A DNA stretch of 63,425 nucleotides, the filler included, from Chrysochromulina tobinii (taxonomy: Eukaryota), in NCBI GenBank assembly GCA_001275005.1. It is 7 parts of 7 records of this genome, joined end to end, with 100 filler letters (N's around TTAATTAATTAA, not from the genome) between each part and the next. Parts side by side here need not be neighbours in the genome. Positions count along the whole stretch, not along the records: positions 7,552 to 21,497 come from JWZX01000379.1; 6 more parts are not named here. The stretch is one strand, 5' to 3'. Below, in pieces: positions 1-63,425 of the stretch (its first letter is position 1; every line of letters starts with the position of its first letter). Made by a program: the position numbers and the translations under genes. Below the pieces are notes generated by a model, which saw only the letters and a list, made by a program, of their open reading frames with translations, did no database searches and had not been told where the DNA came from.

Positions 1-1610
1 GCCGCTGCCGCTGCCGCCGCCGCCGCCGCCACTGCCGCCGCCGCAGACGCCATCGCCGCCTGCGTGCGGGCAGCGCCGGCGCCGCCGGTGCGACCAGCCC
101 CCGCGGGCGCGGGTGCGGGCGCGGCGGCGGCACCACCATTGCGCATCGCAGCAAAGGGCGCGGCGGTGACGACGAGTTCCAAGTTGGGGGCCTCGGAACA
201 TGCGCGCATCAAGCGTGCAAGGCTGCCTGCCCGCCGCATGTCCACATACGCAGCCGGCGCAAGCTCCGCCGCCCCTGCACGCACCTGGCCACGCCGATGA
301 GCCGCGTCATCCAGCGCCGCACAGAAGCGCTTGTCCTCGAGCTGCGCGTAGCCGGTTTCGTCAAGGAGCTCGCCGCTGAGCTCGAGCACCACGTGGCCTG
401 CGGGGATCGCACTCGTGCAACGCACACTCCACCCGGCCTCGCCCCACGTGGCAGAGACGCCGCCCACGCCTCCGCCGCTGCCATCGTCGCCCTCCGCCGC
501 CGCCTCGTCCGCCTCGCCCTCCGTCTTTGCCTTGCGACCTTCATTGCGACCATCATTGTGACCATCATTGCGACCACGGCCAACCGCCGCCTTTGGAGGG
601 AAGGCGAGTAGCTTGTGCGGCGGCACCGCCACTTTGCGCACGGGCGGCGGCGCTCGCGCGTCATAAGGGATGGCGAGCCGCCTGCCGCCCGACACGGCGC
701 CGCCCGACACGGCGCCGCCCGACACAGCGCCGCCCGACACGGCGCCGCCCTGTGTCTCGAGCGTGAAGAGGAAGGCGGCGCCGCCACTCAGGTCGTCATA
801 CGCGAGCACGCGCGCCGCCTGCGCCGCACTCAGCCCACGCTCGCTCTCCGGATGCTCCGACGCTGCAGCGAGCGCCGCGCGCACGAGCGTACCCCGAGCC
901 GCCGCTGGCTCGAGTTCGTCGGCCTTGGGGAGTGCACGCGCCATTCGGGTCGTCTCTCGGAAACCGTCGCAGGCGCCCGATGCTACGAGCGCCCGCAGCG
1001 CGACCGCCACCGGCGCCTCGCAATGTGCGATCGTGTGATACCCTTGGCGCAGCCAGAAGCGACGCGACTCGGGGATCGCAGACACGACCACGAGCCACAA
1101 GCCGACGGCGACGCTCATCTCGGAGATGAGGGCGAGGAGCACGCTGCCGAAGCCTTTGCGCCGTTCGGTGCGCACGGCCGCGAGGATTGGAATCTCGAGG
1201 AACCGCCCGCTCGAGTACGATGCCGCCTCGTGCACCTCGAGGATCGCCGCGGCTACCACGCGCCCGCGCTGAGACAGCACGATGCGCCGTGCATTCGCAA
1301 ACGGGCCCTGCATCGAGAGGACGCTTTCATCGACCTCGACCTCGCGGAGGACGCGGTCAGCATCCGCACCGCCGACCTCCGTGCCACCCAGCGAGTACGC
1401 CAGCTCCTTGGGCGCGCCCGGCACCGGCAGGTCGATGCCCGCGTACACATCGAGCGGCGACGGCTTGGCCGGCGCCTGCCGCGTGCGTTTGGTTTCGCTG
1501 CCCGAGGCACCTTTGGCATCGGTGCCCGAGGCGCCTTTGGCATCAGCGTCCGACGACGAGGAGGGCGCGCCACGCTTCGAGGGGCGATTGGAGGTGCGAG
1601 TATACGGCAT
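1..1610 (-). CDS. GNAT acetyltransferase + SET-like domain fusion protein (3' end runs off the window; absent from the ORF track)
   Basis: Manual translation from ATG at 1610 (MPYTRTSNRP...). GNAT motif EIPILAAVRTERRKGFGSVLL...VVSAIPESRRFWLRQGY at ~1035-1200. SET motifs GWSVRCTSAIPAGHVVLELSGELL (~365-436) and YVDMRRAGSLARLMRACSEAPNL (180-248). Confidence 0.7.
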   Translation of the reverse strand, partial: MPYTRTSNRPSKRGAPSSSSDADAKGASGTDAKGASGSETKRTRQAPAKPSPLDVYAGIDLPVPGAPKELAYSLGGTEVGGADADRVLREVEVDESVLSMQGPFANARRIVLSQRGRVVAAAILEVHEAASYSSGRFLEIPILAAVRTERRKGFGSVLLALISEMSVAVGLWLVVVSAIPESRRFWLRQGYHTIAHCEAPVAVALRALVASGACDGFRETTRMARALPKADELEPAAARGTLVRAALAAASEHPESERGLSAAQAARVLAYDDLSGGAAFLFTLETQGGAVSGGAVSGGAVSGGAVSGGRRLAIPYDARAPPPVRKVAVPPHKLLAFPPKAAVGRGRNDGHNDGRNEGRKAKTEGEADEAAAEGDDGSGGGVGGVSATWGEAGWSVRCTSAIPAGHVVLELSGELLDETGYAQLEDKRFCAALDDAAHRRGQVRAGAAELAPAAYVDMRRAGSLARLMRACSEAPNLELVVTAAPFAAMRNGGAAAAPAPAPAGAGRTGGAGAARTQAAMASAAAAVAAAAAAAAA

Positions 1611-2128
1611 TGTTAATCGCGTGTCGCGAGCGAGACGCATCGAGAAGTCAAGTCAAGTTTACTTGTGCAGTTTCAGTTTCAGTTTCAGTTTCTTCGCGGT
1701 CCCCCCACGCTCACTCCACCACCGTCTCGACGGACGGCTCCGCTCCCCTCGGTCAACACAAGTACTGAGTACTCGCTCGCATGAAGATCTTCTTCCATGG
1801 AAAAAGTCGCGCTTGCCATGCGAGGCCGAGGGCGGGGCCTCTGCCGTCGGTGCGCGGTCCTACATGTAACCCAATGGAGCATGCTTGCTGTACCAGACTC
1901 CATACTGATATGAGACATATGAATACACTGTGCCGTACATACTGCAATGAACTGCATTCCGGCGCGAGGCCGCGGCTCAGTCTGATCGAGGAGGTCCGAT
2001 CCAAATTAGTACATGTACGACGTAGTCAGAGGGGGCAAGGGGCGGTGTGTTGAGCGTCAGGCAGCGTCAGGCAGCGTAGCAGGATGTCCCAGCGAGAGGG
2101 TCCGAGTCTCTGCACGAGACTCGGGTCC

Positions 2129-2959
2129 TTACGCGAGGAAGCCGAGGTCGTGCCCATTCTGCTTGGCGAGCTTGATGAGCGACGAGCGCAGCGTCTTCGG
2201 CGTCTCCTTGACGAACTCCTCAAAGTCGATCACTTCGTCGCCGTTGAGATCGCCACGGCCAATAATCTGATCGATCTGCTTCTTCTCAATGAATGTGAAC
2301 CCGAGCGCGTGCAGCGCGTCGCGGACCTCCTGGCGATCGAGCGTGCCGTTGCCGTCCTTGTCGGCAGCCTCGAACATGCGTCTGAGCACTAGCTGCCCGA
2401 ACGGCGTCTCGCTCGTGTCCACGAAGGCCGAGATCACCTTCGAATGCTGCGCGATCACCTCGCCACGCAGCTTGTTGAGCTCCTGCTCGCCCAGCAGCGC
2501 CTTGGCGCCAGTGACGACGGGCGCAAAGAGGCCCATCGTCGCCTGCTTGCGCTTGTCTTTCTTAATTTCCTCTATATTCTCGGCGTGCGACTGAACACCC
2601 GTTTGCGCGCTGAATTTGCGGCCATCGGGCAGCACCACAATGAAGTCCTCGGGGCTGGCCGGCGCGAGATCCTCCGGGCTGCCGATCCAGCAGCCCTGCT
2701 CGTTGCAATAGTATGCCTCGAAGGGGATGCAAGCTTCCCCTTCCTCGGAGGCCACCTCCGATTTCACTTCCTCGGTCACCTTCGAGGCGGCCATCGTAAT
2801 GGGAATCGGGGTCAGCTCAGCGCTCCACGCGAGGCCGTCGGGCAGTTGAGAGCTGCTCATGCTCACCGCGCACACGGGCGCGCGGGCCGCCGCAGCGGCG
2901 GCCGCATGGAGCGATCCGATGTGCAGCGCGGGCGTCGAGGCTCCGATCAACGCAAGCAT
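2129..2959 (-). CDS. PGR5: PGR5-like plastid protein with two inserted EF-hands
   Basis: GLFAPVV...NKLRGEVIAQHSKVISAF and the C-terminus LIKLAKQNGHDLGFLA match the two halves of PGR5. Between them lie EF-hand loops DKDGNGTLDRQE and DLNGDEVIDFEE. The N-terminus from ATG 2959 is hydrophobic and Ala-rich, like a presequence. Confidence 0.75.
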   Translation of the reverse strand: MLALIGASTPALHIGSLHAAAAAAARAPVCAVSMSSSQLPDGLAWSAELTPIPITMAASKVTEEVKSEVASEEGEACIPFEAYYCNEQGCWIGSPEDLAPASPEDFIVVLPDGRKFSAQTGVQSHAENIEEIKKDKRKQATMGLFAPVVTGAKALLGEQELNKLRGEVIAQHSKVISAFVDTSETPFGQLVLRRMFEAADKDGNGTLDRQEVRDALHALGFTFIEKKQIDQIIGRGDLNGDEVIDFEEFVKETPKTLRSSLIKLAKQNGHDLGFLA

Positions 2960-3667
2960 GTTGCTGGGTATCTGGACGATCAACGCTGCGTGTGTGGCGA
3001 CCGGGTGCTCGCGAATCGCGAATCGGAGCCGCGGGTCGCGAGCTCGCGGCGCCAGAATGAATGCGTAGGCAACTTCGAGAACGCTAAAACTCAACCCAAG
3101 CAAAACAAGCTTAGCAAGCAAGCTGTTTGGCGGAGTCTCATAATTTTATTTTTTGTGATATCATGTTGGTATCATGTGTTCCAAATAAGAGCATCATATA
3201 TCAATATCATGTCGTGCATTATGTATCATTTGGGGTGTCTCAGAGTTTCGAATCTTGGCTGACATAGGAAATTTCGAGGCCATAATTTCGAATCGTGTGT
3301 GACAAATTTCGATAAAATTTCGATTTTTTCTCTTCGATCCCGCTACTATTGTATGGCAAATTTCGTGGATTTCACAATTTCACCCCTCTTCGGAAAATTC
3401 GTTCCGTGAGCGATCTACAGAACCCCACACGCGTAACCCACACGCACTCACGCAGCGGGCGCAGCGCGGACAGAGGCTCCAGACTCAGCGCGGCACACAC
3501 TACATGTGTAACAATGTCAATATTTTACCAGACCAAATTACCCTGCTCTGTGAGGGGGGGGTCATGGAACATTCTGAATAAGCCCTTGTTACATGTACGC
3601 TCGCCCCGGCGTTGAATTGAGGTTCAGGTTCAGCCAACCCGCGCACGCTGGTTGTTCTATATGGTCA

Positions 3668-4288
3668 ACCAAGCGAAACAAGACTCAAGACTCAAGACTC
3701 AAGACTCGGGACTTCGTTCGTTGCGAGTCTTGAGTCCACAAACACATGAGTCTTGAGTCTTGAGTCTTTCGGGTTTGGAAAAACTAAAAAAAGACTAAGT
3801 CTCAAGAGTATGAAACGTCGTTAGTCTTTAGTCTTTTGACGAGTCTTCAGTCTTTCTATACTTGGATAGTCTTGAGTCTTGAGTCTTGAGTCTTTTGGCC
3901 TCACTCAATAACCTTATTGACTAACCTTAATGACGAACTTTGGCGAACACTATTGACGACACAATTTATTGACAAATCACAACTACATAACCGGTAGGTT
4001 TCGTGAAGAACATATGACATAAGCGCGTTTCTAAATGCCGATGCTTGGCGCCGGCTGTTGGCTGCTGTTGCCACACGTAGCCAGGCAGCCCGCACCCGCC
4101 GCCCCAAGTGGCTGAGGCATGGCCCCGAAAGTTGGAGCCAAGGCAGCAACGCCGGCCAGCTGAGCGCGAAACGGGACCGTGTTGCCAGCCGCCTGCGGCA
4201 TCGGCATGTGCTGCTGCTGCTGGAAGCGCTGCTGCTGCTGCTGCTGCGGCGCTTGCTGCTGCTGCCGCTGCTGCGCTTGCTGCTACGC

Positions 4289-4340
<52 letters not shown>

Positions 4341-4875
4341 GCTTGCTGCTGCGCTTGCTGCTGCTGCCACTGCTGCTGCTGCTGCTGCTGCAACTGCTGA
4401 TGCTGCTGCTGCAACAAGCCCTGCTGTGCCATGTGTGCGCCGTGCGGCGCTTGTTGCAGATGTTGCTGCTGCTGCTGCTGCTGCTGCGCTTGCTGAGGCA
4501 ACATCGTTGCCGCCTGAGAGCACGGCCTCGTGCCTCGAGTGTCTCAGTGCGCGGGGAGGAACCATCTTGACGTGACCCGTGTGAAGGAAACATTTTTCGT
4601 CAACTTTGGAACTGTTTCGAAGAATCAAATTTAAAAGACTCCGGACTCAGGACTCGAAACGAGTTCCATGAATCTAGACGTCAATAGTCCTCGAAAGTGT
4701 GAGTCTTGAGTCTTGAGTCTTATTTTCCCGATTTCCTAAGATTCGATCCCTTTTATGACTCAAGACTCGATCGAGGCATCTTGAATGTCGAGTCTTGAGT
4801 CTTCACTCCTGTTTTGAGCGACTCTTGAGTCTTGAATCGTGATTTTAGCGACTCTTGAGTCTTTTTTCGCGTGGT
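3668..4875. mobile_element. Putative non-autonomous TIR element with GACTCAA/TTGAGTC subterminal arrays, nested inside the previous element
   Basis: 23-bp TIR with 2 mismatches: ACCAAGCGAAACAAGACTCAAGA versus the reverse complement of the right end, ACCACGCGAAAAAAGACTCAAGA. Dense 7-mer repeats at ~3680-3897 and ~4635-4862. Confidence 0.55.
4200..4500 (-). pseudogene. Degenerate polyglutamine-coding (CAG)n fragment inside the TIR element
   Basis: Interrupted CTG/CAG tract. The minus frame reads PQQAQQQ...QQA, then a CAG>TAG stop at 4283-4285, then continues QQQRFQQQQHMPMPQAAG. Confidence 0.4.
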
Positions 4876-5342
4876 ATTCCATAGTTCTACCTCGTGAGCA
4901 TGAGTGCCGCCTGGATGTAATCCCCAAGCGCGGCCCACTGTTACATGTAGCCCACTGTTGGTCAACGAACATGAATTTCAGAAGTGAGAAGACGCGCCAG
5001 CGTGTCGAGCCAGCGTGGGTGCGGCGGGGCTGGGGACAAGGGTGGGCCCCGATGAGCGAGCGCGGCGTGCGGCACACGGCGCGGCGGGGCTGTGGGGGGC
5101 TGGGCCGAAGTTGCGAAGATGGCGAGACAGTTTGAGGTCAGGTACTGTCTGAGATGTCCATCTAGTGACCGGGGGCCATACATGTACCTTTCGATGATTA
5201 TCCGGTACATGTGTACTGCGTGTGCTTGGGAGGCAAGTGGAGCGGTGAGTGGCAAATTTCGAAAAATTTCGGCGCCTGTGCGGCGCCTCTGGCAAATTTT
5301 TCTCTAAATTTCGCGAAACTCTGAGGGGTGCGGGGGGGTTTC

Positions 5343-6805
5343 CAATACGTATCCTGATGTAGCCTGCATGTATCCTGCATGTATCCTGAAGGATACATGT
5401 ATCCCAAATGTATCCTGATGTATCTCAAATGTATCTTACATGCTCTGTTACATTCCAAGAGAATACATGTATCTTGACATTTTGCATGTAATTCACACGT
5501 ATCCCAAACGAGTCCAAGATACATTTTGGGATACACATCAGTCTTGGGCGCTTACTTGGTGTCACACTGGATACATGTCAGGATACATCAGGATACGTGT
5601 ATCTTGGACTCTTCATCAAGATACAACAGGATACACCGACAGATACAAAATCACGATACATGTATCTTGGACGGGATACATGCGGGATACAATCTGAAAC
5701 GCATACCTCGAATGTATTCTGTGAGGTACGTAACTGAGATGCAAGATACATGCGAGATACATTCGAGATACATTTGGGATACATGTATCTGCAGAGGTGA
5801 TCAAGATACATGCGGGATACACCTGAAATACATCATGAGATACATGTATCTCAAATGCATCCAGAGATCGACATATCTGATATGAAGGAGACATGCGGGA
5901 TACATGCAGGATACATGCAGCATACATGTATCCTAGAAGGTAATCAAGATGCATACGGGATACATACGGGATACACATTCGGAATACATGCAGGATACGT
6001 ATCTCTGGGGCTACGGGGAACGTATCTTGTGTGTCATGTATCTGAGGGTTAAGATACAATGTATCTTAAATGTATTTTCAATGTATCCTGAATGTATCGT
6101 AAACATATCCCTAGGTAAGATACATTTTATTCTATGATGGCCAAAGTGACAGATACAAATGTATCTTGTTGTATCTCTAAAATCTCTATCTTGATGTATC
6201 TTGTGTATATGATGATATCTTGTATAGAAAACTCCCTTTTCTTGTTAAAACTCCCCCAATCCCAGTTTGGGTGTGTTTGTTATCAGGATACGTATCCTGA
6301 TGTATCCTGATGTATCCTGCGTGTATCTTGGAAGGATACACGTATCCTGATGTATTCTGATGTATCTGAAACGTATTTTACATGCTCTGTTACATTCCAA
6401 GAGAATACATGTATCTTGACATTTTGCATGTATTTTACACGTATCCCAAACGAGTCCAAGATACATTTGGGATAACACACATCAGATACACCAAGATACA
6501 TGTATCTTACTCGCTTCCGTGGTGTCACACTGGATACATATCAGGATACATCAGGATACGTGTATCTTGGACTCTTCATCACGATACATCAGGATACACC
6601 GAAATGCATCCTGAGAGAGATGTATCTGATATGAAGGTGACATGCGGGATACATTCAAAAACATGCGGGATACATGCGGGATACATGCATTCTCAGAGGT
6701 AATCAAGATACATGCTGGATACATGCGGGATACATGCGGGATACATGCGGGATACATGCGGGATACATGCGGGATACGTGATTACGTGTCTCGGGGTTGG
6801 GGGAA
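5343..6805. repeat. Two tandem copies of a GATACATGTATC-rich dispersed repeat family (probable transposon subterminal arrays)
   Basis: The block CATGCTCTGTTACATTCCAAGAGAATACATGTATCTTGACATTTTGCATGTA occurs at ~5439 and ~6381. There are dozens of GATAC/GTATC units, including (GGATACATGCG)n. Confidence 0.75.
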
Positions 6806-6829
6806 TCATGTTTCGATGCCATCATCGTG

Positions 6830-7312
6830 TACAGCACACCTATGAGGCCACCTGCTTGCTCTTTGAGCAGTAGTGGGTCAACTCCAGCACTCTGCAGATC
6901 CTCCATCTTCTGCTTTGTCATAGTATTGTCATAGCCACCCTTATCCCTGCTGATTTACCGCCTTGGTTGAGCGCAAAGCTCAGCAGCTTTTCCTTCATGT
7001 AATCCACTGAAAGGGTAGAGTTTATTTTTCCTCTTTTTCCCCCTTGGAGATTGCACTGTGTTTCCCTCTCCCATGGATCATGTAAATATGATTGACCTTG
7101 ACCACCCTCATCTCACGCTTGCAGTCATCATGCCCATTGCAGATGAAGACGGATTTAGTGACGCCATCACCTGGGTACTTCCTCTGCCACTTCCATCTGC
7201 CTCCCTCTAGGGTCTTGAGCTGCTGTTGGCCTCCCTCCATACTCTCGTGGTCTTGTGCACCTACTGGAAGCCACTCTTGTGAGGAGATGGGGGGCTCAGA
7301 GGGTTGCATCAT
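6830..7312 (-). pseudogene. Frameshifted transposase-like N-terminal fragment (MULE-type WRKY/GCM1-like zinc finger)
   Basis: GRWKWQRKY...VFICNGHDDCKREMRVVKV...IHGRGKH, then stops and frameshifts near 7022 and 6920. The sequence is AT-richer than host genes and lies beside the GATAC arrays. Confidence 0.4.
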
Positions 7313-7451
7313 AATGTCTGAGGAGCGCGGAGCGCCGTGCAATTCGCGGTTTCGCGCGCTGAGATACAGAAACTTTTTGTTCAGGATCCGTCGGCGCTTT
7401 GACAAGTTTGGCGCGAGATACACGCGATTCCATGGCCTCCACTCCCTCCGT

Positions 7452-7551
7452 NNNNNNNNNNNNNNNNNNNNNNNNNNNNNNNNNNNNNNNNNNNNTTAAT
7501 TAATTAANNNNNNNNNNNNNNNNNNNNNNNNNNNNNNNNNNNNNNNNNNNN
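7452..7551. other. Artificial contig linker (N44-TTAATTAATTAA-N44)
   Basis: Identical 100-bp spacer carrying stop codons in all six frames. Confidence 0.97.
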
Positions 7552-7744
7552 TTGCGACTCGTCGCGGCTGCGATTGGCCGCGCCGGCCGCGCCACACGCT
7601 GCTGCCACTGCCTCTGACTGCCTTGCCGTCTTCACGACCGCCCTTCGCAAGCCCTCGCGCTTCCTGATGGCATGCGAGGGCGCGCCGTGCTGGGCGTCAC
7701 TGCAGAGCGCCAACAGCGTGCATTCCCCGTGCGCTTCGAAACAG

Positions 7745-8537
7745 ATGGGACAAGACCGGGGCCGCGAAGGCGGCGGCCGACAAGGCGGCGGCCGACAAGG
7801 CGGCGGCGGAGAAGGCTGCGGTCGCGAAGGCGGCGGCTGCGAAGGCAGCGGCGGACAAGGCGGCGGCGGACAAGGCGGCGGCCGCGAAGGTGGCAGCGGA
7901 CAAGGTGGCGGCTGAGAAGGCAGCGGCCGAGAAGGCGGCGGCCGAGAAGGCGGCGGCCGAGAAGGCGGCGGCGGACAAGGCGGCGGCGGACAAGGCGGCG
8001 GCGGACAAGGCGGCGGCCGAGAAGAAGGCGGCGGACGAGGCGGCGGCACAGAGGGCGGCGGTGCAGAAGGCGGCGGCGGAGAAAGCGGCCGCCTCGATGA
8101 TCAACCAAGGTGCCCCGTGGGACTTCTTCATGTCTCACGTACAGCGCGAGAGCGGCCCTGATCTGGCGCTCATCACAAGGGACCTTGAAAAGGCAGGCAA
8201 GGAGGTGTGGCTCGATAAAAACATGAAAGACTGCAGCACAGCTGCCATGATGGAAGGGGTGGAACATTCCAAGACGTTCGTGCTTGTGCTGAGCGATGGA
8301 TACTTTGACAGCCAGTTCTGTGTCAAGGAGCTGCGTCGCGCCATCAGCCTGGAAAAGAAAATCGTGCTGTGCCACAAGCAAGGTGTGAACGTCGGAGCCA
8401 TCCTGCAGAGAAAGCCAGCCGGTCCCGAATTCGCAAGTATCGGCGACAAGCAGTCGCTGGAGCTCGTCACCTCCGATGCGGTGTATCGAGAGTTCGCAGT
8501 CAAACGCCTGATGGATTCCGCGTCCAGTCGCGTGTGA
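7745..8537 (+). CDS. TIR-domain protein (TIR_2-like) preceded by a KAAA(D/E) pentapeptide-repeat stalk; 5' exon(s) uncertain
   Basis: WDFFMSHVQ...VWLDK...[32 protein letters not shown], with the catalytic-position Glu in CVKEL. About 20 KAAAx repeats at 7768-8093. An in-frame stop at 7665 implies an upstream intron (candidate AG at 7743-7744). Confidence 0.8.
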
Positions 8538-8544
8538 ACTGCGG

Positions 8545-8780
8545 CGTGCCGGCGTGCCGTGGGCGGCGTGAGGTGTGAACGGCGTGAGGTGTGAACGGCG
8601 TGCCGTGGGCGGCGTGATGCTGTCGTGTGGTCCGACGCGTTCACACACACGACGTTCACACTTGGGTGTGTGGGCCGACGACGAGCAGTGCAACCGTGCG
8701 CAGCTCCAGGTCCAGGCCCAGGTCCAGGTCCAGGCCCAGGTCCAGAGCAGTGCAACCGTGCGCAGGTCCAGGTCCAGGCC
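8545..8780. repeat. Short tandem repeats downstream of the TIR gene: (GGCGTGAGGTGTGAAC)x2 and (GTCCAG/GCCCAG)n
   Basis: Visible directly in the sequence. Confidence 0.7.
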
Positions 8781-9591
8781 CATCGCCGCTGCTCTGGAGA
8801 CAGAGACTGCCTGTAACTGCCTGATGCACACCGAGGAGCGAGGGTGAAGTGATCGGATGGGTTGGAAGTGTGAAGTGGACGGGGGTGCCACACGGACTGG
8901 GCGGAAGATGACATCCGTCTGAATGGCGTGGCGCCGCGGCGAGAGACGAGCAACGAGGTGACGAGTCGTGGTAGAGTCGTGGTATCCTATCGGGATCGTC
9001 GGTGCGACAAGGTATCAAGATAGCGAATTCCGAGTATGTGGTTGTGCGTGGATCAGTGTGAGTCGTCATGGAGTGTCGAGTCTGTGTATGCGGTGCGGTC
9101 GCTGTCGTGTGTGTCACCTGTGTGCGCGTCCCCCCGGTGCTGTGAGCCCGGTCGCCAGTAAACGTGCTTTAAGCTTCACTTTCATGTTCACTTTGTCCCG
9201 ATCGTTCAGTTTGGTTCTTGAGAGGTCGAGACCCGCTCAGAGTCCTGAGATTGATCCTGACTCGGTAGGGCGGCCTCTACATGCAACACGGCGGTAACAG
9301 ATCGCATCTCCATCGTCGACGCTTCAGATCATTCATCAAGCATCACCCAGGGCGGACACCATATCATCGCCCGGGGCACTGCTCGCACCTTGTGCGCGAT
9401 CGCCGATCCGATGCGCCGGGAGATGCGAGCTGCGCGGCATCACTGTGGGATGTGCGGGCGAGACTGGGGTTCTGTGCAGGCCTTTGCATTTCCCCACAGA
9501 GCGGGGGGGCTGCCGCGCTGGGAGGCGCCCCTGATGAGGGATGTAATTGCGCCTGAGGTCAGTGGCACAGACTGTAGCGACTCATTCCTTC

Positions 9592-10461
9592 TCAGCTCGC
9601 GCCACGCCTCGCTCCACGGCCTTTGCTCCGAACTCGTGCTGCCCTAGCCATCGGTGGCGCCGCCGGTGGCGCCGCCCGGTTCCGAAACAGCACGTTCGCT
9701 TCGCAGCCCGAGCCCTGATTAAAATGGCGAGGCTCGTCGCATCGAAAGGCTCCTAACGGCTCAAATCCGAGCGCATGCAATGCGTCCACGGTGGTGGTGC
9801 AGTTGGGCTGGTTATCGTAGATGCCATCGCACGAGTCACGCAGCGTCTCGAGCGAGACCTCCGCGACGCGCCTCAGCAAGCCCGCACCCGCGGCGGCCAG
9901 GAGGCTGAGGTCGGCCCCCTGCGCGTCGATCTTGAGGCGCGCCACCGGCCAGCCAGCCAGCCACTCGACGAGCACGCGCCGCAGCGTGATGGCGGGCACC
10001 ATGCGCGTCTGGACCGTCTTGGCGCACGCACGCGTCACAAAGCCGTTGCTCTTCCAGCCGCCGTGCTGCGGCGTGTGCGTGCGGCGCAGCGACGAGCAAC
10101 CGTCGCGAGGCGAAACGTAGAAGGGCACGACGCCCTCGTGATCCGAGACGGCAAAGGGCAGAATGACGCCGCGTTCGTGGTGCCATCCGAGATGGCCAAC
10201 GACGCGCGCTCGAGCATTGCGCGCCAGCAGCAGCGCCCACTTGTCCACCAGCGGCTCGAAGGCGACCAAGAAGGCATCCGGGTGCTTGGGCAGCAGTTGC
10301 ATGTCCCATGTGTCGAAGGCATTGGTTCCGATTTCGACAAACAATTCCTTGGTGCTGTTGGGCACGGGGATGCGCCCGTCGCTGCTCATGTGCAGGACGT
10401 GCAAGGGCACCGAGAGCGCGCCAGTGGCAGGGTCGAGGAGAAATGGGGTCGACATGGACAT
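9592..10461 (-). CDS. FkbM-family SAM-dependent methyltransferase
   Basis: LFVEIGTN, VAFEP, PFAVSD and LKIDAQGADL motifs. Confidence 0.75.
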   Translation of the reverse strand: MSMSTPFLLDPATGALSVPLHVLHMSSDGRIPVPNSTKELFVEIGTNAFDTWDMQLLPKHPDAFLVAFEPLVDKWALLLARNARARVVGHLGWHHERGVILPFAVSDHEGVVPFYVSPRDGCSSLRRTHTPQHGGWKSNGFVTRACAKTVQTRMVPAITLRRVLVEWLAGWPVARLKIDAQGADLSLLAAAGAGLLRRVAEVSLETLRDSCDGIYDNQPNCTTTVDALHALGFEPLGAFRCDEPRHFNQGSGCEANVLFRNRAAPPAAPPMARAARVRSKGRGARRGAS

Positions 10462-10590
10462 TTTCGTGTGAATGGACCGACGAAGGTGTGAATTTAACTT
10501 TCCCCCCCTACCACCCCCAATGCCACAGGCCGGCACTGATTCCCATGGCGACACGCGCAGCACGCGCGCGACTACCTTGTACGCTCGCGC

Positions 10591-11865
10591 TCACGCCGGT
10601 GGAGCGACCTTCTCCTTGCTGGGGAGCGCCCCCTCCGCCAGCTTCTGCCGCAGCCGCTCCGCCGCCTTCTCCTTGCTTGCCGCCTCCGCCAGCTGTCCGC
10701 ACCCGGCGTCAATGTCAATGCCTCGACGCACGCGCACCGTGGCGGGGATGCCGTACTTGCCGAGCACCGCGACAAACTTGTCCGCATTTGGAAGGCTCGT
10801 CGGCGCGCCATCGAAACCATTAGTGGGGTTGAGAGGGATGAGGTTGACGTGGCAGTTGAGGCCCTTGAGCAGCTGCGCGAGCTGCTGCGCGCTCTCCCGG
10901 TCATCGTTGCGCCCGGCGATCAGCGCCCACTCGAATGAGATCCGGCGGCCGCTCGTGTCCACGTAGTACCGGCAGGCGTCGAGGAGCTCCTCGAGATCGT
11001 ATCTCCGATTGACGGGCATGATCGCCGAGCGCGCGTCGTCGCTCGACTCGTGCAAGGAGATCGCGAGCCCGATCGCGAGCCCCTCGTCTGCAAAGCGCCG
11101 GATCTGAGGCACGAGGCCCACCGTCGAGATGGTCAAGTGGCGCGCGCCAATCCCAAGCTCCGAGATGATGCGCCGCGCCGCGCCCAACACGGCGTCGTAG
11201 TTGCGGAACGGCTCCCCCATCCCCATGAAGACGATGTTGCTCAGCCGCTCGTCCTTGGCCCGCAGCTCCGCCGAGAAGCGTGCCGCCTGCTCAAAGATCT
11301 CCGCCTCGCTCAGATCGCGCTTGAAGCCCATCTGGCCCGTGGCGCAAAACGTGCACCCCATCGCGCAGCCCACCTGCGAAGAGATGCACGCGGTGCGCCG
11401 GTTGTCGCGGTATGGCATGAGCACCGACTCGATGAGCGAGCCGTCATGGCAGCGCCACAGCCGCTTGCGTGTGCCGTCGCGGCTGTCAATCTCTTTCGCA
11501 GTCTCGAGCTCACCAAGGGTGGCGTGGGCTTCCAGCTTGGCACGCAGTTCCTTGGGCAATGTTTGCATCGATTGGATGTCGACCGCGGGCGAGTCGCCGT
11601 ACATGGCGTCGCGAATCTGCTTCAAACGGAACTTTTTCTCACCCCACCCCTCCAGCAGTGCAGAGAGCTCGTTGTCGCTGAGACCGTACAGGTTGGCCTT
11701 GCGCAGCGAGGCCGTGCTGCAAGCGGCAGGCGCAGGCGTGCGCACGCCGACGGAGAAGAGGCGCTTGTGCGTGGCGCCCACGTGTAGCGCCTGGACCGGC
11801 ACCGCGGCTAGGACCACCAGCCCCAGCCCGGCACGGCGAAAGGTCGCAGAGTGTGCTGCACCCAT
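10591..11865 (-). CDS. rlmN: Radical-SAM rRNA/tRNA methyltransferase RlmN, organelle-targeted
   Basis: CISSQVGCAMGCTFC (CxxxCxxC), FMGMGEP, TISTVG, RRGIDIDAGCGQL, plus an N-terminal extension. Confidence 0.93.
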   Translation of the reverse strand: MGAAHSATFRRAGLGLVVLAAVPVQALHVGATHKRLFSVGVRTPAPAACSTASLRKANLYGLSDNELSALLEGWGEKKFRLKQIRDAMYGDSPAVDIQSMQTLPKELRAKLEAHATLGELETAKEIDSRDGTRKRLWRCHDGSLIESVLMPYRDNRRTACISSQVGCAMGCTFCATGQMGFKRDLSEAEIFEQAARFSAELRAKDERLSNIVFMGMGEPFRNYDAVLGAARRIISELGIGARHLTISTVGLVPQIRRFADEGLAIGLAISLHESSDDARSAIMPVNRRYDLEELLDACRYYVDTSGRRISFEWALIAGRNDDRESAQQLAQLLKGLNCHVNLIPLNPTNGFDGAPTSLPNADKFVAVLGKYGIPATVRVRRGIDIDAGCGQLAEAASKEKAAERLRQKLAEGALPSKEKVAPPA

Positions 11866-12049
11866 CAATCACTCACGAGACGCGGTCAATCATCTCATCA
11901 CGAGGCACGCGGTTTCGTGCACAGAGAGGCGACGTCAGCGGACTCCCCTTCAGTTCTCCACATCAAAGTTTGTTTCCACATCTTGCCGCGGAGATTGAGA
12001 ACGCGCGCGAGGCAAACGCACACCGCGTGCGATCGTGCCGATTTCATTC

Positions 12050-14868
12050 ATGAGGACCATTCCCATGCTCCTGGTGCTTTACATCCAAGTCGTGTGCGGC
12101 TGCACGCTGACTCCGCGCATCGTCCTTGGTGTCCGCGGTACGCTCCCGTTTGTGCGGCGTTCGCCGCTGGTGCTGGCCACCGAGTCGGGCCGCAGCGACA
12201 GCGACGACAGCAGCACCAGCAGCACCAGCAGCACCAGCAGCACCAGCAGCACCAGCAGCACCAGCGCCAGTGACTTGTCTCGTCAGGAGAAGCGGCTACG
12301 CGCCGAGCGGCTGGCGCTGCAGGCTGAACGTGCCGCCCTGGAGCTCGCGGCGCTCGAGCTCGACGCGGCGCAGCTCAGGCGCGAGGCCGAGAGCCTTGCG
12401 CCACGAGAGGCACCGCCAGCAGCCGCAGCGACCGCACCCATCTCCGGATCCGTGACGGCCTCGGAGACGCCGGCAGCCGCAACCAAGGCGCCGGGCGCAC
12501 CCGGCAGCGCGAGCCCCATCGAGCAACTCTTGGCCTCACTCAAGAGCAACAGCAGCACGGACGCTGGCGCAAGCCGGGCTGGTGGTCAGTCCAAGCCGCC
12601 GGCGAGTTTGTCGGGGAGCAGCCTCACAGAGGTCCTCTCGGGGCAGAGCGAGGGCGCGCTGCAACTGAGCGAGGCGCAGGTGTCGCTCGCGCGCAACCGA
12701 GTCTTCGACTACGACACGTTCTACGTCAGCCAGGTCGAGCAATCGTTCATCGGGACTATTTTTCGTGGCAACCTACGCACCAACACGAGTGTGGTCTACG
12801 CGCGCGTGAGCGCCAAGGCGGCGGCGGAGCCGGAGCTGGCGGGCATCCAGTTCTTGCTGCTGCAGGACCCGCTCGCGCTCACCCTCGAGGGGCTCCAGGC
12901 GGGCGAGGCACGAAAGCCCGTCTGCCTCTGATTGCCTCTGATTGCCTCTGATTGCCTCTGATTGCCTCTGATGATCTCCCTCATCAGGAACGAAAGCCCG
13001 TCTTTCTTGATTGCGCTTGATTGCGCTTGATGGCGAGTACTAATTGGGTCTGATTGCCTCCCTCATCAGGAACGAAAGCCCGTCTTCCTCGCCCTGCCCG
13101 CACGAGCAACCGCTCTGCGTCAACGAATCCCTGAACTGAGCGTGGTGTTGCTAGGGGCGGCGGCGAGTGTCATCACGACGCTCGGGTTCGCGCTCTCGGT
13201 GTACATCCTCGCCGACGGCGGCGCGATGCTCGAGCAGATCAGCAAAGGCGACCCCGCCCCCGTCGAGGCCGCCTTTCCGATTGCGATTGGCTTGGGCGCC
13301 TTGCAGCTCGCGCACGAGATGGGCCACCTCGTGGCGGCGCGAGTGCACGGGATGCGCACGGGCGTCCCGCTCCCCATACCGTCGCTCCAGATCGGCAACT
13401 TCGGGTGCATCACCAAACTGCTCACCTTCCCGCGCAGCCGCACCGCGCTCTTCGATTTCGCTCTCGCCGGTCCGGCGCTCGCCACGGCGCTCGGACTCGT
13501 CCTGTACCTCGTCGGCCTCGCCCTCTCGGTCGACTTACCGGTGCCCAGCCTACCCGCAGGTGAGTGCCATTGATTGCCACTGATGACCTGCCTTGCATGC
13601 AAGTGCTCATCGCAGCGCGGCCAACATGCGGTGCAAGCTCTCGAGTACGCTGATTGCCACTGATGACCTGCCTTGCATGCAAGTGCTCACTGTAGCGCGA
13701 CCTACCCGCAGGGCTGCTCGACCCCGCGGCCGCCGCGTCGGCCGCGGAGGCCGCCTCGACTGCGTCCACCATTGCGGGCTCAACAGCCGCCGCGTCTGCC
13801 GGCGCCGCGACGGGCACCTTTGCACTCGCCTCCGCCGCACCCAGCGCTGCCTTGGCGGCGGTGGGCGCACCAGCGGCGGCGGACGCGGCGGCGGCGGCGA
13901 CGACGGCGGCGGCGGCGGCGAGCTCGGGCGGTGGTGAGATCTTCCCTGTCGTCCCGAGCGACCTGCTCCTCTCGTCTCTCTTGCTCGGCTCGATCGCACA
14001 AGTACGACTCGCCACATTGATTGCCTCTGATGGCCTCTGATTGCCTCTGATTTCCTCTGATTTCCTCTGATTTCCTCTGATTGCCCTCGGCTCGATCGCA
14101 CAGGTACGACTCGCCCCTCTGATTGCCTCTGATGGCCTCTGATCGCCTCTGATGGTCCCGCTGATTGCCTCTGATGGCCTCGGCTCGATCGCACAGCTAC
14201 GACTCGCCACACTCATCATTGCGCCGCTCATGGCCTCTGATCGCCTCGCTGATTGCCTCGCTGATTGTCTCGCTGATGGCCCCTCTGATTGCGCAGCTCA
14301 TCCTGCCCAACTTGGCAAGCTCGCCCGTCATCTCGCTCCACCCGCTCGCCGTCATCGGGTTCGTCACCTTCCTGGTGAACGCGCTGCAGCTCCTCCCGAT
14401 CGGCCGTCTCGACGGCGGGCGCGTGGCGACGGCGGTGCTCGGGGGCGGGCAGGCAAGTCTCGTCAATTGCGACTGATTGCGACTGATTGCGACTGATTGC
14501 GACTGATTGCGACTGATTGCGACTGATTGCGACTGATTGCGTCTGATTGCGTCTGATTGCCTCTGATTGCCACTGATTGCCACTGATTGCCACTGAGTAT
14601 CTCGCTACGGCAGGCGGGCTTCGTCTCGGGCCTCACTCTGACGTTGCTCGGCTTCTCGACCCTCTTTGGCGGGGATAACCCCATCCTCCTTTTTTGGGGC
14701 CTGATCATTATCTTCCTGCAACGGCAGCCGGAGCTGCCCTGTGCGGACGACATCACCGGGGTCGACACGACGCGCACGGTGCTCGCGGCTGTGGCGGGCG
14801 TCGTCACGCTGCTCACGCTGCTTCCGTGCCCCATCCAGTCGGTCGCGGCGCCGCTGGGTGGGTTTTGA
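12050..14868 (+). CDS. EGY-like M50 (site-2) plastid metalloprotease, 5 exons: 12050-12907, 13070-13559, 13712-14001, 14297-14452, 14614-14868
   Basis: HEMGH zinc motif, FDFALAGP, LHPLAVIG...NALQLLPIGRLDGGR. The splice sites (2 GC-AG, 2 GT-AG) restore one continuous frame. Confidence 0.85.
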
Positions 14869-14998
14869 GACACGGCGCCGTGTTGGGCACAGTCGAGTCA
14901 TCTACTTTGAGACGCGGCGCCGTGTTGGGCGCAGCCGAACCATCTACTTTGAGACACGGCGCCGTGTTGGGCGCAACCGAGCCATCTACTTTGCGACG
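14864..14998. repeat. 42-bp minisatellite (3 units plus a partial) starting at the EGY stop codon
   Basis: Unit TTTGAGACACGGCGCCGTGTTGGGC...CATCTAC, containing the palindrome ACACGGCGCCGTGT. Confidence 0.8.
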
Positions 14999-15382
14999 CG
15001 GACTCTGCGCGGCCCCCACCCACGTTTACGCCCCGACGACGAAATTTGAATGAAAAGGCGACGATGTGTCGCATCAACCATGGCGGAACCATGGGTGCCT
15101 GTGGGGTACTATTGTACCCGTAGCCGGTGGCCTTTAAAGCGCGCGGGCGGAGAGTTTTTGAGCAGGCATATGGTGTGTGTGTGTTCGTGAGCGTGCGTGC
15201 ATGAATCACTTGCTGCACTGCCCGACGGTTATCCGATGGTAGGCGGAGGAGGTGGAGTCAAAAACATGGTACAATGAAGTGCGGGAGGACCCGGCGACGA
15301 AACTTTTCAGCTGTTTCGGCCAGCCAAACTTGAGCGGATGAGCTGGCAACACCGCGAGATTTCTGCGTCGCTGCGATTGTCA

Positions 15383-16573
15383 ATGGAGGACGAGGAGCTC
15401 GAGCGCGAGCAGGAGCCACGGCGCCACCGACGCGAACCCGAGGCGGCTATGCCGCCTGCTCGCGGCGAAGGCGGCGAAGGCGGCGAAGGAGGTGAAGGCG
15501 ACCGCTCCTTTGAGCCCGATTCGACGCCGGCGGCTGAAAATGGCAAGGAGCGCGACGTCGAGAGCGGACCAGTGCGCACGCTGTGCGTGCGCAACCTGCC
15601 GCTGAACACGGCGCCGCGCGAGGTGCGCAATCTCGTCGCCCTGCTCGACGGCTTCGAAGCGTACTCGCTCGTGAGCGTGGGCGCCTTTGTGCGCTTCGCG
15701 AGCCCCGAGGCGGCACTGGCTGCCAAGGCGAAGCTCGACCAGTTCGTCTTCGACGAGGCCGAGCCCAACCGCAAGCTCGTGTTGGCGATGGCGCAGCGCA
15801 ATCTCGTCGGGCACCCCAAGAATCGCGCGCCCGCGTCGCGCTTCCCGCCCGCGGCACCAGTGAGCATGTACAGCGCGCCTGCGCCTCGGACAGCCGCCGC
15901 CGGCGGCGGCTACGGCGGCTACGACTCGCTTGCGCGGCCGAGCTACGACTCGTACGCCGCGCCGGCCGCGTACGGCGGCGGCGGTTACGGCGGCGGCGGC
16001 TACGGCGGCCGGTACGGTGGTGCATACGGTGGCGGTGGCTATGGTGGTGGCGGCGGTTATGGTGGTGGCGGCGGCGACCGCGGCGGAGGCTACGGCAGTT
16101 ACAGCGGCGGCTACGGCGGAGCCAGCGGCGGCTCCGGCGGAGCCAGCGGCGGCTACGGCGGCGCCGGCGACTCTGGCGGCGACCGCGGCGGCGACCGCGG
16201 CGGCGACCGCGGCGGCGGCGGCTACGGCGGCGGCGCCCATGGCGGCGCCCCCATAAAGCGAGCGCGTACGACGGACGCGCGCTATGATCACGGGCCCGAC
16301 GGCAACGGCGACACGCTCTGCGTTCGCTACCTGTCGGATGGCTTCACGCTGGATCATGTGGAGCAGACGGTGGCGCGCCTGCCCGGCTACCGCACGCGGA
16401 AGCTCGTGCAGGTGCGAGATGGCAGCATGATGTTTATCCTCTTCGACAGCGCCTCCGACGCACAGGGTGCGCTCGCGCACATGCGCACAATGGAGTGGCA
16501 GACGCGCACCGGCCGCTCGGTGACGCTCGAGGTAGAGGTCGCCAAGCGCTCTTTGGTGCCCGACGAGCGGTGA
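15383..16573 (+). CDS. Two-RRM RNA-binding protein with a Gly/Tyr/RGG-rich linker
   Basis: RTLCVRNLP...GAFVRFASPEAA and DTLCVRYL...MFILFDSASDAQGAL...LEVEVAK, with YGGG and DRGG repeats between. Confidence 0.8.
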   Translation: MEDEELEREQEPRRHRREPEAAMPPARGEGGEGGEGGEGDRSFEPDSTPAAENGKERDVESGPVRTLCVRNLPLNTAPREVRNLVALLDGFEAYSLVSVGAFVRFASPEAALAAKAKLDQFVFDEAEPNRKLVLAMAQRNLVGHPKNRAPASRFPPAAPVSMYSAPAPRTAAAGGGYGGYDSLARPSYDSYAAPAAYGGGGYGGGGYGGRYGGAYGGGGYGGGGGYGGGGGDRGGGYGSYSGGYGGASGGSGGASGGYGGAGDSGGDRGGDRGGDRGGGGYGGGAHGGAPIKRARTTDARYDHGPDGNGDTLCVRYLSDGFTLDHVEQTVARLPGYRTRKLVQVRDGSMMFILFDSASDAQGALAHMRTMEWQTRTGRSVTLEVEVAKRSLVPDER

Positions 16574-16890
16574 TGCAGCGGGGGGGGGGGAGGGCGGTGG
16601 CCCGCGGAGCGGCGCTGACATAGCTCTCGCACACCCGGGGGCACAGTGCCATGGCACATATGGGGAACACACGGCACCAGCTCGCAGCTGGTCGAGCGGA
16701 GCAAAGAGTGTATTTCTGTGACGAGTCTATGTCAGACACGTGGAACACTTCGAGAGCACACAGATTATTTAACAGAGTATTTGGCACACTCTTCCCCGTC
16801 TCGGGGTCGGCAGCAGCAGCGGCAACGGAAGCGAGAAAGCTCATTCGGCGCAGTGCCCACCACGACGCCCACGTCGACGTACCGGTACCT

Positions 16891-19800
16891 ATGTCGTCCA
16901 CCACTTCGGAGCCCGACGCCAACTCCGCGCAGGCGCTGGCGCGGTCTCTCAAGGCGCCTCTGAACGCAGTATCCCTCGACGCCAAGCTCGACGTTGCCGT
17001 TTGGCTCGTGGCAGCCGACGAGAGGACGTGCATCTTTCCCGACCGGCTGCGCTTTGTTCTCGACTGGCTGTGCGGCGTGCTTCGCGGTGCCAAAGCGGGC
17101 AGCGACGGCGTGCCACCGCGTGCCGATGTGCGCTTTTGGCGGCTTCTAGACGCACTCTTGCATCGAGCTGCCGGGTTGCCCGAGCCGATCGATGATGCGG
17201 CGCCACCGGCACAGCTGCCTCGGCCGCTGCCCTCGGGCTTTCGAACACGCCTGGCTCAGAGCAGTCGCCTGCTGTTGCAGAGCGCCGCGGCCGCCCTCGA
17301 GCACGCCGCGGCCGGCAGCATGGCACCCAGCGCCAGCGCGCACCTCTGCGCGCGCGTCCGTCGCGTCTCATGCCTGCTCCTCATCGAGGAGGCCAGCTGG
17401 TTCCGGCCGGGGGCCGAGGCGGTCGCCGAGTACGCCGGGCGCGTCAGCCAGAGCGCGGCGCTGCTGCTCGAGGGCAGCGCGAGCCCGTACGCGACGGTCA
17501 GGGAAGCGATGGCAGCGGGCGCACCGCATGCCCTTCACGCGGCTGCCGATGCGAGCTCTGCCGTTGCGGCGCTCACCGGCGAGACACCGCCGCGAAAGGT
17601 GTTGATGATCCTAACCGGCACCCTGCTGCGCCCGATGCTGGCGCTGCTGTCGAGCTGCTCGCGCCTCTTCGGCAGCGGCGCGGACGAGGAGGCCGACGAT
17701 GGCGGCGGCGCCCACCACGGCGCGACACACTCGGGATCGTTCCGCGCCCGCGACGGCGCCTCGCGTGCCCTCGTGTGCGCGGCGGTGGACGCGGCCGCGG
17801 TGATCTCGGAGAGTGTGAGATCGATCTTGGTGCACGCCGATCATTTGCCTGAGTATGCCGCGACCCTCCGGCACAGCATGCCCACGCCCGAGGCGGCATT
17901 GAGCCTGGGTGGCAGCGAGCGCACCGGTGCAGCGGGCCGCGAGATCAGCATCGCACCCAGCAGCAGCGGCAGCAGCAGCGGGAAGCGCGCACCAAAGCGG
18001 GCGAAGGCGGAGGCGCCGAGCGGCGGCGGCGGGAGCGCGAACTACACCGCGGCAACGCTCGAGGCCATCGCTCGCTTCACTCGTGATGATTTGCAAAGCG
18101 CGCCCGCGCGGGCGCTGTCCCGGGCGCTGGCAGCTGCCTCTGCGGCGGGCGCTGTACCGGGCGCGACCCCGAGCGTTGTACCGGGCGCTACTCTGAGCGC
18201 TGTCCCGGGCGCTCGTCTTGCCAACGGCAGCGGCGGCGGCGGCGGCGGCGTGGCAGCGGATGCGGCCGCCCCCGCTGCGCTGCTCCTGCCTGTCTTGCCT
18301 GCCCTGCTTGAGTGGATAGCCTCGGCATACGAGCAGCAGCAGGCCGTCATGCGCGAGGAGCGTTCAACTCGCCTCCGCCTCGGACTAATAAGTGGAAGCC
18401 GCACGCCACGCGCCGTCACGGCAGACGGCGGCGCCCGCGACGGCGCGGACGCTCCGGCCGAGGCGCCCACGACGGCGGAGGGCAGCTCGCTCGAGCTTGG
18501 GTTTGGGTTGCTCGCGTGGCTTGCTACCCCTCTGCTAGGCTCGCTCACGGCTTTGCTTGGGGACACACTCGCGGCCCTTGGCGCCGACGACAAGACCGGC
18601 TTAAGGGGCGGCCGATGCATGCAACCAAATGACGAGACCGGCTTAAGGGGCGACCGATGCATGCAACCAAAGGTGGAGGCTCGCGCGCAGCTCGAGCTGG
18701 CCGCCACGGTGCGATTGCCATCCGAAGCCTTGCTAAAGGAAGCCTTGAACTTGCCTTGCATGCAAGCGCTCATAACGGCGCCCCTCTTTCCCCAGTGCGG
18801 TTGCCATCCGAAGCCTGCGACGCGCTCGCAGCCTTGCACCTGCCTTGCATGCAAGCGCTCACCACGACGCCCTGTTCCCCACAGGTACGATTGCCATCCG
18901 AAGCCTGCGACGCGCTCGCAGCCTTGCTTCGCACGGCGGCGCGCTGCGGCGTCTACCGACCCCGCGAAGACGTATCCGGCGAGCAGAAGCGATGGATTCG
19001 GGCGATGATGCAGCCCGCGGTCGCTCTCGCCAGGGCGCTCGCGACTCGTGCCCATCCATTCGCTGGTACGCCGGCAGAGGCGGCGGCGGCGGCGCGGGCA
19101 GCGGCGGAGGCTGCCTCCGCCTCCGCCGCCTCCTCCTCCGCCGCCGCTTCCTCCGCCACCTCCGCCCGCCGCCTCCTCGACCGCAGCTGCGGCCGCAGCC
19201 GCATCGCTCCAATCGGCGACACGCGCGACGCACGCCGCCGTGTGCTCCATACTGGACGCCGCCCTCGAACTCGATGCCCTTCTCTTTCGACCTCACCAGC
19301 CCGTGGCCATCGCGCTGCTCGCGACGGCGCCCTCGCTCTCCCGGGCCGCGCTCGGCTTGCTGCACACGCTGCTCGGGACGGCCGCGGCAGAGCGTCAGGT
19401 GCCGCTGAGTGCGTCTGATTGCGTCTGATTGCTTCCGAGCGCACCTGATTGCATCTGAGCGCATAGGAGATTGCGTCTGATTGCATGGGTGATTGTTTAG
19501 AAGATTGCATAGGTGATTGCGACTGATTGTCTCCCTCATCAGGTGCCGCTCCTCCTCAAGACACTCGCCGAGCAAGCGTCCAGCCTCGTGGCGCTCCTTG
19601 GCGGCGGCGGCGGCGGCTGCGGGCGTGCTGCTGAGGTGGGCAGTGCTAGGGTTGGCGGCGGGCTTGGTGGCGGACTCGGCGGTGCTACGCTTGTCGGCGG
19701 CGGCGGCGGTGGCCTCGGCGAGGGTGGCCTCGGCAGGTTGATGGGATGCGACGCCTTTTGGAAGCAGCTCGCGGAGATTGTATCTGCGAGCCCGGAGGCA

Positions 19801-21497
19801 CAATCTCCGGAGCTCGTACCGGTAGTGCTCTCGTACTTGGAGGCGATGTGTGCGCACGCTGCGGGGGGCGGCGGCAAGGGGGTGGGCGAGGTCTGCTGGC
19901 AGCTCGGCTGCCTCCTTGCCCTCGTCTTCGACGCCATCCCGCTGGCCACGCACACGGCCGCACCCCTCGCCCTCGCCGCCCAGCGCGCCCAGGCGCTCGC
20001 CACAGCGCTCACACCGGCGCTCGGCACGGCGCCCACGGTCGGCGCCCACCACAGCGCGGCGCGGTCCGAGGACGACGGTTATCGGGAGGCGGCCGCGATG
20101 CTGCTCTGGCGGGCAGGCGTGGCCCTTGAGCGAGGATGCTCGGAGTTGCTCGAGCCGGGGGCTTGGGGCTTGATGCGACCGACGGAGCCGCCCGCGGCGC
20201 TGGTGGCAGCTCGGGACGCTCTGCATCGCCTGAGTGACACCCACGGCGGCGGCAGCGCCGAGGGCAAAGGCGGGCGCATAGGCGGTGGCAAGGGCGGCGC
20301 TAGAGGTGTTAGCGCCAGCTACGCCGACGCAGCAGTGCAGCTTGCGGCGGCCGACGCGGTGGCCTATGCGGCTGAGTGGTTTCATCTCGACCGCGTTGTG
20401 ATGAGCACTGCTGGCCTCTTCACACCTTGGGGTTCGTCATCGCCCTCCTCCGCGCCGGCCGAGGACGACGAGGACGACCCCCAAGGCGCCGCCCCCGCCG
20501 AGCGCGCCGCCACCGTCGAGGGGCACAAGGGGCCCACACAGGCGGGGCGTAAGCGGCGCAAGGGGTCCTCGTTGGCCGAGAGCGTTGTGGCGGGCGCTCA
20601 CGAGGGCGCCGTGGCGGGCGCTCACGATAGCGCCGAGCGGCTCGCCCGCCGCGCCGCAAAGCGCCAAAAGGGCGTTGTGGTGGGCGCTCACGAGAGCGCC
20701 AAGCGCCAAAAGGTTGTGCGCCGGTGGCTCAAAGAAGACGTGGCACTGCTGGCCACGTGGCGCCCGGCGGAGGCCAAGCTCGCGGCCACGTGGACGGCGG
20801 CTCCCGCAGCGGCTGCACTCGCGCCTGGGTGCGCTGCGCCTCTGCGTGCCTTCGCGTCGCGGTGGGCGCTCGCTTGTGAGCACGCCCCTCTGCTCGATGC
20901 GTACGCGAGCGCGTCGGACCTCCGACGATGGCTCGGTGTGCTATGGACGGCGGTCTGCGCGAGCGAGGGCGCCGTGGCGGGCGCAGCCGACCTCGAGGCC
21001 TCCGCGGCGGGCGCCGTGGCGGGCGCCGCTAGGATGGCGGGCAGCGGCGCGCGCGCCCAGTACGGCGCGAGTGACGGCGCCCAGTACGGCGCGCCACAGA
21101 GCGTGCGTGCGGTCAGCTGGAGGGTGCTGCAGGCGGCGAGTACCTACGAGCTGCCGCGCGTGCGAGCGGCGCTGCTGCCATCCGCGTGGCGTTGGCTGCG
21201 CCGCCATCTGCCTGCCGAAGAGAGTGTGCGTAGCCGCCATTTGCGTGCACAGCTGCGATTCGTGCTTGATGGAGCTACCGCGGAGGCGGGGGGCGAGGGT
21301 GGGGGCGAGGCGGGGGGCGAGGGGGGGGGCGAGCGGGGGGCGAGGCGTCCGACGAGTCGTGGTCGAGGTTGTTGGGTAAGCGTGGCGCGGAGTGTCTCGC
21401 AATCAGTTCGGAGCAGTGGCGTTCCATCGGGCAGCTCGTTGCGATCTTGAGCCGTCTGCCGTTGGAGTGGGTGCCTCTCGAGCAGGTGCGTTGATTG
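16891..21497 (+). CDS. Large Ala-rich multi-exon protein, probable URB2/Npa2 ribosome-biogenesis homolog; truncated at the contig end
   Basis: The N-terminus LARSLKAP...DAKLDVA...FPDRLRFVLDWL...RFWRLLDALLH resembles the URB2 N-terminus. Introns 18709-18884 and 19399-19542 are resolved. One frame change near 19000-19250 is not. Confidence 0.5.
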
Positions 21498-21597
21498 NNN
21501 NNNNNNNNNNNNNNNNNNNNNNNNNNNNNNNNNNNNNNNNNTTAATTAATTAANNNNNNNNNNNNNNNNNNNNNNNNNNNNNNNNNNNNNNNNNNNN
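21498..21597. other. Artificial contig linker
   Basis: N44-TTAATTAATTAA-N44. Confidence 0.97.
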
Positions 21598-22839
21598 GGC
21601 TGGCTCGGCGGCTGGCTCGGCGGGTTCGTCGGCTGGCTCGGCGAGCTCGGCGGCTGGCTCGGCGGCTGGCTCGGCGGGTTCGTCGGCTGGCTCAGCGGGC
21701 TCGGCGAGCTCAGCTGGCTCGGCGGGCTCGGCTGGCTCGGCGGCGGCGACGGACTCGCCGGTGTCAGTGCCAAGCACAGCGGTGTCGCCTGTGACGGTGG
21801 TGAGTGGTGCGGCTGCGTCGGGCACGACTGCGTCGAACATAACGGTGTGAAGCGCGGCGGCATGAGTCGCGTCGATGCCGAGCGTGACGGTGCCTGCACT
21901 CCCCGCCGCCATCACCCCCGCCGCCACCCCGGCTCCAGCGGTCACAGATTCACCCCCAGCTAAGGAGAAGAATCTTGAACCGGTGCTGAGAGCGGGCGGC
22001 GGCGACGGTGACGAGGGCGACAAGGCAACAGCGAGCTGACCGGCCACGACACTCCACTGACGGCCAGGTGCCTGAAAGCCTCCATCCAACCCAGGTGGAA
22101 GAGATGCAATCCGAGCTGATCGTCGAGGGGCTGAGGGAGGTGGATGATACTGTGCAGGGCCAGGAACTCCAGTCTGCAAAGGACCACCAGGACCATCCTG
22201 CAAAGCACCAACTCCAGTCTGCAAAGGACCACCAAGACCATCCTGCAAAGCACCATCGAGAACCATAGATGTACTCAGAGCCATCCCATCGCGAGAGTCG
22301 CAACGGCGAGAATCGAACGTCAATGATGCCTGTGCGAGAGCCTCTCGCATGGGCATCGATGATTCGTCAGCACCGCGTGTGGGCGTGGGCAAGGGCAAGA
22401 CTGGAGCAGGTGAAATCGACCGGGGCAAAGAATCCACCACAGACAAAGGATCCATCGTAGTCTCCGAGGCCGAAGGTGGAACCAATTGGATAGGCCTCGA
22501 GGGACGAGCAGCCGTCTCCAGTGTCGATCCTGCGCCGTGCATTAGCCGATCACCGGAGGCAGCGCTGAACTCGAGGCCTGTAGCTGTCGAACTCGTCCTC
22601 AGATCCCGAGGAGCGCCATTGCCGCCGCGACGACGAGGGCGATGGCTGGGACTGAGAGAAGTGGACGATTGCTGAGATGCCGAAAGATCTGGCGATGCCG
22701 ATCGAGACAGGTGATTCTGCGTCGATCGGACAGAGCGTGCAATAGAGAGGCTGCCGGACGGAGCCGGCAGCCCCCCGCCGGATGCCGGCGGCGGCAAAGC
22801 GACGCGGACGTCGGCGAGGCGGAAGCCACCCGACGCCAC
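21598..22839 (-). CDS. Hypothetical low-complexity protein with AEP repeats, truncated by the linker
   Basis: Open frame of about 400 aa with a (GALQDGxGGPLQTGV)x2 duplication and EPAEPA repeats. No recognisable domain. Confidence 0.3.
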
Positions 22840-22957
22840 AGTACTTTCACTACTGTACCCGGTAGTGTCAATGTAACTCTAGCGAGCGCTAAAACTCTCC
22901 CGCACAGCTCCTTAGTTAGATGTCGTCTTCCCCTGTGTCTCACGTCGCAGTGTTCAC

Positions 22958-24631
22958 ATGAATGCCCACAACGCGGCCTCCCGCCTCCACACACTCACGT
23001 GCGAACGCAGGGTGATGTCGTGGGCGAGCGACCCGACGCCGCTCGCTTACGACTGCAGTCCGTCGCACGCGCCACATTTGAAGGCGATGAGCGCATGGAG
23101 TCGGACGTGCCGGATCGCAGCGGCGCGACACAAACCACGGCAGGCGGCTCGCTTGCTCAGCTGGCGAGACTCAGGAGCTGGAAGGCCAAACGTCTGGCAG
23201 CTTGTGCAGCAACTTGGCAACCGCACCGTGTGGATCTTGGGCGATAGTCATGTGCTCGATCTTTGGTGCGCATTGGCATGCGTGGTGCTACGAGCCAGCC
23301 ACTCGAGCGACTTCCAGCAACGTGGGTCACAATGGCAGCTCGTGACGCGCCTTCGGCCCGACGATCACGGTCAGCCTCCTGGTCCTGATCGCGAGGTGCG
23401 ATGGCGCGTGCCTACGTGCGCGTACGCCAAGGGTGGCGTGTGTGGTGGAGGGACGCACTGCGGCACCCTCGGCCGTACCAGCTGCAGGCTCGGCTGCGGG
23501 CTCTCGCTGCTGCCTTCTCCCGATTCGGATGAGGGGGTAGTGGTTCTCTACAGCCCCTGTCCCGCTTACGCAGGCTCGCCGCTGATGCAAACGGTCTTGC
23601 AGGCGCTCCAAGCGCGCGAGCGCGCCGAGCTACACCGCTTCCGTGCGCTCCCATCCCCACCCCTCCGGGCGCTGTGCGAGGCCCACGTCAGGAACTGCAG
23701 CGGCAGCGCCTTCGAGCTCAGCGCCGCTGCGGACCATTATTGGAGCATTGTGTCGACGGCGGCGCGCGCTCTGCACCGGCTGCACGAGCAGAGCGACGGG
23801 CGCTCGGTGGGCGTGCTACTGCTCGCCCCCACGGCCCACTTTCCAGCACTCGAGGGCTTTGGGGACCCATGGAGTCTCACACGGCTCGACGGTGTGGGAT
23901 CTTATGAAAGGCACGTGGCCTCGGCTCTGAATTGGCTACATGCGCATCTGCACCGGGCCAACGGGACGGCGGTTGAGGAGCTCGCTAGCTGGCTGGGCAT
24001 CGCGAGCGCAAATCCGACGTCCTACCGAGGAGAGTCCTCACAATTCGAGTCGTCGCTGGCGCTCGGGATCAGTCGTCTCGAGCAACTGGCCGCTGACGAT
24101 GCCGCGAAGAGGTCCAGGGGTGTCGCTGACGCTGCATCCGCGGCCTGCGCGCGACAGAGCGCCTCCGATGCAGTCGATGGCGCACGCAGTGCCACGCCAC
24201 TCACCGATGCGGCTGCGTGCGCTCTGAGCATCCTGCGTCGCGTGGGTCGCGTGGGTCGCGGGACTAGCGGCCCTCGCAACGTCCTCCGCGCGGTACGAGC
24301 GACGAGCTGCGAGCCGCTCGACGGAGTGCTTCCTACTTTGGGATGGCGCCAGCAGATGGAGTTGCGAGCCGCTCGTGCGGCCAACGTGCCCGTGCTCGAC
24401 GTCTTCGTCGCACGACGCAGCCGGTGGGACCTACACGCAGGGCTCCAAGGCGGGCCGAACGCTTCGGTCCTCAAGCTCAGTAACCGTTTTGACTGCGCCC
24501 ACTCCTCCCTGGCCCCCGGGGCCTTTGATGCTGAGCTCCTCGGGCTGCAGCATGCGCTCGCCCAGGCCGCGGCGGGCACGCGGCAGCAGGTCCACGCCAC
24601 CACCCAGCGTCCGTTGCGCCGACGCGCTTGA
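22958..24631 (+). CDS. PC-esterase / trichome-birefringence-like (GDS...DCxH) O-acyltransferase or esterase
   Basis: TVWILGDSH near the N-terminus and RWDLH...FDCAHS near the C-terminus. Confidence 0.6.
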   Translation: MNAHNAASRLHTLTCERRVMSWASDPTPLAYDCSPSHAPHLKAMSAWSRTCRIAAARHKPRQAARLLSWRDSGAGRPNVWQLVQQLGNRTVWILGDSHVLDLWCALACVVLRASHSSDFQQRGSQWQLVTRLRPDDHGQPPGPDREVRWRVPTCAYAKGGVCGGGTHCGTLGRTSCRLGCGLSLLPSPDSDEGVVVLYSPCPAYAGSPLMQTVLQALQARERAELHRFRALPSPPLRALCEAHVRNCSGSAFELSAAADHYWSIVSTAARALHRLHEQSDGRSVGVLLLAPTAHFPALEGFGDPWSLTRLDGVGSYERHVASALNWLHAHLHRANGTAVEELASWLGIASANPTSYRGESSQFESSLALGISRLEQLAADDAAKRSRGVADAASAACARQSASDAVDGARSATPLTDAAACALSILRRVGRVGRGTSGPRNVLRAVRATSCEPLDGVLPTLGWRQQMELRAARAANVPVLDVFVARRSRWDLHAGLQGGPNASVLKLSNRFDCAHSSLAPGAFDAELLGLQHALAQAAAGTRQQVHATTQRPLRRRA

Positions 24632-25018
24632 CGAATATGTGCACTGCAGGTGAATTATGAAACAATAACTGAACACGACCGGACGCCCCTATGCGGCTTG
24701 CCCTCGGCGCTTTCAGGTGCTTTCACTTTCACACTCACCCGCTGGCGGCCAAAAAGAGCGGTGTGATTTTGATTTCTCACTACTTCTCGACAGCTACTTC
24801 AAAAACACGCCAGCGGGGGGAGGCCGGGAACCGGGGACACGAGTCACAGTGCGTAGCAGAAATGATTTTGAATTTGACGAGCGAGAACAAGTCTCTGACT
24901 CTCAAGCTGACTTTGTGGCCCTGCCGTGTCCGGCGTGTGGGGAAAGCGGCGGCCCGAAAGGTGGGGAAGTCCCACTGTTGTCTAAGTTTCACTAAGTAGA
25001 AAAGGTCAAGCTACCTAC

Positions 25019-25302
25019 GGATAAGTATCCTTCTTTACGATACATTTAGGATACAGTAAGGATACATTTAGAATACAATGTATCTTAACCCTCAGATACA
25101 TGACACACAAGATACATGCACGATACATGTCAGATACAAAGGCTTATTCAAAGGGATACATTCGAGGATACGTATCTCGAGCCCTACTTGCGGGGGCGCT
25201 TGGATACCCCCAACCCCCCGAGATACGTGTCCCGCATGTATCCCGCATGTATCCCGCATGTATCCCGCATGTCTCAATTCATATCAGATACATCTCTCTC
25301 TG
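25019..25302. repeat. Third copy (inverted) of the GATACATGTATC repeat family
   Basis: TGTATCTTAACCCTCAGATACATGACACACAAGATAC (~25079) is the reverse complement of ~6023-6058. CCCCCAACCCC-GAGA matches ~6790-6803. Confidence 0.75.
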
Positions 25303-25402
25303 NNNNNNNNNNNNNNNNNNNNNNNNNNNNNNNNNNNNNNNNNNNNTTAATTAATTAANNNNNNNNNNNNNNNNNNNNNNNNNNNNNNNNNNNNNNNNNN
25401 NN
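25303..25402. other. Artificial contig linker
   Basis: N44-TTAATTAATTAA-N44. Confidence 0.97.
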
Positions 25403-25513
25403 AACCAGCTCGACACCAACCTCTCCAAGGACGGCTGGAGCGAGGAGGAGGACCGCATCCTCCTCGAGGGCCAGAATCAGCACGGCAACAAGTGGGCGGA
25501 GATCGCCAAGATG
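25403..25513 (+). CDS. Myb DNA-binding repeat fragment
   Basis: NQLDTNLSKDGWSEEEDRILLEGQNQHGNKWAEIAKM is a canonical Myb R3 segment. Confidence 0.75.
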
Positions 25514-25575
25514 CCTAACCCTAACCCTAACCCTAACCCTAACCCTAACCCTAACCCTAACCCTAACCCTAACCC
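25514..25575. repeat. Interstitial telomere-type repeat (CCCTAA) x ~10
   Basis: Perfect CCTAAC array directly after the Myb fragment. Confidence 0.92.
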
Positions 25576-25640
25576 GAACAAGGCGCCGTCTTGATTTCAC
25601 GGCGCGTCCGATGTCGGGCGAGTTTGAAAAGTGAACGAAA

Positions 25641-26300
25641 ATGATCGTCCCCAACCTAAACCCGGCGCAGATGGCTGCAGCGCGGCGGCCGATGTCGGCC
25701 TCCCTGCGCACGCCCCGCGGCGGCGACAAATCCTTCGAAAGGCTTCGCAGCGATGGGCAGGCGACGCCACGAGCCAAAGCGGTGCCCGAGGTGCCCGAGG
25801 GCCAGGAGGAGCCATGGCTCTTCCGCTTCGGCCGCAGCCTTACTACGATGGACGTGTGGAAGATGGGCTTCTCGCGAGTCATCATCTTTGGCGCGCACCA
25901 CTGGGCCGATGCGTCCACGGCCGGCGCCGAGATCGCCGAAGCCTTTGGCTCGCACGAGACACTCTCTGGCCTCTCCGCGGAGCACAAGGACAGCCTGGAG
26001 TCGATGATCTCACCTTCCTTCCTGCGCGGCGACGTGCTCATCGCCGTGCAGTGCTCGCAGTGCGCCATGCTGCCCGAAGACGAGAAGATGATGTGCATCA
26101 GCAACGCCGCGAAGCTCATCGACGCCATCTCCAACGTGTGGACGCAGTACGACCAGATGGGAGAAAATGACCTTGGAGCCGTGGTCGTCGTGACGGAGGG
26201 CCTCGAGGCCGAGACGCTCATCGCCAACTGGAGCCCAGACGACATCATCCGCTATCCCGTCACCGAACTTGACGAGGAATTTAGCGTCTTCTTCAAGTAG
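25641..26300 (+). CDS. Hypothetical protein (219 aa)
   Basis: Clean ATG-to-stop ORF with GC3-rich codons and a globular composition. No motif recognised. Confidence 0.6.
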   Translation: MIVPNLNPAQMAAARRPMSASLRTPRGGDKSFERLRSDGQATPRAKAVPEVPEGQEEPWLFRFGRSLTTMDVWKMGFSRVIIFGAHHWADASTAGAEIAEAFGSHETLSGLSAEHKDSLESMISPSFLRGDVLIAVQCSQCAMLPEDEKMMCISNAAKLIDAISNVWTQYDQMGENDLGAVVVVTEGLEAETLIANWSPDDIIRYPVTELDEEFSVFFK

Positions 26301-27365
26301 CTCAGGCGGGAGGCGACCCCTTTTGGAGTGACGTAAATCGCCAGTGCTTCGGCCAGTGGTGGCCCAGTGCTTCGCAACCCGTAGGATACATGCTTCGAGC
26401 CGCAGAGGCGTGCACACGTGTGGCACTCTTGTGCCGAGCATGTCGTGTTTGTCGTTCATGCTGTACACGGCGTAGTGGATGCTGGGGGTGTCGTGTGTAG
26501 TGGTGCGCTGCTCGGCTTCTGTGGTGCACGTTCCTCCCGGAGGCGCTGCAGAGGAGGGTATGTGCTGCTATGGAGCATGGTAGAGCGGCTGCCATACTGG
26601 GCGGTGTCTCGCCAGACTGGGGTGTGCGGGGGGCGCTAGAGGCTACACGACACGTATCGTCGGCGACACAACTTAGACACAGAACCCGCGGACATCGGTC
26701 ATCGCAAATCGGCATTTCAAATCCGCGGTTTACCGACATCCGCGTCAAGCCTGAAGCCAATGTCCGGCAAAGGGCGCGCGGCTTCCGGACGACCGGATTA
26801 GTTATGGCCGATCCGATCTGGGGGTGGTCGATAATAAAATAACGGTTTACGGATATAAGTCGTGTATGTCGTGTATACGCCTCGCTGTCGGAGTGTCGGT
26901 CGAACTCGCGCACCGAACCGCCGCTCGGCACATCTCGGGCTCAGTCCGGTCCATGATTCATTACTCACGGATCACAATTTTACAAAGCGGTGGGGGACAG
27001 CGGATACACTGCATATCTGCACGGTTTAGTATAAGTATTTGCCACACCCACACAGCGGACGAGAACGGGCGGTATCTCGATTCCACCGAACATATCGTCG
27101 TGGAGGAGCGCCACGCCCCGCGGCCGGCAACGCTGATCTCAACAAAACAACTCGCGGAAGTGACCACATCCAATGCCCCAGCACACAGATTCTCAGAGCT
27201 CACATATTCATAGCATCATGCGCATCATCATTCTCTGAGCTGGCCGCCCAACTGGCCGGCGGCGGCGCGCGCCGTCGTGGCACGATCCTGTCGACCGCCT
27301 CGCTCTCATCATTATCTTACTCGCGGAGTGACCACATCCAATGCCCCAGTACAGATTCTCAGAGT

Positions 27366-28085
27366 TCACAGATTCATGGCATCATTTTCTGAGCTGGCCG
27401 CCCATGTGGCCGGCGGCGGCGCGCGCCGTGGTGGCACGATCTTGTCGACCTCCTCGCTCTCACCCATGATCTTGTCCGGGCGTACAAACCCACCCATATT
27501 CTCTGCGCATGCAAAGTAGCGCGTGCCCATGATCGACCCATCGTTCTTGCCAACGGGCTCCGCGTACTCCACCCCCACCCACCATCCCGGCGCAATCTCA
27601 GGGATCTTCCCAATGAATCTCACCGTTGCCCTCTTGACGTTCGCGGAGCAGGCACTCCCCACAGCGATGGTTGCAGCCACGTCGGCAAGATGCTCGTCGT
27701 CCACTACGGGCTTCGCCTTGGCTGCCTTGAACGCAGCAAATTCGGCCTTGCGTGCCTCGGCTGCTTCCTCGCTCAGCTCGACTTTTTGGACCGTGCTGAC
27801 ATCCGTCAAGGAAGCTGTGACTGCATTTGGGTCCGAGTCGAGGACGTGTACAATCCAGCGATCACAGACACCGATCGCTCCCATGGTCATTGCATCGTCG
27901 TCGAGTGCTGCAACAAACACATTGGCGCCGTCGAGGAGAGACAGATGCTGATGTTGAGGCTCAGTCCCGCAGTGGCTGACGAGCCTCTTCTTGAGAGCAG
28001 CGACTGTCATATCTGGCTGCACCTTGAGCTCAAGAAGGAATTTGTCTGTCATCGAGTGCGTGACGAAAATGGTCAACGCCGCCAT
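27366..28085 (-). CDS. TBCB: Tubulin-folding cofactor B-like (ubiquitin-like + CAP-Gly)
   Basis: N-terminal Ubl (MTVAALKKRL...CGT...HVLDSDP) and CAP-Gly WVGVEYAEPVGKNDGS...RYF...GGFVRP. Confidence 0.85.
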   Translation of the reverse strand: MAALTIFVTHSMTDKFLLELKVQPDMTVAALKKRLVSHCGTEPQHQHLSLLDGANVFVAALDDDAMTMGAIGVCDRWIVHVLDSDPNAVTASLTDVSTVQKVELSEEAAEARKAEFAAFKAAKAKPVVDDEHLADVAATIAVGSACSANVKRATVRFIGKIPEIAPGWWVGVEYAEPVGKNDGSIMGTRYFACAENMGGFVRPDKIMGESEEVDKIVPPRRAPPPATWAASSENDAMNL

Positions 28086-28312
28086 GTCTTGTCAGTCGCC
28101 AAGCACCGGGAACGACGCACGTCGGCGACGTCTGGAGTCTCCCAGAGAGGAGGAGAGCGCCAAATCCCTTGCCGTTACAGCGCGCATTCACTACTGTACA
28201 TTCTACTGTACTCTGTTCATCTCTTCGAAAACTGAGGGTTTGGACCTTGCTTTTTTTGCGAGAGGGCCTTGACTCGGAACTGGAATGGATTCGTAACGTG
28301 GTGCACATGTAC

Positions 28313-28489
28313 ATTAACGTCAGTCTGCTCTGAGGCCTAACCCCCCCGCACGCCCGCCCGCGCACACGGCGGAACCGGTCCGCGCGGGCGCCGGTCTAGA
28401 TAAATTAGATCCATAGATGTGATAGGGCTAATGGGTACACGGAAGGGAATTACGCTGGCCGACGCCCCTTGGGGCCGGCCACTACTCCC
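28313..28489. repeat. Split direct repeat, terminal copy (177 bp)
   Basis: ATTAACGTCAGTCTGCTCTGAGG...GGCCACTACTCCC, matching 32907-33083 with no mismatch found by eye. Confidence 0.95.
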
Positions 28490-28645
28490 AACCTCGTGCC
28501 GAGCGCGCCGGTACCACTTATTATGACTAGGGATACGCACCGGCGCACTCGACGAAAGAGTTACGCGATCCGTGAGGCATCGCCGTCAAAGTCGCCCAAT
28601 GCACAAAGACGTCAAAGTACAAAGTCATAGGAGAACCACAAGGAC

Positions 28646-30964
28646 TTAAGACGCCATCCGAGGGATGGCCCACCCGTCGACGCGCGGCAGTACGCATGCC
28701 CGCCACGCGGCGCCGAGACGCTCGAGGAGACGGAAGTCGCCCCGCGAGGGAAGGTCGGAGAGGTTGTCTTCCGAGTAGACAAAACCAAACCACGATTGGC
28801 ACCTCAGTGCCAAGAGCTCGACGTGCATGGCTGTGATGATGCGCGCAGAGTCGGCCTTGCCAGATGAGCCCTTGATGAGACCTGCTCGGGCGGCCCTGTT
28901 GTCGATGAAGTGGTGTACCAACCTGTCTGCAAGGACATCAGGCCAGGTGAGATAGGCACACACAGCAGCAATGAGCTCAAGTTGCGTGATGTACGTCTGC
29001 TTGAGCGCGAAATTGCGCAGAGTCGCGAGCAGCTTGCGCAGGTCCGCTGCGGCTGTGTAGAACATGCGTTGTCGTTGAGGGCACCAGACAACGACGCCAA
29101 GCTGTCCGGTTGCGCTCGCCATGTCGAAAGATGCATCAGACATGACGACAACGGCCCAATCGCGCCGTCGAAACAGGGAGTATTCGACTGGGCGCAGCCT
29201 GTCAACGACGAGGAGTAGGGCTCGTAGCGACTCATACACATCAGTGCCGGGCAAAACAGACCGACGATGTTGGACGTGCTGAAGCGGTTGAAGGATGCCG
29301 AGGCCCACGCGCCCAAAAATGGGGCAGAGAACGAAGCGAGACTTGCCAAATAGCTTGGTGGCTTGAGCGTGACGGATTGCACGTTCGCCAAAGACACCAA
29401 GCACCATCTCGCGGAGCTTCTTCTTGCGTTCCTCGGTGACGCCGAGCGTAACGACTGCACGCGTGGGAACTTGTGAGAAGTCAGAGAGGACGCCGAGATT
29501 CACGGCTGGCATGTCGAAGGAGACATGCTTAGCTTCATCGAACCCGGGGCCGAACATGTCAACGAAGGACCCAAAAGACCACTGGGCTGACGGTTGGTCG
29601 TACCACGGGCCACCGATTTGGAAGTCGTCATAGTAACCAGTCGCCGGCGTGGCGATGAGGCGCCGAGCGCAGTGGGTGTACAGGGCGGTGACGCGGTTCC
29701 AGGCGAGCACCGCCGCGTAGCATCCGAAAACGAAGGACGGCAAGAGGAAGTATTCGGGCTGCACTGTCTGTGGGTTGAAAACGCAGATAACCATGAGGCC
29801 GGGGCACCGGTTGGGCACGCGGCGAAAGGCCTTCTTGCAATCGTCGCTTCCATGACCGTAAGCATCCACGACATCACGCCGAGCAGACCCGTGTCGGGCC
29901 TCCCAGAGACCTTGTCGTATGAGTTCGTCTTGCCACCTCATCTGCGCACGCGCATACGCAGCGCATACGTGTGCAGGTGAGTCGGGCCGGATGAGTGAAA
30001 GCTTGTCCAATGTCCCAGTGATGCCGTTGATGCCATTCTCTGAACAGTCATCGATGGGGCGGATTTTTCCCTTTTGGAGAATTCCGAAGCGCCGGATAGC
30101 TCGCCAGGATCCAGGACCGTCGAGCCAGGGATGTCCGTTGAGCTCTTGTATAGAGAAGCCCCGCCAGATACCGGGTTCGGATTCGACCCCGATGCACCAG
30201 CCGTCGGCACACTCCTTAGTGGTCGCCTCCCAGACAGTACCGACGGCTTGCCATGGGTCACCAAGCTTGTCCTCGGCGGCTTTGAGCCCTCGCGCTGCCA
30301 CGGACTTGTGAAGGTACGCGTTGAAGCGCACGTTGGACTCATAGTTAAGGACGGCGTCCGCTGGGAACTCCGGTGGTTCGCCGCCGTCGGTAAAGACTCC
30401 GCAGCTGGGGATAAGCCCATGCGTCGGGAATCCTTTGAGGAAGTGACGTACGATGTAGACGTCAGGATGTTTGGTAGCGTTGACGACAAGAGCCATAAAG
30501 GCCAAGTCGTATTCGGCACATACATGTCGCACCGCTGGCGTCATGTCTTCGATCATTCGGTGCCTCAGTGGCGCTATCATGGCCTTGCAGTCTCTCAGCA
30601 AAGCCATGCGCCGATGTCTCCACGCGGCAATGTCTTCTCGCTTGCTGACAACAAATTCAATGGCTTCCAGCAAATCTCTCGGGAGGCCGAGGTCGGCTTC
30701 CTGAGCGGGGTGCGCGAGACGCTTGGCCGACTCGAGGAAGGCAAGCTTATCACCGCCGTGCCATCCCAGCGAGAAGCGCGTGGACTTGTCACGGACAGCC
30801 TGGTGAACCGCCTGTGCCGCAGGCCGCGCAGGCGGCTCGTACACCGCGGATGAGATCACCGCGACGGAGAGAAGGCGCTGCGCTTCGAGGAACGCCGCAT
30901 CAGGAACGTACCCTGCAACGCGCAAGGCGCAAAGGCGCTTGCCAGTGGGTCGCATCGTCGCCAT
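28646..30964 (-). CDS. DIRS-type reverse transcriptase + RNase H
   Basis: KIRPIDD, DCKKAFRRVP, FVFG, YYDD (29624-29635). RNase H motifs MSDAS, ITQLEL, FIDN, NLSDLPSR. The frame is open to 31153, with a likely ATG at 30964. Confidence 0.92.
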   Translation of the reverse strand: MATMRPTGKRLCALRVAGYVPDAAFLEAQRLLSVAVISSAVYEPPARPAAQAVHQAVRDKSTRFSLGWHGGDKLAFLESAKRLAHPAQEADLGLPRDLLEAIEFVVSKREDIAAWRHRRMALLRDCKAMIAPLRHRMIEDMTPAVRHVCAEYDLAFMALVVNATKHPDVYIVRHFLKGFPTHGLIPSCGVFTDGGEPPEFPADAVLNYESNVRFNAYLHKSVAARGLKAAEDKLGDPWQAVGTVWEATTKECADGWCIGVESEPGIWRGFSIQELNGHPWLDGPGSWRAIRRFGILQKGKIRPIDDCSENGINGITGTLDKLSLIRPDSPAHVCAAYARAQMRWQDELIRQGLWEARHGSARRDVVDAYGHGSDDCKKAFRRVPNRCPGLMVICVFNPQTVQPEYFLLPSFVFGCYAAVLAWNRVTALYTHCARRLIATPATGYYDDFQIGGPWYDQPSAQWSFGSFVDMFGPGFDEAKHVSFDMPAVNLGVLSDFSQVPTRAVVTLGVTEERKKKLREMVLGVFGERAIRHAQATKLFGKSRFVLCPIFGRVGLGILQPLQHVQHRRSVLPGTDVYESLRALLLVVDRLRPVEYSLFRRRDWAVVVMSDASFDMASATGQLGVVVWCPQRQRMFYTAAADLRKLLATLRNFALKQTYITQLELIAAVCAYLTWPDVLADRLVHHFIDNRAARAGLIKGSSGKADSARIITAMHVELLALRCQSWFGFVYSEDNLSDLPSRGDFRLLERLGAAWRACVLPRVDGWAIPRMAS

Positions 30965-31203
30965 CGCGACGAGGCGTCGAGAAACTTGTGGACGGACGGG
31001 ACACGGCGCGCCGTCGTGAGACGGCCGCCGAAAGTCTGAAGAGGGGCACACCCCCCCCCCTTCGGAACGTGGAGGACCCCTGTGGGGCCCTCGGATGTGT
31101 GACGTCCGCGCGCTCGGGTTCGTCAGAGCAAGTTTCTTCCAGACGAGCGGCATGGACGGGACGATCGGGCGGCGAAGGCTTGCCCGCCGCCCGAGCTATC
31201 TCG

Positions 31204-32646
31204 ATGTTATCGCGCGTGCGCCGAGTGACACACGGCCTTGTTGGCCACGTCGTCGCCTTGGGCGGCGTGGCAATCATCGGCAGCAACCCGCCCGGTGTGG
31301 CGTGTTGCGTGGCCAACCCTGCCTTCGAGAAAGAGGAGCTGGCGAAGCTCCTGGAGCTGAGTTCAATCCCGAAGAGCTGCATCCAAGACTTTGAGCGGCT
31401 CAACTTGGGAAGCATCACACGGCTCTGCAACTTCGGCGGTGGGAAGCTCGCGTTGGAGCCGCCCGACTCGGCGACAGTTGGGGTTCTGATGTCCAACCTG
31501 CGCATTGGAAGCACGCTGGCTGGTGTGGACGCGTGGCCAAACCCGAATGGTTCGGACGCAGAGAAGGTGGCGCACTCGAACCTCGCCACCAGCTTCATGG
31601 CACTGTGCCGCTACGCGTCGCAGCTGAAGGAGACAGCGCTCAGGCGAGAGCTGGAGGGCATCGGTATGTTGGTTGGAGGCTCCTCGGCGGCGAAGGTGAC
31701 GCGCGAGGAGGAAGAAAAGAAGAATCATCGCCAGAAGGCAGTGGACCTGACGAGGGATGCTTCGGTATTGTATTCGATTGACTTCGGCGAACCGTGTGAC
31801 TCGGCTGTGCTGGTCGAGACGTACCACGCGTTCGCTCGGAATCGTCTGTCAGTTGCTCACTTGAAAAGCGGCAAGTACGGCCGTCCCAGCGTCCACCTTG
31901 CGGAAAAGACGCACTTCGTGGTGGGGGAGGAGGGAACCATGAAGGAGGAGAAGCCAGAGGGGGCGATCGCCCCGTTGACGAGAAATGCGAATGTGCTCGA
32001 GCAGATCTTCAGCGTGACGGAGTCGCTGGTGATCGCCGGTCTCGAGCCAATCAACAAGAATTTGGCGCACTCGGCTGGCGTGAGCGGCGTGGTGCGCCGC
32101 GGCCAGGGCGACGAAAAGCAGGTGAACTTCGACATGACAACGAAGCTGAAGGTCGACAGGGCCTTCACTCGGCTGTCAGGTACGCTGGGGCCGAAAGAGC
32201 TGGAGATGCTGTTTGAGGACTCCTTCATATCGACGCTCGGTGGGCTGATGGCCGAGGGCCACAGTTGTGCGAGTGGGAGCCAAAATATTCTTAAGACGGC
32301 CGCGTGGATGCGCCCACGCATGCCAGAGGCTGCTGCCAAGACGCCAAACGGCGCTGGGGCGAGTACGGACGCAGCTGGGTCGACTCCTGCTACGTTGCCG
32401 AAAGCAGACAGAAACGGCGTCGTGCGAGGCGCAGACGGCGAGGTCCAGTACTACACCGCTGCGCGTTTTCAAAAGCTGCAGGCGGCTCACACTAAGCAGA
32501 TCGAGCAGATGAAGGCTTCAAAGGCTCGCATCACCAGTCAGTTCAACAGCGGCGGATCCCAGAGGGTACGCTGGGACGACCGCCGCCGCGACGAGCATCC
32601 CTACCAACAGGACGCTCGTCGTGAGCATCACCAACAGCAGCGCTGA
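31204..32646 (+). CDS. Element-encoded ~480-aa ORF, putative Gag-like, antisense to RT and YR
   Basis: Long ORF with protein-like composition enclosed between the two repeat copies. It has a basic, helical C-terminus and no CCHC knuckle. The Gag assignment is positional inference only. Confidence 0.55.
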   Translation: MLSRVRRVTHGLVGHVVALGGVAIIGSNPPGVACCVANPAFEKEELAKLLELSSIPKSCIQDFERLNLGSITRLCNFGGGKLALEPPDSATVGVLMSNLRIGSTLAGVDAWPNPNGSDAEKVAHSNLATSFMALCRYASQLKETALRRELEGIGMLVGGSSAAKVTREEEEKKNHRQKAVDLTRDASVLYSIDFGEPCDSAVLVETYHAFARNRLSVAHLKSGKYGRPSVHLAEKTHFVVGEEGTMKEEKPEGAIAPLTRNANVLEQIFSVTESLVIAGLEPINKNLAHSAGVSGVVRRGQGDEKQVNFDMTTKLKVDRAFTRLSGTLGPKELEMLFEDSFISTLGGLMAEGHSCASGSQNILKTAAWMRPRMPEAAAKTPNGAGASTDAAGSTPATLPKADRNGVVRGADGEVQYYTAARFQKLQAAHTKQIEQMKASKARITSQFNSGGSQRVRWDDRRRDEHPYQQDARREHHQQQR

Positions 32647-32906
32647 GGGCGATTCACTCCTTCTACGTTCGGAGGAGGGTGGGCGGGAGAACGCGAGGCG
32701 GGGGCGACACGTGCAGTGTCTCCGCCGCCCCGAAGGCCCTTTCGGGCCTTGAGGAAAGTGACACGTGTTCAGTCTACCTGTTCACAGAAGGTTATGAACA
32801 GGGACGAAGAATAGAGGGGGGCGGGAGGAGACGTAGCGCCAGACCGGCTGTAGGCTTCCGTTGAGCGCTGTCGTTAATAGCGCTTTGTGCAGTAGCCGTC
32901 GCTTCA

Positions 32907-33083
32907 ATTAACGTCAGTCTGCTCTGAGGCCTAACCCCCCCGCACGCCCGCCCGCGCACACGGCGGAACCGGTCCGCGCGGGCGCCGGTCTAGATAAATT
33001 AGATCCATAGATGTGATAGGGCTAATGGGTACACGGAAGGGAATTACGCTGGCCGACGCCCCTTGGGGCCGGCCACTACTCCC
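32907..33083. repeat. Split direct repeat, internal copy (177 bp)
   Basis: Matches 28313-28489. Confidence 0.95.
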
Positions 33084-33125
33084 TTAGTATCCCACAGTAT
33101 TCCTATGGGTGTACCCATTGGCCCC

Positions 33126-34544
33126 TTAGTATCCATCGAGACTGTCAGGGCTCGAGTGTTGCGACAGTGCCTGGCTCCCTGGGGGCCAGCACTCCACATA
33201 AACGACGGTGGCGTCGTCGTCATCGCTCTCTGACGACGACGCCTCGGCGCCGACTTGAGCGTCAACCTCGGCATTGCCGATGATGACATCTGTACAGCCG
33301 GCGGCGTCAGCAAAGACCTTCCAGCCGCCGACCGCGGGCAGCTTGTCAGGTCCGCCCATACGAGAGACGACCTCATGAAGGCGCTGAAGGAGTCGGCGCA
33401 GGATGTCTAGAATCCTGTCGCACTCGGCCTCACTGGCGTACATGTTGGACATCGAGCGCCGCCGGTTTGCGCACTCGACGGAAGGCGCCCACCGACCGAT
33501 CTCGTCCCGTTCCTCTTTGGAGAAACCGAGGATACGGGCGAGCGTTGGGAGGAGGTGGCGCATTGAGTGACCAGAGTACCTCTTGGCTTCGACTTCAGAC
33601 ATAGAAAGCGGCGGAAGCGTCAGGATGTGACGCATCGCCTTTATAACGTCCGAAGATCGCGCAGGTCCGGGGAGCCGCACGACCTTCGGGGAGCTGAAGT
33701 GCTGGCCGCGAGGTACGGACAGCTTCGGGAAAATGAAGTCGGGCCCACATCCGCCGAACGTTGGCGAACCCTGTGGGAGAGGGAGCCACCAGTCGGACAG
33801 CGACTGCTGCTGGACCTTGGGGGCAAAGAACGGCATCACCAAGGGCTGCCGTCGCTTGGGATGCTTGGAAGTATAGCAGGAGCCGGCAATGTAGTCAGGT
33901 CGGAGCGCAACGGAAGCCCGTTGGCAGTCTCGCAAGCGTAGCGCGGACACCGAGGCAAGCGTAAGCCCGGCCGCGTAGAGACGAACTACGGGCGCGGAGT
34001 GGTGCTTGGAGAGGCTGATGAAATGGTAGAGCATCCGTAGGGTAGTCGCGAGGGCTGGTTGCGGCGGGCGCGCTGGCAGCTGGGCGACGTTGACAAAGGC
34101 CGGTGCGTCGACGGCCAGTGGTAGCTTGAGATGATGAGCCGCGAACGCGAGCCCGTTTCGCAGCGAATTGGGGACGGTCAGACCACCCGACTTGGAACGA
34201 GAGCATTCTTGCTCATCTTGTACGAACCACGCTAAAATGCCACCCGAGCACTTCCACGTGATACGAAGGTCGGCGAAACCGTTGGACTCTAACCAACGTC
34301 CGAGCCGTATGAGCGCCCTCCGGCTATTGTCAAGGGCGCCGGCTGAGTATGAACCGAGGTGACGCGTCAAGATCGAGCGCCGCCTTTTCTCTGGGACTCG
34401 TGCCCACTCAGCGGCGTCGGTGAAGCAACAAGCCTCAGCAAGCGCCGACGTTGGAACGACGGTGAGGAGGAGATCCATGGCTCGGAGCCTCTCTGCCTCC
34501 TCAGCCGCCTCGCGGTAAACCGGGGCCGTATCCAGTTGGGACAC
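33126..34544 (-). CDS. Tyrosine recombinase
   Basis: Catalytic set LRLRD (R), TSK (K), GHSMR (HxxR), IGRW (W) and MSNMY (Y). Confidence 0.9.
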   Translation of the reverse strand: MSQLDTAPVYREAAEEAERLRAMDLLLTVVPTSALAEACCFTDAAEWARVPEKRRRSILTRHLGSYSAGALDNSRRALIRLGRWLESNGFADLRITWKCSGGILAWFVQDEQECSRSKSGGLTVPNSLRNGLAFAAHHLKLPLAVDAPAFVNVAQLPARPPQPALATTLRMLYHFISLSKHHSAPVVRLYAAGLTLASVSALRLRDCQRASVALRPDYIAGSCYTSKHPKRRQPLVMPFFAPKVQQQSLSDWWLPLPQGSPTFGGCGPDFIFPKLSVPRGQHFSSPKVVRLPGPARSSDVIKAMRHILTLPPLSMSEVEAKRYSGHSMRHLLPTLARILGFSKEERDEIGRWAPSVECANRRRSMSNMYASEAECDRILDILRRLLQRLHEVVSRMGGPDKLPAVGGWKVFADAAGCTDVIIGNAEVDAQVGAEASSSESDDDDATVVYVECWPPGSQALSQHSSPDSLDGY

Positions 34545-34597
34545 TTTTTCTCTCGTCCTATCGTCTCCTCACACTCTCTCCTCACAGCCTCTTTCAA

Positions 34598-34697
34598 NNN
34601 NNNNNNNNNNNNNNNNNNNNNNNNNNNNNNNNNNNNNNNNNTTAATTAATTAANNNNNNNNNNNNNNNNNNNNNNNNNNNNNNNNNNNNNNNNNNNN
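34598..34697. other. Artificial contig linker
   Basis: N44-TTAATTAATTAA-N44. Confidence 0.97.
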
Positions 34698-34698
34698 A

Positions 34699-35448
34699 GC
34701 GAAAACGGACGCCAAGGGCTTCGGAATCTTCAACGACACCCTTGAGGTCATCGAGGTCATCGAGGAGCCCAGCCTGCCCGTCGTGACGGCGCGGATGACG
34801 CCCATCAAGAAGTTGCCACGTGTCCTAGCCCACGCGCGCGCCGATGAGGCTGAGAGACGCATCATCGCTGAGCTAGGGGTCTGGAGAGGCTTTGGTGCGC
34901 CAGAGCCGTGGCGCCAGCGGCTCAATGTTTCCGCGGGGGGGCAGGGCGACGAGTGGGAGCGCATACGGTCCGAGGTGCTGAGAGAGGTGCGGCGGAAAAC
35001 CAAGGGCAAGGGGGGGTGCGCATGTGGGGGGTACTGTAGCCGGAGGTTCTGCCCTACATGCTGCCACAAGCAGCCGTACGCCTGCGACCACGACGGCTGC
35101 GGCAAGATCTTTGCGCAGGCGAGCCATTTCGAAGTGCACAAGCGCTCGCACACGGGCGAGAAGCCGTACGCCTGCGACCACGACGGCTGCGGCAAGATCT
35201 TTGCCCAGGCGAGCCATTTCGAAGTGCACAAGCGCTCGCACACGGGCGAGAAGCCGTTCGCCTGCGACTACGTGGGCTGCACGTATGCATGCACCACGTC
35301 GGGCAACCTCGCGGTGCACAAGCGCTCGCACACGGGCGAGAAGCCGTTCGCCTGCGACTACGTGGGCTGCACGTATGCAAGCACCCAGTCGTGCAACCTC
35401 CAGGTGCACATCAAGCGCTCGCACACGGGCGAGAAGCCGTTCGCGTAG
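34699..35448 (+). CDS. C2H2 zinc-finger protein (4 fingers, TGEKP linkers), 5'-truncated
   Basis: YACDHDGCGKIFAQASHFEVHKRSHTGEKP x2 and FACDYVGCTYA...HKRSHTGEKP x2. The frame is open from the contig start. Confidence 0.88.
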   Translation, partial: AKTDAKGFGIFNDTLEVIEVIEEPSLPVVTARMTPIKKLPRVLAHARADEAERRIIAELGVWRGFGAPEPWRQRLNVSAGGQGDEWERIRSEVLREVRRKTKGKGGCACGGYCSRRFCPTCCHKQPYACDHDGCGKIFAQASHFEVHKRSHTGEKPYACDHDGCGKIFAQASHFEVHKRSHTGEKPFACDYVGCTYACTTSGNLAVHKRSHTGEKPFACDYVGCTYASTQSCNLQVHIKRSHTGEKPFA

Positions 35449-36762
35449 GTGGGCTGTGGTAAACGCTTCAAGAGCGCGCGAGCCCTCACGGGTTGTCCAT
35501 CTCGGGGAATAATCTTCGGCGATAAGTAAGTGACAAACGAATGAGTTGCAAACGAAAAGTGCTTTGAAAACGAATAAGAGAACCGGTCTGATTCGATGCG
35601 ACGCACGGCTTGCTGTACCTCTGCTCCTAGCAGCTGCAACTGCTCGCTGAGCAAGAGAGCGCGTGCGAATTCGTGGGCAAGCTCAATGTCAACCAGCGCT
35701 CAGAGGAGACTGGGTCGGCGACTATGCGCCATCCGGAGTGCGAGCAGCCCGTCATGTTCGTGCTGCCGCAGATCAAGATCGCCCCCGGGCCGCTCGAACG
35801 GCTGCAGGCGAGCCGCGCGGCCTTCGTATAGCGCTGCATGCCAGCCTGAGGGAGCTTGCTGTCCTGTACGCGCACGCAGTCGAGCTCCTTCTCGCCCTCG
35901 CGCACTCGATGCATCTGGAGGCGCTCGTCACGATGCCCGTGCCCGAGGGGGGGGGTCGCGCCATCTTCGCCGTCAAGGTCTCGCGCCTCCCCGCACGCGG
36001 CGTCGTCCCTTGTGCCGTCAAGGCACCCTTCGAGTTCTCCGGGCCGGTGGGGCTGCTGATGGACAACGACGGTAGCTCCCGCGCCAGCTCCAGCACGAGC
36101 GAGGCCGAAAGGCGGTGTGGCGGCGACAGCTCCTCGAATACGCGCGCGCTCGACTCGGAGATATACCTGCCCTTCCGGCACCAGCTCGAGCGCAAGGTCG
36201 TATGCATCAATTTCATCTTCTCGCCTGCGATCCCGCAGCTGCTGCCGAGTGCGGCCCTCTTCATATGTCGCGTCGTACTGGGTCGGCCGACCGGTACTAC
36301 CTGCTCTGTGTCTTCAAGCCGCCGCCGCGCACGACGGACCGCACCGTCACGATGAGTGTGCTGCACATCCTTCGGCTCGCCGTCTTTGGCCACCTGCTCT
36401 CGGCCACCTTCAACGAGCGCGTGTGAGCGACTGCGAGCGGCCGAGTGGGTCGGCGCGCCCCGTGGTGAAGACAAGCGGAAGCGCCTGAAAAATCAATACC
36501 TCGCGCTCTCGCATGTACCACACATGACACACACATACATACACACACACGCACTCACTCACGAATGTTCTCACCTACGAGATTTTCTCGGGCGTCGCGA
36601 GCCCTCCGGGCGATGTGCTCGCGCGGGCTGCGTCTGGTTCATGCGCCGGGGGCCCGCGGGGGTCGGAAAGGCACACGAGGAGGTGGGGCTTGATCGCCGC
36701 GGCAGAGGGGCGAGGTTGGCACTCGCGGAGTCTTCGACGCGCCGCAGCGCTTCACGGACGTG

Positions 36763-37626
36763 TCACGCTTGGGCCGCCGCCGCCTCGTGGCGGCCGGGCA
36801 GAACCGCGAAGAGCGAGGTCGGAAGCTGCGGCGCCGAGCCGGGCTTGGAAGCCATGCACCACTTACGCACGAACTCGTCGACGTCGACGACGGTCGCGCC
36901 CTCGGTGGGCGTTCGGAAGATTGCGTACGCCGCGAGGTGCTCGCCCCCCGACGTTTCGGCGTCCCACCGTGGCAGCCGTGGCTTCTGGGCGCCGAGCTTG
37001 ATGGGGCGCCAGCATCGCCAGATGACGTCGCACAGCAGCGTCTCGAGCGCGCCTCCGGTGAACAGGCCCGAGGCGAGCTCGGCGCACATGGTCTTCAGCC
37101 CACGCAGGGCGGGGGTCGCGCTCGCGCATTCGAAGACCGCCGCCTCGAGCGGCCGGCGCCCGTCCGAGCCGGCGGTCTCGAGCTGCACCTTGAGCGCGGC
37201 CATGAAGGCGCCCTCGTCGACCACGGACCAGTCGAGGCCCAGCACCGCCGCCAGGAACTTGAGCGCGTTGCGCGAGCCTTGACCTCCTCTGAGATACGGA
37301 TCCAGCACCCCCGCTACCAGGCCCGTCCCCTCGAGGTAGGTGAGCGTGCGTTTGGAGCAGAGCTTGCCGCCGCCCGGCAGCTTTTCGAGCTCGGCGAGCA
37401 ACGCGCGGGCGCCGTCGGGGCGCTTGGCGGCCTCGTGCAGCGCCTCGCTTTTCGCCATCAGGGTGTGGATGAGCGAGAGGTTCGTGCGCGAGCCGTCGGC
37501 GTAGCCGGCGAGCGAGCGACCCTGGCCCGCGCCCGGCTTCGAGTCCCGCAGCAGAGGGCAGCGACTTGCGACATGCCCACGCGCGCGCCCAGAGAGGCCC
37601 CACCACGCTCGCTTGTGGTACCACAC
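36763..37626 (-). CDS. Hypothetical protein with an HhH-like signature (possible aGPT-Pplase / amino-acid:DNA-transferase-like fold)
   Basis: Motif spacing LEKLPGGGKL...GGQGSRNAL...LETLLCD. Confidence 0.35.
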   Translation of the reverse strand: MWYHKRAWWGLSGRARGHVASRCPLLRDSKPGAGQGRSLAGYADGSRTNLSLIHTLMAKSEALHEAAKRPDGARALLAELEKLPGGGKLCSKRTLTYLEGTGLVAGVLDPYLRGGQGSRNALKFLAAVLGLDWSVVDEGAFMAALKVQLETAGSDGRRPLEAAVFECASATPALRGLKTMCAELASGLFTGGALETLLCDVIWRCWRPIKLGAQKPRLPRWDAETSGGEHLAAYAIFRTPTEGATVVDVDEFVRKWCMASKPGSAPQLPTSLFAVLPGRHEAAAAQA

Positions 37627-37916
37627 ACACTGGTGACATTCACACTCTCTCTCTCATACTCCGCCCGTGTGCCCCTCCGCCGTGCTGGCGCAGACGCACG
37701 CCACGCGCGCAGCGGCCCTCGAGCGATCGATAAACTCCTGTCCCTCTCGTCCTCCTCGTGTGCGACGCGCAGCGTTTCGTGGTTGGCCATGCCAGCATCG
37801 TGGTTGGCCACGCCAGCAGCGCGTCGCGAGTTACGTATCTGATCGTCGAGTCCCACAACAGGAATCCCACAACAGTAGCGTGAGTGCCCGGGCAGCAAGT
37901 GTAGCGCAAGTGCCCG

Positions 37917-38323
37917 GGCATTTTGGGTCCTGCGGCATTTTGGGGTTTGCGGCATTGGGTCTCTTGTCATCCTCCGCCTATTTTGGAATCGGTCCTGCAG
38001 CATTTTGGGGTTTGCGGCATTGGGTCTTTTGTTGTCCATCGCCTATTTTGGAATCGGTCCTGCGGCATTTTGGGTCCTGCGGGATTGGGTCTTTTGTCGT
38101 CCACCGCCTATTTTGGAATCGGTCCTGTGGCATTTTGGGGTTTGCGGCATTGGGTCTTGTCGTCCATCGCCTATTTTGGAATGGGTCCTGCGGCATTTTG
38201 GGGTTTGCGGGATTGGGTCTTTTGTCGTCCATCGCCTATTTTGGAATCGGTCCTGCGGCATTTTGGGGTTTGCGGCATTGGGTCTCTTGTCGTCCATCGC
38301 CTATTTTGGAATCGGTCCTGCGG
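37917..38323. repeat. ~65-bp minisatellite, about 6 units
   Basis: Unit GGCATTTTGGGGTTTGCGGCATTGGGTCTYTTGTCGTCCATCGCCTATTTTGGAATCGGTCCTGC. Confidence 0.9.
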
Positions 38324-38366
38324 CGTAAAAAGGTCTCAGCTCAGTCTTTCTTCAAAACACGGACAA

Positions 38367-39092
38367 ATGGCAACTATGTGCGTGTACTGCCATATATTCG
38401 AGCGGCAAGATGCCCAACCAGCGACGAAGTCGTTGCCAACGAGTCACAAAGCATCGCGGCTAGGACCCCACTGTTATACTTGCCACCGCAAGTTGATGAA
38501 ATGGAGTATGTCAATCGTGCAGATCGCTCGGCTGCAGGACCTCGGTGTCGGGCCGCCGCTCAGTCAGCAACAGCGGCAGCCGAAGCATCAGCATCAGCTT
38601 CAGCACGAGCAGCCGCAGCATCCGCAGCAGCAGCATGTGCAGCACCAGCCTCAGCAGCGGCAGCAGCTCCAAAGAGGCAAGCTACCCATAGGTGGCGGCC
38701 GCATGGCATCGCCATGTGAGCCATTCCGGGCCAATCCGTATGGCATTTTCTTGCCGAACCTCAGCGGCATGGGCGGCGGCATGGGTAGTGGAGAAGGTTT
38801 GAGCGAGTACCTCGACGCGGCGACCGGGATGGCCGCGAGATGGGTGGCTCCCTCCACCAACCCCAAAAGGCTTCGTGTGGCCTGTGCCGCGGACACCGTG
38901 GTAGCGTCCGCCGTGGTGGCGTCGTCCTCCGCCGTCGCTTCCGAGATCGGCGTGGCAATGGTTCCGTCGTCGGTGAGCAGCGCGGCGCATGCGGACATGC
39001 AGGGGGAGCTCGCGCGCTCCCAACGGCAGCTGCAGGAGACGGAGGCCAAGCTGCAGGAGGTGGAACGAAGTGCGGCCGAGGCGGCTAAGGAG
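38367..39092 (+). CDS. Hypothetical protein with CxxC...CxxC, a Q-rich tract and a coiled coil; 3'-truncated
   Basis: MCVYCH...HCYTCH, and ELARSQRQLQETEAKLQEVE at the contig end. Confidence 0.4.
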
Positions 39093-39192
39093 NNNNNNNN
39101 NNNNNNNNNNNNNNNNNNNNNNNNNNNNNNNNNNNNTTAATTAATTAANNNNNNNNNNNNNNNNNNNNNNNNNNNNNNNNNNNNNNNNNNNN
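39093..39192. other. Artificial contig linker
   Basis: N44-TTAATTAATTAA-N44. Confidence 0.97.
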
Positions 39193-39226
<34 letters not shown>

Positions 39227-39249
39227 ACTTTAATCTCCGCGCGAGAGGG

Positions 39250-40242
39250 TCACCAACCCGAACCCCACGTATACCACGATCCTCGCCACCTTCGCACGAG
39301 CATCCACCCGCAGGCTGTGCCGCCAGCGTGCGCCGCCAAGTCCACACCACAGCACGCCGCATCTATCGCCAGGTGCACAAACGGAAGCGCAGCCGAATGC
39401 ATCTCGACGCCGTAGAGGCGCACGACCACGCGCGGGTACAGGGCTGCGTTGGCTGCGATCATACCCATGGCAACGCCCGATGCACCTGCGCTGCCCTCAT
39501 TCGGGCGGCGGCACACCATCCCATTCCATACAAGCGATGCCACCGACGCTGTAAGCGCCGAGAAGAGTAGCAGCACGGCCATCACATCACAGCCCAAAGC
39601 TGAGTGAAGCACCGGACCCAAGGTGAGAACCTGCATCACGTTGTGCAGAAGGTGAATGGGCGAGAAGTGAACCACGTTCGCGGTGAGCACTGTCCAGATG
39701 CGGCCGGCACGAACGGCGTTTAGGGAGCAAACACCGTGGCGCAGCGCATATCGCTCAGCACTTGTCGCGAGCACCCAACCAATGATGGACAGTAGAGCAA
39801 ACGCTTCGTGAGGTACTTCTCCGTCGCGGCAGACGCTGAGTCGAGGCACCTTGAACGCCAGCAAGGGCAGTGGCACCCACATGCCAAAGATACCGACGAA
39901 ATGCCGACCTTTATGGGCGCCGATGCGCAGGAGGATATACGCGTGCGTCTCGACCGAAACTGCAAGGATAATACGCTCGGCTAACGCAGCAAGCCCTCCG
40001 AGATACCCTGAAGGATGCTGTGCGGCACTGGCGAGGTAGATCTCAAACGAATCGTGTGAAGGGCACGATGCAACCGCAACTGCAGCAATCACAATGCAGA
40101 TGGCCGGCTTGGCTCGTTCAAGTATTGAGGGTGGCGGTGCGACAACAGCGCCGCCGTCGCTCACGCGGCGACCGACGCCTTGGAATGAGCGTGACTTCAT
40201 TGGAGACGCTGCGAGCGGACCATTGTGTCCTTGTAGGTACAT
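39250..40242 (-). CDS. Rhomboid-family intramembrane serine protease
   Basis: RIWTVLTA..VH....HLLHN, catalytic GASG and AHAGG motifs. Confidence 0.82.
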   Translation of the reverse strand: MYLQGHNGPLAASPMKSRSFQGVGRRVSDGGAVVAPPPSILERAKPAICIVIAAVAVASCPSHDSFEIYLASAAQHPSGYLGGLAALAERIILAVSVETHAYILLRIGAHKGRHFVGIFGMWVPLPLLAFKVPRLSVCRDGEVPHEAFALLSIIGWVLATSAERYALRHGVCSLNAVRAGRIWTVLTANVVHFSPIHLLHNVMQVLTLGPVLHSALGCDVMAVLLLFSALTASVASLVWNGMVCRRPNEGSAGASGVAMGMIAANAALYPRVVVRLYGVEMHSAALPFVHLAIDAACCGVDLAAHAGGTACGWMLVRRWRGSWYTWGSGW

Positions 40243-40358
40243 GTAACCGCAACCGTACGTACGTTGGTCCGGTCTCGATTCACAAACTTTTGCTGTGAAG
40301 ACACAAGTCCAAGCCGCCGCCTGTCTTGCTTGCCTCTTCTCTCGCTCACATCAATCCT

Positions 40359-41125
40359 ATGACGGCGATGATTTTTCAGCTTCTAACGGCTACTATGCCG
40401 CTCCACCCGTTAGCGCTCAGACCTTTCAGCCCATCATCGCAGCTGCGCTGCTCTCGGCCGCCGCTGATGCTCGAGAGCAGCAACTTGGAGCTCGAGGATG
40501 CCAATGTTGATGAGGCGCCACCGAGCCCACCCTCCTTCTCGTGCGAGGATATGCCGGGTATATCGGCACCGCTCGGCTTCTTCGACCCCGCGGGCTTCTC
40601 TGACGGTGCAACTGAAGGCCGCGTCAAATTCTTCCGCGAAGTGGAGCTGAAGCACGGCAGGGTGGCGATGCTAGCCGCGCTTGGCTTTCCGTTGGCCGAG
40701 AACTTCCACCCGCTCTTCGGTGGAGAGATTGATGTGCCGTCGTACGGTGCGCACGGCCGTTGCAGCTTTGGCTATCTGCCCATGAGTCTCATCGCGTGCA
40801 TACCTTGCCTCCGTCATCCGCAGTTGCCTTTCAGGAAACGCCTCTGCAAACCTTCTGGCCACTGGTCACAGCTGTGATCGCCGTGTTCGAGGTCTTCTCC
40901 ATCTTCTCTTTCAACTCGCCCATTGACGGCGGTGAGATGTGGAGCATAAGGGCCGACTACGACAACGGCGACTTGGGCTTTGACCCGTTGCGTCTCAGGC
41001 CAGAGAGCGCAGACGAGTTCAAGGAGCTCCAGACCAAGGAGCTGAACAATGGCCGACTTGCGATGATCGCCATGGCCGGGATGATCGCGCAGGAGCTTGT
41101 GACGGGCCAGCGCCTCTTCTCATGA
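40359..41125 (+). CDS. LHCX: Light-harvesting complex protein, Lhcx/LI818 (LHCSR) type; intron 40747-40823
   Basis: PLGFFDPAGF, REVELKHGRVAMLA, FHPLFGG, GDLGFDPL, TKELNNGRLAMIA. A 77-nt GT-AG intron joins the two ORFs in frame. Confidence 0.9.
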
Positions 41126-41979
41126 AGAGGTACATTACATGGGCTCTGCGTGGCACGAAAGCGATCGCCCATATGCGATAGGCCATCGACTCGACCGGCG
41201 GCTCTACAGTAAGTCCGTTCCCACGGACCTCGGCTGTGCTCCAGGACCGCGTGCACAGGCAGTCGCGCGCCACACATCGAAAGAACACGCGAGAACCGCT
41301 CTCGAGAAAGTAATAGATTTGCACGTTGAGATTGGCGAGGCGGCGTGCGTGCGCGACGGCCGGACGCGCGGGGACGCGGAGTTCGCGGTGCCGTCTTTCG
41401 CGACTCTCACTCGCACTGTGCTCTGTGGCCTGGCACACCGGGTCACAGGAAGCTCCCGGCCAGGGCGGCCTCACATAGCAATGATCGGAGAGACGCCCTC
41501 GTTAACGCCCTGTTCCCGGACGAGAGGCCGCGGATGTGCGGATGAAACGAGAGATTCGTTAAACGAAACGGTAGACTGAGCTCTATGAGGTTCAGCGTTC
41601 ACGCCACGTCGCTCAAGTTAAAGCCGCTAAAAAAGCCCTACTGGAGACGCCGGCCTCTCTAGTCTCGCACTCGCCGCGCGCCCCCCGCCCGACCCCCGCC
41701 GGCCCGAGGCCGCGGTCCGCGCACGCCCCACGCGGCACCCGGCGCGGGGCACGCGGACGCGCCGCCGCCGGGCGCGACACGTCACACGAGGTCGAGGGCG
41801 GATCGGCAGGCTCGACATGAAGACGCACTGCTAGGGACAACTCGAGACAAGACTGCGCCGCGCCCTGCGGCCCGTCCGGTCCAGCGTCCGGTCCAGGTTG
41901 CACCGCCCGACCTCGCTGGCGCTTGAGTCATCCCCGCCTGGCGGACGCGGAGGCGGCAGACGGCTTTGCACACCACAGT

Positions 41980-43749
41980 CTAACCGGATGCCACCTCCTG
42001 CTGCCTCGCTTCATGGTGCTCCTGCGCCGCCTCGCCTTGCACTTGCGCTGCTCGCTCGTCGTGAAGGGGCCGCAGCCATTCCAGTACGACTTCGACAAGC
42101 CGCGCGGCCAGGCCGTCGTCCGTCGGGGCACCGCCCGCAGGTTGCAGCTCCGGCGGGGGCACCCACACCGGCACTAGCACGTCGAGGCACACGGCCAAAT
42201 ATGGTACTAGGTGCTCGGCCATGCACGCGCACAGCGACCGGAAATGCTCGCGAGCGCCAAGGCCCAGAGCGATGGCAGCCTCGCGCGCATCGGCGAGCGC
42301 GCGCACGCAGTCTCGCAACGTCGTCGCGACCTGATTGAAGAAAGCAGGGCGCAGCTCATATGGCGCGCACGATCGCATCTCGTTGAAGACGACGAGAAAG
42401 TGGTTGAGAAGCACAGCCACTGGCGGATGCTGCAGCAACGCCAGCGGCGGCGCCGGGCTGGTGGCTGTGCGATCTGTGCCGCTGCCAACACTGCCGCCGC
42501 TGCCGCCAGCGGCTGCCGCATCGGCATCTGGAGCTCCGGTCGTGCCCGAGCCTGATGGTGCGAGGGCTGCGACGGCGGCAGCGGATGCGTGCGGAACGTT
42601 CCACTTGTGCACGCGTATGGCATCGAGCCAATGCTCCTTAGCGGCAGCGAGCCCGTCGTCGAGAAGCTCCAGCACAGCATCACGAAAGGGACCGCGCGCG
42701 AACGCCGACACATCCATGCCGACGCGAGCGAGCGAGCGCGCCGAGTAGGAGCACTGTTCGATGAGGTTGGCGAGGAAAGCGCCCTCGCGCACGCGCGGAA
42801 GCCACGTGCGCAGCGTGAGCACAAACTCATCGATGCGCTCGATGGCCCACTTTCCCAGCAGCAGGTTGCCCAGCTGGGTGGCCGACACGCCGGCTGGCGG
42901 CGCATTCTCGCAGGGTGGGTTGGGCATGGGAGCAGCGGGCATCGTGGCAGCAGCCTCATCGTCCGCGGCGAAGACGGCGCGGTAGTGCGTGACCGTGTCG
43001 TACCAGTGGACGCGGCAAAGGTCGATGTACTTTAGCAGGAAGGTGGCCGGCGAGTCACGTGGCAGCGTCGCCTCCGCTTGTGTGAAGAAGATTGTGCGGT
43101 TGCGCACAAAAACTGCACGCAGATCAGCCTCGCTCATGGCATGTGCGCCCATCCGGCGAAGGTAGCCGACAACGCGCATCGCATCGGGCAGCTGCAGAGG
43201 TCCCGCAAGCTGTGTGAGCAGCGCGTCACGCAGCTCGCCCATGTGCGCACTCACCTCGACCGCGACCCGCACGGCGATGGGAACGTTGGCGTGGACGAGC
43301 GCGCGTGAGCGCACGGCCGCCTCCAGCTCCAGCGCCTCGTCAATAAAGCCGTTACGCACGCACGTGTCCATGAGCATCGGCTGCTCAAGAACCTCAAGCA
43401 CATCGGCATGCTTTGCGAGCAGAGCCATGTTGCTGCGGCGCTCGTCAATGCGGCGTTGCGCATCAGCCTGCACCGCCGATAGCGGTAGGTGCGATTCGAG
43501 GGCCTCAAGGTGCCGCTTCACGCGTGCGAGCTCGTCGCGCACGCGATGCACGCAGTCAGCACTCTCCACGAAGGATCCACTTGAGGCACTAGCCAACTCC
43601 TTCAGCTGCTTGCGTGCGCCTTCCTTGAGGGCTTCGAGTTGCGGGGTCTTGCGTCGGACTCCCTGAAGCGTGAGGGCCCCAAGCTCAGCAACGTACTCGG
43701 CCTCGTCAGCCGTCGCGCCAATCGCGACAGACAAAGGGTCGAGTGCCAT
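41980..43749 (-). CDS. COG8: Conserved oligomeric Golgi complex subunit 8 (Dor1)
   Basis: LEVLEQPMLMDTCVRNGFIDEALEL, LQLPDAMRVVGYLRR, PPLALLQHPP...FNEMRSCAP. Confidence 0.88.
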   Translation of the reverse strand: MALDPLSVAIGATADEAEYVAELGALTLQGVRRKTPQLEALKEGARKQLKELASASSGSFVESADCVHRVRDELARVKRHLEALESHLPLSAVQADAQRRIDERRSNMALLAKHADVLEVLEQPMLMDTCVRNGFIDEALELEAAVRSRALVHANVPIAVRVAVEVSAHMGELRDALLTQLAGPLQLPDAMRVVGYLRRMGAHAMSEADLRAVFVRNRTIFFTQAEATLPRDSPATFLLKYIDLCRVHWYDTVTHYRAVFAADDEAAATMPAAPMPNPPCENAPPAGVSATQLGNLLLGKWAIERIDEFVLTLRTWLPRVREGAFLANLIEQCSYSARSLARVGMDVSAFARGPFRDAVLELLDDGLAAAKEHWLDAIRVHKWNVPHASAAAVAALAPSGSGTTGAPDADAAAAGGSGGSVGSGTDRTATSPAPPLALLQHPPVAVLLNHFLVVFNEMRSCAPYELRPAFFNQVATTLRDCVRALADAREAAIALGLGAREHFRSLCACMAEHLVPYLAVCLDVLVPVWVPPPELQPAGGAPTDDGLAARLVEVVLEWLRPLHDERAAQVQGEAAQEHHEARQQEVASG

Positions 43750-43882
43750 CGCACTCTAGAGGTTCCCCAGACAAGTTTGACTTGGAAAGCCCCCGGGTGT
43801 ATGGAAACAAATTTGCAGACTTTCTTGGTCGGATCTTTGCCTTTTGCGGGTTTTGCCGCGAAAGCTAGCGCTCCCGCTTCCG

Positions 43883-46800
43883 ATGCCTGATGGTCCTATC
43901 ACATGCACAGTCTCAGGCCTCAACCCCCAGCTCAAAGAGGCCGTGCACCGCGCGGGTGAGAGGCTCGGCATCACCTTCACGCCGACCCTCGATGAGAACA
44001 GCACGCACCTAGTCGCCATGACGGTGCAGAGCGACAAGTACCGCCATGCGGTGAGGCTGGAATTGCCTGTTGTCACGCCAGAGTGGGTGCTGCGCAGCGC
44101 TGACGCGGGCAAGCTCGAGCCCGAGGTGTCCTTCCTGCTGCCACCGCTCCATGGCCTCGTCATTGCCGTGACGGGCCCGGGCTTCGACGAGGAGACGCGT
44201 GAGCGGACGAGCCAGCTCATCGAGCGGCTGGGCGGCAGGATGACCCGTGGCCTGATCGCCGAGTGCACCCACCTCGTGGCCGAAGCACCCTGCGGCGAAA
44301 AGTTCCATGCGTGCTGCACTGTGGCTGACCTGCGCAACGTGCAGGTCGTCTCTTGCGGCTGGCTCGACGCCTGCGCGCGCACGGGCGTGTGCGTGGACGC
44401 GGCACAGTATCTGATGGCACGGCGTGAGCCATGCCTTAGCTCCTGCGTGCTGTACGTGATGCGCGGCAGCGCCTCAGACGAGGAGCTCGCCGAGCTCGCG
44501 GAGGCGGCGCGCGCCGTCGGCGCAACGCGCGTGGAGCGCCTTGGCAGGCTGGTGACGCACGTGCTACTCGGCGAGCTCGCGTGCGACAACCCAACGCGCT
44601 GGGGCAGTGAGGTAAGCGGCCTAAGCGAAAGCGCGCCGGCGGCGGCCGTGCTTGCCGCGGACTGGCTCCTCGAATGTAACCGCCGTGGCGACTACGCGCC
44701 GACCGACAAGTACCTGTGGCGTTCGCTTCTCGACAGCGCGCAACGCCAGCGCCAGCCGCCGTCCGCGGCGGCGGCGCCATCGCGTCGCCAGCAGTCGTCA
44801 GCGTACGGTAACGCGCGCCATCAGCACGAGCGGCAAGGCGGCAAGGCGGAGGCCTCGTTGGGGCAGCGGGCGCGACGGCTCACGAGGCGAGCACATGGCG
44901 GCGGCGGCGGCGGCAGCGGCGACGGCAGCGGCGACGGCAGCATCCGCCGCAGCCTCCGCCGAAGGCTCGGAGGCCGTGGGCGGAGGAGCGTGTGGCACGG
45001 CCGTCGGCGGCGCAAATGAAGACGAGGACGATGCGGCCGTGCCCGCAGCGAACATCATTGCGCCGCCGACCGCCGCCGCTTTGGCCGCAGTCGGGCGCGG
45101 TCGGAGCGGCTTCCATGACCTGTGCCTGCTTGTGCTCCTCTCCAGGGAGAGCCACTCGGAGGCGCTCATGACGATCGAGAAGGCTGTCGCCCTCGGTGGC
45201 CTCACAGTTCTCCGTGGCGACACGCCCGAGCACCTCGATGCATGGGCAAAAGACGCGGGGCGTGCAGCAGTGATGGTGCCGCATGGCCCCGAGGGCCTCG
45301 CCTCGGCGCGGCAAGCAGTCGGTCAGCACGGCAGTCAGCACGGCAGCCGGCGGCAGATAACCGACAGTGCGCGCGATGGCGTCACTCGCGAGCGCGCAGT
45401 CGACATCGTGAGCTTCCAGTGGTTGCGCGAGTGCGTCCACAAAGGCAGGCAGCTGAGCGTGTCGCGCCACCCGATATTTGCGCCGTGCCCACATGAACTG
45501 CCGCTGCCCGGCTTCAGCGAGAAGGTCAAGGTCTGCTTCACGCAATATGACGCCGCATCGGAGGAGCGCCGCCTAGGCATCGAGCTGGTCAAGTTGCTCG
45601 GCGGCAAGTACAAGGATGCTTTCAACCGCTCGCGCACGCACCTCATCTGCCCTCGCGTCGCAGGTGACAAGTGCGAAAAGGCGCGTGAGTGGGGGGTGCC
45701 GATGGTAAACGCGTCGTGGCTCAAGGATTGCTTCGACGAAGGCCGCGTCGCCGAGGTGCGCCCATGCCATCTGCCCGATGGGATGCGGCCCACGTTGGCG
45801 AACCCGGCCGATGGCCGCGCCGCCGGGCATGGCCATGACGTTGGCGTAGCCGGGCCCATCGGGCCACCGCCGCTGCTGCCTGACGTACCACCGTATGTGC
45901 AGCCATTCTCCGACCCAGAGCCGCTGCCGTCCTCGGCGTCCCACCGTCGGCCCATGGCCTCGCGCCAGCCGCAGCCTCTCGGGCCCGCCGATCCCAACCA
46001 GAGCGGTTCGCCCCATCTGGCTAATCTGCCGCCGTCGGTGCGCCCCGGGGGCTCCGACGACAATCCAGCGAGCCCACCGCCCAAGTCGCCCTACTGCACG
46101 GCCCTTGAGCCGATCGAAGGCTCCAAGGCTGACAGCGCCGCTGCCACGCGCCACGACGCCAACGCGCACCCGCTGCACCCGGTTTTGAGAATGGCAGCCC
46201 CCTCCGCTCCATACGCCGCTGCACCCGGCAGCCTCACCGCCGTCGCCGCCTTCTCGGTGGCGCCACCACCAGAGGCACGTGCGGTTGCGCCTACCGCGCC
46301 GGCCGGGGCATCTTCGAGCGGCCGCCCAGCGCCCACCCCTGCACGTCCCTCGTCGCGTGTGCCTGCCTTCGCGCTGCGACCCTCTGGGGTTACCTCTGCT
46401 GACCCATCTGATGCGTTGGCCAAGCCACTTGGAGGCAACGCTGCCAGCGGCAATCTGCCGATGATTCGATCGCACACTGTCGCGAGTGCGGAGGCCCTAC
46501 TCGCGCAGTTACCAGTGGCTGATGAGGTTGACGCGTGCACCAAGGCGCCGCGCCCACTCGCCACCAGCCTTGGCCCAACCGCCAGCCATTCTGCTGCACA
46601 TGCCGTCTCGCACTCGTCATCCTCGGCTCATGCCTTTTCCGAGCGCTTCGACGCAAGCGGCACAGTCGTGGCGCTCGCCCCTCGCCTCGTGCGGCGCTCC
46701 GAGCTCGATGGGGATGCCAATGACGCCGGTCGCGAGCCGAGTGCCGCATTCTTCGAGCCAGTGGCCTCGCAGCAGGAGGTGCGCTACGTCGATCCTGAGC

Positions 46801-47013
46801 AAGAGGCCCACCAGCAGCGGATTCGGTGGCGCATGCTTGCCGCCAGCCCCGCAGCTGACGACCTGCCGCGGCCGTCCTCGCGGACTTCTGGCAGCAGCAG
46901 CCCCATCGATCGGGCTGTCGCGATGGCGGGCGGCACAGGCGGTGGCAGCACGGGCGGTGGGGGCTGCAACGTGCCCGCTGCGCCGGCCTCCGGGGTTCCT
47001 CAACGAGTGCTAG

Positions 47014-47096
<83 letters not shown>

Positions 47097-48227
47097 GTGC
47101 ACGCGCCCTCTTCGACGACAGTCGCATGCAGTGCTGCGGCGAGCCACGCCCAGTCGAGTGCGCGCGCCAATCTATTCTCGTCCGTGCAGCGCAGCGGCGG
47201 CGGAAGCGCCGGCCGGCCTCTTGCGCAGCGCACGATTGTCATCGTCGGCGACGACGCGTGCGCGCGCGAACGCCTGGTGGCCAAGGCCAAGAGCCTCGGC
47301 GCGCAGGTGGCGGAGTTGCGTGTGCTGACAGGGTCTGGGTACCGCCCGCCCGAGCCGCAGCCGGTGCCAAGCCACTGCAGCGCAGCCATTTTTGCCGACG
47401 AAAGCGCGCTGCGTGCTTCGTTCGAGTGCCTGGCGGTGCTCGCGGCGGGGCTGGTGCCGCTTCGCGCCACTTTCCTCGACAGCGTGCAGCCGTTGAGTAT
47501 CGTCTCCGCCAGCAAGCATGCGCGCCCCTCATTTATGGCCGAGCACGCGTGGCAGTCGCATCACCTGACAAGCGCTGCGCACGCGCACGAGCGTGAGCTC
47601 ACGAGCGCCCTGCTCGCCGTAGGCGCAAGGCGCTCTGCCTCTGCCCAGCGGGACCGGCTCTGGGAGGGCTGGCGCGTTCACGTGCACCCATCTGCGTACA
47701 TCGACGAGGCTGAGAGTCCGGGCGATGACGCTGGCAGCGGGGCGGCGTGGGCGGCAGCAGGCAGCTGTCGGCTCGACGAGGGCGAGCTCTGCGCGCTGCT
47801 GCTTTCGGGCGGTGCCACGATCGTCGAGGGCGCTGCGGCGGCGACGGATGCGGACCTCGTGCTCACGGGCCGTCACGGCGCGGACGACGACGCGCTGCCG
47901 CGCAGCGCGCCGTGTGTCCCCCTATCGGTGCTCATGCGCTGCGCACGTGGCGAGCTCGAATGCTCCTCGACTGATGCGCTCATTAGAGAGGCTGCACGGC
48001 TGCTGCCGCCGCCGCGAGGGCACCCAGAGGCCATGCTGCCTGCGGCCGCTACGCGCGGCATAGGTGGGGGGTTCGGGGGCGGCGGATCTGGAGGTGGAGC
48101 TGGCGGAGGTGGCGCCCATGAGCCAAGCAAGCGACGCACGAGGCACAGTGGCACTGGAGCCGAGCGGCCAATGACGTCTGGCGGCGCTGGACCAGCGGCG
48201 GCCAACAAGCGGCAGCGTGCGCTCTGA
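43883..48227 (+). CDS. TOPBP1: Multi-BRCT protein, TOPBP1/Rad4-Cut5-like; one unresolved intron or frameshift at ~44750-44900
   Basis: Repeated BRCT signatures: THLVA...KY...VVTPEWV, CTHLVA...GEKF...WLDAC, VSFQWLREC and THLICP...GDKCEKAREWGVPMVNASWLKDC. Confidence 0.72.
47016..47093 (+). repeat. Pure (CAG)26 in-frame polyglutamine tract
   Basis: Counted from coordinates. Confidence 0.9.
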
Positions 48228-49001
48228 GGGACGGCGCGCGAGAGAGGCACATCGGGAGTCGTCGCTGAAGTCGTCGCACGTCGGTGGCCTGCACAGAGGC
48301 CGCGCGAGGCGAATCTGAAAGCTACCGGTGCGAATCCGCGGAATCTGCGGACTGCGAAGGGCTGAAACTGGTCCCCGGGGATCGCCATGGCCGGGGCCGT
48401 GCCACTGCCGGGGCTTGTTGCAACTCCGCTGGGCCAGGGGTGCTCCTCCGCACTCCGCACTCATTGCCGTTACTGTTTTGCGTTGTCTTTCGGAGTATGC
48501 GTTTTCCCGGACTCGCTTTTCTATCCTTGGTTCCTTCCATTCCGTTAGGCCTTTGTCCGCGCCGGGCCAAGAACCGCGACGTCCCGACTCCCCGCACCCC
48601 GGTGCCCGGGCGACCAGGTATTCGATTGGCTATTCGCCTATTGCGCGGCGCGGAGACGCCGGAACGCCTAGAACGCCCGCGCCCCGCGGCGCGGCGACGC
48701 AACGGGCCGGGACCGGGAGACGACGCGACCGGACCGAGATCTATGAGCACTGAGGCCTGTCCCGGCCGCGGACAAAAAGTAATTATCCAACGTGAGCGTT
48801 ATACCATAGTAATACCATTACTCACTTCTCAGAGGAGCGCTCACTCCAGTGGCCCAGGCTGACGGCGGATCCGATAAGTCAACCGAATGTTACCCGCGCA
48901 CAGAACTCTAGCATAGAACGCGTGTTTGGCGTGGAGCCTACGGTAAGGCTAAGGGGCGCGGTGCCCAGTTCTGCACGTGGTGTCTGCCTGTGACCCCCCT
49001 T

Positions 49002-50285
49002 TTAGCTTGAAAGCACGCGTTCAGCTCTCGAGTCTCGGAGCACTTGTGGCACGGCGCATCCGGCTCGTTGCAACGCCACTGGCTGGTACGGACGCCCGCG
49101 CCGGGCGCTAGCGTCCAGCTCGGCGCAGTCAGCGTACACGCATGGCCGACCAAGCTCACACATGGTGCCCGGTCGGAGCGGCACACACGCGCGATCGCAG
49201 CCGCCCTCGTGCGGGTCGAAGGAGGCGTCGCAGCGCGTGTCGTCTGAGTTGAGGAACCAGAGGCCATCGTACACGAGCTTCGCCTTCTTGCTGTGCCTGG
49301 CCCAGTTCATGTGGACGATGAAGGCAACCGCCTTGCTCGAGAGGCTATGGCTCCAAACAAGGCCAGTCGGGAATAATGTCTGGTTGAGCTTGGGCGCCAT
49401 CACTCTCAAGCCCTTGCGTCGCTTGCGACCGTCGCGAAGCACGTCGTTCAAGCAATGCTGATCTTCGAACATGGTGTTGGAGTTGTTCACTTTCGAGAAG
49501 AACCTGCGTAAGAGCGCATCGAACAGCGCTACCGTGCGGTTGCTGGCTCGCACGTAGTAAAAGCCTCCATTATTTCCAAACACTCCTTCACTCTGCACGA
49601 GCATGTCGGAGTCGCGGTACGTTGCCGTGTGTCCACTCGGCCGAACCAGAATGGGTTTCTCGAAGAGGGGCAGGGGATTACGCAGGATGACCACATCAAC
49701 ATCGCAATGGAGGATGTTGAAACCCGCCGCCAGCAAGAGGCGTAACCAGCCGACGCGGTGACACATGATGGCGTTGAACAGCCGGCTGCGATACACAGCC
49801 GCGTTCCCTATGCCACTTTGAGCACCTTGGCTCGTTTGCTTTGCAACCGTTCTGTTCGTTTCTGGTCGCGAACCAAACGTGGAGTTGGACCCGTGGACCG
49901 CCGCTTCAAAGTGGTGGTATGGGCTGACGCAAGCAGCCGCGTGCCGCGTGTCGTTCAGCCCAAAATCATGAGCAAGCTGTTGGCACACGATCTCGTCGAA
50001 TGATATGACGAACCAGTGATGCATGCCGGAACGGTCCACAGAACACAACAGGTTCTTGAGCATGGGCAGCATTCGAGCGTTTCCAAACAGCGGCATGACA
50101 GTGCGCTCATCGCGCCGCACCAGCGCCGTCCTCGCTGCGCGGTCAAGTACCTGCGATTGCGAGCTCCCACTGGGCACCTCGCCAGGCATTGGCGGCCACT
50201 GCGCGGAAATCGGCATATTAGATCGGCACGAACAGCGCACGTTTCGACTACGTGCGACGGTCCGCGAAGCTTGCATAGGCTCCAA
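49002..50285 (-). CDS. Nucleotide-diphospho-sugar transferase (GT77-like); start uncertain
   Basis: LLAAGFNILHCDVDVVILRNP (DxD), NGGFYYVRASNRT, EDQ..LN, VHMNW. Confidence 0.82.
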   Translation of the reverse strand: MEPMQASRTVARSRNVRCSCRSNMPISAQWPPMPGEVPSGSSQSQVLDRAARTALVRRDERTVMPLFGNARMLPMLKNLLCSVDRSGMHHWFVISFDEIVCQQLAHDFGLNDTRHAAACVSPYHHFEAAVHGSNSTFGSRPETNRTVAKQTSQGAQSGIGNAAVYRSRLFNAIMCHRVGWLRLLLAAGFNILHCDVDVVILRNPLPLFEKPILVRPSGHTATYRDSDMLVQSEGVFGNNGGFYYVRASNRTVALFDALLRRFFSKVNNSNTMFEDQHCLNDVLRDGRKRRKGLRVMAPKLNQTLFPTGLVWSHSLSSKAVAFIVHMNWARHSKKAKLVYDGLWFLNSDDTRCDASFDPHEGGCDRACVPLRPGTMCELGRPCVYADCAELDASARRGRPYQPVALQRAGCAVPQVLRDSRAERVLSS

Positions 50286-50405
50286 CCGCCCGAGGAGACC
50301 TGGAATTTCGGAACGTAACTTCTGGCAATCGGGCAGACGTTACAGTTGACGAAACGCGAATTGCGCTGCGCGTTTTCTCGTGTGAGTCTCTCTAAGGCCG
50401 AAAAC

Positions 50406-51041
50406 ATGCCGGCGACCGCCGGACGCGTCAAGATGCCCGCCAATAATCGCATGCAAACGTCAGCGTCGCTCAACACGCACAGCATCTGGCAAAATGCGAT
50501 CGGTTATGATCCGTACGCTGCAGAGCAGAAAGCTGCCGAGACAAGTGTGAGCGTAGAGGCAGCAACCTCTGCACAAGACAATATGAAGGCACTGCTCGAA
50601 CTCGCCAAGAGCAATCGTGCTGCCATGGAGGAGGAGAAAGGCAGTTGGCGCGGTGCCAGTCAGCTGCGTGGCGGATGGGCGGGCGGTCGAGATCTTGGCG
50701 TGGTTCCTTCTTCTGAGCTGTCCTCATCAAGGACGGGACACAACGACAAAGGCGGAGATGACATGCCGTCCTCGACGTCGAGCTTCGAATCGGATCGGGA
50801 GGAGGATCCCAATCGTGCAGTGCGCCCAGATGGAGGCGCTTCGAGCTCCGCAGCAGCTGCCAACAGCGGCGGCAAGAAGCGCTCCCGCGAGGAGAGCGAG
50901 GGCGAGAGCCGAGTAAAAAAGGGCAAGGGCAAGCACAAAAAAGATAAGCATAAGCACCACAAGAAGGACAAGCACAAGCACAAGGACGAATACGGCGTGG
51001 AGAAGAAAAAGCACAAGCACCGACACCGGGACTCGGATTAG
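50406..51041 (+). CDS. CXIP4: CAX-interacting protein 4 (CXIP4)-like nuclear protein
   Basis: The N-terminus MPATAGRVKMPANNRMQTSASLNTHSIWQNAIGYDPYA closely resembles plant CXIP4. The tail is K/H-rich. Confidence 0.75.
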   Translation: MPATAGRVKMPANNRMQTSASLNTHSIWQNAIGYDPYAAEQKAAETSVSVEAATSAQDNMKALLELAKSNRAAMEEEKGSWRGASQLRGGWAGGRDLGVVPSSELSSSRTGHNDKGGDDMPSSTSSFESDREEDPNRAVRPDGGASSSAAAANSGGKKRSREESEGESRVKKGKGKHKKDKHKHHKKDKHKHKDEYGVEKKKHKHRHRDSD

Positions 51042-51737
51042 CGAAAGCATCTGGGACACGTGGAACGCCTCGACGTGTCGAGGGGTGTGGATCACGCGAG
51101 ACGCGAGCCTGATGTGGGACAGGGAAGACGAGGAGTTGAGGGGCCGCCCGCAAGCTTATATCGCTTCGACAGACCATCCCTTGCCACGGAGATCTGATCA
51201 CGCCCATTATTCAAGGGGGGAGAAATGTTCTTAATTATAATATAAGAGACGTATCGTATACGACGTCCGGCGGACCGCCCGGCGGCCGGCGCGGGGCGAG
51301 CGCCGCCGCCGGGGTCGTCGCGCGCGCGGCGCGGGGGCCGGGGCGTCGGCAGTTCGCGGGCCCACCGCCGCCGGCCGTCGCGCGTCGGACGGCGTGGTCG
51401 TCAGCCGGTCGCCGGTTTCACAGCGCGCGGGTCACGAGAGCCGGCGCGCAAGGTGGCCGGGGCGTGTGCGTCGACCCGCGAGCGCGGCAGCCGCGTCGCT
51501 CGCGTCTCGCGCGCCCCGCTCGTAGCGCTTCACCGTACGAGGCGGTCCCGCACGGCACCGCCGCACGCGCGTGCCGTGGACAGTCACGCGCGGGACGCGC
51601 CGCTCATCCACCGGACACGCGCTCCGGGGGAGTATCGCCGCTTCGCGCGGCGTTCTTCACACGAGGCGCGTCACGCAGCCGCACACCGGAGCCCACACCA
51701 CTGCACGGCGCTACAGGACAATCTTATTAACACGAGA

Positions 51738-53636
51738 TCATGAAAAGCCAAAGGGGCGATCGGGCTTCTCCTGCTGCGACAAGCCTAGGAGCAAAAAGGA
51801 GTTGAGGCCGCTCATGAGCGGGTTGGCTGCCTTGTGCTCACCGATGGCACGCAGCAGCGACGCTGCCAGGTTGCGCACGGACGCATTGGGATGGAAAAGT
51901 GCGGTAGCAACAGGTGAGAGGCAGCCAAGTGGCGACGAACCAGGTAGTCTCGAGAGGAGCTGCTCGAGGCGCGCCTCGTCGGCCACAAACGAGTGCACGC
52001 TCGAGAAGATGTGCTCGAGCTCCTTGTCGGTCATGCACGAGGCGGAGCGCAGTTGCTCAAGGAAAAGCATCACCATCTCGTCAGACGGGCTGCCCGCCTG
52101 CCGGTCCATCACCGCGGTGCTTCCTCGCAGCTGCTCGCACCGCAGCTGCTGTGCGTGCTCCTGGAAGCACGCACGCAGCCAATGCTCGGAGTACCGCGCA
52201 TCCAGACCGGTGCTCACCTGCTCGTAGAGGTCCTCGTCGAGCTCGCTCAGGCGCGGGGGCTCGGCTGCGCACTTGCGCCCATGGGGGCCTACTGAGGAGA
52301 CGAGCACGCGGCCCGAATCGAGGTCGCACAACACGTCCCACCACTCGGGGTGCGATGCGAAGATTGGGTTGGTGCTGCCTGCGATGAAGCCCTCGATTTT
52401 GAGGAAGTCGAGATTGGTGAGTGACACGAACGGGTAACAGCGCTCGAGCAGGCCAGTCAACGGAGGGCACACGAGAAGCGGCAACGAGAGCACGGCGAGG
52501 CACACAATCTCCGCAGGTTGCGAGTGACCCAGGAAGAGCACCCGCTTCTTGTTGAGAACCGCGTGAAAGATGCAGATGAGCGCCGTTCGAAAGCGCCGGA
52601 GCAGCTCCGTCACCGAGGCGTCGGCGATCTCCTCTGGCTGGAGCATCAAGGGCACGCGCAGCGGGACACGTGCGCCGCTTCTGGGCGGAAATTGCACGTG
52701 ACCCAAGAGCGTGAGCTCTTTTTGTGCTGAGCCCTGCGCCAACATTTTGTGATGCACCCGCCGCTGCATGTCGCTCACAGGCGGCAGCGCGGAGACAGAC
52801 AGCGCATTGAGCTCATCGTACAGGTAGCGGCACTGCTGCTCGAGCGTCTCGGAGTACTCTCCGAGCCCCGTCGACAGCATAAACATGCGGTCAACCGCCA
52901 GCACTAGTACCGGCTTCCACACGTGAATGAATTGGAAGCGCGAACACACTGCGAGAGCCTTGACTTGGGCGCCGCGTCGAACCGTCGCGTCGCGCCGGCT
53001 GGACACGTGGTTGAGGCACCACAGCAACGGCTGCGGTGCCGCGGAGGCAGCAGCGAGCGTCTCGATAGCAACGCGGAACTCCTCTTGATCCTCAGCTGCG
53101 AGGAAATGAATGCCGAGGGCCGCGCCCTCGAGCGAATACATGGACGCAAAGTCGGGCTGCAGCGCTGCATACTGGAGCTCTTCGTGGTGCACGAACCGCA
53201 GCGTCTGGCCGTCTCCGAGGTCAATCACAAGGAAGAGCGGCGTGGGCATCGTTCCGCCGAGCTCTAGCGAGATTGTGTCTGGGCTGTCTTGCTCGGGGTT
53301 GGGGCTCGGGCTCCTGATGATCTCCCAGGCGCCTTGCTCTTCCGCGTTCGGGTCGTCATTGTACCGGTATGCGTGCACTGTCCACCGCTTCCTCAGGAGT
53401 TCAGTGGTGGGCTTCGCCGACGATGCCGTGATTGATGGCATGTCAGCAGAGCCACCCAGCATGAACACAGTCCAGTCCTCGAAGTGATTGTGCGCACCCT
53501 CGGGCAGCATGAGCTCCGCGAGCAGGTGTTTGTCACCGACGTCCCGGGGGTACTGAATGCGGCAAACGGAGCCCTTGTCTATGTCAAACTCGGCCATCAT
53601 CACCGCTTCCACCATCACTGCTCCTCCTTCGGCCAT
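51738..53636 (-). CDS. Afi1/MesA-like DENN-family protein
   Basis: AEFDIDKGS...QYP...LAELMLPEGAH...DWTVF, RRGAQVKALA, GFIAGSTNPIF...WWDVLCDL. Confidence 0.8.
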   Translation of the reverse strand: MAEGGAVMVEAVMMAEFDIDKGSVCRIQYPRDVGDKHLLAELMLPEGAHNHFEDWTVFMLGGSADMPSITASSAKPTTELLRKRWTVHAYRYNDDPNAEEQGAWEIIRSPSPNPEQDSPDTISLELGGTMPTPLFLVIDLGDGQTLRFVHHEELQYAALQPDFASMYSLEGAALGIHFLAAEDQEEFRVAIETLAAASAAPQPLLWCLNHVSSRRDATVRRGAQVKALAVCSRFQFIHVWKPVLVLAVDRMFMLSTGLGEYSETLEQQCRYLYDELNALSVSALPPVSDMQRRVHHKMLAQGSAQKELTLLGHVQFPPRSGARVPLRVPLMLQPEEIADASVTELLRRFRTALICIFHAVLNKKRVLFLGHSQPAEIVCLAVLSLPLLVCPPLTGLLERCYPFVSLTNLDFLKIEGFIAGSTNPIFASHPEWWDVLCDLDSGRVLVSSVGPHGRKCAAEPPRLSELDEDLYEQVSTGLDARYSEHWLRACFQEHAQQLRCEQLRGSTAVMDRQAGSPSDEMVMLFLEQLRSASCMTDKELEHIFSSVHSFVADEARLEQLLSRLPGSSPLGCLSPVATALFHPNASVRNLAASLLRAIGEHKAANPLMSGLNSFLLLGLSQQEKPDRPFGFS

Positions 53637-53915
53637 TTCACGTTCACGTTAAAATGCCCTCTCGGCAAGACGCACAGCCACAGGTCCCGTGGAGACACAA
53701 CGTGGGAGGCGCAGGTTCGGGGGCCATTTTGGGGGCGTACCCACTTTAGGCAAGTACAAGTCACACGAAAAGTGCACAAACGAAAAATGGAAGACCTGAC
53801 CTACCCAATTGCGCGTTCACAGCCAATGTTCTTCCCCACCCCCGGTTTCGTCTGAATACCGGGAGGGAAGCCTCAGAGATTAACCGCCAGCGTGAAATTA
53901 GCGCGTGCGCGAAAC

Positions 53916-54015
53916 NNNNNNNNNNNNNNNNNNNNNNNNNNNNNNNNNNNNNNNNNNNNTTAATTAATTAANNNNNNNNNNNNNNNNNNNNNNNNNNNNN
54001 NNNNNNNNNNNNNNN
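53916..54015. other. Artificial contig linker
   Basis: N44-TTAATTAATTAA-N44. Confidence 0.97.
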
Positions 54016-56431
54016 GCCCGTCGCCTTGCCCCAGCGCGTGCATGATGAGCTGCGACATGAGCCACGTCTTGCCCGCCGCCGGGCCGGCGGTGAGCAGCGC
54101 GCATGTGCGTGCGCTGGAGCGTAGGTCGTGCAGCCACGCACACAGCGAGCGTGCGTCGCGCACAGCGAGCGGCTTGCCGTCGGCATCGTGCCCCTCCACG
54201 CCTATGGGCACGCAGTCCGTGAGCGTGCTGAGCTGCTGGCCGGAGAGGGCGTCGGGGATGTACGCGTGCTGCGCGCGCAGACAGTGGAGGTGCCACGCGC
54301 GCATCGATGCGAATCCGGTATCGGCGGGCATCGGCGGCAGCGCCACCACCTGCGAGCCGGCGGCCGCCTCGGCGGCGAGCGCGAGCACCGGCTGCACCAC
54401 ACCGACGATGCGCGTGACGTACTCACGGTATAGGGCGGGAACCGTGTCCTTGTCGCCCTTGCCGGTGAAGGTGGCGCCGGCAATGCGTGCGATGACCCGC
54501 TCGACGCGGTCGGCCAGCTCGCCAGTCGGCGCAACGCACGGCTCCGTGGGGCGGCCGCTGCGCAGCACGAGCACCTTGGACGGGAGCGCGTCGAGCACCT
54601 CCCGCACGCGCGGCACCGCGCCCAGCCGCGCGAGCAGCTCGTGGCTCACGGCATCCTCAAAGACGCACCAGCCGCGCTCGTCGTACGGGCGCTCATTGTA
54701 CAGCGTGTCGACGGCGTCGCACAGCTCTGGCCATGGCCCCGCGCGTTTAGCGGCGAGCGCCGCCTCGTGTGACGCGAAGCGCACGACGGGCGGGTTGCGC
54801 GTAGGCTCGAATGCGACGATGGTCCCGAAGCTGCCGAGCGTCTCGCGGACGGCAGCCTCGCCCTTCGTGGCCTTCAGCCCAAAGAGGCACAACGCACCGT
54901 CGAACGCCTCCGGACGGGGCGGGATCTCGCGCGACTGCAGCACGGTGGTGCCGACGGCGGAGGCGTACACGTCGGCCATGACCATGATCGCGCGCTTGAA
55001 GGCGGCGCTCTCGTCGGGCGTGCGATCGCGGTCGGGCAGGTTCTGGAAGAGCGAGGCGTAGTCCCAGAAGACGCCCTCAATGTGCGGGTGCTCGTCGAGG
55101 GCGGCGAGCACCATGTCCAGGCGCGCGCCGTCCGGGTCGCACTCACCAGGCGATAGCCAGCCGTGGGTGAGCGCGCCCACGCCGCGGTTGCCGCGCCTCA
55201 GCAGCGCGACGGCCTCCTCAGCAGAGAGGAGCGGCGGCTTTTTCCCCGGTGCGAGGAAGAGCGCCTCGAGCTCCTGCCGCCGCTTCAGCCGCCTTTCGTT
55301 CGGTTGCCGCAGCAGCCGCCGCAGCCGCCGCAGCCACGAGACTCGCAGCAGCTTGATGTCGCCGGCACGGAGCGCGTCGGCGAGCCGGTCGTCGAGTCCC
55401 GAGAGGACGCGAATGATCTCGGGCGGTGCACCCATGGGCACAGTGGGCTGCATTGCGTCGTCGTCGTCAATGTCGTCGAGGTTGGTGTCATCCCCGTCGT
55501 CCGAGGCATTTGGCTGCGTGGGGCCATTGGACGGCCCCGATGAAAACAGCCCACGCGGAGTGAAGGCTAGCACAATCGCCTCGATAATGGAGTTGCCGAT
55601 CTCGACAATCGGGTTCTTCGTCTCGACCGCCGCCTCTGCCTGCGCAGCCTCTGCCTCCGTCGCCACTCCGGCCGCCGGCTCCACAACTTCCGTAGGCATG
55701 GTGTCGGTCGTCTCGGGCCCTGGTTCGGCAACTTTCACGTCTTCTCGTGCTGCCTCCGACACGTCAAGGCCGAGACTCACTAGTTTCCTCTTTTCTTGTT
55801 CGCCAATATGGACGAGGAAGACCGACCGCTCTTGCGCCGATGCACCTTCGTAGGCGGCCTGGATGTCCGCGTCTGGGCTCTCGACGGTCAAAACAGAGGC
55901 ACCCGCACCCATGCCGCCTCGGACGCGCATCATCCCCGCAAGTCGCTCCGCAGCCGCCTCCGCCTCTGCCTCCGCCTCCGCCTCCGCTGCCTGAGCCGCT
56001 TGCGCCGTCTCTGCAACGGCGTCGTCGACGTCGTCGAGGTTGGTGTCGCCCCCGTCATCCAAGGCATATGGCTGCGCGGGGCCAATGGCGTGGCTGAAAA
56101 GACGTCCGAACTCGGACTGTGCGCCTATGGCCACGGTGGGCCGCACAGCGTGCTCCTCGTCGTCGTCGATGTCGTCGAGGTTGGTGTCGTCTCCGTCGTC
56201 TTCCAAGGCTCCCTCTGAGACAGCGTCCAACGCAGACTTCCCCTTTTTCTTGACTTTGCCGCGGCTGGATTTCTCCTTCTTGCTCGGACTGTTGCCGCGA
56301 TGGCTTGGGGTGATGCCGCGATTGCTCGGGGTCCCGCCGCGATGGCTCGGGGTGTCGCCGCGGTGCGAGTCACTACCTGATGCTGGCAGCTTGCCCTTGT
56401 CCTTCTTGCCCGTGTCTTTCTTCGGAGCCAT
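54016..56431 (-). CDS. NLR/STAND-like protein: acidic repeats + HET-like domain (with RRM-like insert) + P-loop NTPase; 3'-truncated
   Basis: ALTHGW...DPDG...FWDYASLFQ...MADVYAS...YDERGWCVFE is the HET-type motif series. Walker A LLTAGPAAGKT lies at ~54065-54097. Confidence 0.65.
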
Positions 56432-56880
56432 GGCAATGCGGTAGTTACCAAACCCTTTCGAAGCCGCGGCTGGTGAGCCGCTTGGTGGCAGCGAGGTGAG
56501 TGCAGCGAGGTTGGGACGGAAATGGACGAGGCTCTCTAGATAGCTCTCCGAGCATTCCGGAAAAGGTCTCGGTGATTTTGAACCGGAGTTTTTGAACCGA
56601 TCACTTCATTCCCACGATTCACACATTGATCACCCTTCTCTTACCCACAGCACGGAGGCGCTCGGGCAGCATTCCGCTTCTCTTTACTCGACAGCATTCA
56701 CACCCGCTCTTTCTGCAACGATTGCTGCCGCGAGGGGTGGAGGCGGCGCGCGCTCGCGCGTGCAGCACTCCACTATGTTCTTCAGTCCATGAATCCCAGA
56801 TTATTCACGTCATTTCTGGCACTTCTCCCGCTCAGTGACGGCCTTCCATAACGATTTGCGCGGCGGCGTGTCCATCGAGC

Positions 56881-57699
56881 ATGCCATCTTTGAGCCTTCC
56901 ACCAACCATCACTATATCAACGCGCTCATTGCTGCTGTTCCCCGCCGCCGCGACCGCCGCGGCGGTGCTGCTCCTGCTCCGGCGCCGACGCTCCTCGGGC
57001 TACGGCGTGGCGGCGCGGTTGTGCGAGCCGTGCGAGCCTGCAGAGGGCGAGGCGGTGACGGCTGGCGGAAAGCGACCGCTGCCGGAGGCGCTGACGCCGA
57101 GCTCGTCGCCGGGCGTGCGCTTGACGCCGCGACGCGCTCTCCTGGGTGGCGGCAGCCCGCGCGAGATCGGACTGAGCAAGGACGTGGATGCGACAACGAA
57201 GCGCGAGAACACCATTGACTGGCACGACTACTTCATGTCGGTCGCGATGCTGTCGGCGTTCCGTTCCAAGGATCCGAACAAGCAGGTGGGCGCGTGCATC
57301 GTCGACCCGAAGCGCCAGCGCATCGTGGGCATTGGCTACAACGGCTTCCCATGGGGATGCAGCGACGACGATCTGCCGTGGGCGCGCACAGGGACGAGCA
57401 AGCTCGAGACGAAGCATCTATACGTGTGCCACGCGGAGATGAATGCTATCTTCAACAAGAACTGCTCGTCTCTCGAGGGCTGCCGCATCTACACCACCCT
57501 ATTTCCATGCAACGAGTGCACCAAGATGATCGTCCAGAGCCGGCTGCTGGACGTCGTATACCTGTCCGACGAGAAGCACGACGAGCTCTCGACGGTGGCG
57601 TCGCGCCGGATGCTCAAGCTGGCGGGGATCCCGTTCTGGGAGCACAAGCCCGCCTCGCCGCGCATCGTCATCGACTTCGAGTCGGAGCTCGCGCGATGA
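56881..57699 (+). CDS. DCTD: dCMP deaminase
   Basis: WHDYFM..A.LSA.RSKDP..QVGAC, IGYNG, HAEMNA, PCNEC. Confidence 0.93.
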   Translation: MPSLSLPPTITISTRSLLLFPAAATAAAVLLLLRRRRSSGYGVAARLCEPCEPAEGEAVTAGGKRPLPEALTPSSSPGVRLTPRRALLGGGSPREIGLSKDVDATTKRENTIDWHDYFMSVAMLSAFRSKDPNKQVGACIVDPKRQRIVGIGYNGFPWGCSDDDLPWARTGTSKLETKHLYVCHAEMNAIFNKNCSSLEGCRIYTTLFPCNECTKMIVQSRLLDVVYLSDEKHDELSTVASRRMLKLAGIPFWEHKPASPRIVIDFESELAR

Positions 57700-59185
57700 C
57701 GAGGGTGGCGAGAGAGGTGGTGATGCGGGCAGTGACGCCAAACGACGGGCGGGCCTGCGCGCGCTGAGGCGTGCGAAAGTGCGACCGCTCGCGCCGAGGG
57801 CTCGCGTCGTCGGTCAAGACTCAAGTGTGCAAGCAAGTTTGTATTCAATGCTTCAATAGGAGGTGTCTATGACAGTCTGCTATACCGAAGAATCATTGCG
57901 AAGAATATCTGAGCCTCGAGGGCGAACAACCTCGACCCACGGACGCCGCGGCGACGCGCGTCGCGCGTCGGGGGGTTCGGTTACTTTCACCCTTGGTTTT
58001 CGGTGACCCTGAGTGTGGGGAACGGATTGAGTTTCATCCATAAGTATACAATGTGGCTGTCAGCAGCTGATGAAGCACAATCTAAATTCGTCAAAGCAAG
58101 CGGGATGTGCAACATTTCGTCAGGTTTTGTCAATTAGGCCCAGAAGTCCGTTTTCGTTCATCCCTGATCCTGTGCACCCTCGTGATTCGCCCTTCTTCCG
58201 AGCACATCATCAATGCCACCCAAGCAGGCCAACCAACCTACATCCCTCAAACCTCCGGGCGACGTGCGGAGTCCAGTCTCGAACACGGTTCACAACCAGG
58301 GCAATAGCATCAAACCGTCGGGCAATAGCGCTAAACCGCCGGGCAAGTAACTGGTCTATCGACTGGTCTAAAACCTTTGCAGACTATCTCGACCCAGTCG
58401 TGGGCAGTAAGATCGAGGAGCTGCGAGGTGGCGATGACAGGCGATGACGGAACAGTCGGGGCCAGGAGTACTGGATCATGGACTCATGCCGTTGGACTCA
58501 GGACCCAAGGTGCATACTCTGTCTCATATGCTCTGTCTGCACTGCAGCGACGAACGACGAACCAATGTCAAAGATGTGTCGTCGTGTTGTGATAGTGGTC
58601 CGGCTCGCCTTCGCGTGTGGGATGTTTGAAGTTGTCGGAAGTGGGTTCTGGGAATAAATAAGACTCGTATTCAACAAAATTCGACGACGAGTCGACAACG
58701 CTGGGAACGCACACCGACGCGCGACCCGCGCGTCGCGGCCTCCGCCAGTCATGCCGCCAGTCCGCCACGCCCCGGACGTCGCCGCGGGACGTCGGACGAT
58801 CCTCTCGATTGGATCGTTGCTCGTTGGCAAGCGCCTTGGGGACTCGCTCCGGACGATCCCCCGGCGAAACTCGGCATCCACAGCCCGCTCACAGCGACAG
58901 GAGCCGGCGGCCGCGGCGGGCCCGTCGGCACACTGCGCTGCGATACACCGCGCGCGCACACCGGCACAGTCAGGCCGGCGGAAACGTTCACGCGGGACTC
59001 GCGCCGCGGCGCGCGACGCGTGTCGCCGCGGTTGCGTGGCGGGCGTAATTACATAGGAATTTTTTCGCGCGATACCGATACGACATCAGCTGACGCATCG
59101 GCGTACATACTACTACATAGAGGAGTGAGGACGAGTCCGAGATCCCGGGAGTCCGAGACCCCGGCGAACGCGCGGGCGCTCAGTG

Positions 59186-60134
59186 TCAGACGAGCGAGCC
59201 GAGCAAGAGGGCCAGGAGCGAGAGGGCGGCGAAGACGTTGTACGCGAGCGCGTAGCCGCCCTTGGCCAGGAGCGCCTTGGTGAGCACCGGGCCGAGGAGC
59301 GCGGCGCTGCCAAAGGCGGTGAACAAGAAGGAGTAGACGGCCGCGCCGTTGGCGCCAAAAGTGCGGAAGCAGTGGGCGGGGAACATGACGAAGTTGCCAC
59401 TCATGCAGAAGAGCATGACTTGGGTGCCGAGGGCGAAGGTGAGTCGTCGCTCGGCGAGCTTCCGATACACCAGCATCGTGGAGGCCTGCAGCGCCGTGAG
59501 CGTGAGGAAGCAGCGCCGGAACCCAAACTTGTCCGACATGGTACCCCAAAAGAAACGGCCGGCTGCGTTGCCTCCGAGGGCAGCGATGGAGCCGACGAGG
59601 GCGAGAAAGGCCTCTGAGTTGAGGTTCGGCTGCTTGAGCGCGAAGGTCTTGTAGCTCGAGGCGATGTTGATCCCCGAGGTGGCCGACATGATGATCATCA
59701 GCCAGAGCTGAGCGAAGCGCCAGGAGCACAAGTCCGACACGACGGAGCGGCACGGCGCCGTCGCGGGCGCGTCCGACACGATAGAGCGGCACGGCGCCGT
59801 CGCGGGCGCGGGCCGTTTGGGTGCGAGACGCGGCAAGGGGACGCCAAAGCGGTTCTGCCAGAAGGGGGGTGGCAAGGGGTGGCAAGGGGCGCAGGAGGGG
59901 TGGGAGGGGTCAGGAAGGCACACAGGTTCCAAATTAGGGCAAAGGAGACGTTCGCTTCCAAGTTTGGCAAGGAGACGTTCGCGGGCGGCGCGGGCGGCGC
60001 GGGCAGCGGGCAGCGGCGTGCCGGCGTGGCGGTATCGGCGCCGTAAAACTGGCCGGCACCCGACGTTCGCAGCCATCGGAGCCACGCCAGCTCCGCATCA
60101 GCCCTAACACAAGCCCGCTCGCCGCCGCCGTCGC

Positions 60135-60165
<31 letters not shown>

Positions 60166-61314
60166 GCGAGGTCTGCTGCTGCCGCTGCTGCCTCTGGCGA
60201 GCGCGGGCGCGGCGGGCGCGGGCGGCAGGGTCGCGTGTGCCTGTGGCTTGGGAGACGGCTTGGGCGGAGCCCGCCCCATCCGCTTGAAGAACTCGAGGAT
60301 CGGGTCTGCGGGAATGAGGCGAGCGCCGTGGTGAGCACTTGCATGCAATCGGTGGTCCGCTGGTGGGAGGCGCGAGCGCGGGACGTGGGAGACGTGCATC
60401 CAAATTTGGGACGTGGGAGACGTGCCAAGCATCCAAATTTGGGTCGGAGAGCTTCTCAAGCGTCTCCGCAGGGCATTGCGAGGCGCGCGTGTGCGCGGCT
60501 GCGTACACGTCTTGCCGAGCGCCGACGGGTTGGACTGGAGCGCCGCGCCCGTGAGCGCGAGCGCTGCATAGCACAGCGAGAGCTTGCGCAGCACGCCAGG
60601 CCAGCGCGCGTAGACCTCTGGTGGGAAGGCTCCGCCGACTGCGTTGACCTTTTGCGGGTTGAGGAGGTGCGTGCAGAGCATGTTGAAGAAGAAGGCGGAC
60701 GAGCCCAAGCCTGTCATGACCACGCCCTGCACCGAGCCCTTCTTACCCGGGAACCAGCGGCCGCCCGTGATGAACGGCATCTGATACGAGAGACCGATGC
60801 CAAGGCCGAAGAGGACCGCATAGCTGAGGACGAACTGGGTGAGGGTGGTCGCGGATGAGGCGAGCCAGAGGCCGGAGGCCATCATGGCGCCGCCGAGAAG
60901 CGCCGTCAGCCGCGGGCCGACGAGCGACTCGAACAGCGGGCCGAAGGGCATGCCGCACATCTGCGACAGCAGCGTGAAGGCGAGGACGAGTCCCGCGTCC
61001 GAAGGGCCCTCGCCGCCCTCGGGCGACCAGTACTTGAGGGAGGCGGGCATGTAGGTGACCAAGTTGCCCCAGCAGTACAGGCTGCCGCACACGAGGTGTA
61101 TCATGACGCCGCCCAGGACCGCCAGGTATCCCTTCGTGAGCGGCGCCGCGGGCTCTGGCATGGCCTTGCCGGCGATGAGGTCTGTAGATGGCGCCGTGTG
61201 CGCCAGCGGCGCACTCGGCAGCAGCGGCTTGCGTGCGCGCAAGCCTGGCCGATCGGCGGCATGAGCAACCGCAGCCAGGAGCGCGAGAGTTGCCACGAGA
61301 CGCAGCGAAGGCAT
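59186..61314 (-). CDS. MFS transporter (oxalate:formate antiporter-like), multi-exon; intron 60306-60506 plus further intron(s) at ~59710-60240
   Basis: Multiple TM helices, GSLYCWG, GRWFPGKKG...G, GRFFWG.MSDKFG, plus an N-terminal signal-like peptide. Confidence 0.82.
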
Positions 61315-61637
61315 ATTCCGCCGGACGGTTCTGTCCTGATGAGAAAGACGAAATTTACCGGTTCTGACGAGTCTTCGCAAAATGCGGTCAGCTCACACAG
61401 AAGGCGAGCGGGAAAATCAGTGGGTGAGTAAGGAGCGAAGAGAGCGAGTCACTCCCTCACGGACAATCTGTGTGGGCGATCGTGGAACTTCGAACCGATG
61501 TATAGGCTATAGCTTTGTTAGCGTGGATAGTCGATAGATCATCTTTTAGATCGACGCCTCGCCGGTGCGTCGTCGAAACGACAAACGTGGAGCACTCCGA
61601 ATATCCGATAGAGATCCCCTTGAGTCCAGCCGGAGTT

Positions 61638-62966
61638 CTATGGTCTATGCTGCTCTTGCAGCGCATCCGTCAACAGCCTCTGCCACTCTCGGTTCTGCGT
61701 GTCGTGCTTGATGTTGAGCAGCGCGTGCTCCATCGCGAGCTGCCGGTTCTTCTCCTCCAGTCCGGCCAGGGCCCCGCGAAGCTCGACGAGCTCCTGCTTG
61801 TTCTGGTGGGCCATCTCGAGCCGCAGCGCGCGCAGCCGCTTGATCTCCTCGCGCGCTTGGATGAGCGCGGCCGCCTGCCGGTAGGCATGCTCGCGATACG
61901 CCTGGCCATTGATCATCGCGCCACTCTTGCCCGTCGCGTCATTCTCGATGACGGCGTCAGGCCCGTCCCAGCGCACGCGGCCGCGGCCGCGCAGGTGATG
62001 ATTGGCAATGTGGCAACGGCACGCCTTGCCTTCGAGCTGCTCGGGCGGCGTGCCCTCGAATGTGGAGAAGGCGGAGACGCTGTGGAAGGACACGTGGCGC
62101 GCCTCGAAGCAGCCCGAGCCGTCGCACGTGTGAATGATCCACGGCAGGTCGCTCTTGCCGTGAGCGCGGAGTGCTGGCGGCACAAAGTGAATGAAAAGCG
62201 CCGTGGCTCCCTCCTCGCTCGCCGCATCGCCCTTGTCGATCATCTCCTGAATCGCAACCAAGCGCGCCTCAAACTCGCTCACGCGTCCCTGCGCGTCCTG
62301 CGCCGCATCGCGCGCTTCCTCAATGCAGGCATCGAACACTTCCGGAAACTGCGCCCCGTGCTTCAGCCGGACCCAATCCAACGCGGAGCCGGCAGAGGCC
62401 TCACGCAGCTCGGCGAATTTTGACTGCTTGGCGCGCTCCCTTTCCTTGACGGCGTCCTCGCACGCACGCAGGTTGCCACGCAGCTGTTTGAGCTCACCCT
62501 TCAAGTCGGCAGAGAGCTCGCGGAGCTGCGCCGTCGTTTTCGTCTTGTACTTGTTGATGACCGCGGGCTCCATGTCGCCTCGGCTCGTGGTTGAGGGCCG
62601 GCCGAGCACCGGCTTGTGAGCCGCTGCGGCATCCTTAGCAGGCGCGTTGCTTGCGCCGCCAAATTGCTGCCAAACGTCCTCTGGCAGCGCTCCAGTCGTG
62701 CCGGTGGCGGAGCCGTCGTCTGCGACTTTGACAGGTGGTCGGGTGGCTCGGGCGAGCTGTCCCGCAGCGAAGCGAGGGCTTTTCGAGGCGGACTGATGCC
62801 TTGATGTGTGTGGCCGTGGCGAGGAAAGCCGAGGTGAGCCGCGCGGGCCAAGAAGTGCAGACGCAGAACGCACGCGTAGCAAAGGAACCGTTGTTGGGCA
62901 CTTTTTCGGACCTTCAGGACCCTCGGGAAGCTTATGCATCACGAGCGGCGATGCTCGAAGCGCCAT
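61638..62966 (-). CDS. Hypothetical coiled-coil protein
   Basis: 442-aa ORF in which two coiled-coil segments flank a small Cys/His-containing domain (PWIIHTC...EARHV...CRCHIANHHL). Confidence 0.6.
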   Translation of the reverse strand: MALRASPLVMHKLPEGPEGPKKCPTTVPLLRVRSASALLGPRGSPRLSSPRPHTSRHQSASKSPRFAAGQLARATRPPVKVADDGSATGTTGALPEDVWQQFGGASNAPAKDAAAAHKPVLGRPSTTSRGDMEPAVINKYKTKTTAQLRELSADLKGELKQLRGNLRACEDAVKERERAKQSKFAELREASAGSALDWVRLKHGAQFPEVFDACIEEARDAAQDAQGRVSEFEARLVAIQEMIDKGDAASEEGATALFIHFVPPALRAHGKSDLPWIIHTCDGSGCFEARHVSFHSVSAFSTFEGTPPEQLEGKACRCHIANHHLRGRGRVRWDGPDAVIENDATGKSGAMINGQAYREHAYRQAAALIQAREEIKRLRALRLEMAHQNKQELVELRGALAGLEEKNRQLAMEHALLNIKHDTQNREWQRLLTDALQEQHRP

Positions 62967-63425
62967 GTCCGCGATAAAAACATTGAAATCGGTTTCGTTT
63001 CGAACGCTTTGTAATCATAGCCTTCCCTAGTGTCGGTCAGAGAACTGCGTCGCAGGCGAAGCTTGGAAAAGTATTTTATAGGCGGGATCGATCGACTTTT
63101 CGAGAGGGCGCGGCGGTGGGCGTTCTGAGCGAGCGAGCGAGAGCGAGCGAGTGAGCGCGAACAATCTCAAGTGAGTCGAGCCTGAAGGCCATGGTGCTCA
63201 CACGCGCGATGAGAGGCTCGCTGCAGCAGCGAGTCGAGGGGCGTGCTCAGCTGCCTCGCCGCGCCTCACGCTCGCCCGTGCGCCAACGACGTGACATCGT
63301 GCCCGCCGCTGCCTTCGCGGCCGACGCTGCCGCCGCCGCCGCCATCGCCGCCGCAGCCTCCGCCGCTGCAGCCGCCGCCTCCGAAGCTGCAGACGCGCTG
63401 CTCCCAAGGTGCCTGATCTGCCTCG

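What the first reader, a model, noticed from the sequence alone, without database searches (positions are those of the whole stretch)
12908..14613. EGY introns are flanked by, and contain, duplicated exon sequence: an introner-like intron-generating mechanism
Seen: intron 1 (12908-13069, GC donor) starts with a near copy of the next exon's start (G[C/A]ACGAAAGCCCGTCT) and has a second copy after an internal acceptor at 12987, giving two ~80-nt units. Intron 2 (13560-13711) is bracketed by CCTACCCGCAGG at both ends. Intron 3 (14002-14296) contains two more copies of the upstream exon end CTCGGCTCGATCGCACA. Intron 4 (14453-14613, GC donor) has GGCAGGC at both ends. The interiors are sense-oriented TGATTGC(CTC/GAC/CAC) repeats. 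Known: introner transposons of Micromonas and Aureococcus take splice sites from their TSDs. Inference: these introns arise by duplication of an AG-G[T/C] exon site plus addition of a simple repeat. No TIRs are visible, so the mechanism may differ (repeat-templated break repair or a short retro-element).
Basis: partly seen in the sequence, partly recalled or inferred. Interest (0 to 1): 0.75.

Follow-up and report, generated by a model that had tools for sequence, protein, structure and literature searches.

The report
Young introns from duplicated exon ends
In the alga Chrysochromulina, some strains have and others lack introns made of a second copy of 12-23 bases of the gene plus filler shared with other introns; these likely arise when DNA repair copies a piece of an existing intron into a new site, so intron birth can be watched within one species.

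Summary
The gene is an M50 (EGY-like) protease of the Chrysochromulina tobinii/parva complex. RNA contigs join across introns 1, 3 and 4; intron 2 was not covered. Introns 1 and 2 are young gains. Strain L001 lacks intron 1 exactly; among informative proteins, 14 of 25 lack intron 1 and 3 of 21 lack intron 2; a sister lineage lacks both. Intron 3 is different: an older intron, lengthened by ~30-nt duplications across its own donor (1-, 2- and 3-unit alleles exist). Intron 4's 7-nt repeat is borderline. Neighbouring genes carry the same two fillers with duplications of 2 to ~43 nt, truncated at either end, without terminal inverted repeats or structure. That fails the definition of a DNA-transposon introner. 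Most likely, microhomology-guided template switching copies branch-point-rich intron sequence into a staggered break (0.5); retro-insertion in trans is the main rival (0.25). It resembles Daphnia break-repair introns, but here the filler is a shared intron family. A 2025 introner survey lists 0 families for C. tobinii. This scan noted the same footprint earlier on another piece of this genome (e1-2577349) and similar ones in other protists.

The parts
12050..14869 (+). EGY-like M50 metalloprotease gene; exons 12050-12907, 13070-13559, 13712-14001, 14297-14452, 14614-14869; 683 aa
   Evidence: Open spliced frame; Pfam M50 in exons 2 and 4; cluster members named C. tobinii KOO53106.1 and a C. 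parva model
12908..13069 (+). Intron 1, GC-AG, two units; polymorphic young gain
   Evidence: 162-nt skip in run X14; absent exactly from L001, one unit in L004; absent in 14 and present in 11 of 34 proteins
12908..12987 (+). Intron 1 unit A: copy of the exon 2 start (supplies the GC donor), five 10-nt TGATTGCCTC repeats, filler acceptor CTCCCTCATCAG
12988..13069 (+). Intron 1 unit B: second copy of the exon 2 start (GA), different repeat filler, same acceptor; found alone as the whole intron in L004
13560..13711 (+). Intron 2, GT-AG; family-B filler cut short at its 3' end; acceptor from a 12-nt target copy (13549-13560 = 13701-13712); polymorphic young gain
   Evidence: absent in P0002, P0003, P0024 and in 8 of 8 informative sister-lineage proteins; no RNA joint seen
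13620..13644 (+). About 25 nt of exon-like sequence found nowhere else in the window, directly before a second family-B donor (13645); likely captured from another locus
   Evidence: One copy in the window, none in L001 or L004; origin inferred
14002..14296 (+). Intron 3, GT-AG; older intron expanded by two ~30-nt duplications of exon end plus donor (copies begin at 13984, 14086, 14179) with repeat filler between; the last internal donor reads CT
   Evidence: RNA joint in X13 and X16; L001 has only the last unit, starting GT; P0024 reads as two units; position shared with the sister lineage
14453..14613 (+). Intron 4, GC-AG; 13 copies of a 10-nt repeat; 7-nt junction repeat (borderline)
   Evidence: RNA joint in 3 of 4 runs; present in L001 with fewer repeats; 3 of 72 control pairs reach 7 nt
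18709..18884 (+). Neighbouring-gene intron: two units, each a copy of the next exon's start (about 22 and 43 nt) plus family-B filler cut short at its 5' end
   Evidence: RNA joint in X14 and X17
19399..19542 (+). Neighbouring-gene intron: 12-nt target copy, repeat filler, same acceptor as intron 1
   Evidence: 144-nt skip with 12 ambiguous letters in X17
10950..10951 (-). Empty site in the RlmN-like gene; L001 carries here an 83-nt full-length family-B intron with its own donor and acceptor, sharing only AG with the target
   Evidence: read-in in 2 and read-through in 12 of 15 listed proteins, 1 too short

Best explanation
Introns 1 and 2 are recent, still segregating insertions made of a duplicated stretch of exon plus filler shared with other introns, and they likely arise by microhomology-guided template switching during repair of a staggered break or stalled fork. 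Inferred steps: (1) the strand being extended leaves the exon at a short match (2-7 nt) to one of the many existing introns; (2) it copies a piece of that intron (DNA or unspliced RNA), of variable length; (3) it returns to the gene some bases upstream, so the target is duplicated. The filler is an array of branch-point-like CTGAT motifs, with or without its own donor or acceptor; any missing splice site comes from the duplicate. Splicing from a site in the left copy to the matching site in the right copy restores the original message whatever the length of the duplicate. Only sense-oriented, spliceable products would survive selection. The same event at an existing intron, or unequal exchange between duplicates, adds units (introns 1 and 3). 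Shown: splicing of introns 1, 3, 4; empty alleles; absence in outgroups; shared fillers; variable duplication lengths and ends. Inferred: the enzyme, the template, and the order of events.
For: Exact empty sites: L001 for intron 1; P0002, P0003, P0024 for intron 2. All 14 proteins lacking intron 1 read on into intron 2 or 3, so they come from unspliced templates. The sister lineage lacks intron 1 in 10 of 10 and intron 2 in 8 of 8 informative proteins. P0004 (4.1-kb contig) and P0007 (16.9-kb contig) read through all four sites. One filler family (B) occurs full length with a 2-nt overlap (L001 RlmN-like gene), 3'-truncated with a 12-nt duplication (intron 2), and 5'-truncated with 22-43-nt duplications (18709-18884): both ends vary, which a transposase or a 3'-primed retro-insertion does not predict. 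A foreign ~25-nt piece sits before a second donor in intron 2. RNA contigs from other loci show repeat-spacer-repeat structures whose spacers contain CAGGC (table 5c). Two different fillers occupy the intron 1 site, each with GA and GC starts. Several junctions fall where the exon resembles the filler (CCTC in intron 1; exon starts at 18885 and L002 13728 resemble the family-B donor; read; not tested statistically). Branch-like motifs are strand-biased, 37 sense to 2 antisense in contig 7552-21497. No terminal inverted repeat over 5 nt in 9 of 9 stretches; folding z-scores 0.06 to 1.88 in 5 of 5.
Against: Only 9 family introns were measured, from one ~20-kb neighbourhood; 5 of 9 exceed the control maximum, while intron 4 (7), L003 (6; 27 nt with 7 mismatches), the L001 RlmN intron (2) and intron 3 (1) do not. 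Fixed 3' ends joined at AG, with variable duplications and 5' truncation (intron 1, 19399, 18709), fit target-primed reverse transcription equally well. No donor locus for any filler was identified. Microhomologies were read by eye. Presence calls from proteins rest on a stop after the duplicated stretch, and some could be contig ends; the proteins are not independent samples. Precise loss in some alleles cannot be excluded. Strand bias is expected under every model.
Confidence: 0.5

Rival explanations
1. Target-primed reverse transcription in trans: a non-LTR retrotransposon enzyme nicks the target, primes on intron RNA (excised or unspliced) at its 3' AG or internally, and makes variable duplications and 5'-truncated copies.
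For: Variable duplications of 12-23 nt; constant acceptor ends (CTCCCTCATCAG, CCCCACAG) joined at AG; variable 5' junctions with short matches; many other loci share the intron 1 acceptor (loose ends at 13070). Non-LTR-derived introners are about 5% of classified families in PMC12130899.
Against: 3'-truncated copies that keep the donor (intron 2, L002 unit 2), a full-length copy with a 2-nt overlap, no poly(A) tail in any unit seen, no Rfam match. No partner element could be sought, as no genome is held.
Confidence: 0.25
2. Intron transposition: a whole intron is reverse-spliced into another message and fixed by cDNA recombination; the long exon copies are later local duplications and deletions.
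For: The 83-nt L001 intron has both splice sites and shares only AG with the target. Intron 3 shows that local duplication across a junction does occur at existing introns.
Against: Single-unit alleles of introns 1 and 2 already carry the long duplicate and lack one of the filler's splice sites (L004, L001); no allele with a clean full-length intron was seen at these two sites.
Confidence: 0.1
3. Old introns homogenised by a minisatellite, with local duplications; the empty alleles are precise losses.
For: True in part for intron 3 (position shared with the sister lineage; 1-3 units). Intron 4 has no empty allele in the strains seen. Intronic 10-11-nt repeats are reported for Emiliania huxleyi (recalled; not found).
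Against: Introns 1 and 2 are absent from the sister lineage and from two distant genomic orthologs. The sister lineage has its own polymorphic intron of the same build at a site empty in 21 of 21 informative proteins of this species.
Confidence: 0.1
4. A classical introner: a non-autonomous DNA transposon with fixed ends and a fixed short duplication.
For: Shared sequence between introns at unrelated sites; a splice site taken from the duplicate; a Chrysochromulina sp. introner with a 4-bp duplication and no inverted repeats is described (PMC9860276 Fig. 2C legend).
Against: Duplication length runs from 2 to ~43 nt within one family, ends are not fixed, and there are no terminal inverted repeats. 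The Polarella classes described in the parts read each have one length of 3-8 nt.
Confidence: 0.05

Closest known systems
Daphnia pulex neointrons from repair of staggered double-strand breaks (PMC4202315; abstract and passages seen)
   Same: Presence/absence within a species; a copy of the adjacent exon end at the far end of the intron; repeated events inside young introns; parallel gains at one site.
   Different: Daphnia exon-intron repeats are 4-12 bp; here 12-23 nt at the junction and up to ~43 nt internally. Here the filler is recognisably copied from a few intron families that already carry branch-like motifs and splice sites.
Introners that take one splice site from the target duplication (Chrysochromulina sp. 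TARA MAG, PMC9860276 section 7 and Fig. 2C legend; Symbiodinium and Polarella classes, bioRxiv 10.1101/2020.10.14.339549 parts 1-2 of 4)
   Same: Homologous introns at unrelated sites, sense orientation, donor or acceptor recruited from the duplicate, GC and possibly GA donors in young introns.
   Different: Those have one duplication length per family (3-8 nt) and defined ends; here both vary and copies are chimeric. C. tobinii is listed with 0 families in the 2025 survey (PMC12130899 supplement file 7), which removed families whose similarity came mainly from simple repeats.
Intron gain by tandem duplication of an AGGT-containing exon segment (PMC3443670; passages seen)
   Same: Donor in the left copy and acceptor in the right copy restore the message exactly.
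   Different: The duplicate alone is too short here; foreign filler supplies the length, the branch motifs and often one splice site.
Non-LTR retro-insertions and SINEs (target-primed reverse transcription; features recalled)
   Same: Variable duplications, 5' truncation, simple-repeat content.
   Different: 3'-truncated copies, no poly(A) tail, no known RNA-derived head; the repeats lie 5' of the constant end.

Membership tests
Introner (broad sense: repeated sequence that creates introns) | Homologous intron sequence at non-homologous sites | tested here: met
   Family B in 6 introns or intron-like sites of 5 genes; shared acceptor end in intron 1, 19399-19542 and L002
Introner (broad sense) | Insertion creates a spliced intron at a previously empty site | tested here: met
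   Empty alleles; RNA joints
Introner (broad sense) | Consistent homology boundaries near both intron edges across copies | tested here: not met
   Full-length, 5'-truncated and 3'-truncated copies of family B
DNA-transposon (TIR/MITE) introner | Terminal inverted repeats | tested here: not met
   Longest terminal inverted match 3-5 nt in 9 of 9 stretches; only an internal 12-nt palindrome
DNA-transposon (TIR/MITE) introner | Fixed target-duplication length of 2-9 nt | tested here: not met
   2, 7, 12, 12, 17, 23, 23 nt at junctions
Non-LTR retro-insertion or SINE | Variable duplication with fixed 3' end and 5' truncation | tested here: inconclusive
   Fits intron 1, 18709 and 19399; does not fit intron 2, L002 unit 2 or the L001 RlmN intron
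Non-LTR retro-insertion or SINE | tRNA-, 5S- or 7SL-derived head | tested here: not met
   0 Rfam matches at E <= 0.1 in 12800-14700
Non-LTR retro-insertion or SINE | Autonomous partner sharing the 3' end | not testable with these tools
   No genome held
Break-repair neointron (Daphnia type) | Polymorphic gain with a direct repeat of the adjacent exon end | tested here: met
   Introns 1 and 2
Break-repair neointron (Daphnia type) | Origin at a repaired staggered break | not testable with these tools
   Needs an induced-break or mutation-accumulation experiment
Pure tandem duplication of an AGGT segment | Intron consists only of duplicated exon sequence | tested here: not met
   The exon copy is at most 23 of 72-82 nt in single-unit alleles

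The most novel reading that the evidence does not exclude
Spliceosomal introns here propagate without any transposon of their own: intron RNA, whose tandem CTGAT array works as a cut-anywhere splicing cassette, serves as the template for repair or reverse transcription at breaks in exons. Each new intron then becomes a template for more. This would be intron transposition caught in progress, with alleles still segregating in a culturable alga.
Probability: 0.25. Interest if true: 0.8.

Novelty: new variant of a known kind. Interest (0 to 1): 0.6.

Why it matters
How new spliceosomal introns arise is still open: about 72% of introner families have no assigned mechanism (PMC12130899). This case joins two routes usually kept apart, break-repair duplication and copying of a shared intron family. 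Gains segregate within one species at high density: in about 3 kb, introns 1 and 2 and an RlmN-gene intron are polymorphic, and one more insert is inferred from a protein. The species has public genome assemblies, so the mechanism can be tested by counting junctions and by inducing breaks. It also points to a blind spot: a survey that filters out simple-repeat families scored this species as having no introners.

Tried and rejected
Whole-genome analysis: no genome is held and the contigs behind L002/L003 are not held, so the genome-wide duplication-length test could not be run. Three motif scans of viral contigs found 0 matches. Two scans of genome contigs found 0 and 2 matches, the latter single hits in bacterial records that I did not pursue. 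The one metagenome scan gave 15 loci, of which 4 are this gene; L002 and L003 are identical to the window over the gene and may be its source, so they count as no independent support; L005-L015 (27-52% identity) were not analysed. Intron 2 had no RNA joint in the 4 runs laid on it; runs X17 and X18 were laid only on 16800-21490. Three of 4 runs held contigs that cross an intron 1 boundary unspliced; these may be pre-mRNA or DNA, so I draw no conclusion on splicing efficiency. Hairpin structure as in fungal introner-like elements: rejected. A scan for duplicate-flanked acceptors over the window and two locus extensions gave 15 rows, 10 with family motifs (one is intron 2 read on the opposite strand) and 5 without; the 5 were not verified as introns. 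Two non-family introns in an ankyrin gene of L003 share 1 nt at their junctions, but rest on an open frame only. P0059 (56-aa chimeric fragment) was left out of the 34-protein tally; P0057 is a spliced gene model and is not counted as an empty allele. Literature: searches listed no paper describing these repeats or duplications in Chrysochromulina; the C. tobin genome paper mentions introns once in its main text (PMC4580454, passages). The library lacks most subscription papers. Files 13-14 of the PMC12130899 supplement were not searched, the PMC9860276 supplement is cut when stored, and bioRxiv supplements are closed, so a listing there cannot be excluded.

Full report
Observation. Splicing them out gives an open 683-aa frame from 12050 to 14869 with Peptidase_M50 matches. 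Cluster members carry the names Chrysochromulina tobinii (KOO53106.1, whose tail matches the window's read-in to intron 1) and C. parva. The window is a string of contigs joined by N linkers; the gene lies in the piece 7552-21497. RNA contigs join across intron 1 (1 of 4 runs), intron 3 (2 of 4) and intron 4 (3 of 4); intron 2 had no joint. Junction-spanning repeats measure 23 nt (2 mismatches), 12, none and 7 nt. In 72 cross-pairings of donors and acceptors from 9 introns the top score was 8, so introns 1 and 2 are beyond chance, intron 4 is borderline and intron 3 has no outer duplication.

Age and polarity. One metagenome scan gave 4 loci of this gene among 15. L002 and L003 are identical to the window and are not independent. 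L001, about 97% identical, lacks intron 1 exactly; L004 has only its second unit, starting with GA and flanked by a ~21-nt duplication. Proteins called on unspliced contigs extend this. Of 34 species-level proteins, 14 read through the intron 1 site, 11 stop just after the duplicated stretch, 1 is a gene model and 8 are uninformative. For intron 2, 18 read in, 3 read through, 1 is the model and 12 are uninformative. All 14 that lack intron 1 read into intron 2 or 3, so they are not spliced messages. Both exon alleles (GA and GC after the AG) occur with and without intron 1, so the GC donor need not have arisen by mutation after insertion. In a sister lineage (89-95% protein identity; 15 of 27 members listed), intron 1 is absent in 10 of 10 and intron 2 in 8 of 8 informative proteins, while the intron 3 position is occupied in 8 of 8. 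That lineage has its own polymorphic intron: translations show about nine duplicated codons and the same acceptor end (inferred from proteins). P0004 on a 4.1-kb contig and P0007 on a 16.9-kb contig read through all four sites (the alignment is gappy near intron 2). These proteins come from overlapping populations and are not independent counts, and some stops could be contig ends.

Intron 3 is an expansion, not a birth. L001 has a 100-nt intron equal to the window's last unit, P0024 reads as two units, the window has three, and L004 has a rearranged form. The duplicated stretch is about 30 nt and includes the donor.

Two fillers. Family A is a 10-nt TGATTGC-core repeat, often ending in CTCCCTCATCAG. 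Family B is built around the palindrome CTTGCATGCAAG followed by a CTCAC motif. Family B appears full length with both splice sites and a 2-nt overlap in the neighbouring RlmN-like gene of L001, at a site empty in the window (2 of 15 listed proteins read in, 12 read through, including 5 sister-type). It appears 3'-truncated in intron 2, with the acceptor from the duplicate, and 5'-truncated at 18709-18884, with the donor from the duplicate. RNA confirms the neighbouring introns 18709-18884 (2 of 4 runs) and 19399-19542 (1 of 4, 12 ambiguous letters). L002 shows a further two-unit intron mixing both families. Summed contig depth on the repeats reaches several hundred to about 1,200, against about 5 on exons, and several unrelated sequences follow the intron 1 acceptor, so the fillers occur at many other loci. 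The window's intron 2 holds a ~25-nt piece found nowhere else in the window, directly before a second donor, best read as exon flank captured from another locus. There are no terminal inverted repeats, no stable fold and no Rfam match. Branch-like motifs number 2-19 per intron on the sense strand and 0-2 on the other.

Mechanism. A duplicate that spans the future junction restores the message whatever its length, provided a donor lies in the left copy and an acceptor at the matching place in the right copy. The filler provides length, branch motifs and whichever site is missing. Variable duplications, truncation at either end, chimeric interiors and a foreign flank point to template switching guided by short matches (0.5). 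Target-primed reverse transcription in trans explains the 5'-truncated copies well and the 3'-truncated ones poorly (0.25). Reverse splicing explains the clean RlmN intron but not introns 1 and 2 (0.1). Old introns with loss (0.1) and a cut-and-paste introner (0.05) fit least. That introns 1 and 2 are recent gains with target duplication is much firmer (about 0.9) than any one mechanism. Intron 1's duplicate contains an in-frame GT whose use adds four residues; using it in both copies gives exactly the C. parva model's sequence. This may let GA-starting alleles be tolerated (inference).

Comparison. Daphnia neointrons show polymorphism, parallel gains and 4-12-bp exon copies from staggered breaks (PMC4202315, abstract and passages). 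Introners recruit splice sites from duplications of fixed length, including a Chrysochromulina sp. family with 4 bp and no inverted repeats (PMC9860276, section 7) and Polarella classes with 3-8 nt (bioRxiv 10.1101/2020.10.14.339549, parts 1-2 of 4). The 2025 survey lists C. tobinii with 0 families (PMC12130899 supplement) and removed simple-repeat-driven families (passage); in the 2022 supplement, which is cut when stored, C. tobinii was found only in the list of genomes surveyed. Tandem duplication of AGGT segments is reviewed in PMC3443670 (passages). Of PMC11282704 I read part 1 of 5. Intronic 10-11-nt repeats in Emiliania huxleyi are recalled, not seen in a call. It works like an introner but fails the tests of fixed ends, fixed duplication and inverted repeats.

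Earlier notes of this scan. One note on another piece of this genome reports a 15-nt-flanked intron and over a hundred relatives in lake metagenomes (e1-2577349); I did not check that count and do not use it as evidence. It led me to the dinoflagellate preprint. Notes on other protists describe similar exon-copy introns.

Verdict. Real; a new variant of a known kind; interest 0.6. The evidence covers one ~20-kb neighbourhood, so the genome-wide junction catalogue is the deciding test.

Noticed in passing
window 10591-11865 (-): Intronless RlmN-like radical SAM methyltransferase (TIGR00048 above cut-off; Cfr models below cut-off), head to head with the EGY-like gene. Besides the L001 intron, P0076 stops in repeat-like sequence about seven codons further on, suggesting another polymorphic insert.
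   Followed up: partly
P0057 (C. parva gene model): The model has eight extra residues at intron 1 and lacks six before intron 4, as expected if the predictor avoided the GC donors; gene models in this genus may be wrong at such introns.
   Followed up: partly
window 14453-14464: Intron 4's first 12 nt match the next exon's first 12 at 8 positions and begin with a strong GC donor; possibly a decayed longer duplication improved by selection. L003 2626-2702 looks similar (27 nt, 7 mismatches).
   Followed up: partly
window 14864-15001: 42-nt tandem repeat (3.3 copies) that begins across the stop codon of the gene.
   Followed up: no
window 12208-12265: 9-nt coding repeat (Ser-Ser-Thr) that is 27 nt shorter in L001.
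   Followed up: no
window 18589-18671: In-frame 42-nt tandem duplication without filler, kept in RNA contigs of two runs: a duplication that did not become an intron.
   Followed up: no
window about 60305-60440 (-): Family-B-like 3' end and acceptor preceded by a different short repeat; no clear donor or duplication found.
   Followed up: partly
window 15338-16573 (+): 411-aa ORF with a long Gly-Tyr-rich middle; no NCBIfam match; looks like an RNA-binding protein by eye only.
   Followed up: no
window 25514-25579: Eleven copies of a telomere-type hexamer near a contig start.
   Followed up: no
window 5349-6777 and 25034-25272: Degenerate 11-nt GATAC/GTATC satellite-like arrays on two different contigs.
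   Followed up: no
window 35072-35444: 90-nt period repeat that looks like tandem C2H2 zinc fingers (by eye).
   Followed up: no
window 7452-7551, 21498-21597, 25303-25402, 34598-34697, 39093-39192, 53916-54015: Six 100-base N linkers: the window is seven joined contigs, so order across them means nothing.
   Followed up: yes

What the first reader, a model, noticed from the sequence alone, without database searches (positions are those of the whole stretch)
28313..34597. Tyrosine-recombinase retrotransposon with an unusual gene order: repeat, RT-RH (-), gag-like (+), repeat, YR (-)
Seen: three uninterrupted ORFs and two apparently identical 177-bp direct repeats, consistent with recent activity. 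RT (ATG 30964, minus) and a 480-aa ORF (ATG 31204, plus) start head-to-head about 240 bp apart. The YR lies outside the repeat-bounded unit and converges with the gag-like ORF on the internal repeat. Known: DIRS1, Ngaro and PAT elements normally carry gag-RT-RH-YR on one strand, the Volvox kangaroo type inverts the YR, and split repeats run A...BA...B. Inference: this is an A-[RT,gag]-BA-[YR]-B element whose B repeat is the sequence just left of 32907 and whose terminal B copy is lost in the gap. I do not recognise this layout, with gag antisense to RT and bidirectional transcription required, from described families.
Basis: partly seen in the sequence, partly recalled or inferred. Interest (0 to 1): 0.85.

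Follow-up and report, generated by a model that had tools for sequence, protein, structure and literature searches.

The report
Algal retrotransposon with a backwards gene
This is a broken copy of a jumping-gene family, most likely from a haptophyte alga, that likely inserts with a tyrosine recombinase and carries its genes in an order I did not find described: recombinase first, then an internal end-joint, then a conserved gene of uncertain role pointing backwards from the reverse transcriptase.

Summary
The layout is real and belongs to a family. A complete relative (L003, 66-70% DNA identity) reads, on the RT strand, host|P-YR-Q|P-ORF(antisense)-RT/RH-Q|host, with both repeat pairs 100% identical and ATT at all three joints. 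Corrections: the window's YR is not intact (211 N-terminal residues and the terminal repeat are replaced by unrelated DNA before the contig ends), the 'gap' is a contig linker, and 'gag' is unproven. The antisense ORF is conserved and under selection, but a confident model shows a SAM-like N-terminus and no capsid match. YR-first order is a circular permutation of the nematode PAT layout; the head-to-head ORF/RT pair is the new part. Extras: a covarying hairpin at the Q|P joint in five families, and contigs with permuted order (real isoforms or assembly collapse). Not found in nine paper searches or in this scan's earlier notes; Repbase/Dfam and a reference phylogeny were out of reach. New variant of the DIRS order.

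The parts
28313..28489 (-).
   Evidence: 100% identical to 32907-33083; equivalent to L003 7449-7620; junction text
28646..30955 (-). RT/RNase H ORF, 769 aa (YYDDF; DAS..E..DN..DNLSD), no room for a methyltransferase after RH
   Evidence: 34 homologues; motif counts and 26-45 aa tail; homologue P0034 hits Pfam RVT_1 at E 2e-4; a source names P0021 RT/RNase H-like
30956..31203 (.). 248-bp spacer between the divergent starts; inferred bidirectional promoter
   Evidence: 200 bp in L003, no DNA match between the two; deleted in L002; promoter role untested
31204..32646 (+). Conserved 480-aa ORF antisense to RT; SAM-like N-terminal domain, C-terminal coiled coil and basic tail; gag role unproven
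   Evidence: 13 close and 112 profile hits; third codon positions most diverged against L003; model pLDDT 90; VIA best Z 6.4 to a SAM domain
32684..32908 (-).
   Evidence: matches L003 P at 76% over 109 bp; its last 27 bases translate to the first 9 residues of full-length sibling YRs; boundary good to about one codon
32861..32924 (-). Predicted hairpin across the Q|P joint (TTAAT pairing with ATTAA 28 nt into P), crossover core at the edge of a bulge
   Evidence: same pairing in the minimum-energy fold of the RT strand in 5 of 5 families; arm permutation test 2-5 of 120
32907..33083 (-).
33126..34511 (-). Tyrosine recombinase ORF, 5'-truncated (residues 212-665 of the sibling protein); R..RD, SKHP, GHSxRH, RW, Y motifs present
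   Evidence: Atlas features 0.97 to clusters carrying PF00589
34512..34597 (.). Unrelated sequence replacing the YR 5' part and the terminal P repeat; contig ends here
   Evidence: no match to sibling YR or to any locus or protein held apart from the same locus

Best explanation
The region is a 5'-broken copy of a split-direct-repeat retrotransposon family laid out, on the RT strand, as P-YR-Q|P-ORF(antisense)-RT/RH-Q, which likely copies itself through RNA and is predicted to insert by tyrosine recombination at an AT(T) core. Shown: the layout, the repeats, the ATT joints and selection on all three ORFs. Inferred from the DIRS/PAT model: a genomic RNA runs on the RT strand from inside the first P to inside the last Q; the internal Q|P joint templates the missing ends; the cDNA closes into a circle with a second Q|P joint; the YR recombines that joint, possibly folded as the conserved hairpin, with a host AT(T). 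Inferred from anatomy: YR is read as the first ORF, while RT and the antisense ORF need their own RNAs from the 200-250 bp spacer. The antisense ORF most likely fills the gag role (oligomerising, nucleic-acid-binding scaffold), supplied from an RNA that is not the one copied. The window copy cannot move unaided because it has lost its left end.
For: Complete relative L003 with host on both sides and both repeat pairs 100% identical. ATT at all three L003 joints, AT at the window's end; DIRS1-like elements mostly begin and end with ATT (PMC3266345, passages). Same order in three assemblies of this locus. All three proteins diverge together against L003 (identical aligned codons' residues: RT 550/766, YR 279/435, ORF 224/437) with third positions most changed. 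YR by Atlas features and motifs; RT by motifs and a Pfam bridge. The ORF is the only other conserved gene, is gag-sized (480 aa; VIPER gag-like is 492 aa, PMC6681497 section 6) and its N-terminal domain resembles SAM oligomerisation domains. Longest contigs of RT homologues cluster at 4.0-5.3 kb (16 of 32, none at 5.3-9 kb) and of YR homologues at or under 3.75 kb (30 of 37), as expected if repeats separate the two modules family-wide (indirect).
Against: Only one complete element was seen, from a short-read metagenome contig; ORF orientation was seen in two families only. No Pfam or PHROG hit for the element's own RT or YR. No CCHC/CCCH knuckle in 121 ORF homologues, no capsid match in PDB or BFVD, and no profile match to the gag-position region of the dinoflagellate relative P0034. 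Three more distant loci (L005, L006, L008) have Q|P directly before YR, not host|P. No transcript, circle or empty-site data.
Confidence: 0.62

Rival explanations
1. The layout is right but the antisense ORF is an accessory (cargo) protein, possibly targeted to an organelle or membrane, and the element has no gag of its own.
For: No knuckle, no capsid fold. Of 23 homologues with a 20-60 aa N-terminal extension, 21 are basic and acid-poor and 13 also have a hydrophobic stretch, against 34% and 3% of 1296 control ATG-started stretches, resembling a targeting presequence. A reverse-strand extra ORF is noted for Ectocarpus Ngaro-8 (PMC12477816 supplement).
Against: 37 of 63 M-started homologues, and L003, have no such extension. 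Gag-like ORFs of YR elements often lack knuckles and known domains (PMC6681497 section 6; PMC4157794 passages). No other gag candidate is in the element. The test is by composition only.
Confidence: 0.22
2. The element is functionally two-part: because its circle has two identical Q|P joints, the YR module (P-YR-Q) and the ORF/RT module (P-ORF-RT-Q) are permuted, resolved and inserted separately, and the L003 order is one of several states.
For: L005 reads RT-Q|P-YR-Q, L006 reads YR 3' end-Q|P-YR 5' end, L008 has Q|P-YR. Each module has its own P and Q.
Against: All three orders also follow from an assembler collapsing P and Q; no host-flanked single module or host-flanked permuted copy was seen among 9 loci.
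Confidence: 0.12
3. The arrangement is a nested insertion, chimera or misassembly.
For: The window copy is broken at 34511 and all three assemblies end within about 110 bp of there.
Against: L003, 30-34% diverged in DNA, has the same order, repeats and joints; siblings of all three proteins are each recorded on contigs of 6844 bp.
Confidence: 0.04

Closest known systems
Nematode-form PAT elements (Panagrellus PAT; PMC4157794, passages)
   Same: [quoted passage not shown] The layout here is the circular permutation of that order.
   Different: No methyltransferase after RH, no zinc finger, YR module first, and the gag-position ORF is inverted and divergent from RT.
kangaroo of Volvox carteri (as described in PMC4157794 and PMC3266345, passages; original paper not held)
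   Same: Split direct repeats, internal pair between pol and YR, one gene inverted, no zinc finger.
   Different: In kangaroo the YR is inverted against RT; here YR and RT agree and the other ORF is inverted. kangaroo has MT.
Ngaro (PMC8547959, PMC3783388, passages; Ectocarpus families in PMC12477816 supplement)
   Same: RT/RH plus YR, split direct repeats, no MT.
   Different: Ngaro is A-gag-RT/RH-YR-BAB with all repeats after the ORFs; here the BA joint lies between genes. Ectocarpus Ngaro-8 has one reverse-strand ORF but keeps A-int-BAB.
VIPER/TATE (PMC6681497, sections 6 and 9)
   Same: YR upstream of RT/RH, no MT, split repeats (VIPER).
   Different: gag-YR-RT/RH order with A...BAB repeats; no internal joint between genes.
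SymbioDIRS of Symbiodiniaceae (PMC5890265, passages)
   Same: Order of YR and pol is shuffled between families; the most distant RT hit is a Cladocopium polyprotein, P0034 (25%, E 1.8e-14), which I read as this type from recalled motifs, untested.
   Different: A-coding-BAB repeats; DNMT in pol; no detectable homology between its N-terminal region and the antisense ORF.

Membership tests
DIRS order (YR retrotransposons) | RT/RNase H gene | tested here: met
   Motifs conserved in 21-29 of 29 aligned proteins; homologue P0034 hits RVT_1 below the curated cut-off; no direct Pfam hit
DIRS order (YR retrotransposons) | Tyrosine recombinase instead of a DDE integrase | tested here: met
   Atlas 0.97 to PF00589-bearing clusters; catalytic motifs in 29-30 of 30; no other long ORF in L003 besides overlapping off-frames
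DIRS order (YR retrotransposons) | Split direct repeats or ITR/ICR, short core shared with the target | tested here: met
   L003 P/Q pairs and ATT at three joints; empty site not seen
DIRS order (YR retrotransposons) | gag-like ORF | tested here: inconclusive
   Conserved ORF present, no knuckle, no capsid match
Ngaro | No methyltransferase domain | tested here: met
   26-45 aa after the last RH motif in 27 of 29 proteins where the motif was found
Ngaro | A1-[gag, RT/RH, YR]-B1A2B2 order, internal repeats after YR | tested here: not met
   L003 and window
Ngaro | RT/RH clusters with Ngaro references | not testable with these tools
   No reference sequences could be fetched; the tree holds homologues only
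PAT / kangaroo | Split direct repeats with internal pair between pol and YR | tested here: met
   Met up to circular permutation; L005 shows the unpermuted order, possibly by assembly
PAT / kangaroo | Methyltransferase domain after RH | tested here: not met
kangaroo | YR inverted relative to RT | tested here: not met
   Same strand in window, L003, L005
VIPER/TATE | gag-YR-RT/RH order with A...BAB repeats | tested here: not met
DIRS1-like | Long inverted terminal repeats with an internal complementary region, MT domain | tested here: not met
   Only direct repeats by self-comparison; short 11-18 bp inverted arms at the joint

The most novel reading that the evidence does not exclude
A haptophyte clade of YR retrotransposons is built as two swappable modules, each bounded by P and Q: its circle has two usable joints, so it inserts in either permutation or as single modules; the recombinase acts on a folded single-stranded joint in the manner of an integron attC site; and gag is replaced by an antisense, SAM-domain protein made from a divergent promoter, in many members with a targeting-like presequence.
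Probability: 0.2. Interest if true: 0.85.

Novelty: new variant of a known kind. Interest (0 to 1): 0.62.

Why it matters
The replication cycle of split-repeat YR retrotransposons is still largely a model. This layout makes three parts of it testable in a cultured alga: (1) whether both Q|P joints of the circle can be used, since the two outcomes give different gene orders; (2) whether a retroelement can work when its gag-position gene is antisense to the RNA that is copied, which rules out the usual cis coupling of gag translation and packaging and should make double-stranded RNA; (3) whether the recombinase reads a folded joint, which fits the finding that DIRS-1 cDNA is mostly single-stranded (PMC7192593, passages). 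Practically, the family's RT and YR escape Pfam, so it is likely missed in haptophyte repeat annotation.

Tried and rejected
No whole genome is held for the window, so copy number and empty sites in this genome are open; no read-level or RNA data were obtained, so strand, expression and circles are open. Viral contigs: no relatives of YR, ORF or RT. Prokaryote genomes: none for RT or ORF. Pfam, PHROGs and PDB-sequence searches found nothing significant for RT, YR or the ORF family. First ORF model was poor (pLDDT 46; no match); Atlas gave nothing usable for it. The better model had no Foldseek match in PDB or BFVD; VIA's best Z of 6.4 is under the tool's bar of 8, so the SAM reading is a lead and a capsid fold is not excluded. 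An apparent by-eye likeness between the ORF and the N-terminal region of P0034 failed both profile tests and was dropped. Hairpin stability is significant in L003 and L005 (z -3.3 to -4.0), marginal in the window (-2.1 and -1.3) and not significant in L006 and L008; ungapped 18-nt arm matches against shuffles gave 312, 103, 1, 4068 and 1678 of 5000. The sequence right of 34511 matched nothing held. The RT tree (quick method, careful search unfinished, 36 rows) groups window and L003 (support 100) with Prymnesium P0021 next, and L005 with the Emiliania protein P0026, but has no named references and cannot place the family.
Full report
Observation. The window is a string of contigs joined by N-TTAATTAATTAA-N linkers; the finding lies at the right end of contig 25403-34597. 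The two 177-bp repeats are identical and end sharply. Two other assemblies of the same locus, L001 and L002, agree at over 99.9% and in order; L002 lacks about 720-730 bp covering the spacer and both start codons.

What the genes are. Pfam and PHROGs miss all three proteins and their aligned relatives. The minus-strand 769-aa ORF has 34 homologues with RT and RNase H motifs kept in 21-29 of 29 aligned rows (the upstream HPD motif in 12 of 29) and only 26-45 residues after the last RH motif, so no methyltransferase (motif names recalled). Its most distant hit, P0034 from Cladocopium, hits RVT_1 at E 2e-4, below the curated cut-off. The right ORF has 37 homologues, YR catalytic motifs in 29-30 of 30 rows, and scores 0.97 to Atlas clusters that carry PF00589 in 30-86% of members. 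Named relatives are haptophytes: Prymnesium parvum, Emiliania huxleyi and, in the 90% cluster of the plus-strand ORF, Chrysochromulina tobinii, so the host is most likely a Chrysochromulina-like haptophyte.

The layout is a family trait. A scan of metagenome contigs with the YR alignment returned 9 loci from 464 pattern matches. L003 holds a complete element, 66-70% identical to the window in DNA: P1 757-965, YR, Q1 2949-3120, P2 3118-3326, the ORF on the opposite strand, RT/RH, Q2 7449-7620, with unrelated sequence on both sides; both repeat pairs are 100% identical. Most DIRS1-like elements begin and end with ATT (PMC3266345, passages), which favours the RT strand as the sense strand. Against L003, differences are highest at third codon positions in all three ORFs (ORF 0.34/0.33/0.51; RT 0.22/0.16/0.53; YR 0.29/0.21/0.58), and the three frames antisense to the ORF hold 4, 9 and 14 stops, so it is a real gene on the opposite strand.

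The window copy is broken. Full-length sibling YRs (P0086, P0090; 665 aa) match the window only from residue 212, at 34511. In this copy the 5' part of YR and the terminal P are replaced by sequence that matches nothing held. Identical Q copies fit a young insertion, but this copy lacks an end.

The antisense ORF. It has 13 close hits and 112 profile hits, one of which (P0268) is an unrelated repeat protein. None of 121 homologues has a CCHC or CCCH knuckle; 36 family members scanned have no meaningful Pfam hit. A model from a 62-row alignment is confident (pLDDT 90, pTM 0.61) and has no Foldseek match in PDB or BFVD; VIA lists many SAM domains for residues 1-114, best Z 6.4, rmsd 3.1, 76 aligned, under the tool's bar. 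A profile test against the gag-position region of P0034 was negative. Of 63 M-started homologues, 23 have a 20-60 aa extension; 21 of these are basic and acid-poor and 13 also hydrophobic (17 and 9 of 19 after dropping four close relatives), against 34% and 3% of 1296 control stretches. L003 and 37 others lack it. 'Gag' therefore rests on size, conservation and exclusion; gag-like ORFs of VIPER also often lack knuckles and domains (PMC6681497, section 6).

The joint. In all five families with a visible Q|P joint (window, L003, L005, L006, L008), the TTAAT that ends Q has an ATTAA partner 25-43 nt into P, and the RT-strand minimum-energy folds share this stem with an inner stem and a bulge at the crossover point. 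Matching each family's arms scores better than swapped arms in all but 2-5 of 120 permutations over five arm lengths. Stability is significant in only two of five, the sample is small and the feature was picked by eye, so it is a moderate lead. It recalls, from memory, the hairpin of a DIRS1 circle junction and folded YR substrates such as attC; DIRS-1 cDNA is mostly single-stranded and linear (PMC7192593, passages).

Permuted contigs. L005 reads RT-Q|P-YR-Q, L006 reads YR 3' end-Q|P-YR 5' end, L008 has Q|P before YR. A circle of this element has two identical joints, so these could be true alternative insertions or subcircles; collapse of P and Q by an assembler explains them equally well. 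L004, L007 and L009 were uninformative. Contig sizes of homologues (RT 16 of 32 at 4.0-5.3 kb; YR 30 of 37 at or under 3.75 kb) fit repeats between the modules across the family but say nothing on orientation.

Mechanism. Shown: layout, repeats, core, selection. Inferred from the DIRS/PAT model: RT-strand RNA from P to Q, ends restored from the internal joint, circle, YR insertion at AT(T). Inferred from anatomy: divergent transcription from the spacer and an antisense scaffold protein acting in trans to the copied RNA.

Comparison. Nematode PAT and kangaroo already place the internal repeats between pol and YR, kangaroo and a Daphnia element invert the YR, and such features are homoplastic (PMC4157794, passages). 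Ngaro is A-ORFs-BAB without MT (PMC8547959 and PMC3783388, passages; PMC13465315, passages). SymbioDIRS families shuffle YR and pol order within A-coding-BAB (PMC5890265, passages). The Ectocarpus library lists A-int-BAB for its annotated DIRS families, one with a reverse-strand ORF (PMC12477816, passages and supplement file 1). A Prymnesium preprint mentions Ngaro-labelled repeats without structure (10.1101/2022.10.25.513657, one passage). Nine searches showed no description of YR-first, internal joint, inverted ORF head-to-head with RT. Not seen: the kangaroo paper, the Chlamydomonas repeat supplement of PMC8226300, Repbase, Dfam and the Poulter and Butler review; any of them could hold this layout. 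This scan's earlier notes hold no look-alike.

Verdict. Works like a split-repeat YR retrotransposon and is a member of the DIRS order; it fails a defining test for each of Ngaro, PAT, kangaroo, VIPER and DIRS1-like. New variant of a known kind; interest 0.62.

Noticed in passing
window 27366-28085 (-): Host gene with ubiquitin-like and CAP-Gly domains (tubulin-folding cofactor B type); the element ends about 230 bp upstream of its start. A 154-168 bp imperfect tandem duplication overlaps its 3' end (27150-27473).
   Followed up: no
L002 3083-3096 (window about 30877-31606): Same locus in another assembly lacks the whole divergent spacer and both start codons: an allele or an assembly slip.
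   Followed up: partly
L003 7408-7448: The first 40 or so bases of the terminal Q are duplicated in tandem just before it.
   Followed up: no
L003 600-756 and 7621-7630: The left flank is an array of short CGCAATTGCG-like units and the joined flanks resemble one more degenerate unit, a weak hint that both flanks are one site.
   Followed up: no
P0091, P0095, P0098: Sibling YRs that switch after AAHHL into another frame from further downstream: internal-deletion variants of the family.
   Followed up: no
window 25514-25579: Interstitial (CCTAAC)n telomere-like run near the start of the contig.
   Followed up: no
window 34795-35448 (+) and 37897-38389: On the next contig: a C2H2 zinc-finger array ORF and a 65-bp tandem array; unrelated to the element.
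   Followed up: no
L009 260-420: After a YR fragment, two copies of a 56-bp unit each ending in a TGTTAATT joint-like motif, then unrelated sequence.
   Followed up: no
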